Positions 1 through 53,851 of a stretch of 53,851 bases of DNA are shown piece by piece. Each line of letters starts with the position of its first letter. The first letter of the stretch is position 1. The position numbers and the translations under genes were made by a program. The DNA is taken from contig MEYF01000018.1 of assembly GCA_001775755.1 (NCBI GenBank), positions 892 through 54,742 of the forward strand, in the 5' to 3' direction. Source of the stretch: Candidatus Aminicenantes bacterium RBG_19FT_COMBO_65_30. GTDB lineage: Bacteria; Acidobacteriota; Aminicenantia; Aminicenantales; Saccharicenantaceae. Under the pieces are notes generated by a model. That model was not told the origin of the DNA. It was given only the letters and a program-made list of their open reading frames with translations, and ran no database searches.

Positions 1-436
1 CCGCTCAGAACCGGGAAAATACCGTGATCAGGACAAGGGCTGTGCCATATACCGTAGCGATGACGAGGTGGGAGACTCTCCCGGCGCGGCCGAACGAACG
101 GCTTGTAGGACTTTTCAATCCGACCGACCAGATAGACAACATGGCCGCGGCCAGCTTGCCGAAAATCCGGAATTTCAGCAGATCGATCATCGTTCCGGCA
201 CTCTATCCTTCCTCAATCCTGTGAACGGATGCTGCCCTTCACAAAGCGGATGATAACGCGGAAGATATTTCATTTCAAACTGGACTTGCGATCCAGTGTG
301 GAGAGATCTTGGGGGCAGGTCAAACGCTTGAAAATCTCACTTCAGAGGTGGTACATTGAGTGGGCCGGATCCGTCTATTTTAGGTGGCCGGGGAAGCCCG
401 GGGCCGGCATCGATTTCTGGTCGGGAGGCATAAGGC

Positions 437-1876
437 ATGGCGAACCGTAAGAGAAAAATGTTATGGATTGCGGGTGGGGTGATCCTGGCCGTCATCGTCT
501 TGGTCATCTTTACTCTCCTTTTCGGCGCCAACATTATCAAATCCCGGATCGAAGCGACCGCATCGAAGGCCCTGGGGATGGATGTCCGTGGCGGCGGCGG
601 AGGAAAAGTCTCTTATTTCCCGGTCTTCAGCGCTTCGCTCGCGGACGTCACCGTCAAGAACGGTGGCTTTGACGTTGCGACCGTGGCGAACGTGAAGATA
701 GGGCTGAAGCTCCTGCCGCTCATCACGGGCAGGGTCAGGATCAGCCGGATGGAGCTCGTCAAACCCGTCATCTCCATCGTCCGGCAGAAAAACGGAAAGC
801 TCAATATCGAAACGCAGAGAGGCAAGCGGCCGGGAAAGCGCGTGGACTTGAAAAAGCTGGCCGTTTCCCAGGGAAGCCTCCTTTATACCAACCTTCAATC
901 CGGCGGGGAAATCGAATGGGAGGGTTTCGATATCATGGTCGGAAATCTTTCTGCCGGGAGGACGGCGGGCGGGGACCTGCTGAAGACCCTGTCATTCACC
1001 GATGATATCCGGTGCCGCATGATCAGGGTCGGGAACTTCACGCTGACCGACCTCGCCATGAAAGTAGCGGGAGGAGAGGGAGTTTTCGATGTCAACCATG
1101 CCAGCAAGCAACTTCTCGGCGGGACGGGGAGCGGAACCCTCCACGCGGACTTCACGGGGACCGAGCCGCATTTCAGGATCATCCTTGCCGTGAGCCGGCT
1201 CAAGCTCCAGGACCTGCTTCAAGAATCCCCGAACGCGAAGAGCATGGAAGGGCTGGCCGACCTTTCCGCGGATTTGACCGCGAAAGGGAAAACCGCCCTC
1301 GAAGTGAAAAGATCCCTCAGCGGCCAGGTTTCCTTGAACGGCGAGAACATCGTTCTCAACAGCGTGGATATCGACGGCTTGATCTCGGCGATCCAACAAA
1401 GCCGGAGGTTCAACCTCGTGGACGTCGGGGCGTTCTTCCTCGCGGGCCCCTTGGGGCCGGTCCTCAACAGAGGATACCGTTTTGCCGACCTTTACCAGGA
1501 ATCCCGAGGGGGGAAAGGGGTCATCGCCAAGCTCGTTTCGGTCTGGAAAGTCGGAAACGGCGTCGCCGAGGCGGTCGATGTCGCCATGGCCACGAAAGAA
1601 CGCAGGATCGCCATGAAGGGCGGGCTGAATTTCCTCGACAACCGCTTTGAGGACGCCGTCGTGGCGGTCGTCGATCAAGACGGCTGCGCGGTCCTCACCC
1701 AAAAAGTCCGCGGACCGTTCGGCAGTCCGGAGATCGGCACAATCAACATCTTGAGGTCGCTCACGAGTCCTGTGATGAGTTTGGTGAAGAAGGCGTTGAA
1801 ATTGTTCGAAAGCGGGCCATGCGACGTGTTCTACTCGGGTTCCGTCGCGCCGCCGGAGCCTGCCAAGCTGCCGTAG
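437..1876 (+). CDS. AsmA family protein (bridge-like lipid transfer protein)
   Basis: N-terminal TM anchor followed by IKSRIEATASKALG and LKLLPLITGRVRISRMELVKPVISIVRQKNGKLN, typical of the AsmA N-terminus; beta-rich body; GGAGG RBS. Confidence 0.85.
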   Translation: MANRKRKMLWIAGGVILAVIVLVIFTLLFGANIIKSRIEATASKALGMDVRGGGGGKVSYFPVFSASLADVTVKNGGFDVATVANVKIGLKLLPLITGRVRISRMELVKPVISIVRQKNGKLNIETQRGKRPGKRVDLKKLAVSQGSLLYTNLQSGGEIEWEGFDIMVGNLSAGRTAGGDLLKTLSFTDDIRCRMIRVGNFTLTDLAMKVAGGEGVFDVNHASKQLLGGTGSGTLHADFTGTEPHFRIILAVSRLKLQDLLQESPNAKSMEGLADLSADLTAKGKTALEVKRSLSGQVSLNGENIVLNSVDIDGLISAIQQSRRFNLVDVGAFFLAGPLGPVLNRGYRFADLYQESRGGKGVIAKLVSVWKVGNGVAEAVDVAMATKERRIAMKGGLNFLDNRFEDAVVAVVDQDGCAVLTQKVRGPFGSPEIGTINILRSLTSPVMSLVKKALKLFESGPCDVFYSGSVAPPEPAKLP

Positions 1877-2043
1877 CCTACTCCGGACGATAATCTCGAT
1901 ATCTCCGATACGCCTAAACCAGCCAAATTCTGACTCCTATCGCCCGTCCATGTCAGGGCACGGGCATTCTGCCGCCCTACCTCGCCGTGAGCATCTCCTT
2001 GTAGGCGGTGTTCTGGGCGTAGATGCCGACGCACTTGGCTCAC

Positions 2044-2850
2044 TCAGGCTTTCACCCGCAGGAGTGCGTAGGAAAAGAAAACCACCACATCCGGCAGGAA
2101 ATGGATGAGCCAGGGCCAGGCGAATCCCCTCGTCTCGAGCATGCTCTTCCCAATCAGCCAAGCCAGGAAGCCGGGCATCAGGACCCCGAGGATACCGGGC
2201 GGCGACCCGTACAGCCAATGGGCCAGTCCGAAGAAGACCGCGGTGAGGAGGAGTGACTGGTTCTTTCCGATGATCTCCGTCAGCGTGGCCAGAGGTCCGG
2301 CGCGAAAATAGACCTCTTCGGTGGAGGCGTTGATCGTGGCGAAGAGCAGAACCGCGGGCAGGAGGGGCAAGGCCTTGACGACAATCGCCGTAGACGGCCC
2401 GATGGCCAGTATCGTCGGCACCAGGACGGCCAGCGCGGCGGCACAGGCGAAGATCCAGCCGAATGTCTTCCATGATTCCCCCGGCTTGATGCCCAGCCAG
2501 CGGACCGGCTCGATCGGCGCGTCCAGCCGGCCCTTGGTCATAAAGAACGCCCGCCGGTCCCGTTTAATGACCCAAAGGATGGCTATGACGGCCAGGGCGA
2601 CACCGATGTCCAAGACGAATTCGGCCATGAAGCCTTGGAAGAAAGAAACCCCGGGCCCGTTGAAGCGTCCCTGGAACCAGGCCGTGCCCCGGATGAGCGC
2701 TTTCAGGCCCAAGGCCAGATAAAAGACGGCCAGGACCACCACCCAGGCCGTGATGATCAGGATCCGGCGCGCGTCCCTGGCTTGGACCGCGTCTTCCTCG
2801 TTTACCGGCCCGCGGCCTTCTCGAGGCTCCGGTAGACCAATTCCAGCCAC
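2044..2850 (-). CDS. CPBP family (CAAX/Abi) intramembrane glutamic endopeptidase; start uncertain, possibly degraded
   Basis: EEVYFR, FFGLAH and IHFLPD motifs with multiple TM helices; the only upstream start overlaps the neighbouring gene. Confidence 0.75.
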   Translation of the reverse strand: MAGIGLPEPREGRGPVNEEDAVQARDARRILIITAWVVVLAVFYLALGLKALIRGTAWFQGRFNGPGVSFFQGFMAEFVLDIGVALAVIAILWVIKRDRRAFFMTKGRLDAPIEPVRWLGIKPGESWKTFGWIFACAAALAVLVPTILAIGPSTAIVVKALPLLPAVLLFATINASTEEVYFRAGPLATLTEIIGKNQSLLLTAVFFGLAHWLYGSPPGILGVLMPGFLAWLIGKSMLETRGFAWPWLIHFLPDVVVFFSYALLRVKA

Positions 2851-3695
2851 TGGGGCGCTTTCATGAATCCGTTAGCCCAGGGCGAAAGACTCTCCGGCAC
2901 GCCCGCGGCCTTGATCTCATCGAGCGTCTTCCCCGCTTTCATCTGTTTTCGGACCAGATCGGCCGAATCGGCGAGCATGCCGCGGAAGGCCTTGAGCTCG
3001 GCGACGCCGGCCAGCGGGCCGTGTCCCGGAATGATCATGCTATCCCCGGGCAGAGAGTCGAGGATGATGTCCAACTGCCGCACCCAACTGTCGATGTCGC
3101 CGCCGTTAGCGACGTCCAGGAACGGGAACATGCCGTTGAAGAACATGTCGCCCATGTGGACGACCTTCAGCCCGTCCAGGAAGACCACGATGTCCCCATC
3201 GGTGTGGGCATGAGGGAAGTGAACCAACCTGATGGTTTCGCCGCCCGCGTACGCGGCCAATCTATCCGAAAAAGTGACGTCGGGCAGGGCGTTCGCCGGC
3301 AGGGCCTTCGTTTGACCCCCCATCAGGGTCTGGTCCTTGGCGAGGAGAGCCCGGACGTTCTCATGGGCGATGATGACCGCGCCGGGCCCCAAGGCCTTGT
3401 TCCCGTCCGTGTGATCGGAGTGCCAGTGCGTGTTCACCAGCACGCGAACCCGGTCGCCTCCGGGGAGGGACTTGACCGCCTCACGGATCGCTCCGGCCAC
3501 GCGCTCGAACATGGCGTCGATCATGATGAGCCCCGTGTCGTCGGCCACGACGCCGATGTTGCCGCCCCCGCCCTGCAGCATGTAGACCGGCCCGGCCACG
3601 GGCACCAGCGTGATCTGGGGCGGATTCTGCTGGGCCGAGAGGAACAAAGCGAGACAGGGGACCAAGAATAAAACGCTCAAGGCTTTTCGTTTCAT
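2802..3695 (-). CDS. Secreted MBL-fold metallo-hydrolase (cyclase-like)
   Basis: THWHSDHTDGN, AHTDGD, GD and IPGHG motifs; signal peptide MKRKALSVLFLVPCLALFLSA; AAGGAAGG RBS. Confidence 0.9.
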   Translation of the reverse strand: MKRKALSVLFLVPCLALFLSAQQNPPQITLVPVAGPVYMLQGGGGNIGVVADDTGLIMIDAMFERVAGAIREAVKSLPGGDRVRVLVNTHWHSDHTDGNKALGPGAVIIAHENVRALLAKDQTLMGGQTKALPANALPDVTFSDRLAAYAGGETIRLVHFPHAHTDGDIVVFLDGLKVVHMGDMFFNGMFPFLDVANGGDIDSWVRQLDIILDSLPGDSMIIPGHGPLAGVAELKAFRGMLADSADLVRKQMKAGKTLDEIKAAGVPESLSPWANGFMKAPQWLELVYRSLEKAAGR

Positions 3696-3730
3696 ATCAA
3701 ACCTTCCTTTCGACGACGCGATTACGATGA

Positions 3731-4591
3731 TCACGGGCCGGCGCCGATCGCGTTTTTAAGCGCCTGGAGGTTCGCCGCCGCGACCCGTTCCCCCCTCATG
3801 GTGATCCTCCGGGTGTCGGAAAAATCGAGGATCCCCAAGTCGACGGGGACCCGAAGGACGAAATCGGCCCGGCGCGCCCTCTCTTCATAGGCCGCGGCCC
3901 AGGCCACGTCGATCATCCTCTGGACGACCTGGAACGTGTTCTTGATCCTTTCCGGAGGCATCTTCTTGAGAGGCCGATGGATATCCACCAGGACCGTGAC
4001 CTCGGCTCCCGCCGCCTTGGCGGCTTCGACCGGCGCGCTGTTGAGGACCCCGCCATCGAGCAGGAGCTTCCCCTTCATTCGGACCGGGGCGAAGACGAGC
4101 GGCAGGGATATCGTCGCCCGGAGAGCCTTGGTGAGTTTACCCTCGGTGAACACGACTTCCTTGCCGGACACCAGGTCGACGGCGTTGCATACGAACTTGA
4201 TGGGCAGGTCTTCGATGCGGACGTCGCCGACGCAGCTCTTCAAGTAGGCCTCGATCGCGTCTTCCTTGTCGAGACCCATCTTGCCGAAGAACCTGTTTTT
4301 ATAGTCCGAGATCATCACGTATTCGAAAAGGTTCTTCGGGCGTTTGAAAAGCTTGGCGCGGGCCGGCTTGTCGGAGTAGCTCGTCAAGTTCAGGCCGCCC
4401 AGCATCTCCGTCATCTTGGCCCCCGTCAGGCCGGCCGCGTAGAGCCCCCCGACGATCGCCCCCATGGACGTCCCGGCGACGATGTCCGGGACGAGCCCGT
4501 TTTTCTCGAGGACGCGGAGGACGCCGACGTGGGCCAGCCCCCGGGCGCCGCCGCCCATGAGGACCAGGGCCCAGATCTTATCGGCTTTCAT
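3731..4591 (-). CDS. Patatin-like phospholipase
   Basis: GGGARG, GTSMG and DGG motifs; start reassigned to MKADK. Confidence 0.92.
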   Translation of the reverse strand: MKADKIWALVLMGGGARGLAHVGVLRVLEKNGLVPDIVAGTSMGAIVGGLYAAGLTGAKMTEMLGGLNLTSYSDKPARAKLFKRPKNLFEYVMISDYKNRFFGKMGLDKEDAIEAYLKSCVGDVRIEDLPIKFVCNAVDLVSGKEVVFTEGKLTKALRATISLPLVFAPVRMKGKLLLDGGVLNSAPVEAAKAAGAEVTVLVDIHRPLKKMPPERIKNTFQVVQRMIDVAWAAAYEERARRADFVLRVPVDLGILDFSDTRRITMRGERVAAANLQALKNAIGAGP

Positions 4592-4760
4592 GATGGGCGC
4601 CCAAAGGATAACACCGCGCCGGAGGCCCGTCAACGGAGGCGGTTTTTGGGGGGGGTGGGAAATCACCGTCCGAATCACCCCTCGAGGCGATTGCGCCTGT
4701 CCGGTCCTCATAGCACGATCATACGCGAAGAATGATAAACGCTCTCCGCAGGAGCCAGAC

Positions 4761-5123
4761 ATGTTCGAAAGACGCAAGAGACACCGGTTCATCGACCAGA
4801 ACGAAGTCCTCGTCCGAACGTCCGTGGACAAATACCAGGGCCCGGGCATCGCCGCCCACACGTACGACCTGTCCACGGGCGGGGCGAGGATCATCACCTC
4901 GAAAAGCTACGCCGTTGGGACCGTCATCAGGGTCCGGCTCAACCTGGCCGAGACGGACCAGTTCGTCAACCTCGACGGGGAAGTCAAATGGCTCAAGCCC
5001 AGGGAGAACGAGGACCTCTACGAGATCGGGGTCGAGTTCCAGCGTCTGACGTCTCAGGCCGTGCTTACGCTGATCCGGCATCTCTACGGCCGGCACGAAG
5101 GCATCCCGACGACGGTCGCCTAG
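4761..5123 (+). CDS. Stand-alone PilZ domain protein (c-di-GMP receptor)
   Basis: Arg-rich N-terminal motif (RRKRHRF) and DLSTGG (D/NxSxxG); EIGVEF C-terminal strand; AGGAG RBS. Confidence 0.85.
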   Translation: MFERRKRHRFIDQNEVLVRTSVDKYQGPGIAAHTYDLSTGGARIITSKSYAVGTVIRVRLNLAETDQFVNLDGEVKWLKPRENEDLYEIGVEFQRLTSQAVLTLIRHLYGRHEGIPTTVA

Positions 5124-6239
5124 CTATTTCCCGCCGGCGAGATAAAATCCCGCGATCTTGAGCGCGAGCGCCGTGGCGTCGACGTCGGCGCGGTTGCAAA
5201 GGACGATCACCGTGAGCCCGTCGGCCGTGAAACGCTGGATGGCCGTCCGGAAGCCGATCGTCTCGCCGTAGTGCCACATCCGGGCGCGCCCCTTCCACGG
5301 ATCCAGGAACCAGCCGAAGCCGTACTCCGCCGGCTTCCCGTCAGGCCCGGTCGGCCCCTTGCCGGGGACTCGCACGGGGGTCAGCGCGGGCTTCATCTCC
5401 GCTTCGGTGAGCAGGATGCGCCGGCGCAGGGCCTCGTCCCAGAGGGATAGATTATAGAGGGACGAATACACGCCGCCGTCCCCCAGGGTCGCCGACGTCG
5501 GGCTCTGGTCGGTGAAACGCCACCGGCCGCCGTCCTTTGTATAGCCGAAGGCCCGGTCCGCGACGCTGTTCCCGCCGCGGACGAAAGCCACGGTGCCCCT
5601 CATTTTCAAGGGTACGAAGATGCGTTCCCGGAGGAACGAAGGGAAGGACGATCCCGAAGCCTTGGCCACGATGAGGCCAAGGAGGACGTACCCCGAGTTG
5701 CTATATCTCCAGAGCGATCCCGGCACGAACCACCCGGCGTTCTGTCGCTTCAGGAGGTCGAGGACACCGGCGTCGTCGATCTGGCTATCCTCCGCGGGCT
5801 TCGAGGGATCGGCGGACGGCATCGAGTCCTCGTAGTCGGGCAGACCCGACGTATGGTCGAGGAGATGGCGCACGGTGATGGCCCGGCCGTAATCGGGAAA
5901 ATCGGGGAGAAGGTCGGTCAGGCGGTCCTCGTAGTGGAGCTTGCCGTCGCGGACGAGCAGCATGACGGCCGCGGCCGTGAATTGCTTCGTGAGCGAGGCC
6001 AAGCGGAAGTTCGTCCGGCCGTCGATGGGGCGCATGGCCTGGAGGTCGGCGACCCCGCGGGTCCCGAGATAGATGACCTCCCCATCCTTCAGCACCATGA
6101 CCGCCGCGCCGGGCTCCCGCTCAGAGCCGATGCCCCTGAGGAGCGCGTCGACGAGCTTCGCCGGCTTGTCCGCGCCTCCGGCCGGCCGGCTCACGGCAAG
6201 GAGCGGCAGGGCGAGGCCGAGGATCACGGCCGTCTTCAT
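5124..6239 (-). CDS. Serine hydrolase, class C beta-lactamase/AmpC-like family, secreted
   Basis: SLTK (SxxK), LLDHTSGL, YSN and HYG motifs; signal peptide; alternative start at 6263. Confidence 0.9.
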   Translation of the reverse strand: MKTAVILGLALPLLAVSRPAGGADKPAKLVDALLRGIGSEREPGAAVMVLKDGEVIYLGTRGVADLQAMRPIDGRTNFRLASLTKQFTAAAVMLLVRDGKLHYEDRLTDLLPDFPDYGRAITVRHLLDHTSGLPDYEDSMPSADPSKPAEDSQIDDAGVLDLLKRQNAGWFVPGSLWRYSNSGYVLLGLIVAKASGSSFPSFLRERIFVPLKMRGTVAFVRGGNSVADRAFGYTKDGGRWRFTDQSPTSATLGDGGVYSSLYNLSLWDEALRRRILLTEAEMKPALTPVRVPGKGPTGPDGKPAEYGFGWFLDPWKGRARMWHYGETIGFRTAIQRFTADGLTVIVLCNRADVDATALALKIAGFYLAGGK

Positions 6240-6364
6240 GACCGGTCCCAAGGGAATTCCCATTTCCAGCGCATCGTAATCCAAGAGCCGGGGAGATTTC
6301 AAGGCTCGGGAAAATAGCCGTTTGCGCGCTGCCCCGTGTCGGCTTAAAATAGGGGAGGACACCC

Positions 6365-7291
6365 GTGCCGGCCATGAATAGACGCGTCGCGCTTCATCTC
6401 ATCACCGGCCTGGCCGTTGCCCTCGTCCTCGCGGCCGCCGTCACGCCGGCCGTGCTCGCGGCCTCGCCCCAAGACCCGGCCGGCCCCGGGGAAAAACCGT
6501 CCCACTTCACCCGGCTCTGGGACCTGGACGAGGAGAACCGCCGCGACAGGTTCGCGTTCACTCCCTACCGGTCCAACTATATCCTGGTCTTTTCCACCAA
6601 CAGCTCGCCCAATATCGAAGTCTTCCGGGACGTCGATCCGGGCAGGACGCTCATGAAATCGGAAACCGCGTTCCAGCTGAGCATCAAGGCGAAGCTTTGG
6701 CAGGACGTTCTCGGCCGGAAGATGGACCTGTGGCTCGGCTACACGCAGATGTCTTTCTGGCAGCTCTACAACGTCGCTGAATCCTCCCCCTTCCGGGAAA
6801 CGGACCATGAACCGGAGCTCATTCTCAATATCCGGACCCGTTTTCGCTTCATGGGGCTCGCGGGCCGCTTCGTCCAAATCGGCCTGAACCACCAGTCCAA
6901 CGGCCTGGCCCAGCCCCTGTCGAGGAACTGGAACCGCGTCGTGGCCAGCGTCGGCCTGGAGAGGGGGCCTCTCTCTTTCCTCGTGACCGGCTGGGTCCGC
7001 GTTTTCTACAATCCCGAGGCCAACGAGAACCCCGGGATCTCGAGATACCTCGGCTACGGCCAGGTCCAGGCTTACTATTTCCTCAGGAGGCACAGGTTCG
7101 GGATCAAGCTCCGCGACAACCTGAATTTTCGTTTCAATCGGGCCGCCCTGCAGGCCGATTGGAGCTTTCCGCTGTTCGCGCAGGTCGGCGCGCTCGTCCA
7201 GTGTTATTTCGGGTACGGCGAGAGCCTTCTCGACTTCGACCACCGGGTGAGCCGGATCGGTGTCGGCATCGTCCTGGCCGACTGGTATTGA
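6365..7291 (+). CDS. pldA: Outer membrane phospholipase A (OMPLA)
   Basis: YTQMSFWQ, SSPFRETDHEPE, HQSNG...SRNWNR and GYGESLLD motifs. Confidence 0.92.
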   Translation: MPAMNRRVALHLITGLAVALVLAAAVTPAVLAASPQDPAGPGEKPSHFTRLWDLDEENRRDRFAFTPYRSNYILVFSTNSSPNIEVFRDVDPGRTLMKSETAFQLSIKAKLWQDVLGRKMDLWLGYTQMSFWQLYNVAESSPFRETDHEPELILNIRTRFRFMGLAGRFVQIGLNHQSNGLAQPLSRNWNRVVASVGLERGPLSFLVTGWVRVFYNPEANENPGISRYLGYGQVQAYYFLRRHRFGIKLRDNLNFRFNRAALQADWSFPLFAQVGALVQCYFGYGESLLDFDHRVSRIGVGIVLADWY

Positions 7292-7336
7292 CGCCCGTCG
7301 CCCGACGTTGGAGGGCTTTGCCGGCGGCGAGGAGGG

Positions 7337-9463
7337 TCAGATCCGGAGCAGGTAGGACACCTTCAGGGTGATGGAGTAGCCGCCCACCCGGCCGAGGAGC
7401 TCGTTCCGCTCACTCTTCTTGAATGAGAGCTGGACAATGTTCCCGGCCCCGAAGTAATAGCCGACGAGGAAATCGAGGCTGTACTGGTTCTCCCTGGTCT
7501 CCCCGAGGAAGCGGGTGTTGAGGAAGAGGCTCCGGGTGAGCTGGTAGTGGAGCGCCGTCTCGTAGGCGAGGCCGTTGAAGGCTTCCGCCCCGGTGCCGTC
7601 GATCGTCTGGCGGATCCAATCGCCCTCGATCGACCATTCGAGATTGCTCCGGGGCCGCAGGACCAGCTGGCCCTCGACGCTCGTCTGGGTGCCGGGGACG
7701 ACGGCGGTGAACTCCTCGTTGTAGACGCCGCGCTTGTCCCAGCCGCCCTCGACGCTGATCTCCTTCAGGAAGCCGCCGCGCTCCCAGCTGAAGTCCAGGT
7801 TGCCGCCGTAGGTCTTGATGTAGTCCGGGGTCCAGACGAGCTCGTCGGCGACGTCGAGGACCTGGTACTTGCTCCGGCCGAGGTCGAAGCCGCCGTGGAC
7901 TTCGATCCGGTTGAACAGGTCGGAGAAGAACATCACCTCCATGCCTTCGCCGGTGGCGTTGCCGTGGGAATCCTGGCGCAGCTCGCCGCCGACATCGAAG
8001 CTGAAGCGCTTGAAAAGACCCTTGTTGTAGCGCCAGGCGTACCCGGCCATGAGGTCGAAGGACTGGACGTCGACCTGATCGATGTAGCCGGTCCGGATGT
8101 CGACGTTGTCCTCGATCCTCTGGAAGCCCGACATGATCTGCAGGCCGGCGTCCGGCTCTCTTTGGAACTGGATCTGGTGGATGCCGTTCCGCGCGCCGGC
8201 GACTCCCTCGTTGAAGGTGAGGGCGCTCATCCCCTGGATGTAGTAGAAATCCTTGAAGTTGAAATTGAAGTCGACGGCGACGTTCTGGTTGCGGTCGGCG
8301 CCGTCATGGATCCCGGCGTAATAAACCCCGACCTGGGAGTTCTTGAAGATGTCCTTCTGGACGCGGAAGACGCCGAAGAAGGAGTCGCCCGCGTCCTCCT
8401 TGTTGAGCGCGCCGAGGATGCCGAAGCCGAATCCGCCTGTCTTGCCGGAGATCTTGGCCGCGATCTTTGGGTTGCGGACGCGCCGGGAGTAGAAGAGGCT
8501 GATCCCGCCGCCGTGGTATTCGTCCCCCGTGGACAGGCTGAAGTAGCGGCTGCCCTCGGTGAAGAAGGGGCGGTTCTCCTCGAGATAGTTCTCGTAGGGG
8601 GAGAGCTGGTAGATGAAGGGATCGGATTCGACCTCGCTGAAGTCGGGGCTGGCCGTGACGTCGAGGTAGAGGTTGGGCTTGATGCCCCACTTGGCGTCGA
8701 GGCCGACCGCGGCCTTCGTGTCGGTCTCGTCCTCCCATTTCGACGTCCGGACGCCCGCGTAGGGGAAGAATTCGAGGTTGTAGCCGGGCCGGAGGCCGGT
8801 CAGGCCGCAAAGCTCGCCGCTCTGCTGGAGCTTGGGCAGGTCGCGGTCGACGTCGGTCCAGTAGTCCGTTTCGTTGAGCCGGTGGATATACCTTTCGAAA
8901 TTGACGCCCCAGACTTCGAGCTTCCGTGCGGAAAACCGCAGGGATTTGAAGGGAATGGCCATCTCCGCGCTCCAGCCGTCCGGGCGCATGGCCGCTTCGG
9001 ACTTCCAGATCGTTTCCACGGAGTTCTTCTGGATGCCCTTGGGGTTCAGGGAGAAGGTGATGCTCGTCCGCTTGTCGTTGTAGGCGTCGAGGATGAGGGT
9101 GATCGAATCGTTGTTCTCGAACTCGTTGCGCGGCGTCAGCTCGGCCCAGATCTTGTCCGGCTGGGAGTCCTTCATCAGGAAGGCGAAATAGAGGTAGTCC
9201 TGGTCGAAGGCGGCCCAAACGAGGGTCTCCTCGGAGGCCTTGGCGCCGTTGATGGGGTCGTACTGGAAAAATCCCGAGACGGGCTCCACGCCCTGCCAGC
9301 AGGCGTCGTCGACGAGGCCGTCGATCTTAGGGGGGGCGGTAACGATGCAGCTGACGGTCTGCCTCTTGGCCGGCTCTTGGGCATCGAGGGGGAGGACGAG
9401 ACCGGCGAGAACGGCCAAGGCGCCCATCCAGGCGAGGGGACGGTGTCGATATCGCGGCATCAT
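7337..9463 (-). CDS. CBM9-like domain plus DUF5916 beta-barrel protein
   Basis: PKIDGLVDDACW and GWSAEMAIPFKSLRF (CBM9-like); PDFSEVESD and ENRPFFTEG (DUF5916-type); terminal LKVSYLLRI strand. Confidence 0.8.
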   Translation of the reverse strand: MMPRYRHRPLAWMGALAVLAGLVLPLDAQEPAKRQTVSCIVTAPPKIDGLVDDACWQGVEPVSGFFQYDPINGAKASEETLVWAAFDQDYLYFAFLMKDSQPDKIWAELTPRNEFENNDSITLILDAYNDKRTSITFSLNPKGIQKNSVETIWKSEAAMRPDGWSAEMAIPFKSLRFSARKLEVWGVNFERYIHRLNETDYWTDVDRDLPKLQQSGELCGLTGLRPGYNLEFFPYAGVRTSKWEDETDTKAAVGLDAKWGIKPNLYLDVTASPDFSEVESDPFIYQLSPYENYLEENRPFFTEGSRYFSLSTGDEYHGGGISLFYSRRVRNPKIAAKISGKTGGFGFGILGALNKEDAGDSFFGVFRVQKDIFKNSQVGVYYAGIHDGADRNQNVAVDFNFNFKDFYYIQGMSALTFNEGVAGARNGIHQIQFQREPDAGLQIMSGFQRIEDNVDIRTGYIDQVDVQSFDLMAGYAWRYNKGLFKRFSFDVGGELRQDSHGNATGEGMEVMFFSDLFNRIEVHGGFDLGRSKYQVLDVADELVWTPDYIKTYGGNLDFSWERGGFLKEISVEGGWDKRGVYNEEFTAVVPGTQTSVEGQLVLRPRSNLEWSIEGDWIRQTIDGTGAEAFNGLAYETALHYQLTRSLFLNTRFLGETRENQYSLDFLVGYYFGAGNIVQLSFKKSERNELLGRVGGYSITLKVSYLLRI

Positions 9464-9530
9464 GCGGACTCCTGGATACGAAAAATCACCATCCCTTTTG
9501 ACGGGAAGGAGCGGATTTTCTTCCCGAACG

Positions 9531-9878
9531 CTAGAAAAGGAATCCCCCGCCGCGGTTCTTCATGGCCAGGGCGGCCATCCGGATGATCATGAAAATGATG
9601 CCGCCTCCGAGAGCGGCGGCGTAGAGGGTCAGGAGTGCGGCGTTCAAGCGGGGGAGTTTCTTCGAATAGACCCAGGGGTAGATCAGGTCGAAAAGGGTCT
9701 TGCCGAAGAAGATGATCAGGAGAGTGAGCCCGAGGGCGGACCGGTAGAGGTACGACTTGACGTTCGACATGTCGACCCGGTCAAGGTTGATCAGAGGATA
9801 GAGAAGCCAGGCCGCGAGGACCCAGAGGCCGAGAGTCAAGCCGATGACCCAGCCTCGGTCCCGCGCCGTCTTAGGCAT
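9531..9878 (-). CDS. Hypothetical small membrane protein (about 3 TM)
   Basis: 115-aa hydrophobic ORF in operon position between esterase and DUF5916 genes. Confidence 0.7.
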   Translation of the reverse strand: MPKTARDRGWVIGLTLGLWVLAAWLLYPLINLDRVDMSNVKSYLYRSALGLTLLIIFFGKTLFDLIYPWVYSKKLPRLNAALLTLYAAALGGGIIFMIIRMAALAMKNRGGGFLF

Positions 9879-9892
9879 GCCTGCCCTATTTC

Positions 9893-11638
9893 TCAGTACC
9901 GCCAGCTTTTGATGTCCGAGCCCGGGGGCGCCGTAGCCTCGATCCGCGTGACGATTCGCGGGATGTACATCTGGTGGTAGCGGAGGCGCGAGATCGCGTT
10001 CGGCCGGTCGTGGTCGCCGTTCCAGCAATGCTCGGCCCGGTCCCCGTAGTCGACTTCGCCCGCGTAATACGGAGCTTTCGTGCTTTCAAGGAACGCCTCG
10101 GCGAGATAGACGGCGTTGTTCAGGTAGTAGTTGTCCATGTCGCCGACGTAGATGTGGATCTTGCCTTCGAGCTTCGGGCCGAGCGTCTTCCAGTCGCGTT
10201 CGAGGATATGGACGAGGTCGTAGTTTTCTTTCCAGTACTCGGCTACTTCGCGGTCGATCTCTCCCGTGAACTTATCCCAGATCGGCTTGGGATAGCCGTC
10301 CCCGCCGACGGGCCCGAACACCGCCTGCCAGATGTCCCATTGGTCGCCCGACCGAGAATGGGTGCCCAGCGCGAGCTCGCGATGGCCGGTCTCCTCCAGG
10401 GTCGCGCTGACCTCGCCAAGGTAGTTGCGGAGAGCGGGCCGCGGCGTTTTCTTCCAGGGACTGTCGACGAAATAGGCGTTCCGGTGTTCATAGATGTTGA
10501 CGATCGTGTAGGCCCGGAAGTCGATCGGGTCGGGGCAGGAGGCGAAGCAGCCGTTGAACTCGTCGGGATAGAAAACCTGGGCGGCCAGGGCCTCCCAGCC
10601 TCCCGTTGAGCCGCCGTAAAGGAACCGGGCCCAGCCCCGGCCGAGGCCCCGGTACTTTTTTTCGATATGGGGGATGAGCTCGCGGACGATGGCGTCGCCG
10701 TATGGGCCGAGGTTGGCCGAGTTCACGGCGTAGGAATCGTCGTAGTACGGATTGGCGTGCTGGATCTCGACAAGGATGACCCGCGGGAAATCCTTGCCCG
10801 TCCACTCCTTGTAGAACTGGTGGGCGTACTCCTCCTGGATCCGGTTGTAGCCCGAAAGGCGGAAGCGCTCGCTGTAGTCGGGTTTGAGGTTGGCGTCGGG
10901 CGGCGTTTCCCGGAAGCCGCCGAAGGTGTACGGGAAATGGCCGTGGAAAATGACCAGGGGATAGCGGGCTTCGGGGTGTTCGTCGAAACCCTCGGGCAGG
11001 AGGATGCAGGCCCCGAGGTGCATGGGTCGGCCCCAGAACCTCGTCAGCAGACCGCTTGGAATGCGCTCGTGGCGGATGTATTTCGTGTCCTTGGGCGGCT
11101 CGATGGGCGGGATCTCCTTGTCGAGGACGAGGCGCACGGTCTCGGTCCGGCCGGGATCGATGGCGAGCTTGCGGGGAGCGCAGTAGAGGTTGCCGGGGGC
11201 CGCGTTCCAGCGCTGGCCCTCGCCGCGGTCCATGGGCAGCTTGACCGTGTGGCCGTCGGAGCGATGGAAGGTTTCATAGCGGTGGAGGAGGGCCTGGATA
11301 TGATATTCGCCGGCCGGCAGCTCGGCCAGGCTGCGCAGGGGATAGCCGAAGGCGGAAGCGTCGATGACCGCTTCGGCGCCCGGCGCGAGGCCCTCGACGT
11401 CGACGCCGAAAACGAGCTGGGTCGCGGGGCCGTCGCTGATCTGGAACCGGGGCTCGGCATCGCCGTTCGTCGACAGGAGAAGGAGCATCCGGCCGTCGAG
11501 GGGCGTTTTCGAGCGTGCGCTCGGGAAGGACACGGCGAACCTGACCTCGGCTGGGGAGGCGAGCGGGGTCGCCAGCAGAATGACGGCCGCGGCGAGCGGC
11601 GGCGCCCAGGGGAGGAAGCGGAGACGAGGCTTTTTCAT
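9893..11638 (-). CDS. Secreted alpha/beta-hydrolase (putative esterase)
   Basis: GGSTGG nucleophile elbow; YAVNSANLGPYGD; signal peptide; AAGGAGG RBS. Confidence 0.8.
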   Translation of the reverse strand: MKKPRLRFLPWAPPLAAAVILLATPLASPAEVRFAVSFPSARSKTPLDGRMLLLLSTNGDAEPRFQISDGPATQLVFGVDVEGLAPGAEAVIDASAFGYPLRSLAELPAGEYHIQALLHRYETFHRSDGHTVKLPMDRGEGQRWNAAPGNLYCAPRKLAIDPGRTETVRLVLDKEIPPIEPPKDTKYIRHERIPSGLLTRFWGRPMHLGACILLPEGFDEHPEARYPLVIFHGHFPYTFGGFRETPPDANLKPDYSERFRLSGYNRIQEEYAHQFYKEWTGKDFPRVILVEIQHANPYYDDSYAVNSANLGPYGDAIVRELIPHIEKKYRGLGRGWARFLYGGSTGGWEALAAQVFYPDEFNGCFASCPDPIDFRAYTIVNIYEHRNAYFVDSPWKKTPRPALRNYLGEVSATLEETGHRELALGTHSRSGDQWDIWQAVFGPVGGDGYPKPIWDKFTGEIDREVAEYWKENYDLVHILERDWKTLGPKLEGKIHIYVGDMDNYYLNNAVYLAEAFLESTKAPYYAGEVDYGDRAEHCWNGDHDRPNAISRLRYHQMYIPRIVTRIEATAPPGSDIKSWRY

Positions 11639-11712
11639 GGGACCCTCCTTGGAGGAATAGCGGCGTTCTTCAGGAGGGGAAAATAACACAGGAAAGCCGG
11701 GCTTGTCGACGT

Positions 11713-12729
11713 CTAACCGTTTCCCTGCGGGTGGCAGGAGTAACAGGCCTGGGAGCTGTAGGAGTATCCGGTGACACCTCGGTGCTCGTTGTCCATGTCC
11801 GTCTGGTCGTGGGCGTGGCATTCGAGGCAGCTGAAGACCCTGTAGTCACTCGTCCGGTGGCATTCGGAGCAAGCGACTGCGTGCCTTCCCGACTGGATGG
11901 GGAACGCGTGGTCGAAATTCGCGCCCGTCCAGCCGGTCGCCGATGTCCCGTGACATTCCGTGCAATCGAGGGGGAAACCGGAAGCGCTGTGGTTGGGGTC
12001 GGTCGTGCCGTTGTAGTCGGCGAGATGGCAGGAGGCGCAGGCCGGGGAAGTCCCCGCGTAGACGCCGTTCTTGTGGCAGTCCGAGCAGGCCGCCGACGCG
12101 TGCGCCCCCTGGAGGACGAAATCCGCGTGGTTGAAGGAGGCGTCCTCCCAGGCCCGCTGGCTGTGGCAGGACGGGCAGCTCGTCGGAAAACCGGCTTCGG
12201 CGTGATTCGGCTCCCGGGTTCCCAGGTAGTCGGATTCGTGGCAGGAATAACAGTCGGTCGGCCGGGGAGCGAAGCCGCCGCTTCCATGACAGGCCTCGCA
12301 GTCGAGAGTCCGGTGGATGCCCTCGAGCCGGAATCCGGCATCCGTCTCGTGGTTCCATTTTGCCGGGTCGACCTTCTTCCAGGATTGAGGCGTGTGGCAG
12401 TCGGCGCAGCGCGTGCCGAGGCGGAGGCCGTACCGGTCGTCCTGGCGGCGCTGCCAGTGGCAGACCTCGCAGTCCGTTGGGGTGCCCTCGAAGACGAGAT
12501 TGAGGTGACACTCCCGGCAACCGAGCGTCCGGTGCTTTCCGACGAGGGGGAAGTTCGTCCGGTCATGGGACTCGACCGTCCCTTCCTGGCCGGCCTTTAC
12601 CGCTTTGGTGCTTCCGCCCGTTTTCTCTTGTCCCGCGCCCCTTTGAGCTCCGAGGACGAGGAAAAAAGGGATGACGAGTGCTCCTGCCAGGGCGATGACC
12701 AGCCCGGCTTTGCTGCGAAGTCGGTTCAT
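11713..12729 (-). CDS. Multiheme c-type cytochrome, 12 CxxCH motifs
   Basis: Counted CRECH, CEVCH, CADCH, CEACH, CYSCH, CPSCH, CSDCH, CASCH, CTECH, CSECH, CLECH, CYSCH; N-terminal signal/anchor; repeated H..F.L.G.H....CxxCH modules. Confidence 0.95.
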   Translation of the reverse strand: MNRLRSKAGLVIALAGALVIPFFLVLGAQRGAGQEKTGGSTKAVKAGQEGTVESHDRTNFPLVGKHRTLGCRECHLNLVFEGTPTDCEVCHWQRRQDDRYGLRLGTRCADCHTPQSWKKVDPAKWNHETDAGFRLEGIHRTLDCEACHGSGGFAPRPTDCYSCHESDYLGTREPNHAEAGFPTSCPSCHSQRAWEDASFNHADFVLQGAHASAACSDCHKNGVYAGTSPACASCHLADYNGTTDPNHSASGFPLDCTECHGTSATGWTGANFDHAFPIQSGRHAVACSECHRTSDYRVFSCLECHAHDQTDMDNEHRGVTGYSYSSQACYSCHPQGNG

Positions 12730-12736
12730 GGCTTCC

Positions 12737-14035
12737 TCAATGGCTCCTGTAGATCATCCTGACGAATAGAAAGTGCTCGTTGAGGCCGGACTGGAGGAAC
12801 CCGCCGTATTCGATGGACGCCGAGAGGCCCCGGCCGAGCCGGATGAGCGTCCCGAGCGATACGTTCCTGTAATTGTCGAGATGGATGAGCTGGGGGTCGC
12901 CGCCGCTCGAGTCGAGGCGCATGCCGTTGAAGGAGTTGGAGTAGCTCCCGTTCAAGGAGAACCGCCCGAAGTCCTTGGTCAGGGAAATGTAATAGGTGTC
13001 GGATTCGGACAGGTCGCCCCGGTTGAGGGCGTAATCCCCGACGGCGGAGATGCCCTGTCCGAGGATGTTCCAGGCGGAGGCGCCGAACCGCCAGGTGTGA
13101 TTGCGGACGCCGAGGTCTTTTTGCTGGCTTTCTTGGCGGCTTACGGACAGGCGCACGGTCCGTGTCGGCTTGAGGCTCAGCCGGACGCCGTAATAGCCCG
13201 TGTAGTAGAACCGCTCGACGTTCTGGTCGTAGATCGTCGGGTCTTGGGAGGCGGCGATGAGGTAACCGTGGAAGTCGAGGCCCCGGCCCGAGCTGTAGCT
13301 GGCGGTCAGGTCGGCCCACCGGCCGAGGTCCAGCCGGATGTTCCCGAAGAGTCGCGACAAACGGTTCGTGCCGTCGACGTGGTTCCCCAGTTCGTATTCC
13401 GCGTTCCCGTAGAAGACGAAGATCTTCCTGACGGGAAGAAAGACGTTGGCGTAGGCGTACTGCCGTTCGACGCTGCCCTCGTACCTCAGGTGGTTGAAGG
13501 TGAGGCCGATCGTCCGGCCTTGCGGGCCGAGCCAGCGGACGAAGGCCCCGGCCTTGAGGTACTTCGTGTCGAGGCGGTTGATGTAAGGCGTGGATTCGAA
13601 CCCTCCGTACGCTCCGGCCATAATGTCCCAGTTGAGCTTGAAGCCGGCTACGCCGCCGAGGAGGGAGCCGATCCCGGCGGTGTCGTAAAGGTTCATTTGG
13701 CCGAGCGCGAGATAAAAGCGCGAGCCGGGCTTATCGTAGGTCAGACGGGCGTTGTAGAGGATGAGCTGGTTCGTCGCGTCGCCGCGGATGCCGATACGGT
13801 CCCGGGCGTCCACGGTCAGGGTCCAACCCTGGCCGGGCCGGTTGATGAGGTCGAACCTGAACCTGGCGGAAACCTGGTTGAAGAACGTCCCGTCGGAATA
13901 GCGCGAACCGTTCCAATCGAGATAGATCGTCCCCTTCTGGTAGAAGGAGGCGCCGGAGGACTGACCGGCCAAGCGCGTCCCGGCGACGAGAAGCGCCGCT
14001 CCCAAGAGGACAATCGCCGGTTTTCGCAGCCGCAT
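12737..14035 (-). CDS. Putative outer-membrane beta-barrel protein between two multiheme cytochromes
   Basis: Signal peptide; no Cys; Gly/Tyr/Phe/Arg-rich alternating strands throughout; C-terminal HFLFVRMIY strand. Confidence 0.7.
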   Translation of the reverse strand: MRLRKPAIVLLGAALLVAGTRLAGQSSGASFYQKGTIYLDWNGSRYSDGTFFNQVSARFRFDLINRPGQGWTLTVDARDRIGIRGDATNQLILYNARLTYDKPGSRFYLALGQMNLYDTAGIGSLLGGVAGFKLNWDIMAGAYGGFESTPYINRLDTKYLKAGAFVRWLGPQGRTIGLTFNHLRYEGSVERQYAYANVFLPVRKIFVFYGNAEYELGNHVDGTNRLSRLFGNIRLDLGRWADLTASYSSGRGLDFHGYLIAASQDPTIYDQNVERFYYTGYYGVRLSLKPTRTVRLSVSRQESQQKDLGVRNHTWRFGASAWNILGQGISAVGDYALNRGDLSESDTYYISLTKDFGRFSLNGSYSNSFNGMRLDSSGGDPQLIHLDNYRNVSLGTLIRLGRGLSASIEYGGFLQSGLNEHFLFVRMIYRSH

Positions 14036-14038
14036 GGT

Positions 14039-14605
14039 TCAGTCCTTTGCCCGCCGGCGATCGACCGTCCAGCTCTCCTGCGTGTGGCAGGCCAAGCAAT
14101 TATCCTGTCGGCCCGGATGCGGGGGATTGTGACAACCCCGGCAGCCCGGAACCTTTAGCAGGTAGGATTTGCCCTGGGTTCTGGGGTAGGTGCTGGCCGG
14201 CGTGTGGCAGGCTTCGCAATCCTTGGTCTTCAGATGGGCGCCCTGGAGGTCGGCCCCGGTTTCGGCATGATCGAAGCTCGCTGGCTCGAGGGGGACTATG
14301 TTCGCCTGACGGCCCTGATGTTCGGCGTGGCAGACGGCGCAGTCGTCGGCCTTGTCGCGGTGATAGCCCTTTTGGGCGGCGACGCGGGAGGCGATCTCGG
14401 CGTGACAGGCGAGGCATTTAGCGGGGGACACCTTGCCCGCGGCCACGTGACACGCTGAGCAGTCGGTCTCACCCGGCTTAGACGCATGGGCTGCGCTCAG
14501 GGGGCCCGGGATTTCCTGGGCGCCCGCCCCCCGGCCCAAAGGGGGAGCCATGGAAGCGGCGACAGCCAGGGCGAAGAGCGGGACGAACAGGCTGGTGATT
14601 TTCAT
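14039..14605 (-). CDS. Multiheme c-type cytochrome, 6 CxxCH motifs
   Basis: CSACH, CLACH, CAVCH, CEACH, CRGCH, CLACH; six additional His as candidate distal ligands; signal peptide; PGPLSAAH start motif. Confidence 0.95.
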   Translation of the reverse strand: MKITSLFVPLFALAVAASMAPPLGRGAGAQEIPGPLSAAHASKPGETDCSACHVAAGKVSPAKCLACHAEIASRVAAQKGYHRDKADDCAVCHAEHQGRQANIVPLEPASFDHAETGADLQGAHLKTKDCEACHTPASTYPRTQGKSYLLKVPGCRGCHNPPHPGRQDNCLACHTQESWTVDRRRAKD

Positions 14606-14651
14606 TCCTATTATTATTATATATCCTATAGAATTAATATGAGGCTGTCAA
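14606..14651 (-). promoter_or_regulatory. Sigma-70 promoter of the cytochrome/barrel operon with AT-rich leader
   Basis: Minus strand TTGACA-N17-TAGGAT followed by ATATAATAATAATAGGA-ATG. Confidence 0.65.
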
Positions 14652-14830
14652 CCGCGGCCCGGCCCTTGTGCCCCGGGCGCGGTGGGAAATTCCTCCCGGG
14701 GTTCACCCTTAGGGGTGATTGACCGGGGCCGGGGGTGAGCCGGATGATAGGGCTGGAATAGGCTGAAGAACTCTTGTCCGGGCGGTTCCGTGTTATAATC
14801 CGCCCGGCGCGCTTTGAAAGGAGCCGGCCC

Positions 14831-16150
14831 ATGGCCAAGATTTTGCTGCTCGATTTCACAGAAGCCGAAAGAGACCATCTCGTCTCCCAGAAATACGACG
14901 TCGAGACCCGGACGACGGGCTGGACGACGGGCGGGGACGAATCCCTCAACCTGCCCGACGATAGCGAGATCGTCTTCTATCAGGTCGGCGGCGGGGCCGC
15001 AGCGGGCCGGGCCGACCTCCACGCCGGAGTCCACGAAATCCTCATGGCGAGGGTGAAGGAAGGCGCCCGGGTCGTCTGCTTCATCGGCGGCGGCGACACG
15101 CGCCAGCTGACGAATATCATCGGGCCCGTCGCCGGACTCCAGATCAAGGACAGCGTCCGGGCCGACGCCGTCGTCTTCAGCCCCCGCGCCCTGTTCCACG
15201 CCCCCTTCGAACGGTTCAAGCCCTTCATCGCCAAGGCCTTCCGGCTCCTCCCCGAGACCTTCGCCGACGGCGTATGGGAGAAAGAGACCGCCACGTCCGG
15301 CAAGTTCGAATTCCTGGCCAAGACGACCGACGGCGCGCCCGTGGCGATGATCCTGAGGAAAGGCAGGGGCCATGTCCTCCTCCTGCCTTCGTTCGGGCCG
15401 AAGAACGTCGAGGTCGTCGACTCCATCCTGAAAGACAAGCTATCGCTCGGCGCCGAGCTCCTCGATGAGCCGGCCGGCGATTGGCTCGACGCCGACGACT
15501 ACGCCTTCCCGGAGCTCAAGGCCCTGGCGGCCAAGCGGGACGAGGAGAAGAAGCGGTTCGACGAGGTCCTGGCCGACTACGACCGCCAGATCAAGGACAT
15601 GAGGGCCGGCGGCCAGGAGGAATTCCACCGCCTGCTCACGGGCGAGGGGGCCGTCCTCAAGAAGGCCATCGTCCATGCGTTCCGCTATCTCGGCTGGGGC
15701 CGGGTGGTGGACGTCGACGAGTATTGGAAGAAAGTCATCCGGAACAAGGAGGAGGACGCCTGGCTCATCGAGCCCGGCGACTCACCCGTCGAGGTCGGCA
15801 TCCGCAAGGGCGAGCTCGTCATCGTCCTCGTCCGGAGCAATAAGAACTGGGCAACCGACGATGAGTGCGCGCTCCTTCAGAAGTACAAAGGCCGGCGGAT
15901 GCAGGAGTTCGACAACACCCGGATGAAGGCCGTCCTCGTCGGCAACTACTTCTCCGCGACCGAGGCCAAGATCCGGGAGAATCCGTTCTCCGCCTCCCAG
16001 ATCGAGGAGGCCCAGAAGGACGGCAACGGCCTGCTCGCGACCTACGAGCTCTTCCGGGCGATCAAGGCCGAGAAGGAAAGCCGCATCTCCAAGGACGCCA
16101 TTCGCGAGCAGATCAAGCTCAAGACCGGCCTGATCACGTTCGAGATCTGA
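14831..16150 (+). CDS. Hypothetical protein with coiled coil and C-terminal restriction endonuclease-like region
   Basis: Host-like codon usage; TGTTATAAT promoter and AAGGAG RBS; C-terminal EEDAWL...LVRS...QKY...KAVLVGN pattern. Confidence 0.7.
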   Translation: MAKILLLDFTEAERDHLVSQKYDVETRTTGWTTGGDESLNLPDDSEIVFYQVGGGAAAGRADLHAGVHEILMARVKEGARVVCFIGGGDTRQLTNIIGPVAGLQIKDSVRADAVVFSPRALFHAPFERFKPFIAKAFRLLPETFADGVWEKETATSGKFEFLAKTTDGAPVAMILRKGRGHVLLLPSFGPKNVEVVDSILKDKLSLGAELLDEPAGDWLDADDYAFPELKALAAKRDEEKKRFDEVLADYDRQIKDMRAGGQEEFHRLLTGEGAVLKKAIVHAFRYLGWGRVVDVDEYWKKVIRNKEEDAWLIEPGDSPVEVGIRKGELVIVLVRSNKNWATDDECALLQKYKGRRMQEFDNTRMKAVLVGNYFSATEAKIRENPFSASQIEEAQKDGNGLLATYELFRAIKAEKESRISKDAIREQIKLKTGLITFEI

Positions 16151-16286
16151 GGCCCGCGGCCCCCGCCCCAGGCCGTCCCATCACTGACCGGGCGGCAACG
16201 CGCACAGTTTGACCCCTTCTTGTTTGACCGTTGTGGTCGATTGTGCTACAAAAGAAGGCTGCCGATATCCGGCGCGGGAGAGAGAA

Positions 16287-16943
16287 ATGAAGAGAACGGA
16301 GAGGCACCACCTTCAAGAAGACGGTATGGCCCACGGGCTGAACTGGCTCGTCGAGACGATCAGGAAGTATCGGCGTGAGATCGTCATCGTCGCCGGGGCG
16401 CTCGTCTTCGCGGCCGTCGTCTTCGGCGCGCTCCTCCTCGTCCGTTCTCACGGGCGGAGCGTTCAGAGCCGGGCTATCGGGGAAATCGGCGACCTCGCCG
16501 CCGAGGTCGTTCTGAAACCCGAAAAGCTGGCCGACCTGGAGAAGCTCGCCGAGAAAGGGCGCACCGCCCGCCTGGCCAACATGGAACTGGCCAGGTACTG
16601 GGCTGAGAAGGGCGATTGGGCCAAGGCGGAATCGTACCTGGGCCGGATCGCCGACGGCAGGAAGGACCTCCTTCATTACCAGGCCGAGGACCTCAAAGCC
16701 CAAGTCGCGCTGGGGAAGAAGGAGTTCGACAAGGCTATCGCCATTTACAAAAAGATCGGCGACGAAAAGCCCAAGGTCTATCCGCTCGACGCCGCCCTGT
16801 TCCACCTCGCCGAGAGCCACGAGCTCAAAGGCGAGACCAAAGAGGCGCTGGACCTTTACAAGAAGCTCCAGGAGGAGTACGCCCAGTCCTACTACGGCTA
16901 CGAGGCGTCCCTCAAGGTCGGCCGGCTGGGGCTCCAGAAATAG
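16287..16943 (+). CDS. YfgM-like membrane-anchored TPR protein
   Basis: MKRTERHHLQED N-terminus, single TM helix, TPR-like helices. Confidence 0.75.
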   Translation: MKRTERHHLQEDGMAHGLNWLVETIRKYRREIVIVAGALVFAAVVFGALLLVRSHGRSVQSRAIGEIGDLAAEVVLKPEKLADLEKLAEKGRTARLANMELARYWAEKGDWAKAESYLGRIADGRKDLLHYQAEDLKAQVALGKKEFDKAIAIYKKIGDEKPKVYPLDAALFHLAESHELKGETKEALDLYKKLQEEYAQSYYGYEASLKVGRLGLQK

Positions 16944-17231
<288 letters not shown>

Positions 17232-17256
17232 TCCCTCATCGATCGGGCTAGTCTTG

Positions 17257-17292
17257 AAGGAGGAGTGAACGGGCTTCACTCCTCCTTTTTTT
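17257..17292 (+). terminator. Rho-independent terminator after ferredoxin
   Basis: AAGGAGGAGTGAA-CGGGC-TTCACTCCTCCTT stem followed by T run. Confidence 0.85.
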
Positions 17293-17301
17293 CTTGGGAC
17301 C

Positions 17302-18264
17302 ATGAATGACGCGTCGGTTGGCGAAAGGCCCTGGCTGAACGGGCTCCTCTTCGTCCTGACCATCCTGTCGACCTGCTTTGCCGGACTCGGCTGGAGCGCG
17401 AGCTATCTCTATCTCGACGGCGGCGCCGCGTCCGGGGCGGACTTCGTCGCCGGGGCAGGCCGCGCGTTCACTGATCCCCGGATCTTCCCGCTGAGCGCCC
17501 TCTATGCGGCCGCCCTGATGACCATCCTCGTCGGGCACGAGCTCGGTCACTACTTGACCTGCCGCCGCTACGGCATTCGGGCGACGCTGCCCTTCTTCAT
17601 CCCCGGCCCTCCGTTCATCGGGACCTTCGGGGCGTTCATCCGCATCAAGTCACCCATCCGCTTCAAGCATCAGATCTTCGACGTCGGCGCCAACGGTCCG
17701 CTCGTCGGATTCTTCCTCGCCCTGCCCGCCCTGGCCGGCGGCCTGGCCTTTTCGAGGGTGACGGCCTATATCCCCGCGGCGGATACCATCTCCTTCGGCG
17801 AGCCGCTCCTCTTCAAGCTCCTGACGGCCCTTTTCTTCGGGAGGGTCCCCGAGGGTTCGGCCCTTATCCTGCACCCGGTCGGCTTCGCCGGCTGGGTGGG
17901 ACTCCTGGTCACGGCCATCAACCTGGTGCCGCTCGGCCAGCTCGACGGCGGGCACATCGCCTACGCCCTTCTCGGAAGGAAGGCCCGGTTCGTCTCCAGG
18001 ATCATGGTCGGATTCCTCGTCGTCATGGGCGTCTTTTTCCACATCACCTGGCTCATCGTGGCCGCCGTGATCCTCTTTTTCGAATTCAAGTCGAAGTCCC
18101 GCATGAAACACCCGCCGGTCATGGATGAGGACGCGCCGCTCGACCCGAAAAGGCGGTTCCTGAGCGTTCTCATCGTTCTTATTTTCATCCTGTCCTTCAT
18201 TCCCGACCCGGTCAAGGGCATGGGATTGTTGAGTGTTATCAAGGGCGCGCTCGGAGCCGGATGA
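17302..18264 (+). CDS. Site-2 protease (M50) family metalloprotease
   Basis: HELGH, GTFGAFI and NLVPLGQLDGGH motifs; multiple TM helices. Confidence 0.93.
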   Translation: MNDASVGERPWLNGLLFVLTILSTCFAGLGWSASYLYLDGGAASGADFVAGAGRAFTDPRIFPLSALYAAALMTILVGHELGHYLTCRRYGIRATLPFFIPGPPFIGTFGAFIRIKSPIRFKHQIFDVGANGPLVGFFLALPALAGGLAFSRVTAYIPAADTISFGEPLLFKLLTALFFGRVPEGSALILHPVGFAGWVGLLVTAINLVPLGQLDGGHIAYALLGRKARFVSRIMVGFLVVMGVFFHITWLIVAAVILFFEFKSKSRMKHPPVMDEDAPLDPKRRFLSVLIVLIFILSFIPDPVKGMGLLSVIKGALGAG

Positions 18265-18387
18265 CGGAGCGCGATGACAGCGAGCCGGCCCGGATTTTTA
18301 CACAACATTTGTGGAAAAGTTAATGTCCGGCCCTGCTTGAACATAACTCGGATTGCACAAGAATTCATCATGGCCGCAATTCGGGCG

Positions 18388-18416
18388 TTTTCAATGAGTT
18401 AACAGCTCATTGAAAA
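18388..18416. repeat. AT-rich inverted repeat
   Basis: TTTTCAATGAG-N7-CTCATTGAAAA, perfect 11-bp arms. Confidence 0.8.
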
Positions 18417-18463
18417 GACTGATGTTGTGGCGTTAATATAATGGAGGGCCGAAGGAGGCGCGC

Positions 18464-19147
18464 ATGGCCGACCAGTTCCGTGAAGCCGAGGCGACATTCA
18501 GCCTCCTGCGCGAAAAGTTCAGGGACAATAAGATCTCCCAGAGGGAGTTCGCCGACTCCCTGAAACAGCTCCGGATCAGGGACGATCAGGGCCGCTTCTG
18601 GGTGATCGGCGCGCAAAGCGGCAAATGGTACGCCTTCGAGAACGGCGAATGGGTCGAAGCCAAGCCTCCTTCCCAGATGGAGAGGAAGGCGATCTGCATC
18701 GCCTGCGGCTTCGAGAACGACCTCGAAGCCGAGTTCTGCGCCCGCTGCGGCAACCGGCACGACGAGGAAGCCCCCGAAACGCCAACGGCGGCGGACGAAG
18801 GCGGATTGTCCGCGCCGGACGAAGCGGCCCAGCCGCCGGCGGGCGGAGAGATCGTCATCCGCTCCGCCAACGTGATTTCGTTTTTCTGGTTCTTCGGCGT
18901 CCTGGGGCTGTTCGCGGGGATCCTCTTCGGCCTCCTCGCCGGCGTGACGAGCCTCTTCACCGGTTTCGTCGCCGGCCTGCCCGGCTTTTTTGTGGACCAC
19001 CAGGGTGACCTCCTGGGAGGGCTGGCGTTCTCCATTATCGGCGGGATCCTGGGCTTCGGCATCGGCGGGGCGGCGGGCGCGGCCATAGCCGCCGTTTCGA
19101 ACGGGATCCTGTCGCTCGTCGGCGGCCTCAGGTTCCGCCGGTCTTGA
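18464..19147 (+). CDS. Zinc-ribbon domain membrane protein
   Basis: CIACGFEN...FCARCG zinc ribbon; two Gly-rich C-terminal TM segments; AAGGAGG RBS. Confidence 0.8.
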   Translation: MADQFREAEATFSLLREKFRDNKISQREFADSLKQLRIRDDQGRFWVIGAQSGKWYAFENGEWVEAKPPSQMERKAICIACGFENDLEAEFCARCGNRHDEEAPETPTAADEGGLSAPDEAAQPPAGGEIVIRSANVISFFWFFGVLGLFAGILFGLLAGVTSLFTGFVAGLPGFFVDHQGDLLGGLAFSIIGGILGFGIGGAAGAAIAAVSNGILSLVGGLRFRRS

Positions 19148-21416
19148 CCCTGGCCAGGCCCCAGGCGATCTGGCCGAGCGACAGCGATTCGTCGTTGGGG
19201 GAGTAAGCCAGCGGCCGGAAAACGCGGAACCCCTTCGCGGCGAGCCGTCTCTCCGTCCTTTCGAGAAGCCGCCTGTTGAGGAAGACCCCTCCCGCGAGCG
19301 AAACATCCCCCGTCCCGTGTTCGCGCCGCGCGCGTTCGGCGACGCGGACAATGAGGCCGGCCAGGGAATCATGGAACTTGGCTGAAACCGCCGCAACGGG
19401 CGTTCCTTTTTCGATGTCGCGGACGAAGGAGCGAATGAGCGGCGCGAAGGATATCTCCACGGGCCGGCCCGGGCCCGGATCGGACAGGGCGATCGGGTAG
19501 GCGCCGCGGAAGGCCCCGTCGGCGGCGGCCTCGAAGCGCATGGCCGCCTCGGCCTCGAATTCCTGACGCTCGGGCGCCGTGCCGGCGAGGAACGAAGCGG
19601 CGTCGAAGAGCCGGCCGCAGCTCGAAGAGAGGGGGCTCCGGACGCCGCCGCGGATCATTCCGAGGACGGCGACCGCGCGCCGATTGCCGATCCTGTGGAA
19701 GGCGGCGAGGCCGGGGACGTCCGCGCCGAAGGCCCGGTCGAGGTAGGCCAGGGCCATCCGCCACGGCTCGCGTGCGGCCAGGTCGCCGCCGGGCAGGGGC
19801 ACGGGCTCGAACCTGGCGAAACGCTCGTAGCCGTCATAATCAGCCAGGAGAAATTCCCCGCCCCAGGCCGTCCCGTCCTGGCCGTAGCCGTAGCCGTCGA
19901 GGGCCACGCCGAGGACGCGGCGCTGCGGCACGTGCCCATGCTCAAGGAGCGGGGCGAGGACGTGGGCGAAGTGATGCGGAACGCGATGGTGGGGGATGCC
20001 CATCTTGGCCGCGTAGCGGGTCGTCCGGAAGTCGGGATGGAGGTCGGTGACGACGGCCGCCGGCCTGGCGTCGAAGAGGCGCAGGAGATGGGCCAGGGTC
20101 TCTTCGAAATAGCCGAAATTCCGGTAATCGTCGAGATCGCCCAGGAACTGGCTGGTGACGACGTAGCCGTTCTTGTAGAGGGAGATCGTGTCCTTGAGCT
20201 CGCCGCCGAGCGCGACGAGGACGGTGTCGGACCGGAGCGCTTCGGGAACGGACTGGGGGGTGGGGACGTAGCCCCGGGCGCGGCGGACGAAAAGAGGCCT
20301 CTTGTTGACGACCTTGACCACGGAGTCGTCGGCCCGCGTCGCGATCGGACGGTCGTGCGTCAGCACGGCGTCGCAGAGCTTCCGGATCCCCTCTTCCTCG
20401 TCCTTGATGATCGGGGCGTCCTTGGCGTTGGAGCTCGTGGCCACGACGAGCTCGAGGTGCTCGAGAAGAAGACGGTGGAGGGGCGTATAGGGCAGCATGA
20501 AGCCGACCTCGTCGAGGTTGGGCGCGATGAGCGGGATGTCCTTCTTTTTCCTGAGAAGAACGATCGGCCGGCGCGGCGAGAGGAGGAGCCGGCGCTCGGC
20601 CGGGCTTGCGTCGGCGAAGCGGCCGACGACGGCGACGTCCCGGGCCATGAGCGCCAGCGGCTTCGTTCGGCGGTCCTTCGTCCGGCGCAGCCGGGCGACG
20701 GCCTTCCGGTCGAAGGGGTCGCAGACGAGGTGGAAGCCGCCGAGCCCTTTCACGGCCAGGATCTTTCCCGCCCGGATGAGCTCGACGGCCTCGGGGATGT
20801 CGCCGCGGAGCTTGCGTCCGGTTCGCGCATCGAGGAGCGTCAGGCGCGGCCCGCAGGCCGGGCAGGCGATGGGCTGGGCGTGATGCCTGCGGTCGAGCGG
20901 ATCCTCGTACTCGCGGCGGCAGTCCGGGCACATGGGGAAGCCGGACATGGTCGTCCGCGGCCGGTCGTAAGGCAGGCCCCGGACGATGGTGTAGCGGGGG
21001 CCGCAGTTGGTGCAGTTGGTGAAGGCGTAGCGGTAGCGGCGCTCCCCGGGCGTTTCGATCTCCTCGAGGCAATCGGGGCACGTGGCGATGTCGGGGGAGA
21101 TGAAGACGAATCCCGCGGCGTCCCGGGTCTTCCGGATCTCGAAGCCCCGGCTGTTCTCGACCGGCGCGGGGCGCACGTCGAGCTTCTCGATGACGGCCAG
21201 GGGCGGCAGGCCCGCGCGCAGGGCGGCGGGGAATTTTTCGCGGACGACCGAGGGCGGCCCTTCGACGTGGATCTCGACGCCCGAGCCGGCGTTCTCGACC
21301 CAGCCGTCGAGCCCCAAGCCGCGGGCGAGGCGGTAGATGTAAGGGCGGAACCCGACTCCTTGGACGACGCCGAACACGGTCAGGCGCGCCGCGGCCTTGC
21401 GCGTTCTTGTCGTCAT
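19128..21416 (-). CDS. hypF: [NiFe]-hydrogenase maturation carbamoyltransferase HypF
   Basis: GVVQGVGFRP acylphosphatase domain, CxxC zinc fingers, KGLGGFHL, DLHPD, HHFAH, SSCGRLFD. Confidence 0.97.
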   Translation of the reverse strand: MTTRTRKAAARLTVFGVVQGVGFRPYIYRLARGLGLDGWVENAGSGVEIHVEGPPSVVREKFPAALRAGLPPLAVIEKLDVRPAPVENSRGFEIRKTRDAAGFVFISPDIATCPDCLEEIETPGERRYRYAFTNCTNCGPRYTIVRGLPYDRPRTTMSGFPMCPDCRREYEDPLDRRHHAQPIACPACGPRLTLLDARTGRKLRGDIPEAVELIRAGKILAVKGLGGFHLVCDPFDRKAVARLRRTKDRRTKPLALMARDVAVVGRFADASPAERRLLLSPRRPIVLLRKKKDIPLIAPNLDEVGFMLPYTPLHRLLLEHLELVVATSSNAKDAPIIKDEEEGIRKLCDAVLTHDRPIATRADDSVVKVVNKRPLFVRRARGYVPTPQSVPEALRSDTVLVALGGELKDTISLYKNGYVVTSQFLGDLDDYRNFGYFEETLAHLLRLFDARPAAVVTDLHPDFRTTRYAAKMGIPHHRVPHHFAHVLAPLLEHGHVPQRRVLGVALDGYGYGQDGTAWGGEFLLADYDGYERFARFEPVPLPGGDLAAREPWRMALAYLDRAFGADVPGLAAFHRIGNRRAVAVLGMIRGGVRSPLSSSCGRLFDAASFLAGTAPERQEFEAEAAMRFEAAADGAFRGAYPIALSDPGPGRPVEISFAPLIRSFVRDIEKGTPVAAVSAKFHDSLAGLIVRVAERARREHGTGDVSLAGGVFLNRRLLERTERRLAAKGFRVFRPLAYSPNDESLSLGQIAWGLARVKTGGT

Positions 21417-21429
21417 GGGTCCCGCCGCC

Positions 21430-21990
21430 TCACGATGAGGACCTTTTCCCGACGGCGGCCCGGCTGTAGAGACAGCCGCAGTAATCCTGCCGGTAGAGCC
21501 CGTGGGCCCGGCTGAGGTCGACGCTTTTCTTGAAGCCGTCCTTCTTCTTGAAGTCCGCTTCGAGGAAGGCGACGCCGTAACGGGCGGCGAATTGACGGCC
21601 GATGCGGTTCATGACGGCGGCCTTTTTCCAGGGGCTGAGGCTCATGACCGTGGCGTAGGCGTCGAACCCCTCGCCGGCCGCCCTCTCCGCCGTCCGGCGG
21701 AGCCTCGCGGCGTAGCAGACGTCGCAGCGACGCCCCTTCTCCGGCTCGTCCTTGAATTTCCTGGTCAGGGCGAACCAGCCGGCCGGGTCGTATTCGTCCT
21801 CGAGTAAGGGGACGCCGACGGTCCGGGCGACCTTGCGGGCCTCTTCGAGCCGGAGGTCGTACTCCTCGCGGGGATGAATGTTGGAGTTCGAGAAAAAGCC
21901 GGTCACTTCGTAAGCTTCCTTGAGGACGCCGAAGACGAACAGGGCGTCAGGCGCGCAGCAGACATGAACCAAAATGCTGGGTTTGGGCAC
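21430..21990 (-). CDS. queH: Epoxyqueuosine reductase QueH
   Basis: HVCCAPD, NIHP, RCDVC, LYRQDYCGC motifs. Confidence 0.95.
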   Translation of the reverse strand: MPKPSILVHVCCAPDALFVFGVLKEAYEVTGFFSNSNIHPREEYDLRLEEARKVARTVGVPLLEDEYDPAGWFALTRKFKDEPEKGRRCDVCYAARLRRTAERAAGEGFDAYATVMSLSPWKKAAVMNRIGRQFAARYGVAFLEADFKKKDGFKKSVDLSRAHGLYRQDYCGCLYSRAAVGKRSSS

Positions 21991-21996
21991 CCGACT

Positions 21997-22025
21997 ATTC
22001 TAGCTGTACTCTGAATTGGGGACAA
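21997..22025 (-). promoter_or_regulatory. Sigma-70 promoter of queH-hypF, probably leaderless
   Basis: TTGTCC-N17-TAGAAT-N6-GTG, no Shine-Dalgarno. Confidence 0.6.
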
Positions 22026-22062
22026 GTCAGCGCGGACATCCGCCGAATACGATCCCCTCGGC

Positions 22063-23091
22063 CTATTTTAAATGTTCGAGACGGTCCTCGAGGTCGGCGA
22101 TCGTCTTGTTCACGCCGTCGATCTGAAAGTAGACGACGGCCAAGTCCTCATGGCCGATCCGCGCCTCGTCGAGGATGCGGCCGACATTCTTGAACAACGG
22201 CTCCATGAGCCGCTTGACATCGACGATCTTGTCCTGAATGAGCGCCTTCGCCTTCTGCCACTCCCGGATCTCCTTTTCCCGGACCTGGAGGCGCTCGCGG
22301 TACTCCTCCTCGATCCGGTGGATGGCGGCGTTGAAGACGCGCACTCGGCCCTCGACCTCTTCAAGGCGGCGCTCCAGCCGGTAGCGCTCCTCCTGGAGGA
22401 GGGGCGCCTTCTCCCGGAGGGCGCGGACGAGGCCGGCCAGGGAGGCCGCCTTGTCCCGGGCCTTGTCCAGCCGGGCCGTCCTGTCGGCTTCATTGAGTTT
22501 TGGATTCTCCTCGGCGTTACGGACGTCCTTTTCGACCGCCCTGACCTGGGCTTCGGCGGCCTCGGCTTCGCGAAGCGATGCTTCCAGGGGGTCGAGAATT
22601 TCCTTCTTCTTGTTGGCTAGGGCGAGCATCTCCTCCTGGTGCGGCCGCCGGGCCTCTTCCTGTTCGCTGACGAGGGCCCGGAACCGCTCAAGCGCCGCCT
22701 CGTGTTCGCGGCCGAGGACCTCGATCCGCGAAAAGACGTCGTGCCACGTCTTCTGGTGACGGCCGATCTCCTGCTCAAGGCCGGAAAGCTTGCCGCATTC
22801 CTCTTCGATGCAGGGCGCCCGCACGTCCTCTTTCCAGGCGAGCTTGCCGAGCTCCCTCCAGAGCCCGGCCTTCTTCTCATTTTCCTTCTTCAGCTTGACC
22901 TGGAGGCGGAGGCGGAGCATGTGGCGGCGGGCTCCCGACAGGAACGCGCTGATCCTGCGGCGGAGGTCCTTGTCCCGAAGGAAGATGAAAACGATGAGGA
23001 GCAGGATAACGCAGAGAAGGAACCAGAGCAGCCAGAAGGGGAGGCCCTCGGGAACGCCTGAAGGTGGCTGGGTCTGGAGGGTCGCGTCCAC
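22063..23091 (-). CDS. Membrane-anchored long coiled-coil hypothetical protein
   Basis: One N-terminal TM (FWLLWFLLCVILLLIVFIFL) then about 290 aa E/K/R/L-rich heptads; GTG start inferred from promoter position. Confidence 0.75.
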   Translation of the reverse strand: MDATLQTQPPSGVPEGLPFWLLWFLLCVILLLIVFIFLRDKDLRRRISAFLSGARRHMLRLRLQVKLKKENEKKAGLWRELGKLAWKEDVRAPCIEEECGKLSGLEQEIGRHQKTWHDVFSRIEVLGREHEAALERFRALVSEQEEARRPHQEEMLALANKKKEILDPLEASLREAEAAEAQVRAVEKDVRNAEENPKLNEADRTARLDKARDKAASLAGLVRALREKAPLLQEERYRLERRLEEVEGRVRVFNAAIHRIEEEYRERLQVREKEIREWQKAKALIQDKIVDVKRLMEPLFKNVGRILDEARIGHEDLAVVYFQIDGVNKTIADLEDRLEHLK

Positions 23092-23130
23092 GCCCCAATT
23101 ATGGCACAAGGGCGGCCTTGCGGACAATCC

Positions 23131-23231
23131 AGAAGGGGTCAAACCTTAATTCTTATACTTTTTAGGTTCTTAATCTCTGCCCGCACGGAGATTAGGTTTA
23201 AAAGTATAAGAATTAAGGTTTGACCCCTTCT
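23131..23231. repeat. 101-bp palindromic element (MITE/REPIN-like)
   Basis: Perfect 32-bp inverted arms AGAAGGGGTCAAACCTTAATTCTTATACTTTT (23131-23162 and 23200-23231) plus inner TAATCTC/GAGATTA pairing. Confidence 0.85.
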
Positions 23232-23734
23232 TATTCATATTGCCGGAAAAGGCGGATGAGCGTCGCCTTGTCCATGAGGCTGGACTGGCGGTAGCGGATG
23301 CGACCTTGGCGGTCGACGATGATCGTAGCCGGGATGAACTCGCCCGGCTCGTAGTCCTGGACGATCTCCGGCGTAGCCAGGGCGACCGGATAATTAATCC
23401 CTACCTTCTGGGTCCACTCGAGGAGAGCCGACGCCGATGCGTCGTCGACCGAAACGCCGAGGATCTCCAGGCCCTTGTCCTTGAGCTCCTTGTAGGCCTC
23501 GATGAAGTCGGGGATCTCCCGGCGGCAGGGAGGGCACCAGGTCGCCCAGAAGTTGAGGACCAGGACCTTGCCTTTATACGAGGACAAGGACAGGGAGTTG
23601 CCCTGGAGGTCTTTGAGCGAGAAATCCGGGGCCGGGACGGCTTCCGCTTCCGTCTTGGCCTGGGCGCAGGCGATCCCGGTCACCGCGAGCGTGAACATCG
23701 TCAGTGCCGAAGCGGCGGCAAGAAGTCTCTTCAT
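23231..23734 (-). CDS. TlpA/ResA-family thiol:disulfide oxidoreductase
   Basis: APDFSL, NFWATWCPPC, cis-Pro IPAT; signal/lipoprotein-like N-terminus. Confidence 0.93.
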   Translation of the reverse strand: MKRLLAAASALTMFTLAVTGIACAQAKTEAEAVPAPDFSLKDLQGNSLSLSSYKGKVLVLNFWATWCPPCRREIPDFIEAYKELKDKGLEILGVSVDDASASALLEWTQKVGINYPVALATPEIVQDYEPGEFIPATIIVDRQGRIRYRQSSLMDKATLIRLFRQYE

Positions 23735-23812
23735 CGGTATCTCCTCGATCTGCGGTCAACCGCCAAAATCTGACAAATACGATATAAATTATAGTGAAAA
23801 AAGGGGGGAAAG

Positions 23813-23951
23813 AGAAGGGGTCAAACCTACTTTTTACGCCCTTAACAACACCATTCAGATATCTCCCAGAAGTCCGGCTCCGAACCACTCCGCCGCACTT
23901 CTGTTGGTCGCTCCTCAGAATCCGCTCCCCGCCGTAGGTTTGACCCCTTCT
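23813..23951. repeat. 139-bp element with 18-bp terminal inverted repeats
   Basis: AGAAGGGGTCAAACCTAC (23813-23830) and GTAGGTTTGACCCCTTCT (23934-23951); same end sequence as 23131-23231. Confidence 0.8.
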
Positions 23952-23955
23952 TATC

Positions 23956-24849
23956 TTAGACGGAGAGTTTGAGGAGGCGCTCCCAGCGGGCGTCGACCTC
24001 GGCCTGGATGGAGCCGATTTGCTCATCGGTCAGGTGCCGGAACCGGCCCTGGATCCGGACGTAGTCGTTGACCGGCTTCTTGTCCTTGAGCTTCAGGTTC
24101 AGCGTGTACTTTTCGCCGTCCTCGATCTCGAGGAGCGGGAAGTAGGCGTTCTGGACGGCCATCCTGGCCAGCTTGACGGTGTCCTCGGGCCGGCTCTTCC
24201 AGCCGGTCGGGCACGGGGCGTAAACGTGGAAGAACCGCGTTCCCTTAATGTCCTTGGCCTTCTTCATCTTCTTGAAGAAATCCTCGGGATGCGAGACGCT
24301 GGCCGTGGCGATGTACGGGACGCGGTGCGCGGCCAGGATGGCGACGATATCCTTTTTCGGCTGGGTCTTGAAATGCTTGACCGGGGTCGTCGTCGTCCAG
24401 GCGCCGTAGGGCGTCGCCGACGAGCGCTGGATGCCCGTGTTCATGTAGGCTTCGTTGTCGTAACAGACGTAGATGATGTCATCGTTCCGCTCGGCCGCCC
24501 CGGACAGGGCCTGGAGGCCGATGTCGAAGGTGCCGCCGTCCCCGGCCCAGGCCACGACCGTCGTTTCCGCATCTCCCGTCATCTCCAGCCCGGCCTTGAC
24601 GCCCGTCGCCGTGGAGGCGGCGGTCTCGAAGGCGCAGTGATAGATGGGGACGTCCAGGGAGGAATAGGGATATGGCCCGTCGATGACCGCCCAGCAGCAG
24701 GCGGGGATGCAGAGCACGGTCTTCTGGCCGAGGGCCTTGAGCATGTAGCGCATGGCCAGCGCCGCGCCGCAGCCCTGGCAGGCCAGGTGGCCGCAGGCCA
24801 TCAGCTCTTCGGCCGGAAGGGTCAGGGTCATCTTCTTATCTTTTTTCAT
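23956..24849 (-). CDS. porB: Pyruvate/2-ketoisovalerate:ferredoxin oxidoreductase beta subunit
   Basis: GHLACQGCG, GDGG...YDNEAYMNTGIQRS TPP-binding motif, APCPTGW; substrate specificity not determinable. Confidence 0.9.
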   Translation of the reverse strand: MKKDKKMTLTLPAEELMACGHLACQGCGAALAMRYMLKALGQKTVLCIPACCWAVIDGPYPYSSLDVPIYHCAFETAASTATGVKAGLEMTGDAETTVVAWAGDGGTFDIGLQALSGAAERNDDIIYVCYDNEAYMNTGIQRSSATPYGAWTTTTPVKHFKTQPKKDIVAILAAHRVPYIATASVSHPEDFFKKMKKAKDIKGTRFFHVYAPCPTGWKSRPEDTVKLARMAVQNAYFPLLEIEDGEKYTLNLKLKDKKPVNDYVRIQGRFRHLTDEQIGSIQAEVDARWERLLKLSV

Positions 24850-26000
24850 TTCTTGACTCCGATCCAGACGATCTCTTCGTCCGCTCGATCCTTGGCCAGG
24901 GCGTGGGCGGCGACTTCCTTGAATGAGTCCGTGGTGATGTCGCGCCCGCCGAGCCCGGCGATGTAGCCGAAGACGGGCGGTGTCCCGGGCTCGCCGTAGA
25001 GGGCGGATTTCACTTCCTGGAAGAAGATGCCGTGGGCGCCATAGGAGCAGTTCCGGTCGACGACGGCCGCCTTCTTGACCTTCTTGAGGATCTCGCGGAC
25101 CTTGGCGAACGGGAAGGGGCGGAAGACCTTGATCCGCAAGTTCCCGGCCTTGACGCCGGACCGGCGGAGCTCGTCGACGGCGACGCGGGCCGTGAAGCCC
25201 GCCGTCCCCGAGGTGACGAAGACGAACTCGGCGTCGTCGCATTTGTAGGCGTCGACGAGGCCGAGGTTGCGGCCGAACATCTTCTCGAACTCGCGGCCCG
25301 TCTCCTCGATCAGGGCCGGCGCCTTCTCCATGTCCTTCTGGAGCTTGTAGCGGAGCTCCATGTAGTGCTCCGCGCCGGTCAGGCCGCCGAAGGCCCGGGG
25401 GTCGTTCGGCGTCAGCCGGATCTCGGGTTTGAACGGCGGCAGGTACTTGTCGACCGCGGCCTGGTCCGGGACGTCGACGACCTCGTAGGTGTGGGACAGG
25501 GCGAAGGCGTCCAGGACGACCATGCCCGGGATCATCAGCGCCTCGGAGACCTTGAAGGCCTGGATGACCGTGTCCAGGACTTCCTGGTTCGAGGCGCAGT
25601 AATACTGCATCCAGCCCGTGTCCCGTTCGGACAGGCTGTCGTTCTGGTCGGTCCAGATCGACCAGCCCGGGGCCATGGACCGGTTGATGTTGCCCATGAC
25701 GACGGGGTGGCGCCCGCCCGAGGCCCAGTGGAGCATCTCGTGCATCAAGGCCAGCCCCTGGGCCGAGGTCGCGGTGAACGTCCGCGCCCCGGCGACCGAG
25801 GCGCCGATGCACGCGGCCATGGCCGAATGCTCGGACTCGACCTTGATGAACCGGGCGTCGAGCGTCCCGTCGGCGCACATCTCCGACAGGAGCTCGACGA
25901 CCTGGGTCTGCGGCGTGATGGGATAGGCGGCGATGACCTGCGAGCGGGAAAGCATGGCGCCGTAGGACAGCGCGTGGTTGCCCATCATGACTTTCTTCAT
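24846..26000 (-). CDS. porA: Pyruvate/2-ketoisovalerate:ferredoxin oxidoreductase alpha subunit
   Basis: AYPITPQT, VESEHSA, TATSAQGL, GLGGRD. Confidence 0.92.
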   Translation of the reverse strand: MKKVMMGNHALSYGAMLSRSQVIAAYPITPQTQVVELLSEMCADGTLDARFIKVESEHSAMAACIGASVAGARTFTATSAQGLALMHEMLHWASGGRHPVVMGNINRSMAPGWSIWTDQNDSLSERDTGWMQYYCASNQEVLDTVIQAFKVSEALMIPGMVVLDAFALSHTYEVVDVPDQAAVDKYLPPFKPEIRLTPNDPRAFGGLTGAEHYMELRYKLQKDMEKAPALIEETGREFEKMFGRNLGLVDAYKCDDAEFVFVTSGTAGFTARVAVDELRRSGVKAGNLRIKVFRPFPFAKVREILKKVKKAAVVDRNCSYGAHGIFFQEVKSALYGEPGTPPVFGYIAGLGGRDITTDSFKEVAAHALAKDRADEEIVWIGVKK

Positions 26001-26293
26001 CTCCGCTCCTCCACCATGACGATGCACTTCGCCGGGCATTCCTCGGCGCAGATGCCGCAGCCCTTGCAGTAGTCGTAGTCGACGACGGGCCATTCGTCGA
26101 CGATGTCGATCGACGGCTCGGGGCAGAACTTCCAGCAGATGCCGCACTTGAGGCACTTCCCAAGGTCGATCTCGGGGCGGATGTTCCGCCAGGCGCCCGT
26201 CAGGTTGTGGGTCTGGCTGCCAACGGACGCGATCATCAGCGGCATCTCCTCGGCCGAGTTGAAGACGATCTTTTTGGCTTTCTTTTCCCTCAT
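25997..26293 (-). CDS. porD: 2-oxoacid:ferredoxin oxidoreductase delta subunit
   Basis: TGAWR..RP, CLKCGICWKFCP, YCKGCGICAEECP. Confidence 0.92.
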   Translation of the reverse strand: MREKKAKKIVFNSAEEMPLMIASVGSQTHNLTGAWRNIRPEIDLGKCLKCGICWKFCPEPSIDIVDEWPVVDYDYCKGCGICAEECPAKCIVMVEERR

Positions 26294-26305
26294 GTGATCT
26301 CTCCC

Positions 26306-26848
26306 TCAGGCCAACTCGTAGGCCTCTTGGGCCGCCTTGACGTTGTCCTCCGGTTTGATGGAGATGTCCTCACGGATGGCCGCGGCCAGGGACTCGAGCT
26401 TGGTCAGGCCGAGGACCTTGATGACGGCGCCGGCGATGGCCGTGTTGACGATCGGGGCGGCCAGCGTTCCCAGCCTGTTCTTGACGGCGATCTCCGTGGC
26501 GTTGATCGTCCGGACCTTGAACTTGCCGTGGAAGGGGAAGGCCTCGGGCCGCCGGTCGCTGTTGATGATGATCGTCCCGCCCGGCTTGAGGCCGTCCGTG
26601 ATGTCGATGGCCTCGACGAGCGTCGGGTCGACAACGACGACGCTGTCGGGCGTGTAGATCCGGCTCTTATCGTAAATCGGCTTGTCGTCGATGCGGATGA
26701 AAGCGACGACGGGGGAGCCCCGCCGCTCGACGCCGAACTCGGGGTAGGCTTGGACCCAATTGCCCTCCTTGGCGATGGCGTCGGCCAGGATCTTGGAGGC
26801 GACGACGGTGCCCTGGCCGCCGCGGCCGTGGAAACGGATTTCGACCAT
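26306..26848 (-). CDS. porC: 2-oxoacid:ferredoxin oxidoreductase gamma subunit
   Basis: EIRFHGRGGQG, FGVERRG motifs. Confidence 0.92.
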   Translation of the reverse strand: MVEIRFHGRGGQGTVVASKILADAIAKEGNWVQAYPEFGVERRGSPVVAFIRIDDKPIYDKSRIYTPDSVVVVDPTLVEAIDITDGLKPGGTIIINSDRRPEAFPFHGKFKVRTINATEIAVKNRLGTLAAPIVNTAIAGAVIKVLGLTKLESLAAAIREDISIKPEDNVKAAQEAYELA

Positions 26849-26881
26849 GTGCCTCTCCTTAGCGATTTTGGATGAAGCGCT

Positions 26882-26910
26882 ATTATATGCCCGGGGCGAA
26901 TCAGGGTCAA
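26882..26910 (-). promoter_or_regulatory. Sigma-70 promoter of the por operon
   Basis: TTGACC-N17-TATAAT on minus strand. Confidence 0.7.
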
Positions 26911-26966
26911 ACCAACAAATCGGCCCACAGCGAACCAGTAGCGAAGAGTAATTCAGGATTTGTTTA

Positions 26967-27044
26967 AGATATTTACCAGAATAGCGGCTTCGAGCCGCTC
27001 CGCCGCTATTCTGCCGGTCGCTCCCAAGAGTCCGCTCCCTGCCG
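26967..27044. repeat. Second copy of 78-nt structured intergenic repeat (first copy 23857-23934)
   Basis: Ungapped manual alignment 62/78 identical; stem CAGAATAGCGGC/GCCGCTATTCTG. Confidence 0.8.
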
Positions 27045-27053
27045 GCCGGGGAG

Positions 27054-27908
27054 CTAGAGATTGGCGGCGCCGAACGTGTCGCCCTGGCGGATGTCGCCGG
27101 TCTCCAGCCCCTTCTTGAACCAGCGCACCCGCTGTTCGGACGTGCCGTGAGTGAACGCGTCCGGAACGATGTAGCCCTGCGTCTGCTTCATGATCCTGTC
27201 GTCGCCGACCGCGCCGGCCGCGTTGATGCCCTCCTCGATGTCGCCCGATTCGAGGAAGTCCGTCGACTGCCTGGCGTAGTGGGCCCAGACGCCGGCCAGG
27301 AAATCGGCCTGGAGCTCCATGCGGACCATGAGCTGGTTGAAGTCCCGTTCGCTCAGCCGTCCTCGCTTGGCCATGACCTGGTCGTTGATGCCGAGCAGGT
27401 TCTGGACGTGGTGGCCGACCTCGTGGGCGATGACGTAGGCCAGGGCGAAATCGCCCGGGGCGCCGAGCTTGCGCTGCATGTCCTCGAAGAACGAAAGGTC
27501 GATGTAGACCTTCGAGTCCCCGGGACAATAGAACGGGCCCGAGGACGCACCGGCGTAGCCGCAGGCTGAATCGACCTGGCCCGTGAACAGGACGAGCTTC
27601 GGCTCGCGATAGCCCTGTCCCATCTGCTGGAACTGCGCCTTCCAAACGTCCTCGATGTCGGCCAGGACGACGGAGACGAAATCGCCCATCTCCTTGTCCT
27701 TCTCGCTGAGCGGCTGCCCAGCCCCCGTGGTCGCCAGCGGCCCGTCGACCTGGAGGCTCTCTGTGATCTCGGACGGATTGCCGCCGAGGAGGAAGTACAG
27801 GACAACGATCACCAGGCCGCCCAAGCCGCCTCCGACCGCGAGGCCTCGGCCGCCGATCCCCCGCCGGTCTTCGACGTTGTCGCTCTTGCGTCTTCCCTGC
27901 CATCTCAT
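27054..27908 (-). CDS. YpfJ-family neutral zinc metallopeptidase
   Basis: MRWQGRRKSDNVEDRR, GPFYCPGD, AHEVGHH, ELQAD, FTHGTSEQR. Confidence 0.93.
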   Translation of the reverse strand: MRWQGRRKSDNVEDRRGIGGRGLAVGGGLGGLVIVVLYFLLGGNPSEITESLQVDGPLATTGAGQPLSEKDKEMGDFVSVVLADIEDVWKAQFQQMGQGYREPKLVLFTGQVDSACGYAGASSGPFYCPGDSKVYIDLSFFEDMQRKLGAPGDFALAYVIAHEVGHHVQNLLGINDQVMAKRGRLSERDFNQLMVRMELQADFLAGVWAHYARQSTDFLESGDIEEGINAAGAVGDDRIMKQTQGYIVPDAFTHGTSEQRVRWFKKGLETGDIRQGDTFGAANL

Positions 27909-27922
27909 GTGTCCCCTCCTTA

Positions 27923-28771
27923 TTATCTCGCCCTTTGGGCCCGGTAGAGCTTTTTCAGCATCAGGGCGTCCTCCTCGAGGTTCGGGCTCTCGCAGATGAC
28001 CATGCCCTCGACGCCCAGGTCGCGCAGGGCTTGGAGCCATTCGTCGTAGCGGAAATCCGTCTCCTCGAGGTTGAGGTGCTTGATCTCGCCCTTATCTCCG
28101 TAGTGGATGCCGGCGATGTGGATGTGGACGTTGCGCAGGGCCCGCGGCCCGAGCTTTCTCGCGACCTTGCTCAGGACCCGGTGGAAGTCCGTGTAGGAGT
28201 TGATCCTCCCCTCCCGGGCGTAGAGGTGAGAGAAATCGAGGCAGGGCTGGAGCCCGGCGACGTCGCGGCAGAGGGTCAGAACCTCGTCGAGCGACCCGAA
28301 CTGGGACCGCTTGCCCATCGTCTCGACCCGGAGGGTGACGGCCAGGCGCTCGGTCCGGACGATGGACTGGACCGCGCCCAGCTCTCTCTTGACGGCCTCG
28401 TAGGTCTTTTCCGCCGAATCCTTGCCGTAGAAAGCGGCGTGGAAAACGACGCTCGCCGCGCCGCAGGCGGCCCCGACCCGGGCGGTGTTGAGGAGGCGCT
28501 CCTGGCTCTGGAGGCGCTTGCCGGGGTCCTCGGAGTTGAGGTTGATGAAATAGGGGGCGTGGACGCTCAGCCGGACGCCCAGCGCCGCGGCCTTTTCGCG
28601 GACCTTGCGGGCCGTGTCGAAGCCCATCTTGACGCCCTTGACGAACTCGATCTCCAGGCAGTCGAGCCCGAGCGCCTTGATGCGCTCGATCGCGGCCAGG
28701 CTGGAGTCGTCGGCGGACGAGAGGGGGACGCCGGCCGTCCCGAAGTGGAGGCCCCTAGGCGCAATCGCCAT
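27923..28771 (-). CDS. nfo: Endonuclease IV-family AP endonuclease (TIM barrel)
   Basis: [31 protein letters not shown] motifs. Confidence 0.85.
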
Positions 28772-30062
28772 CGGCCTTCCCTCCGGAGCCGAGGAATTCG
28801 CTGACGATCCGCATGGCGCAGAAATCCCCGCACATGGAGCAGGCCTTGGTGCGGGTTTTCCGCCTCTTCCGGACGGCCGCGAACTTCGCGGGGTCGATGG
28901 CCAATCGTCGCTGGGTCTCCCAATCGAGACGCTTCCGGGCCCGGGCGAGCGCGAGGTCGCGCTCGAGGGCGCCGGGAACGCCCTTGACGATGTCGGCCGC
29001 GTGGGCGGCGATCTTCGAGGCGATGAGCCCCTCGCGGACGTCGTCATCGCTGGGCAAGCCGAGGTGCTCGGCCGGAGTGACGTAGCAGAGGAAATCGGCG
29101 CCGGCCGCGGCGGCGACGGCCCCGCCGATGGCCGAGACGATGTGGTCGTAGCCGGGGGCGATGTCGGTGACCAGGGGGCCGAGGACATAGAACGGCGCGG
29201 CGTGGCAGACCCGCTTCTGGAGGCGCACGTTCATCTCGACCTGGTCGAGCGGGACGTGGCCCGGGCCCTCGACCATGACCTGGACCCCGGCCTCCAAAGC
29301 GCGCTTGACGAGCTCGCCGAGCGTCAGGAGTTCCTCGATCTGGGGGCGGTCGGTGGCGTCCAGGATCGAGCCGGGACGGAGGCCGTCGCCCAGGCTGAGG
29401 GTGACGTCGAAGCGCCGGGCGATCTCGAGCAGGCGGTCGAACCGGGCGTAGAAGGGGTTTTCCTTTTCGTTGTGGAGCATCCAGGCGAGGTGGAAGGCGC
29501 CTCCCCGGGAGACGACGTCGGCGACACGGCCCTGCTTTTTCAGGCGGTCGATGGCCTTCAGGGTTAGCCCGCTGTGGACGGTCATGAAGTCGACGCCCTC
29601 GCGGGCCTGGGATTCGACGGCCTCGAAAAGGTCCTCTTCGGCCATATCGACGATGGTCGCCCGGCGGTCGATGGCCTTGACCGCCGCCTGGTAGATGGGC
29701 ACGGTTCCCAGCGGGACCGGCGTCCGGGCGAGAATGGCCTTGCGGATCTTGCGCAGGTCGCCGCCCGTGCTCAGGTCCATCAGGGTGTCCGCCCCGTGCT
29801 GGAGGCTGATCATGACTTTGCGCAATTCGTCGGCGAGCCTCGGGAAGTCGCGCGAAGTGCCGATGTTGACGTTGACCTTGGTCCGGAGGCCCTGGCCGAT
29901 GCCGGCGGGACGGGCGGGGGAGTGGTTCGGATTGAAGGGGATGACGGCGAGGCCGCGGCCGACGAGCCCGGCCAGCATGTCCGCGGCCATGCCCTCGGCC
30001 GCGGCGACCTTTCTCAAGACAGGAGTGAGGACACCTTTCCTTGCTTTTTCCGTCTGCGTCAT
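28755..30062 (-). CDS. thiC: Phosphomethylpyrimidine synthase ThiC (short form)
   Basis: [58 protein letters not shown]. Confidence 0.92.
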
Positions 30063-30097
30063 GATGGGTCGATCCCGCGCGAAAGAATGGAATATAG

Positions 30098-30126
30098 AGT
30101 ATAGAGGAGGGGCCGGGGGCTGTCAA
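30098..30126 (-). promoter_or_regulatory. Sigma-70 promoter of thiC-nfo-ypfJ
   Basis: TTGACA-N17-TATACT on minus strand. Confidence 0.75.
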
Positions 30127-30224
30127 GAAAGCGGCGGGCGGACCCGGGGCGACCTCGTCCGCCGCTTCGCCAGGAAAAAAATCTCGTGGTCCTATGGAGA
30201 ACTCGTGAAGTCCATGATATCCTG

Positions 30225-30707
30225 ATGGCCGAGATGTCCTCCTGGAAGAAGTTCGCCGTCTACGGCCTGCCGCCGCTCCTCTGGATGGCCTTTATTTTCC
30301 CGTTGGGAAACCCGGCCCTGGGCTCGAGCCGCATCTTCGAGGTCTTCGCCGACGTCTTTAGATGGTTCGCGCCGCACGCTTCCGCCCGGACCCTCGGCCT
30401 GGTCTACATCGTTTTTCGTAAGACCCTCCACTTCATCGAGTACGGTTTCCTGGCCTTCCTTCTCTACCGGGCCTTCCGCGCCGGACGAGGCCCGACTTGG
30501 TCCAAGCCGAAGGCGCTCCAGGCGGCCTCCATAGCCATCGCCTACGGTTTCCTCGATGAACTTCTCCAGTCCTTCGTCCCGAATCGGTTCGGCAGTCCGT
30601 TCGACTGGGCCGTGGACACCGCCGGGATCCTGGCCGCCATCGCCGCCATCGCCTGGGCGGGTTCGAGGCGGGACACGGGTCCGGACGGCTCCGCGCCCTT
30701 TTCCTAA
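30225..30707 (+). CDS. VanZ family membrane protein
   Basis: RKTLHFIEYGFL, DELLQSFVPNR..S..DWAVD motifs. Confidence 0.9.
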   Translation: MAEMSSWKKFAVYGLPPLLWMAFIFPLGNPALGSSRIFEVFADVFRWFAPHASARTLGLVYIVFRKTLHFIEYGFLAFLLYRAFRAGRGPTWSKPKALQAASIAIAYGFLDELLQSFVPNRFGSPFDWAVDTAGILAAIAAIAWAGSRRDTGPDGSAPFS

Positions 30708-30820
30708 AGAGGCCGTTCGACATCACCCCGTCGTCCCTCGGTCTCCTGCTCTCCGCGCCCTCTTCCCTTGTTTTCTCGTGAACCGTAATCTGCTAATATG
30801 GGGAAGAAGGTTCGACCGCC

Positions 30821-31420
30821 ATGAAAAAAACGGCTCTGCTGACGTTTGCGATCATCGTGACCATGGCCACGGTCGCGACACGTTCGCCCGCCCGGACCGG
30901 AGCCGGCGGCCAGGTCAGCTCCGAGGTCCGGGCCAGGGCGGCCGGGATCTTCACCGCCCTTGACAAGATCGAGGCGGAACAGGGACGGCCCGGACCGGCG
31001 CCGGGTTCCCGGAGCCTGACCTTCACCGAAGCCGAGCTCAACGCCTACGCCGCCTGCCGGCTCGATGCCGAGAGCGGGCCTTACGTCAAGGCCGCGGAGT
31101 TCAAGCTTCTCGCCGGCGACAAGTTCGAGGGGCGCATCACCATCGACCTCGGCAAGCCCCGAGTTTCGGGCATCCTGCCGCAGAAGCAGGACCTGCTCTT
31201 CGCGGCCCGCAGCGAGACCCGGGACGGGAAGATCAGGATCAACATCGACAGCCTTTTCCTCGGCACCCAGCCGATCGCGCCGGCCTTCGTCGACGTCATC
31301 ATCGACGTCGTCGCCCGCCTGCAGGGGGTCGAGCCGGCGAGCCTCAAGGACTGGTACGACCTTCCGCCCGGGGTCCTTCGGCTCGAGACGCGGCCGGGCC
31401 GCGTCGTCGTCATCTACTGA
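30821..31420 (+). CDS. Hypothetical exported protein (possible lipid-binding beta fold)
   Basis: Signal peptide, TFTEAELNAY motif, host-like codon usage. Confidence 0.7.
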   Translation: MKKTALLTFAIIVTMATVATRSPARTGAGGQVSSEVRARAAGIFTALDKIEAEQGRPGPAPGSRSLTFTEAELNAYAACRLDAESGPYVKAAEFKLLAGDKFEGRITIDLGKPRVSGILPQKQDLLFAARSETRDGKIRINIDSLFLGTQPIAPAFVDVIIDVVARLQGVEPASLKDWYDLPPGVLRLETRPGRVVVIY

Positions 31421-31449
31421 ACGGACAAAGGGAAGAGGAGGGGGAGAGA

Positions 31450-32103
31450 ATGATCCGGGTCATCAGCGGCATTTACAAGGGCAGGCGCCTGAAGCTCGTG
31501 CCCAGCCCCTTGGTCAGGCCGATGCAGGACAAGGTCAAGGGCGCGCTCTTCAGCATCGTCGGCGACCGGATCAAGGGGAGCGTCTGCCTCGACGGCTTCT
31601 CGGGGACGGGTTCGGTCGGCCTCGAGGCCTTGAGCCGCGGCGCCGGCCGGGTCGTCTTCGTCGACGAGTTCTACCCTTCGGTCAAGGTCATCCGGCTGAA
31701 CGTCGCCAAGTGCGGGGCCGAGGAGAAGTCGGTCGTCCTCCACCGGGAGTTCAACCGGGCGGTCATCGACCTGGCCAAGAAAGGCGTCCGCTTCGACATC
31801 ATCTTCCTCGACCCGCCCTACCGGCTCCTCGAGGAGCGGAACCCGCTCAGGGTCATCCGCAAGCGGGACCTTCTCAAGCCGGGCGGCCTCATCGTCCTCC
31901 GCCACTACTTCAAGATCAAGCCCAAGCTCGGGGACTTCAAGCTCGAGCGCCGGGTAGCTCTCGGCGACGACGTCCTCGCCCTGTTCGTTCCGGAGGCCGC
32001 GGCCGCGGCCGGCGAGGCCGGGCCCGCCGACGCCGAAACCGCGGCGAAACGGCCGAAGACGGGCTTGCCCCGCGCGCCGCGTTCCCTTAAAATGAGACCA
32101 TGA
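31450..32103 (+). CDS. rsmD: 16S rRNA m2G966 methyltransferase RsmD
   Basis: MIRVISG..KGRRL, RP..DKVK.ALF, LDGFSGTGSVGLEALSRGA, DPPY. Confidence 0.93.
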   Translation: MIRVISGIYKGRRLKLVPSPLVRPMQDKVKGALFSIVGDRIKGSVCLDGFSGTGSVGLEALSRGAGRVVFVDEFYPSVKVIRLNVAKCGAEEKSVVLHREFNRAVIDLAKKGVRFDIIFLDPPYRLLEERNPLRVIRKRDLLKPGGLIVLRHYFKIKPKLGDFKLERRVALGDDVLALFVPEAAAAAGEAGPADAETAAKRPKTGLPRAPRSLKMRP

Positions 32104-32972
32104 AAAAAACCGGGAGCGCGGCGGCCCCGTTCTGGAAAGAGGCGCCGCTCGTCGACGAGCGCGAGATCTTCACCGAGTTGGCCGCAAAGAAAGGCAGCTC
32201 CCTCTTCCTCGGCCGCTACTCTCTCAACGAGGTCCTGGCCGTCCTCAACAAGAAGGGGTTCCTCAAGGAGGCCCGCAAGCGCTTCCTCTGGCCGCTCGCC
32301 TACGAGCTCGATTCGTCCGCTTACCCCCTCCAGAGGCTCCAGATCTACCTGCGCGAGCCGGGGCCGGAGAACCTCATCGTCGACGTCAAGGTCAAGGAGA
32401 CCGAGTTCGTCCCCAAGGAGACGGCGGAGGGCCTGCCGCTCCTGCCGCCGCAAAAGGCCCTGGCCTTCGAATGGCTGACCCTCCAGAACCCCCTTGTCAA
32501 GCCCGGCGAGCCGTTCGCGCCCCTGCCCGGCCAGACGCGTCCCGGACTGAGGTTGCGGGCGAAGATCATGGACCTGTTCCTCTACCTCGCCCGGCTGATC
32601 CACAAGGACTGCCTCCTGGCCTTCCCGGCCTACTTCCACAACGCCGTCCTTTTTTCGCGGTACTTCCACTTCTGGAATCCGCGCAAGGAAGCCGAGGTCC
32701 TGGCCATCCGCCGGACCTTCAGCCACATGCCGTTCCGACAGCTGGCCTGGGTCGTCCACCTGAACTGCCTGAGGCGGGAGGACGGCACGGTCTACGAATG
32801 GGCGGCCGAGGAACAGCTCTATCCCATGACCCGCCCCCTCAAGGACTACTTCGATTCCCGGCGGTACAAGGACGTCGTGAGAACGGGCCGGAAAAATCCC
32901 GTTTTTTCCGTCGATTGGGCCGAATTCGAGAGGAGATCCACCGACATCCCCGCGTTTTGCGGCGGCCCTTAG
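32100..32972 (+). CDS. Hypothetical protein (EWLTLQNP...LPGQ..PGL family)
   Basis: ATGA overlap with rsmD; host-like codon usage. Confidence 0.75.
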   Translation: MKKTGSAAAPFWKEAPLVDEREIFTELAAKKGSSLFLGRYSLNEVLAVLNKKGFLKEARKRFLWPLAYELDSSAYPLQRLQIYLREPGPENLIVDVKVKETEFVPKETAEGLPLLPPQKALAFEWLTLQNPLVKPGEPFAPLPGQTRPGLRLRAKIMDLFLYLARLIHKDCLLAFPAYFHNAVLFSRYFHFWNPRKEAEVLAIRRTFSHMPFRQLAWVVHLNCLRREDGTVYEWAAEEQLYPMTRPLKDYFDSRRYKDVVRTGRKNPVFSVDWAEFERRSTDIPAFCGGP

Positions 32973-33008
32973 AATCTGCTATAATACCGCGCTCAAGGAG
33001 ATCGTCCC

Positions 33009-33287
33009 ATGAAGAAAGACGTCCACCCCGAATACCAGGAATGCGTCGTGACCTGCGCCTGCGGCAGCACGTTCAAGACGAGGTCCACGAAGAAGGAGAT
33101 CCGGGTGGAGATCTGCTCCCAGTGCCATCCGTTCTTCACCGGCAAGCAGAAGTTCATCGACAGCGCCGGCCGGGTCGAGAAGTTCAAGAAGAAATTCGGC
33201 GACGCCAAGGACTTCAAGACGGCCAAGGACGTCAAGACCGCCAGGGACGTCAAGAGCCTCGCGAAGACTAAAAAATCGTCTCGATGA
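33009..33287 (+). CDS. rpmE: 50S ribosomal protein L31, zinc-binding type, with C-terminal repeat extension
   Basis: [29 protein letters not shown]. Confidence 0.97.
33204..33257 (+). repeat. 3 x 18-bp imperfect tandem repeat in rpmE 3' end
   Basis: GCCAAGGACTTCAAGACG / GCCAAGGACGTCAAGACC / GCCAGGGACGTCAAGAGC. Confidence 0.9.
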
Positions 33288-34387
33288 TCCAGGAACTACA
33301 GGCGATCGAAGACAAGTATCGCCGGCTGACGGCAGCGCTTTCCGACCCCGCGATCGCCGCCAACCCCCAGAAGATCCGCGCCCTGGCCAAGGAACGGGCC
33401 GAGCTCGAGCCCGCCTTCCGGAAGTATGAAGAGTACAAGCGCGTCCGCAAGGACCGCGAGGAGGCCCGCCGCCTCCTGGCCGATCCCAAGACGGAGCCGG
33501 AGCTCCGGCGCATGGCCGAGGGCGAGACCGAGGAGCTCGAGACGAGGGAGAAAGCCCTCGTCGACGAGCTCCGGACCATGCTCCTGCCCAAGGACCCCAA
33601 CGACGAGAAGAACGTCATCCTCGAGATCCGGGCCGGGGCGGGAGGGGACGAAGCGTCGCTGTTTGCCCAGGACCTTTTCCGGATGTACTCGCGGTTCGCC
33701 GAAAAAAAGGGCTGGAAGCTCGAGGTCGTCGACACGAGTTTCTCGCCGATCGGCGGCCTCAAGGAAGCGATCGGCAACATCCGCGGCAAGGGCGCCTACT
33801 CGCTCCTCAAGTACGAGAGCGGCGTCCACCGCGTCCAGCGCGTGCCCAAGACCGAGGCCTCCGGCCGCATCCACACCTCGACGGCGACCGTGGCCGTCCT
33901 GCCGGAGGTCGACGAGATCGAACTCAGGATCGACCCCAAGGACCTCAAGATCGAAGCCTTCGGCTCGTCCGGCCCGGGCGGACAGAGCGTCAACCGGAAT
34001 TACACCGCGATCCGCGTCACCCACAAGCCGTCGGGCCTCGTCGTCTCCTGCCAGGACGAGAAATCCCAGCACCGGAACAAGGAGAGGGCCCTGCGGGTCC
34101 TGCGCGCCCGGCTCATGGACATCGCCCAGCGGGAACAGCAGGCCGAGATCGCCCAGAACAGGCGGTCCCAGGTCGGAACGGGGGAGAGGAGCGAGAAGAT
34201 CCGGACCTACAACTTCCCCCAGTCGCGGATCACCGACCACCGGCTGAATGAGAACTTCCACAACATGGAGGGCATCCTCGCCGGCGACCTGGACGACATC
34301 CTGGCCAGGCTCGTCCTCCAGTCCCAGGCCCAGGCGTTGGGCGAGATGCCGCGCGACTCCGGCCAGGCCAAGGACGTTGGAATCTAA
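33284..34387 (+). CDS. prfA: Peptide chain release factor 1
   Basis: [25 protein letters not shown] (PxT), [15 protein letters not shown]. Confidence 0.97.
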
Positions 34388-35225
34388 GAAAACCCTCGGC
34401 GAGCTCTACCGGAACGGGATCGCCCTTTTAGGCGACCGGCCCCAGGCCGTTCTCGAAGCCAAGGTCCTCCTTCTCCGGGCCGCGGCCGTCACGGAGGCAC
34501 GGTTCCTCGCCGCCCCCGACAAACCGTGCTCCTCGAAAGCGGAGGCCTTTTTCCTGAGGCTCGTCGGGAGGCGGCTCGACGGCGTGCCGCTGGCCTATCT
34601 CACCGGCAAGAAGGAATTCTGGTCCATCCCGTTCGAGGTTTCGCCGTCCGTCCTGGTGCCGAGGCCGGAGACCGAGGTCCTCGTCGAAAAAGTCCTCGGG
34701 CTGGCGACGCGGGAGGACGAGTCCATCCTCGACGTCGGCACGGGCAGCGGCTGCATCGCCGTCGCCCTGGCCAAGGAGCTGCCGCGGGCCCGCATCCAGG
34801 CCGTGGACATTTCGGAACGGGCGTTGCGCGTCGCCCGGCGGAACGCTGCGCTCCATAAGGCCGGGCATATCCAATTCCACAGATGCAGCCTCTTCTCGGC
34901 CTTCCGCGGGACGGGCGTCCGCTTCGATTTCATCGTGTCCAACCCGCCGTACATTTCGCGGGGCGAGTGGGACGGGCTGCCGCCCGAGGTCCGGGACTTC
35001 GAGCCGCGGCGGGCCCTCCTCGCCGGGGAGTCCGGGCTGGAGCTGATCGAGCGGCTGATCCGCCGGGCCGGGACGTTCTTGAGGCCGGGCGGCTACCTCA
35101 TCTTCGAGATCGGAGACGGCCAGCGCGACAGGGTCCTTTCCCTATTCGGCAAACGTTGGACCGAGATCGAGACGGCCTGGGACCTGGCCGGCCAGCCTCG
35201 CGTTATTACGGCCCGTCGGGCCTGA
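34377..35225 (+). CDS. prmC: Release factor glutamine methyltransferase PrmC
   Basis: PLAYLTG, VLVPRPETE, DVGTGSG, NPPY; TTG start inferred. Confidence 0.95.
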   Translation: MESKKTLGELYRNGIALLGDRPQAVLEAKVLLLRAAAVTEARFLAAPDKPCSSKAEAFFLRLVGRRLDGVPLAYLTGKKEFWSIPFEVSPSVLVPRPETEVLVEKVLGLATREDESILDVGTGSGCIAVALAKELPRARIQAVDISERALRVARRNAALHKAGHIQFHRCSLFSAFRGTGVRFDFIVSNPPYISRGEWDGLPPEVRDFEPRRALLAGESGLELIERLIRRAGTFLRPGGYLIFEIGDGQRDRVLSLFGKRWTEIETAWDLAGQPRVITARRA

Positions 35226-35308
35226 AACGGTCAGGAACCGGCGGGCAGGCATGATGGGCAGAGGGCGAAAAATATCCCAATGTTGCGGGCCATAGTTATG
35301 GGAATGGA

Positions 35309-37393
35309 CTACTTCTTGATCCGGTCGAGGTTCTCCCTGACACGATCCTGCTGAGGATTGATAGCCAGGGATTTTTCCCAAGCGGTCCGGGCCTCTTCGA
35401 GATCCCCCAGCTCGAATGCGCACTGGCCGATGGAGTTCAGGATATCCAGCCTCATCCCGGCCCGGTCAAGGTAAGTCCGGTAATAAAGGATGGCCTCCCG
35501 GTACTGTCCCAGGGCTTGACTGCAGGTCCCCAGGAGGGCCAGGACCTCGTGTTTTTCTCCCGTCGCTTTGGAAAAGGGGCTGAGGACGTCTTTGGCCCTC
35601 GCGTACTCCTCGCTCCGAACCAGCCATTCGGAATAAGCCAGGGCGTAATCCAGCATATTGGGATTCGCGCGGTAAGCCTTGGCCAGGAGCTCGCCGCCGC
35701 CATCCCGATCGCCCGCCTTCACGAGCTGGCCGCCCGCGAGATAGGCATACATGGCGTTGTCGGCCGGCGGCATGACCTTGGCCACGACCCAGGGCCTCGG
35801 GATCTCCGCGAGAGGCGAGACCACGAAATCCGCGTCGGCGGTGACCGCCGTCCGGGCTTGCGCGTCGCGGAGGGTCACCCGAAGCTTGTAGTAATCGGGG
35901 GGGAAAGTCCGCAGGGGGAATTCCTGAACGACATCCATCGCCGGCAGGTCCTTGAGCGGGACCTCGCTCCGCAGGAACTCCCGGCCTTGCCGCTCAAAAA
36001 CGAACTCCGCGCGTCCCGTCCTCCGCAGATCGTCGGGCATGGCGAAGACTTGGAAGAAAACGGCCAGGGTTTCCCCTGAGGCGAAGGTTCGGCCCGGCTG
36101 GCAGGAGATCTGGATGTCGCCGGCGCGAAAAGGCTTGACCTGGCGCGGCGCGGCGGGCAATCGCTTCGCCCGATAGCCCAGCAGGAGAGGGCTCATCCCA
36201 AACTCGGCGGGCCGGGCGCCGGGCACGGCGATCCGTTTTTCGAAGGACGCGAACTCCTTGGAGACGGTGTTTTTCAGGAGGAGGCTGAAGTTGTATTCCC
36301 CCGAGACCAGGGGAATAGCATCCTCGATGAGGATGCCCGTCTTCCGGACGTCCTCGATCTGGCCTTCGCCGAAATCCAGCGGGAAGGTCTTGTCGTACTG
36401 GAAGATGACGCGGCCGTCCGAGGCCGTGACGATCCCGTTGAGCGCGAAGTTGACGCTGGCCTTCCCGTCGTGGGACAAGAGCGACAGTTTCGCCGGCTGG
36501 ACCGCATAATGGACGAAGAAGAGGCCGGAGTCGTCCCGGATGATCGAGACCAAGCTGTCACTATCGATGTAGTTGGCCGTGTAATCGATCTCGATGACAT
36601 CCTTGAACCTAAGCAGGGCCTCGGCGTACCCGGGATCAACGGCTTTTTCAGGGAGGCCGTGGACGCGGCCGATCAACATGTCGGAGGCCAGGGACGGCTG
36701 GCCGAGGGGAAGTCCCTCCCCGGGAATGAGGGAAAGGGAGACCTCGGCCAGACGGGCGTTGAATTTGCGGAGCTGTTCGTAGGCGGCCGAGAGGCTTGTC
36801 GGGTCGCCGCGGAAGTTGACGAGGAGACTCGCGGGGCCGTCCTGGGCCGGGCTGTAGAGGACGTATTCCCCCGCGCCTTTCCGCTTGAAGAAGACGATGT
36901 CGAAATGAGACGGCAGGCCGAGTTCCGGCCGGCCGGCATAGGACCAGATCAACGTCGGGTAGACATAAGATTCCCCTTCGAACCGGCTGATATCCAGGGG
37001 AGGTCCGAGGATGACGTAGATCCTCCCGCGGTCGGTCATCCAGCCGGGCCGGGTCGTGTCGCGCGAGAAGAACTCGTCGGCATAGGCGATCCTCTTGTAG
37101 TGCTCTTCCTTGGTCTCGTTCGCCGGCGTTCCCGGCGTGGGATCCCGCTGCTTCCAGAAGGCGTCGATGAAGATGTCCCGCTCCCGGTCGTTCCCGAGCC
37201 GGAGGAAGACGTCGCGCTCCCTGGCGCTGATGATGTAGACAACCTCTTTTTCCAGCCATTCCCGGAACCGCTGAGGAAGGTTTTTCAGGGCCGCCCGGGT
37301 CTGCCCTGAGGTCGAGACCGGGACCGCGATCCATAGGAGGACGAGGGCGAGCAACGATAGGATACCGGTTCTTCTCTTGGACCTAGGACTCAT
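35309..37393 (-). CDS. GWxTD domain protein with C-terminal TPRs
   Basis: FW..RDPTPGT, PGWMTDRGRIY..LGPP; signal peptide; TPR tail. Confidence 0.92.
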   Translation of the reverse strand: MSPRSKRRTGILSLLALVLLWIAVPVSTSGQTRAALKNLPQRFREWLEKEVVYIISARERDVFLRLGNDRERDIFIDAFWKQRDPTPGTPANETKEEHYKRIAYADEFFSRDTTRPGWMTDRGRIYVILGPPLDISRFEGESYVYPTLIWSYAGRPELGLPSHFDIVFFKRKGAGEYVLYSPAQDGPASLLVNFRGDPTSLSAAYEQLRKFNARLAEVSLSLIPGEGLPLGQPSLASDMLIGRVHGLPEKAVDPGYAEALLRFKDVIEIDYTANYIDSDSLVSIIRDDSGLFFVHYAVQPAKLSLLSHDGKASVNFALNGIVTASDGRVIFQYDKTFPLDFGEGQIEDVRKTGILIEDAIPLVSGEYNFSLLLKNTVSKEFASFEKRIAVPGARPAEFGMSPLLLGYRAKRLPAAPRQVKPFRAGDIQISCQPGRTFASGETLAVFFQVFAMPDDLRRTGRAEFVFERQGREFLRSEVPLKDLPAMDVVQEFPLRTFPPDYYKLRVTLRDAQARTAVTADADFVVSPLAEIPRPWVVAKVMPPADNAMYAYLAGGQLVKAGDRDGGGELLAKAYRANPNMLDYALAYSEWLVRSEEYARAKDVLSPFSKATGEKHEVLALLGTCSQALGQYREAILYYRTYLDRAGMRLDILNSIGQCAFELGDLEEARTAWEKSLAINPQQDRVRENLDRIKK

Positions 37394-39590
37394 GCCTCTC
37401 CTTCTTCAGCCTCTCGATGACGCCCTTGACCTCCTCGATGTCCTTGGCATCCTGCCGGGGAGATGCATACCGGACGAAGAGCTCGAAGCGCCGGAGCGCG
37501 TCCTCTTTCCGGCCCAGCCTCAGGTAGACCCGCCCGAGGTTGTAGAGCGCCTCGGTCTGACGGGGTTCGATCTCAAGGGATTTTTCCCAGAGCTTCACCG
37601 CCTCGTCGACCCGGCCTTGGCGGTATAAGACCGCGGCCAGGCCGTTATGGGCGGAGGCCAGCCGGTCGTCCATGGTGATAGCCGATCGATACCGCTCCGC
37701 CGCTTCCGGATAGCTTTTCTGGGCCAGGTAGCAGTTGCCCAGGTTGTTCATGGCCATGGCGTAGTGCGGATTCAGCGACAGGGCCTTCCGGAACGCCACG
37801 GCCGCCTCTTCGACGCGGCCGCTCTTATATAGGCTGACGCCGATGTCGTTGTGGGGCTCAGCGGCATCCGGATTGAGCGCCAAGGCCTTTTCCAGGGCGC
37901 GGACGGACTCCTCGAGCCGGCCGGCCTCCTGGTAATACAGGCCGAGATGGGCCAGGAGTTGGTCGGTGGCCAGGCCGCGGCCGACGGCCTCTTCGAGAAG
38001 ACGGATGGCGTCGCCGCCCCGGCCCATCTTGGTGAGATTGTAGGCGGCGTAATCATAGCCGATGATGTAATCCGGCTGACGGCGAAGGATATCCTTGTAC
38101 ATCGCTTCCGCTTCCTCGAGCCGGCCGGTCTCCGAGGCGTTCACGGCGTCGCTCAACAGGTTGTCGAGGGCGATCATCGTCTTGGGGTCCGGCCGGGGTG
38201 TCGTTGCCGGGGCGACGCCGCTGCTGAGATATCCGAGGGACTGGAGCTTTTGCCTCGCCTCGCGGTCGAGGGCCGGGCCCGGCGCCGTGTCGGGAGGCGG
38301 CGCGGCCTGCCGCTTGATCATGGTCTCCATCTCCCCGCGGAGCCGATGGACGACCTCCGCGCGGCCGCCGTGGATGTTGACGGTTTCGCCGGGATCGGCC
38401 TTGAGATCGTAGAGCTCGGCGGCCGGGGCGTCGATGTACTTCCATTCGGACGTGCGGACACCCCGGAGCGGGGCCCAGTTGCGGCCGAGCAGCGGGGCCA
38501 TGGACTCGATGTAAAGGGTCCGCCCGGAGCCCTCGCGGCCGGCCCCCGGACGCGTCATCATCGGGACCATGGACCGGCCCGGCAGATCCCCTTGCGGCGG
38601 CCAGCCCATGAGGTCCAGCACGGTCGGGAGGACGTCCGCAAGGCCGACCTGGGCCTCGACCGTCCGGCCCCGCGGCAGGGGCCCGGGTCCGGCGATGATC
38701 AGCGGAACGTGCAAGGTCGGGTCGTAGATGAAGATCCCGTGGGTCTTCTCCGCGTGGGCGCCCAGCCCCTCCCCGTGGTCGGACGTCAGGACGACCAGGG
38801 TGTCGTCGGCGCGGCCGAACTCCTCCAGGGCCTTCATGAGCTTCCCCAAGCACTCATCGGCGTAGGCGATCTCTCCGTCGTACTCCCGGCCGGCGAAATC
38901 CCTGTCGAAGGGAGGAGGCGGATCATATGGGGCATGGGGGTCGAAATAGTGGACCCAAACGAAAAAAGGCTCCCGGCTGTGGATCCGGATCCATGCCTCG
39001 GCCTTCCTGTTCACATCTTCGGCCCGCCGTTCGACGAAGGCCATGTCCCGGACCCTGTTCCGGCTGCCATAGAGGTCATCATAGGTCTCGAAGCCCCGGT
39101 CCAGGCCGAACCGCGAATCCAGGGGGAAGGCCCCCACGAACGCGGCCGTGGAATACCCCCGCCCGCGGGCGATCTCGGCCAGCGTCGCGGGCGTCGGCCG
39201 GAGGCGCTCGCCGTTATCGCGGACGCCGTGGGTGAGAGGCAGGAAGCCCGTGAAGAGCGTGCAGTGGGACGGGAGGGTCAGTGGGACATGACTGAAAGCC
39301 CGGGAAAAGAGGACCCCCCGCCGGGCCAGCTTGTCCATGGACGGCGTCCGGGCCCCCTTGTGCCCGTAGGCCCCGACCCTGTCGGCGCGCAGGGTGTCGA
39401 CGGTGACGACGAGAAGGTTGGGCTTCCCGGGGACAGCGCCGGCCGGCCGGGCGAAAACGGCCAGGATCCCGCCGAGGAGGAGACAGGTCACGACCCGGAA
39501 CCGAATCGAGGGAATTCTGCGGGGATCGGTCGACCCTGTTTTTATGGGACGTCGGGCCGGGTCAGCCGCAACAGCCACTTCCACGAACAC
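37383..39590 (-). CDS. Sulfatase-like (alkaline phosphatase superfamily) hydrolase/transferase fused to TPRs
   Basis: DTLRAD, TLPSH, HYFDPH, SDHGE, LYDLKADPGE, then multiple TPR repeats. Confidence 0.9.
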   Translation of the reverse strand: MFVEVAVAADPARRPIKTGSTDPRRIPSIRFRVVTCLLLGGILAVFARPAGAVPGKPNLLVVTVDTLRADRVGAYGHKGARTPSMDKLARRGVLFSRAFSHVPLTLPSHCTLFTGFLPLTHGVRDNGERLRPTPATLAEIARGRGYSTAAFVGAFPLDSRFGLDRGFETYDDLYGSRNRVRDMAFVERRAEDVNRKAEAWIRIHSREPFFVWVHYFDPHAPYDPPPPFDRDFAGREYDGEIAYADECLGKLMKALEEFGRADDTLVVLTSDHGEGLGAHAEKTHGIFIYDPTLHVPLIIAGPGPLPRGRTVEAQVGLADVLPTVLDLMGWPPQGDLPGRSMVPMMTRPGAGREGSGRTLYIESMAPLLGRNWAPLRGVRTSEWKYIDAPAAELYDLKADPGETVNIHGGRAEVVHRLRGEMETMIKRQAAPPPDTAPGPALDREARQKLQSLGYLSSGVAPATTPRPDPKTMIALDNLLSDAVNASETGRLEEAEAMYKDILRRQPDYIIGYDYAAYNLTKMGRGGDAIRLLEEAVGRGLATDQLLAHLGLYYQEAGRLEESVRALEKALALNPDAAEPHNDIGVSLYKSGRVEEAAVAFRKALSLNPHYAMAMNNLGNCYLAQKSYPEAAERYRSAITMDDRLASAHNGLAAVLYRQGRVDEAVKLWEKSLEIEPRQTEALYNLGRVYLRLGRKEDALRRFELFVRYASPRQDAKDIEEVKGVIERLKKERHES

Positions 39591-39610
39591 GGCATCAGCA
39601 TAGCATATTG

Positions 39611-39644
39611 AAAAGAAAAGGGGAACTCGCGGGAGTTCCCCTTT
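39611..39644 (-). terminator. Rho-independent terminator after TonB-dependent receptor
   Basis: Minus strand AAAGGGGAACTC-CCGC-GAGTTCCCCTTT then TCTTTT. Confidence 0.85.
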
Positions 39645-39674
39645 GAAGAGTCGATGACCGCTGTCAGTCCGGGC

Positions 39675-42512
39675 CTAGAACTGCCATTTCAAACCGAGCC
39701 TGAGGATCCGCGGGGCGAGGACCATCAGGATCTGGTGATATCCACTCCACGATTCGTTGTCCCAATCCAGGGTCGTATTGGCGTTTGAGGTGTTGAAGAC
39801 GTCGGCCATGACCTCGAACGTGCCGATCCTCTTGAAGCGGAAGACCTTGCTCAGCCTCAGATCGAAGATGGTCATGGCGGGATAGCGGTGCGTCCCGTAC
39901 TTCTCGAACTCGACGTTGATGGCGTCCTGGTTCACGTCCGGGTAGTAGTAGTACCGTTGGGCCGGCAGGCCGGCGCGGTAGTTGAAGAAGCCGCCCAAAG
40001 TGAATCCGAAGGGCAGCTCGTAGCTGCCGACGACCTTGATGATCCAAGGGGAGTCGTTCCACGAGACGACGCCGTCGTTGAAGACCCTGTTGTTGGGGTC
40101 GTTGACGGCCGTGATCGGGAGCTTGGTGTTGGTGCGGCCGTAGGTCACGGACGCCTGGCCCAGCCACTTGTGGGAGAATCTTTTGCGGAGGACGAGCTCC
40201 ACGCCGCGGTAGGAGTTCTTGTAGCCTTCCCGGGTGGTGATGTAATAGTCGATCAGCCCGACCTTGTCTGCCGCCAGATCGTAGACCGTGGCGAAGCCGC
40301 CATCGTCGGCCGTGCCGTATTCGCCGTCCGGGCCGGGGTCCTGGACCTCGATGGGCGTGTAGTCCGCCACCGGATCGTTGGCCAGGTTGTACTCGTAGAA
40401 GAGACGCTTGTTCTCGCGGTACATGAAGTTCAGGCTGAGGCCGATGTCGTTGGTCAGCTTCCTCTCGAAGCCGATGACGGCTTCATCGATGTAGGGGGCC
40501 TTCAGGTTGGGATCGATCGAGTACTTGGAGGCGATGTCGACGAACCTGATGCTGCCGAGCTCGTCCGTCTGGGCCTGCGCATCCTCGTTGGCGTCATCCC
40601 AGGAATAGTCGACCTCCCAGGTGCCGGTGTCGATGATCCTCCAGGCCGGGTCGTAGTTGACCTGGTAGGAGTAGCGGGCCAGGTTGATCTTGAAGACCGT
40701 GGACCCGTCGTTAAAAAGGTCATAGGTGAGCCCGATTCGAGGATAGAGGACGTTCCAGGCCACGACGTTCTTCCTGGCCGGGGAGTGGGTGGCCACGGGC
40801 TCTCCCGTCCGCGTGGTGTAGTAGTCCGTCCAGATGTTCCCGGCGGTATCGGTTTCGTTCGTGTGCATGTGGGTGCTGTCGAACCTCAGGCCGAGGTTGA
40901 TGGTCAGGTTCTTTTTCAGGGTAAAGATGTCCTGGATGAAGGCGGAGTAGACGTCGTTCGTCTGCGACCATTGGACCTCGCGGAACGTCCAGACGCGGTA
41001 GGACCCCGTCCGATCCGGATAGTCGAAATAGAGCAGGTGATTTCCCGGGAATTTCCGGTCCGTATGGAACGGCGTCTTCTGGTAGTCGAAGCCGACCTTG
41101 ATCTCGTGATCGCCTCCGAGGAGGTCGTCCTTGAAGTAGTCGGCGTAGGCCGTCAACGAGTACCGGTCGCTGTAGTACCAAGTATACTGGTAATAGGCGT
41201 CCTCATACATCCGTCGGTAAGGCTCGGAATAGTAGATCAGGACCGCCGGCTGGTCCATGTTCACGGACGGCTGAGGGGCCATTTGGTAGTACATGTCGTA
41301 GTAGCCGAGCTTGAAGTTCACGAGGAGGTTCGGGCTCAGCGTCCAGGTGTCCTCGACGTGGAAGAACCAGGAGGGCGAGTCCTGGAAGGAGGTCGTTTCG
41401 GGGGGCCGGCGGGGGCCGGCGCCCCTATTGGGCATGGCCTTGGAGTCGTAGTTGACCCAACCCATGATGCGGTTGTTCTTGGCCAGCTGACCGGTGATCT
41501 TGCCCGTCCAGTGCATGAGGTCCGAGTACTCGGTGCCCGGCTGGCCGTCGATCTCGTAGCCGATGATGTACTTGTTGATCTCGGTCCGCCGGAAGGCCGT
41601 GTAGAACCAGAGCTTGTCCTTGAGGATGGGGCCGCCCAGCTCGCCGCCGTAGTCGTAGAGGTATTTCGTGGGATTGCCGAACCCGACGCCGTCGTAGGCC
41701 GGGGTGTCCGGGATGTTGTTGGACTGGAAGGTCTCATCCTCGCCGTAGAGGCTGATCCCGCCGCTGAACTTGTTGCCGCCGGATTTGGTGATCATGTTGA
41801 GGACGACCCCGCTCGACTGGATGTCGACGGCGTGGGCGCCCGTTTCGACCGAGATCTCGGCGAAGGAATCGAAGTCGAAGTACATGGCCGTGGCCCCCGC
41901 GGCCGCGGCGTCCGTGACCTGGATGCCGTCCAGGTTGTACTGGGTCTGGTCGGTCATGGTCCCATGGGCGTAGCCGCGGCTCTGCTGGCCGCCCTCGCTG
42001 CCGCCGACGTTCTGGGTGTTCATGACCATGCCGGGCGTCATCTCCATCAGGACCCACGGATCGCGGGCGGTGGGCAGCTTCTGGAGCATGTCCAGCGTGA
42101 AGTTCGTGGCGATCGTGGACGACTTGATATCGATGATCGGGCTCTCGCCGACGACCGTCACAGTCTCCTGAAGGGCCGCCGGCTCCAGGGCGGCGTTCAC
42201 GGTGGTCGTCACGCGGATGGCCACGTTGACGCCCGTCTTCACCAGAGTTTTGAACCCGCTCAGTTCGAACGTCACGTCGTAGTTGCCGACGGGGAGCAGG
42301 ACGAATCGATAGATTCCGTTCACGGAGGTGACGGCGGATTGGGTTTTCTGGATCAGGGCCGGGCTGGCGATGGTCACGGCGACACCCGGCAGCAGAACGC
42401 CTTCCTGGTCCGTCACCCGGCCGCTGATGATACCCGTCTGGGTCGAGTCCTGGGCCGAGAGCAGTGAAGCGACAAAGACGAGGGACAGTGCGAGAAAGCT
42501 CAATTTTTTCAT
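39675..42512 (-). CDS. TonB-dependent receptor, Oar-like, with N-terminal carboxypeptidase-regulatory-like domain
   Basis: ISGRVTD..G..LPGV, ETVTVVGE, NMITKSGGN plug end, terminal RLGLKWQF; alternative GTG start 42521. Confidence 0.93.
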   Translation of the reverse strand: MKKLSFLALSLVFVASLLSAQDSTQTGIISGRVTDQEGVLLPGVAVTIASPALIQKTQSAVTSVNGIYRFVLLPVGNYDVTFELSGFKTLVKTGVNVAIRVTTTVNAALEPAALQETVTVVGESPIIDIKSSTIATNFTLDMLQKLPTARDPWVLMEMTPGMVMNTQNVGGSEGGQQSRGYAHGTMTDQTQYNLDGIQVTDAAAAGATAMYFDFDSFAEISVETGAHAVDIQSSGVVLNMITKSGGNKFSGGISLYGEDETFQSNNIPDTPAYDGVGFGNPTKYLYDYGGELGGPILKDKLWFYTAFRRTEINKYIIGYEIDGQPGTEYSDLMHWTGKITGQLAKNNRIMGWVNYDSKAMPNRGAGPRRPPETTSFQDSPSWFFHVEDTWTLSPNLLVNFKLGYYDMYYQMAPQPSVNMDQPAVLIYYSEPYRRMYEDAYYQYTWYYSDRYSLTAYADYFKDDLLGGDHEIKVGFDYQKTPFHTDRKFPGNHLLYFDYPDRTGSYRVWTFREVQWSQTNDVYSAFIQDIFTLKKNLTINLGLRFDSTHMHTNETDTAGNIWTDYYTTRTGEPVATHSPARKNVVAWNVLYPRIGLTYDLFNDGSTVFKINLARYSYQVNYDPAWRIIDTGTWEVDYSWDDANEDAQAQTDELGSIRFVDIASKYSIDPNLKAPYIDEAVIGFERKLTNDIGLSLNFMYRENKRLFYEYNLANDPVADYTPIEVQDPGPDGEYGTADDGGFATVYDLAADKVGLIDYYITTREGYKNSYRGVELVLRKRFSHKWLGQASVTYGRTNTKLPITAVNDPNNRVFNDGVVSWNDSPWIIKVVGSYELPFGFTLGGFFNYRAGLPAQRYYYYPDVNQDAINVEFEKYGTHRYPAMTIFDLRLSKVFRFKRIGTFEVMADVFNTSNANTTLDWDNESWSGYHQILMVLAPRILRLGLKWQF

Positions 42513-42647
42513 TTTCGGCACGGCCTCCTTTCGTGTTTCCGAATGTCATGATATTCCACGCTTTATTTCGATGTCAAGAGCGTGGTCTCGTGGTCTCGGC
42601 CATCACATCAGCGCCGCGCCGGACAGACGAAATCATGCTCTCCGGAC

Positions 42648-44648
42648 CTAGGGTCGGCGGTCACTCCCCGCCGCGGCCCGCCCCGGCCGGAACTGGGTTT
42701 CGTATAGGGCCGCGTAGAGGCCGCCCTTGGCCAGGAGCTCCACATGTGTGCCCTGCTCGACCAGGCGGCCGGCCTCCAGCACCAGGATGACGTCCGCCGC
42801 CAGGATCGTGCTCAGGCGGTGGGCGATGACCAGGCTCGTCCGGCCCTTCATGATCCGCTCCAGCGCCTCCTGGATCAGCGCCTCGGACTGGCTGTCGAGC
42901 GACGACGTCGCCTCGTCCAGCACGAGGATGCGCGGGTCCTTGAGGATGACCCGGGCGATGGCGACGCGCTGCTTCTCGCCGCCGGAGAGGCGGTAGCCGC
43001 GGTTGCCCACGACGGTGTCGTAGCCTTCGGGTAGGCCCGCGATGAAGGCGTGGATATTCGCGGCGGTGCAGGCCGCCTCGATCGCGGCCGGGGTGGCGTC
43101 CGGCCTGGCGTAGAGGAGGTTGGCCCGGATGGTGTCGTTGAATAGGAAGGTTTCCTGCGTCACCATGCCGATATGCGCCGACAGGGTGCTCATGGCCAGA
43201 CCGCGCAAATCATGGCCGTCGATGCTGATGACGCCGCTCGTCGGATCGTAGAGCCGGGGCAGCAGGTAGGTGACCGTGGTCTTCCCCGCCCCGCTCGGGC
43301 CCACCAGCGCGGCCAGCTGGCCGGGCTTGATCTCGAAGCTGAGGTCGCGGAGCGCCCAGGGTTCGGCGGCGGGAGGCTCGTGGGCCGGAGTCTCTTCGGG
43401 GAATTGCGGATCGGGCGTTTGGAGCTTCCCCCCCTCTTGCGAGAGAGGAGGGGGGGCCATGCCCCCGCCGCGGTGGCCGAAGCGGACCACATCGCTCAAC
43501 CCCTCGGCCGCGGCCTCCGTCTCGTTCTTCCCCGGCCGATAGCTGAACGAGACGCCCGAAAAACGCACGTGCCCTCGGACCGACTTCAGCGTCAGCGCGC
43601 CCGCCCGCTCCTCGATCTCCACCGGCAGGTCCATGACCTCGAAGACCCGCTCGAAGCTGACCAGCGAGGTGGCCAGGTCCATGCGCGCGTTTGTCAGCGC
43701 CGAGAGCGGACCATAGAGCATCCCCAGGTACGCCGTGAAGGCGACGATCGTGCCGATGGTGAAGCCGGCCCCGCGCAGGACGAGCAATCCGCCGCCCCAG
43801 AACACCACCACCGTGCCGACCGCGCTGATCAGGCTTACCGTTAAGAAGAACCAGCGCATCATGAAGGCCTGGCGCACGCCGGCCCGGCGCACGCGGTCCG
43901 CCCGGCCGCGGAACCGCGCCACCTCGAGGGCCGCGCGGCCGAACAGCTTGACAAGCAGTGCCCCGCTGACATTCAGGGTCTCGTCCATCATGGCGTTCAT
44001 CTCGGCGTTGAGCGTCATCTGCTGGCGCACGACGGCGCGCAGCCGCCGGCCCAGGAGACGCGCCGGGATCAGGAAGAGCGGCAGCACGGCGATGGCCAGC
44101 AGCGTCAGCCGCCACTCCAGCCGGAGCATGATCACCAGCGCGCTGACCAGAGTGATGGAATTGGTGAAGACGTCGACGATCGTGCCGCTGACCGCCCTCT
44201 GGGCGCCGATGACGTCGTTGTTCAGCCGCGAGAGGAGCTCGCCGGTCTTGGTGTGGGTGAAGAAGCGCAGGGACATGCGGTGCAGATGGTCGAACAGCCC
44301 CGTCCGCAGGTCGCAGATGATCCCCTCGCCCACGGACGCGCCGAGGTAGCGTTGGGCCACTCCCAACAGCCCGTTGACCAGGGGGACGGCCAGCATGCCC
44401 AGCGCGAGCAAGGTCAGCCGGTGGAAGTCGCGTTCCGGCAAAGCCCGGTCGATGAGGTCGCGCACGAGCAGCGGGGGCGCCAGTCCGAGCAGGGTCACGA
44501 CCAGGATCAGGAGCAGCATGGCCGCGATGCGGCCGAGGTAGGGGCGGCCGTAGGCCAGGGCGCGCCGAACCAACGCCCGGCTGATCTCCGGACGATCCTG
44601 CTCCTCGTCGTAGCGCAGAAAGGACCGCCAGCCGCCGCCGTTAGGCAT
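42648..44648 (-). CDS. ABC exporter, fused TMD-NBD (MsbA/MdlB-like)
   Basis: TM domain, GPSGAGKT, LSGGEKQR, LVLDEATSSLD, AHRLST. Confidence 0.95.
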   Translation of the reverse strand: MPNGGGWRSFLRYDEEQDRPEISRALVRRALAYGRPYLGRIAAMLLLILVVTLLGLAPPLLVRDLIDRALPERDFHRLTLLALGMLAVPLVNGLLGVAQRYLGASVGEGIICDLRTGLFDHLHRMSLRFFTHTKTGELLSRLNNDVIGAQRAVSGTIVDVFTNSITLVSALVIMLRLEWRLTLLAIAVLPLFLIPARLLGRRLRAVVRQQMTLNAEMNAMMDETLNVSGALLVKLFGRAALEVARFRGRADRVRRAGVRQAFMMRWFFLTVSLISAVGTVVVFWGGGLLVLRGAGFTIGTIVAFTAYLGMLYGPLSALTNARMDLATSLVSFERVFEVMDLPVEIEERAGALTLKSVRGHVRFSGVSFSYRPGKNETEAAAEGLSDVVRFGHRGGGMAPPPLSQEGGKLQTPDPQFPEETPAHEPPAAEPWALRDLSFEIKPGQLAALVGPSGAGKTTVTYLLPRLYDPTSGVISIDGHDLRGLAMSTLSAHIGMVTQETFLFNDTIRANLLYARPDATPAAIEAACTAANIHAFIAGLPEGYDTVVGNRGYRLSGGEKQRVAIARVILKDPRILVLDEATSSLDSQSEALIQEALERIMKGRTSLVIAHRLSTILAADVILVLEAGRLVEQGTHVELLAKGGLYAALYETQFRPGRAAAGSDRRP

Positions 44649-44790
44649 AAGATGAAGCCTTTTTGAAAGGTGATGCCGGCACGAGGCGAATGAGATTCAA
44701 GAGAGAGAATGGTAACACCGGGAGGACGCGCGGTCAACAACGGGCATCGGCCGGGGAGGGGAATTCGGAAACGGGTATTGTGTCCCCGAA

Positions 44791-45858
44791 TTAGATGGGC
44801 GGCAGGAGGCGCGTCGTCTCGAAGCGGATCTTCTCCCAGACGGCCAGGTCCAGGCCGCAGAAGACGTCGACGACCTTCGGGTCGAATTGCCGCCCCGCGT
44901 TCCCGACGAGCTCGCGCCGGGCGGCGCGGAAGTCCCGCGGCGCCCGGTAGGGGCGGTGGGAGGTCACGGCGTCGAGCGTGTCGGCCACGGCGAAAACGCG
45001 CGCCTCGAGCGGTATGGCCTCGCCCTTCAGGCCCTTGGGGTAGCCCGTGCCGTCGTATTTTTCGTGGTGGCAGAGGATGATGTTCCCGACCTCGCGGACG
45101 AGCTTGACGTCCCGGACGAGACCGTAACCGAGCATGGGGTGCCTCTTGATGACCTCCCATTCCTTGGCCGTCAGCGGCCCGGGTTTCTTCAGGATGGAGT
45201 CGGGGATGGCCATCTTGCCCGAATCGTGGAGGAGCGCCCCCTTGCGGATGCTGTCGAGCGCCCGCGGGTCGCGGACGCCGACGGCCTCGGCCAGGACGTG
45301 GCTGTAACGGGAGACCGTCTTGGAGTGCCCGTAGGTCTCGACATCCCGCAGGTCCAGCGCGGCCATGAAGTTCTCGAGGGTCGTGTCGTAGACTTCCTCG
45401 AGCTCCCGCGATCTGCGGAGGTGGAAGGCCAGCTCTTTCTTGAACCGGCGCAAATCCTCTTTTGAACGATCGATGCGGCGGCGGGCCTCGCCCTTTGACC
45501 GCCCGTTGCGGACGGCCGAATAAACGGCGGCCGGATTGGCCGGGTCGGCCAGGTGGTCGAGCGTGCCGTCCTCAAGGGCGGGGATGAAGCGGACCGCCGC
45601 TTCCGAACCGACGAGGGCGATGATCGAGAGAACAGGATGGAGCCGCCTCCATTCCTTGATCGAGGACGGGAGGCGGCTCTGCCCTTCGCCCGGGGCGACG
45701 ACCAGGGCGAAGAGGCCGTCCCTCTGCCCGGGCGCTTCCGGAGGGGCGGGAAGGGCTCGCCGGGCATCGACTCTAACGCCGAGACCGGACAAAAATGCGT
45801 CAAGTTCTGCCCGTTTTTTGTCATTCTCGACGATTAAAAGGACCCCGGCTTCGTTCAT
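44791..45858 (-). CDS. HD-GYP c-di-GMP phosphodiesterase with degenerate receiver-like N-terminus
   Basis: TYGHS, LHDSGK, HHEKYDGTGYP, AVAD, RPYR, QFDP. Confidence 0.92.
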   Translation of the reverse strand: MNEAGVLLIVENDKKRAELDAFLSGLGVRVDARRALPAPPEAPGQRDGLFALVVAPGEGQSRLPSSIKEWRRLHPVLSIIALVGSEAAVRFIPALEDGTLDHLADPANPAAVYSAVRNGRSKGEARRRIDRSKEDLRRFKKELAFHLRRSRELEEVYDTTLENFMAALDLRDVETYGHSKTVSRYSHVLAEAVGVRDPRALDSIRKGALLHDSGKMAIPDSILKKPGPLTAKEWEVIKRHPMLGYGLVRDVKLVREVGNIILCHHEKYDGTGYPKGLKGEAIPLEARVFAVADTLDAVTSHRPYRAPRDFRAARRELVGNAGRQFDPKVVDVFCGLDLAVWEKIRFETTRLLPPI

Positions 45859-45968
45859 GACGCTTTTTTATACCTTTTTTCATTCGGGCTTTCAAGCCGG
45901 GCCATTTCTTTCTTGACAAGGAAGCGATCGTATCATCATAATATGTTCGCTAAGGTTAAGGAGCGGCC

Positions 45969-47258
45969 ATGGAACACGACGCGAACATCTTTAGGGATTC
46001 CTCGCAGGTCATCCAGGAAGTCGAAGACCAGCTTGAACGGATCCTTCAGAAAAAATTCCGCGACGTCGACTCCGAGCTCGTCGAGCGCATCAACCGGGAA
46101 AAGGAAGCCGCCCGCAAGCGCAAAGAAGAGATCGAGCACGAGTTCGAGAAGGAAAAAACGGCCCTGACCGACTACCGGGTCATGGTCCGGGACTTCGAGG
46201 AAAAGAGGGCCGGCCTTCTCAACGAGGCCCGCGACCGCTTCCAGAAAGTCCTCAAGTTCCAGGCCGAGATCGAAAGCCTGGCCAAGTCCACGGTGGACGA
46301 GATCAAGAGGGTCAACGAGATCCAGGAGCGGCTCGAGGGCCTGCGGGCGAAGACGTCGGAGCGCGCGGCCTTCCTCAAGAACGACCTCAAGGAGCGATTT
46401 GGGATCGTGGCCGAGGTCATGGAGGAGGAGCCCAAGCCGCTCGGCCTCGATCTCGACGAGGAGCTGGAGAAGCTCCGCAAGATCAAGGACCTCCTGACCC
46501 TCGAGTCGGCGGCCGCCAGCCTCGGCCGCATGGGCGGCGAGCCGGCCCGCCGGGAGGACCTGGCCGTGATGGACGCGGCCGCGGAAAGGGCCGGCCCGGA
46601 CATCCCCGAGATCCGGGACCTCATCGCCGGGCCGGCGTCCCCCGATAGTCCGGAAGCCCCGGCCGAAGAGGCGCCGCGCCCGGCCGTCGAAACCGCGGCC
46701 GCGGCAACTCCCGAACCCGTCCGGGAGCCCGAGTCCGACCCGGAGGCTTGCGAAGTGGTCACCGAAGAAGAGGCCATCGCCTGGCTCGAAGCCTGCCGCC
46801 GCACGGAACCCGCCAACGGGAGCGGCGAGATCCACTACTTCCAGAAGGACAAGGTCGTCATCGCCGACCCGGAAAAGATCCTGACCGCCGTCGGCAACAC
46901 GATGGACGAGGCCCAGCGGCTGTCCTTGAAGCTCGGCCTGACGGAGTCGCCCAAGGACCAGTTCTTCATCAAGCAGGAGCTCATAAACTGGCAGGAGGGT
47001 TTGCGGGCGCTTTTCCTGCGGATCATCAAGATGTGCGAGAAGAGCTCCTGGGCTCTGCCCCTCTACACCGAGGAGATCCTCAACCCCGAGGTCCTGCGGC
47101 GGCTGCTCGAGCGGCTGAGCATGGAGAACTGGAGCAACCTCGAGGAGTTCGCCTCGTTCTCCGCCGCCGTGGCCGAGATCCGTAAGGCCTTCCAGGCCCG
47201 GATCGAGCCGCGTCTCGCCTATCTCTTGGCGCTCAAGCGGGAGATCGAAGCGGAATAG
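45969..47258 (+). CDS. Hypothetical coiled-coil protein with Pro/Ala/Glu-rich linker
   Basis: TTGACA-N18-CATAAT promoter and AAGGAG RBS; host-like codon usage. Confidence 0.8.
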   Translation: MEHDANIFRDSSQVIQEVEDQLERILQKKFRDVDSELVERINREKEAARKRKEEIEHEFEKEKTALTDYRVMVRDFEEKRAGLLNEARDRFQKVLKFQAEIESLAKSTVDEIKRVNEIQERLEGLRAKTSERAAFLKNDLKERFGIVAEVMEEEPKPLGLDLDEELEKLRKIKDLLTLESAAASLGRMGGEPARREDLAVMDAAAERAGPDIPEIRDLIAGPASPDSPEAPAEEAPRPAVETAAAATPEPVREPESDPEACEVVTEEEAIAWLEACRRTEPANGSGEIHYFQKDKVVIADPEKILTAVGNTMDEAQRLSLKLGLTESPKDQFFIKQELINWQEGLRALFLRIIKMCEKSSWALPLYTEEILNPEVLRRLLERLSMENWSNLEEFASFSAAVAEIRKAFQARIEPRLAYLLALKREIEAE

Positions 47259-47285
47259 GCTCCGGCCCCTCGGGCCGGCGGCGGA

Positions 47286-53851: not shown

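Follow-up and report, generated by a model that had tools for sequence, protein, structure and literature searches.

Several described systems share the principle of a heme wire that is insulated by an outer-membrane barrel, among them Shewanella MtrCAB (PDB 6R2Q) and MtoAB/PioAB. In MtrCAB, both MtrA and MtrC are decaheme cytochromes, MtrC is a lipoprotein, and the barrel MtrB has a length of ~650–700 aa. The structure of MtrB has 26 strands, and a Pfam model exists for the MtrB/PioB family. Surface cytochromes of Mtr and Pcc systems are lipoproteins, and the third component of a Pcc is typically a lipoprotein as well. According to the relevant part of the survey by Shi et al. 2014 (PMC4245776), where MtrB is predicted to have 28 strands, a Pcc is defined by a porin of 18–22 strands, a periplasmic cytochrome with 5–14 hemes and usually a second cytochrome with 1–15 hemes; the Pcc complexes of Geobacter sulfurreducens surveyed there are OmbB-OmaB-OmcB and the Ext clusters. 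Other known clusters pair a barrel with a 12–14-heme cytochrome of 338–344 aa, which is assumed to span the membrane on its own, with no partner on the outside. Within the Acidobacteriota, clusters of multiheme cytochromes and beta-barrels are reported for the Thermoanaerobaculia, which include the Fe/Mn-reducing isolate Thermoanaerobaculum aquaticum (PMC8528874, in part), and the cytochrome-barrel clusters EET1 and EET2 of peat Terriglobia contain cytochromes with 8–13 hemes of the OmcE, MtrA, MtrC or OwcA type (bioRxiv 10.64898/2026.05.27.727921, in part).

Here we analyse a three-gene operon of the uncultured sediment organism Candidatus Aminicenantes bacterium RBG_19FT_COMBO_65_30 (Acidobacteriota, class Aminicenantia), which lies in a window (the whole stretch of DNA that was analysed) of 53,851 nt, and which probably encodes a Pcc-type porin–cytochrome conduit across the outer membrane of this anaerobe. 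Anoxic sediments, aquifers and peat harbour abundant Aminicenantes (OP8), which have mostly been described as fermenters. Survey papers, in the parts that concern this group, label some of its members iron reducers or oxidisers from automatic FeGenie categories alone (PMC12740246, PMC7005843, PMC7914226). The operon presents a concrete, conserved and compact candidate (three genes, 2.9 kb) for such iron activity. Our literature search found no description of the trio in Aminicenantes.

Organization of the locus

The features of the locus are listed in Table 1. An earlier note on this DNA had described three co-oriented and tightly packed genes under one promoter, and the gene arrangement is as it claimed. 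A single promoter-like site, a consensus match only, precedes the first ATG; it lies 18 nt upstream of gene 1 and is followed by an AT-rich leader with AGGA. In the region, three promoter-like sites were detected compared to 0.5 expected. The terminator scan of the region found no terminator-like site in the two gaps; both of its matches fall inside gene 2, with one on the minus strand. Furthermore, each of the three proteins begins with a basic stretch that leads into a hydrophobic stretch.

Table 1. Positions of the operon and its features in the window
Feature	Position	Strand	Basis or remark
Three-gene operon, ~2.9 kb	11713-14605	minus	contig MEYF01000018.1; gaps of 3 and 7 nt
Gene 1, 6-heme c-type cytochrome, 188 aa	14039-14605	minus	ORF and heme-motif count
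Gene 2, predicted Cys-free outer-membrane beta-barrel, 432 aa	12737-14035	minus	ORF and AF2 model
Gene 3, 12-heme c-type cytochrome, 338 aa	11713-12729	minus	ORF and heme-motif count
Intergenic stretch between genes 1 and 2 (3 nt)	14036-14038	minus	
Intergenic stretch between genes 2 and 3 (7 nt)	12730-12736	minus	
Promoter-like site TTGACA, 17 nt, TAGGAT	14651-14623	minus	10/12 matches, consensus match only

Contigs from one sediment RNA library, 90–95% alike, fall on all three genes. Two of them bridge gene junctions; DNA carry-over is possible and a contig is not proof of a single transcript. We regard these contigs as weak evidence for expression of the operon. Some operon bins had no contig cover in the RNA library, which is evidence of nothing.

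The middle gene encodes a predicted outer-membrane barrel

The protein encoded by gene 2 contains no cysteine. Between residues 32 and 431, its AF2 model, which is based on 36 sequences (pLDDT 82, pTM 0.69), shows 23 strand elements, and since the elements 382–386 and 389–399 can be taken as one bulged strand, this corresponds to ~22 strands. The model also includes an N-terminal signal-like helix and a disordered loop at residues 253–276. A Foldseek search with the model resulted in 340 PDB matches at E<=0.001, and the matches listed are outer-membrane barrels. The best structural matches are barrels of TonB-dependent transporters, which we take to have 22 strands (VIA Z-scores of 19.0 for Cir, 18.9 for FyuA and 18.3 for BtuB, with 350–364 of ~400 residues aligned). 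The score to MtrB (6r2q_B, Z 14.5, 346 residues aligned) is below the scores to these 22-strand barrels. In the structural alignment, the 432 aa include no counterpart of a plug. The middle protein thus models as a plug-less transmembrane outer-membrane beta-barrel with ~22 strands. The beta-barrel proposed in the earlier note is what AF2, Foldseek and VIA all give, and a soluble or non-barrel fold was not seen.

The barrel had no match in Pfam-A at E<=0.01 and none in NCBIfam, and with its ~22 strands in 432 aa it differs from the MtrB/PioB family with 26–28 strands. Judged by these profile searches, the barrel family is new to Pfam and NCBIfam, and it is unnamed, whereas the kind of system is known. 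A search of the ESM Atlas returned unnamed clusters only; the nearest Pfam-bearing clusters (BBP2_2, score 0.92) were at chance level, and we rejected this assignment. The names of ten distant barrel relatives were uninformative. An apparent cytochrome-barrel fusion of 1007 aa (P0133) was taken as an artefact because part of it resembles frame-shifted sequence. The earlier note had stated that the barrel is smaller than MtrB, which is true for the comparison with MtrB itself; as a contrast with the Geobacter Pcc the statement fails, as the barrels there are small too.

Two multiheme cytochromes flank the barrel gene

Gene 1 encodes a protein with six CxxCH motifs, 12 Cys and 12 His, whose N-terminus resembles a Sec signal that ends with AGA before QE; this agrees with the secreted hexaheme cytochrome of the earlier note. 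All six CxxCH motifs and the six distal His residues H40, H82, H96, H113, H124 and H163 are invariant in an alignment of 30 orthologues (A2). In both cytochromes of the operon, all Cys residues are part of heme motifs, and the number of additional His residues equals the number of hemes, which fits the needs of bis-His ligation. The protein is matched by the Pfam families Cytochrome_C7 (29.2 bits, cut-off 24.8) and Paired_CXXCH_1 (28.5 bits, cut-off 20.6). The AF2 model of the 6-heme protein (30 sequences, pLDDT 55, pTM 0.30) was too poor for a fold search. When searched against PDB sequences with phmmer, it yielded only zinc-finger-like matches to Nup358, which we discarded as spurious, and profile A2 gave only marginal cytochrome matches to PDB chains (e.g. 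3oue, E 0.0067).

Gene 3 encodes a protein with 12 CxxCH motifs, 24 Cys and 24 His, as expected for the claimed dodecaheme cytochrome. After a hydrophobic segment of ~21 residues and a low-complexity linker, it consists of four modules of ~72 aa with three hemes each. Within a unit, the CxxCH motifs are spaced by 16 and then 21–25 residues, and in the last unit by 14 and then 28. In alignment A3, 11 of the 12 motifs are invariant, and the His of CLECH at 301 is alignment-shifted in most close orthologues. The Pfam matches are Cytochrome_C7 (52.8 bits, cut-off 24.8), Cytochrom_CIII (48.7, cut-off 22.9) and Cytochrom_c3_2 (44.1, cut-off 25). A phmmer search of PDB sequences found nothing at E<=0.01, and profile A3 found only marginal cytochrome matches among PDB chains (e.g. 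3ov0, E 0.018). Four triheme units are also present in the c7-type dodecaheme GSU1996 (PDB 3OV0, 3OUE); the similarity of its solved chains to the profiles of the trio is marginal, as the two E-values indicate.

The triheme unit recurs in the relatives. Of the complete downstream cytochromes, 51 of 54 have a heme number that is a multiple of three, ranging from 9 to 36. This length series is a natural experiment on the length that a heme wire requires. We found no lipobox in either cytochrome or in any cytochrome of the related loci.

Both cytochromes match models of the cytochrome c7/c3 superfamily above the curated cut-offs, and the 12-heme protein has its repeated triheme unit. They are unlike the decaheme MtrA type, with 6 and 12 hemes and no MtrA-type family found in Pfam or NCBIfam. 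The only Mtr-type Pfam signal is a sub-threshold match to MtrC/MtrF domain II/IV (26.6 bits, cut-off 30); the 6-heme profile matches domain II weakly (E 5e-4 to 7e-3).

Conservation and distribution of the trio

To compare gene order, we used 65 related loci, mostly from Aminicenantes MAGs. A multiheme gene lies directly upstream of the barrel on the same strand in 55 of the 65 loci, with exactly 6 hemes in 41 and with 23–24 hemes in nine. Directly downstream, a same-strand multiheme gene is present in 60 loci, and four of the five exceptions have less than 300 nt of flanking sequence. With tblastn, relatives of the 6-heme protein were found in 61 and relatives of the 12-heme protein in 62 of the 65 loci, and overall 64 loci show linkage between the barrel and multiheme cytochromes. 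The three genes have been kept together while the neighbours vary, a result that does not refute the idea of the earlier note: other neighbours in the window were found in just 2 to 15 loci, and all-vs-all clustering of the 65 loci detected no further family in more than 15 of them, antisense shadow ORFs aside. At the level of genome comparison, this shows that the trio is inherited as a unit.

The unit is distributed patchily. Within the family, 23 of 86 genomes carry the operon, and among other genomes of the genus 15 of 40 do. The operon is thus accessory and not needed for the core lifestyle, and it may be a marker of populations that respire metals or humics or that transfer electrons between species. 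In 10–12 of the 65 loci, the trio is flanked by a molybdopterin oxidoreductase with a TAT signal and its 2Fe-2S subunit; beside the trio, some relatives have a periplasmic molybdo-oxidoreductase or an FeS-flavoprotein with a membrane protein. Two further multiheme cytochromes of the genome were considered as linked partners and rejected. The 8-heme lipobox protein C136 occurs in all 40 other genomes of the genus, and the 7-heme C-terminally anchored protein C11 occurs in 80 of the 86 family genomes; the distribution of neither follows that of the barrel with its 23 of 86, and both have unrelated neighbours.

A sister barrel family with 24% identity comes from sources named Thermoanaerobaculia or Acidobacteria. 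In seven of eight fetched loci of this family, cytochromes with 10–60 hemes are encoded within ~2.3 kb on the same strand. Over its whole length, the 6-heme protein of the trio matches the N-terminus of two large cytochromes, one with 23 hemes (42% identity, E 2e-39) and one with 51 hemes (35% identity, E 5e-33), and both of these large proteins adjoin related barrels.

Comparison with known conduits

The likeness to the Geobacter Pcc as described in that survey is one of architecture: a small barrel is combined with a periplasmic multiheme cytochrome, which has 5–14 hemes in Geobacter and 6 in the trio, and with a second cytochrome, which has 1–15 and 12 hemes, respectively. The ~22 strands of the AF2 model lie within the range of Pcc porins, the adjacent upstream gene supplies a presumably periplasmic cytochrome with a heme number in the Pcc range, and the adjacent downstream gene supplies a further, possibly outer-membrane cytochrome without a lipobox. 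In addition, the porin co-varies with the small cytochrome and the other cytochrome is highly variable. The trio differs from the Geobacter Pcc in its order cytochrome-barrel-cytochrome, in having no lipoprotein cytochrome, and in that its second cytochrome is a regular polymer of triheme repeats (9–36 hemes among orthologues). The part of the Shi et al. 2014 survey cited above (PMC4245776) does not mention the host class among its taxa. The clusters that pair a barrel with a 12–14-heme cytochrome are similar in that the 12-heme protein of the trio has 338 aa; they differ in that the trio adds a conserved 6-heme gene.

The clusters of Thermoanaerobaculia and Terriglobia belong to the same phylum and share the idea and the cytochrome-barrel synteny, a likeness by description only, and the peat EET systems were reported, in the part cited, from orders other than the Aminicenantes lineage. 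A link to the Thermoanaerobaculia clusters may exist through the sister family, whose 51-heme protein opens with the 6-heme module of the trio; this family could be the one of the published clusters.

Proposed conduit and alternative explanations

The idea of a porin–cytochrome conduit, put forward in the earlier note, is supported by the barrel fold, by the conservation of the trio and by the fit to the Pcc architecture, from which we infer the function. One cytochrome would fill the lumen of the barrel, so that a heme chain bridges the periplasm and the cell surface. We favour the 6-heme protein as the occupant because it accompanies the barrel constantly and forms the N-terminal module of giant cytochromes in the sister systems. 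A complex prediction of the barrel (residues 25–432, A1) with the 6-heme protein (residues 30–188, A2) scored 0.00 in two runs without controls and gives no answer either way. The triheme-repeat cytochrome with its 9–36 hemes may prolong the chain; it would reach out from the cell or, held by an N-terminal anchor, span the periplasm. A placement of the 6-heme protein in the periplasm and of the 12-heme protein outside is tentative.

It could also be that the trio forms no conduit, and that the cytochromes are periplasmic carriers or stores for oxidoreductases next to a barrel that serves as a solute channel or as an export or anchoring pore. The cytochromes carry no lipoprotein signal, the long N-terminal hydrophobic segment of the 3n-heme protein could anchor it in the inner membrane, and the molybdopterin oxidoreductase that flanks some of the loci would need a periplasmic cytochrome partner. 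We nevertheless consider this explanation unlikely: a plug-less 22-strand barrel would be too wide for an open solute channel, and the linkage of barrel and cytochromes across almost all loci and in the sister family would be difficult to account for unless the proteins are physical partners. Furthermore, multiheme cytochromes have a length of ~1 nm per heme, and those of the relatives with 36–60 hemes would be longer than any periplasmic width.

If the trio is a conduit, electrons on balance probably leave the cell, with Fe(III)/Mn(IV) minerals, humics or a partner cell as acceptors. The same hardware could be run inward for electron uptake or Fe(II) oxidation as in MtoAB/PioAB, thereby feeding periplasmic or membrane reductases or hydrogenases. 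In principle, porin–cytochrome modules can work in either direction, and Fe(II) oxidation is the role of some homologous clusters (PMC4245776, PMC7005843, in part); FeGenie-based papers call Aminicenantes potential iron oxidisers via cyc2 (PMC7005843, PMC7914226, in part), and the genome contains three large subunits of the complex-I/[NiFe]-hydrogenase type, with HypF 5 kb from the operon. However, neither COX1 nor cytochrome bd was found as a sink in this 85.7%-complete genome, the locus bears no sign of autotrophy, and it is dissimilatory iron reduction, not oxidation, that is assigned mostly to Aminicenantia MAGs (PMC12740246, in part). Inward flow therefore appears improbable to us.

For an outward conduit, the source of electrons has to be considered. 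The earlier note had stated that no quinol dehydrogenase is encoded nearby, and indeed none is present among the Pfam-annotated ORFs between 437 and 26163. These comprise hydrolases, AsmA, PLA1, DUF5916, TPR, a 2x[4Fe-4S] ferredoxin, an M50 peptidase, HypF, QueH, a peroxiredoxin and a TPP enzyme, and the other ORFs had no match. An NrfD-type protein was found neither in five relatives nor in this genome, and its only NapC/NirT-like match is weak and lies in a cytochrome at the start of a contig. Secretins are present in the genome. A bolder and rather doubtful extension is that the trio is the minimal core of Acidobacteriota-wide conduits without lipoprotein cytochromes: a hexaheme module of ~160 residues would plug an otherwise empty 22-strand barrel, a length-adjustable triheme polymer (9–36 hemes, up to 60 in sister systems) would be the wire, and the Aminicenantes conduit would be fed directly by periplasmic enzymes rather than by the quinone pool. 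If so, fermenters could dump electrons on minerals, humics or partner cells.

Finally, it is very improbable that the operon is decaying or mis-assembled and thus useless in this organism: although no cytochrome c maturation gene (PF01578) was detected in the 85.7%-complete genome and relatives show loss or decay (in G147 the copy is fragmented and contains a stop codon, and L066 has kept the flanks with a partial barrel), the three frames are intact, every heme ligand is conserved, DNA contigs of three studies (P1, P3 and P6) match at at least 99% (the best one may be from the source sample of the window), an independent database entry shares 98% identity with the barrel, and the maturation gene is present in all five close operon-bearing relatives.

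Organization of the operon

An earlier note had described three tightly packed, co-oriented genes under one promoter, encoding a hexaheme cytochrome, a Cys-free protein of 432 aa and a dodecaheme cytochrome. The ORF coordinates and the counts of CxxCH and Cys agree with this layout and make-up, with the ORFs arranged head to tail and separated by gaps of 3 and 7 nt. The 6-heme product contains 12 Cys and 12 His for its 6 CxxCH, the 12-heme product 24 Cys and 24 His for its 12; thus, in both cytochromes all Cys lie within heme motifs and exactly one His per heme is spare. The sequence also agrees with a single promoter where we checked it: one promoter-like site, a match to the consensus, precedes gene 1, and neither of the two matches of a terminator scan falls in the intergenic gaps, both lying within the barrel gene (one on the minus strand). 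Of the other genes nearby, two fit a diderm envelope, namely those for a phospholipase A1 of the outer membrane (PLA1, 282.6 bits) and for a member of the AsmA family.

Coordinates of the operon and of related features (L, fetched locus; G, genome, G000 being that of the window; C, contig)
Feature	Position	Strand	Remarks
Gene 1, 6-heme cytochrome, 188 aa	14039-14605	minus	ORF, 6 CxxCH
Gene 2, barrel, 432 aa	12737-14035	minus	ORF, 0 Cys
Gene 3, 12-heme cytochrome, 338 aa	11713-12729	minus	ORF, 12 CxxCH
Promoter-like site TTGACA, 17 nt, TAGGAT	14651-14623	minus	promoter scan
Divergent 458-aa protein	14774-16150	plus	
PLA1	6365-7291	plus	
AsmA-family protein	437-1876	plus	
Molybdopterin oxidoreductase/2Fe-2S pair	L022:2610-5308; L023, L024, L026, L064, L034, L036		upstream of trio
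Molybdopterin oxidoreductase/2Fe-2S pair	L046, L051, L061		downstream of trio
Molybdopterin oxidoreductase/2Fe-2S pair	L025, L045		cut copies
4Fe-4S/FAD and polytopic protein genes	L042:3923-6102, L043, L047, L052, L053	minus	downstream
4Fe-4S/FAD and polytopic protein genes	L054, L055, L058, L059, L060	plus	within cluster
4Fe-4S/FAD and polytopic protein genes	L065		
Giant cytochrome, 60 CxxCH	L082:2169-6938		near sister-family barrel, Acidobacteriota genome
Giant cytochrome, 51 CxxCH	L083:951-4709		near sister-family barrel, Acidobacteriota genome
7-heme protein, 780 aa	G000:C11:5018-7360 (L067)		C-terminal membrane segment
8-heme protein	G000:C136:5868-7220 (L068)		lipobox-like LGSC; MtrC/MtrF domain II/IV match, 32.5 bits
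Cytochrome, at least 4 hemes	G000:C4, contig start		weak NapC/NirT match
Fragmented barrel copy	G147:C6:17186-17877		TGA stop
Full-length barrel copies, one genome	G672:C10:12717-14006; G672:C12:90913-92193		78%, 74% identical to the window's

The middle gene encodes an outer-membrane barrel

The product of gene 2 matched no family at E≤0.01 in Pfam or NCBIfam. At E≤0.001, 278 of the 8000 candidates scored are related to it, and none of the 120 matches listed among these carries a precomputed Pfam domain; a further search against 1.84 billion cluster representatives yielded 88 relatives at E≤0.001. Nearly all of the relatives belong to MAGs whose titles name Candidatus Aminicenantes, Aminicenantia or Acidobacteriota.

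The AF2 model (36 sequences; pLDDT 82, pTM 0.69) contains a signal-like helix followed by 23 strand elements spanning residues 32-431, with a disordered loop at 253-276. We read these elements as 22 barrel strands in the model. Foldseek returned 340 PDB matches at E≤0.001, and among the matches listed all are outer-membrane barrels. A second, independent structure search ranked the barrels of TonB-dependent transporters highest (Cir, Z 19.0, rmsd 5.0, 350 residues aligned; FyuA, Z 18.9, 364 residues; BtuB, Z 18.3). Occ porins reached similar Z scores, yet with only ~270 residues aligned, and MtrB (6r2q_B) aligned over 346 residues with Z 14.5 and rmsd 7.5. Barrels of TonB-dependent transporters have 22 strands and those of Occ porins 18. 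The beta-barrel that had been proposed for the middle protein is supported by the model and by both structure searches. A plug domain is absent from the protein, and a 22-strand barrel without a plug would require a filler.

The three genes are conserved together

Joint conservation of the three genes was surveyed in 65 fetched loci that each contain a relative of the barrel, and it was found in most of them. A same-strand multiheme frame ends just before the barrel in 55 loci: the heme number is exactly 6 in 41 of these frames, 23 in five, 24 in four and 3-14 in the other five (some of the latter being frameshifted or cut). Ten loci lack a multiheme gene on this side; the upstream flank is complete in five of them, ~800 nt long in two and missing in three. 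Downstream, a multiheme frame is present in 60/65 loci, and four of the remaining five have a flank of <300 nt. The heme count is a multiple of three in 51/54 downstream frames that are uncut by a contig end, namely 9 (three loci), 12 (13), 15 (eight), 18 (seven), 21 (ten), 24 (seven), 27 (one) and 36 (two); the exceptions are L018 (17), L021 (4) and L059 (26). The other neighbours in the window recur less often: the esterase-like gene in 2/65 loci, DUF5916 in 13/65 and the divergent 458-aa gene, which has no Pfam or NCBIfam match, at the same position in 15/65, all close relatives. Antisense shadow ORFs aside, unbiased clustering of all ORFs in the 65 loci revealed no further family in more than 15 loci. 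Since the trio is conserved and its neighbours are not, we conclude that the trio is the unit of inheritance.

Two kinds of accessory genes adjoin the trio in relatives. A same-strand pair of a Fer2_2 2Fe-2S subunit and a 711-aa molybdopterin oxidoreductase with a TAT signal (MoCoBD_1/2), found in 10-12/65 loci, could be a periplasmic electron donor; in the window's genome its sole counterpart, a pair on contig C134, is 33% identical. Different loci, 9-11/65 and all deep-branching, encode two proteins that may form an inner-membrane input module: a 4Fe-4S/FAD protein with a membrane anchor (Pyr_redox_3) and a polytopic membrane protein rich in His (15 residues), which matches no Pfam family. 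These are the versions that have 23-24-heme upstream cytochromes, and tblastn detected no relatives of the two proteins in the window's genome.

The 6-heme module recurs in larger cytochromes

In the 6-heme family, six CxxCH and six further His are invariant (alignment of 30 sequences). The 23-24-heme upstream proteins of the deep-branching loci open with this module (42% identity, E 2e-39). The module also occurs next to a sister barrel family, whose members have 23-27% identity to the window's barrel (E 8e-18 for P0155), come from sources that name Thermoanaerobaculia or Acidobacteria and are present in 12/401 sampled genomes of the phylum. In 7/8 fetched flanks, same-strand cytochromes with 10 to 60 CxxCH lie within ~2.3 kb of the sister barrel. 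The N-terminus of the 51-heme cytochrome is the 6-heme module of gene 1 (35% identity, E 5e-33), and the barrel beside it is 24% identical to that of the window (E 5e-11).

The gene 3 product consists of four ~72-aa units with three hemes in each and exceeds the Pfam cut-offs of the Cytochrome_C7, class III and c3_2 models. Profile matches to solved structures were marginal for both cytochromes: MtrC/MtrF domain II for the 6-heme profile (E 5e-4 to 7e-3), and a 16-heme Hmc-type chain (E 0.007) and GSU1996 (3ov0, E 0.018) for the 12-heme profile. No credible lipobox was found among the multiheme ORFs of the 65 loci, the sole match lying in an over-extended ORF start. In the downstream 3n-heme proteins, a basic stretch at the start leads into a hydrophobic segment 18-22 residues long, and a short linker connects this to the conserved motif W..SHD.TNFPL.GKHR; by sequence the N-terminus could be either a cleaved signal or an anchor.

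A probable porin-cytochrome conduit

The gene architecture of the trio fits porin-cytochrome clusters (Pcc) as these are defined by architecture in PMC4245776. On this ground we consider the operon a probable porin-cytochrome conduit. A 12-heme protein inside the barrel would have a parallel in those two-gene Pcc clusters whose cytochromes measure 338-344 aa. As the cytochrome that enters the barrel we favour the 6-heme protein instead, because it is the barrel's constant partner, because it forms the N-terminal module of giant cytochromes in the sister systems and because its mature size of ~160 residues is near that of a transporter plug. With the 6-heme protein bound in the barrel, the variable 3n-heme protein would extend the heme chain. 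Electron flow would be outward, which we favour because oxidases are apparently lacking.

On the basis of FeGenie categories, Aminicenantes or Aminicenantia have been called possible oxidisers or reducers of iron (PMC7005843, PMC7914226, PMC12740246). Cytochrome-barrel clusters have been reported in Thermoanaerobaculia (PMC8528874), and Terriglobia and Verrucomicrobiota from peat have been described with four EET architectures (bioRxiv 10.64898/2026.05.27.727921). The main text of these papers, as far as accessible, contains no description of the trio; their supplements may list it. Judged from the genes, the operon appears to be distinguished by an unnamed barrel family, the lack of a lipoprotein cytochrome, a triheme-repeat wire and the lack of a linked inner-membrane module. 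These features would set it apart from known porin-cytochrome clusters, a difference that any homology to the Geobacter Pcc porins could narrow.

Genomic context, expression and distribution

The window lies on contig C18 of a 2.45 Mb assembly (136 contigs, 85.7% complete). Five ORFs in this genome have at least two CxxCH, including the two of the operon. The C11 protein is core to the family (80/86 genomes) and the C136 protein to the genus (40/40 other genomes), and neither follows the distribution of the operon. The genome encodes two secretins. COX1, cytochrome bd, NrfD and PF01578 (cytochrome c assembly) were not found in this 85.7%-complete genome, nor was NrfD in five relatives. PF01578 is present in 5/5 close relatives carrying the operon, and the best explanation for not finding it here is that it lies in the 14% of the genome that is missing.

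The stretch or part of it occurs in 20 public runs, which belong to 11 studies; with one exception these are DNA runs, and their labels read soil or sediment metagenome. The one RNA library, from sediment, has seven contigs that are 90-95% alike and lie on all three genes; record 18 bridges the junction between barrel and 12-heme genes (62 and 561 letters either side) and record 21 that between 6-heme and barrel genes (101 and 41). These contigs hint weakly that a close relative transcribes the genes; DNA carry-over may contribute, and the contigs do not prove a single transcript.

The barrel family occurs in 53/300 sampled genomes of the class (26/166 high-quality ones) and in 23/86 genomes of the family, with 15/40 other genomes of the same genus and 0/26 of genus g3. 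By this patchy occurrence the operon is accessory, with repeated gain or loss. In locus L066, from a MAG titled Aminicenantales, the genes that flank the operon in the window are retained (458-aa protein, TPR, ferredoxin, M50 peptidase), but the barrel is matched only in part and the cytochrome genes are lacking. Together with the fragmented copy in genome G147, it looks like a stage in the loss of the operon. Another member of the window's genus has the barrel gene twice in its genome, both copies being full-length.
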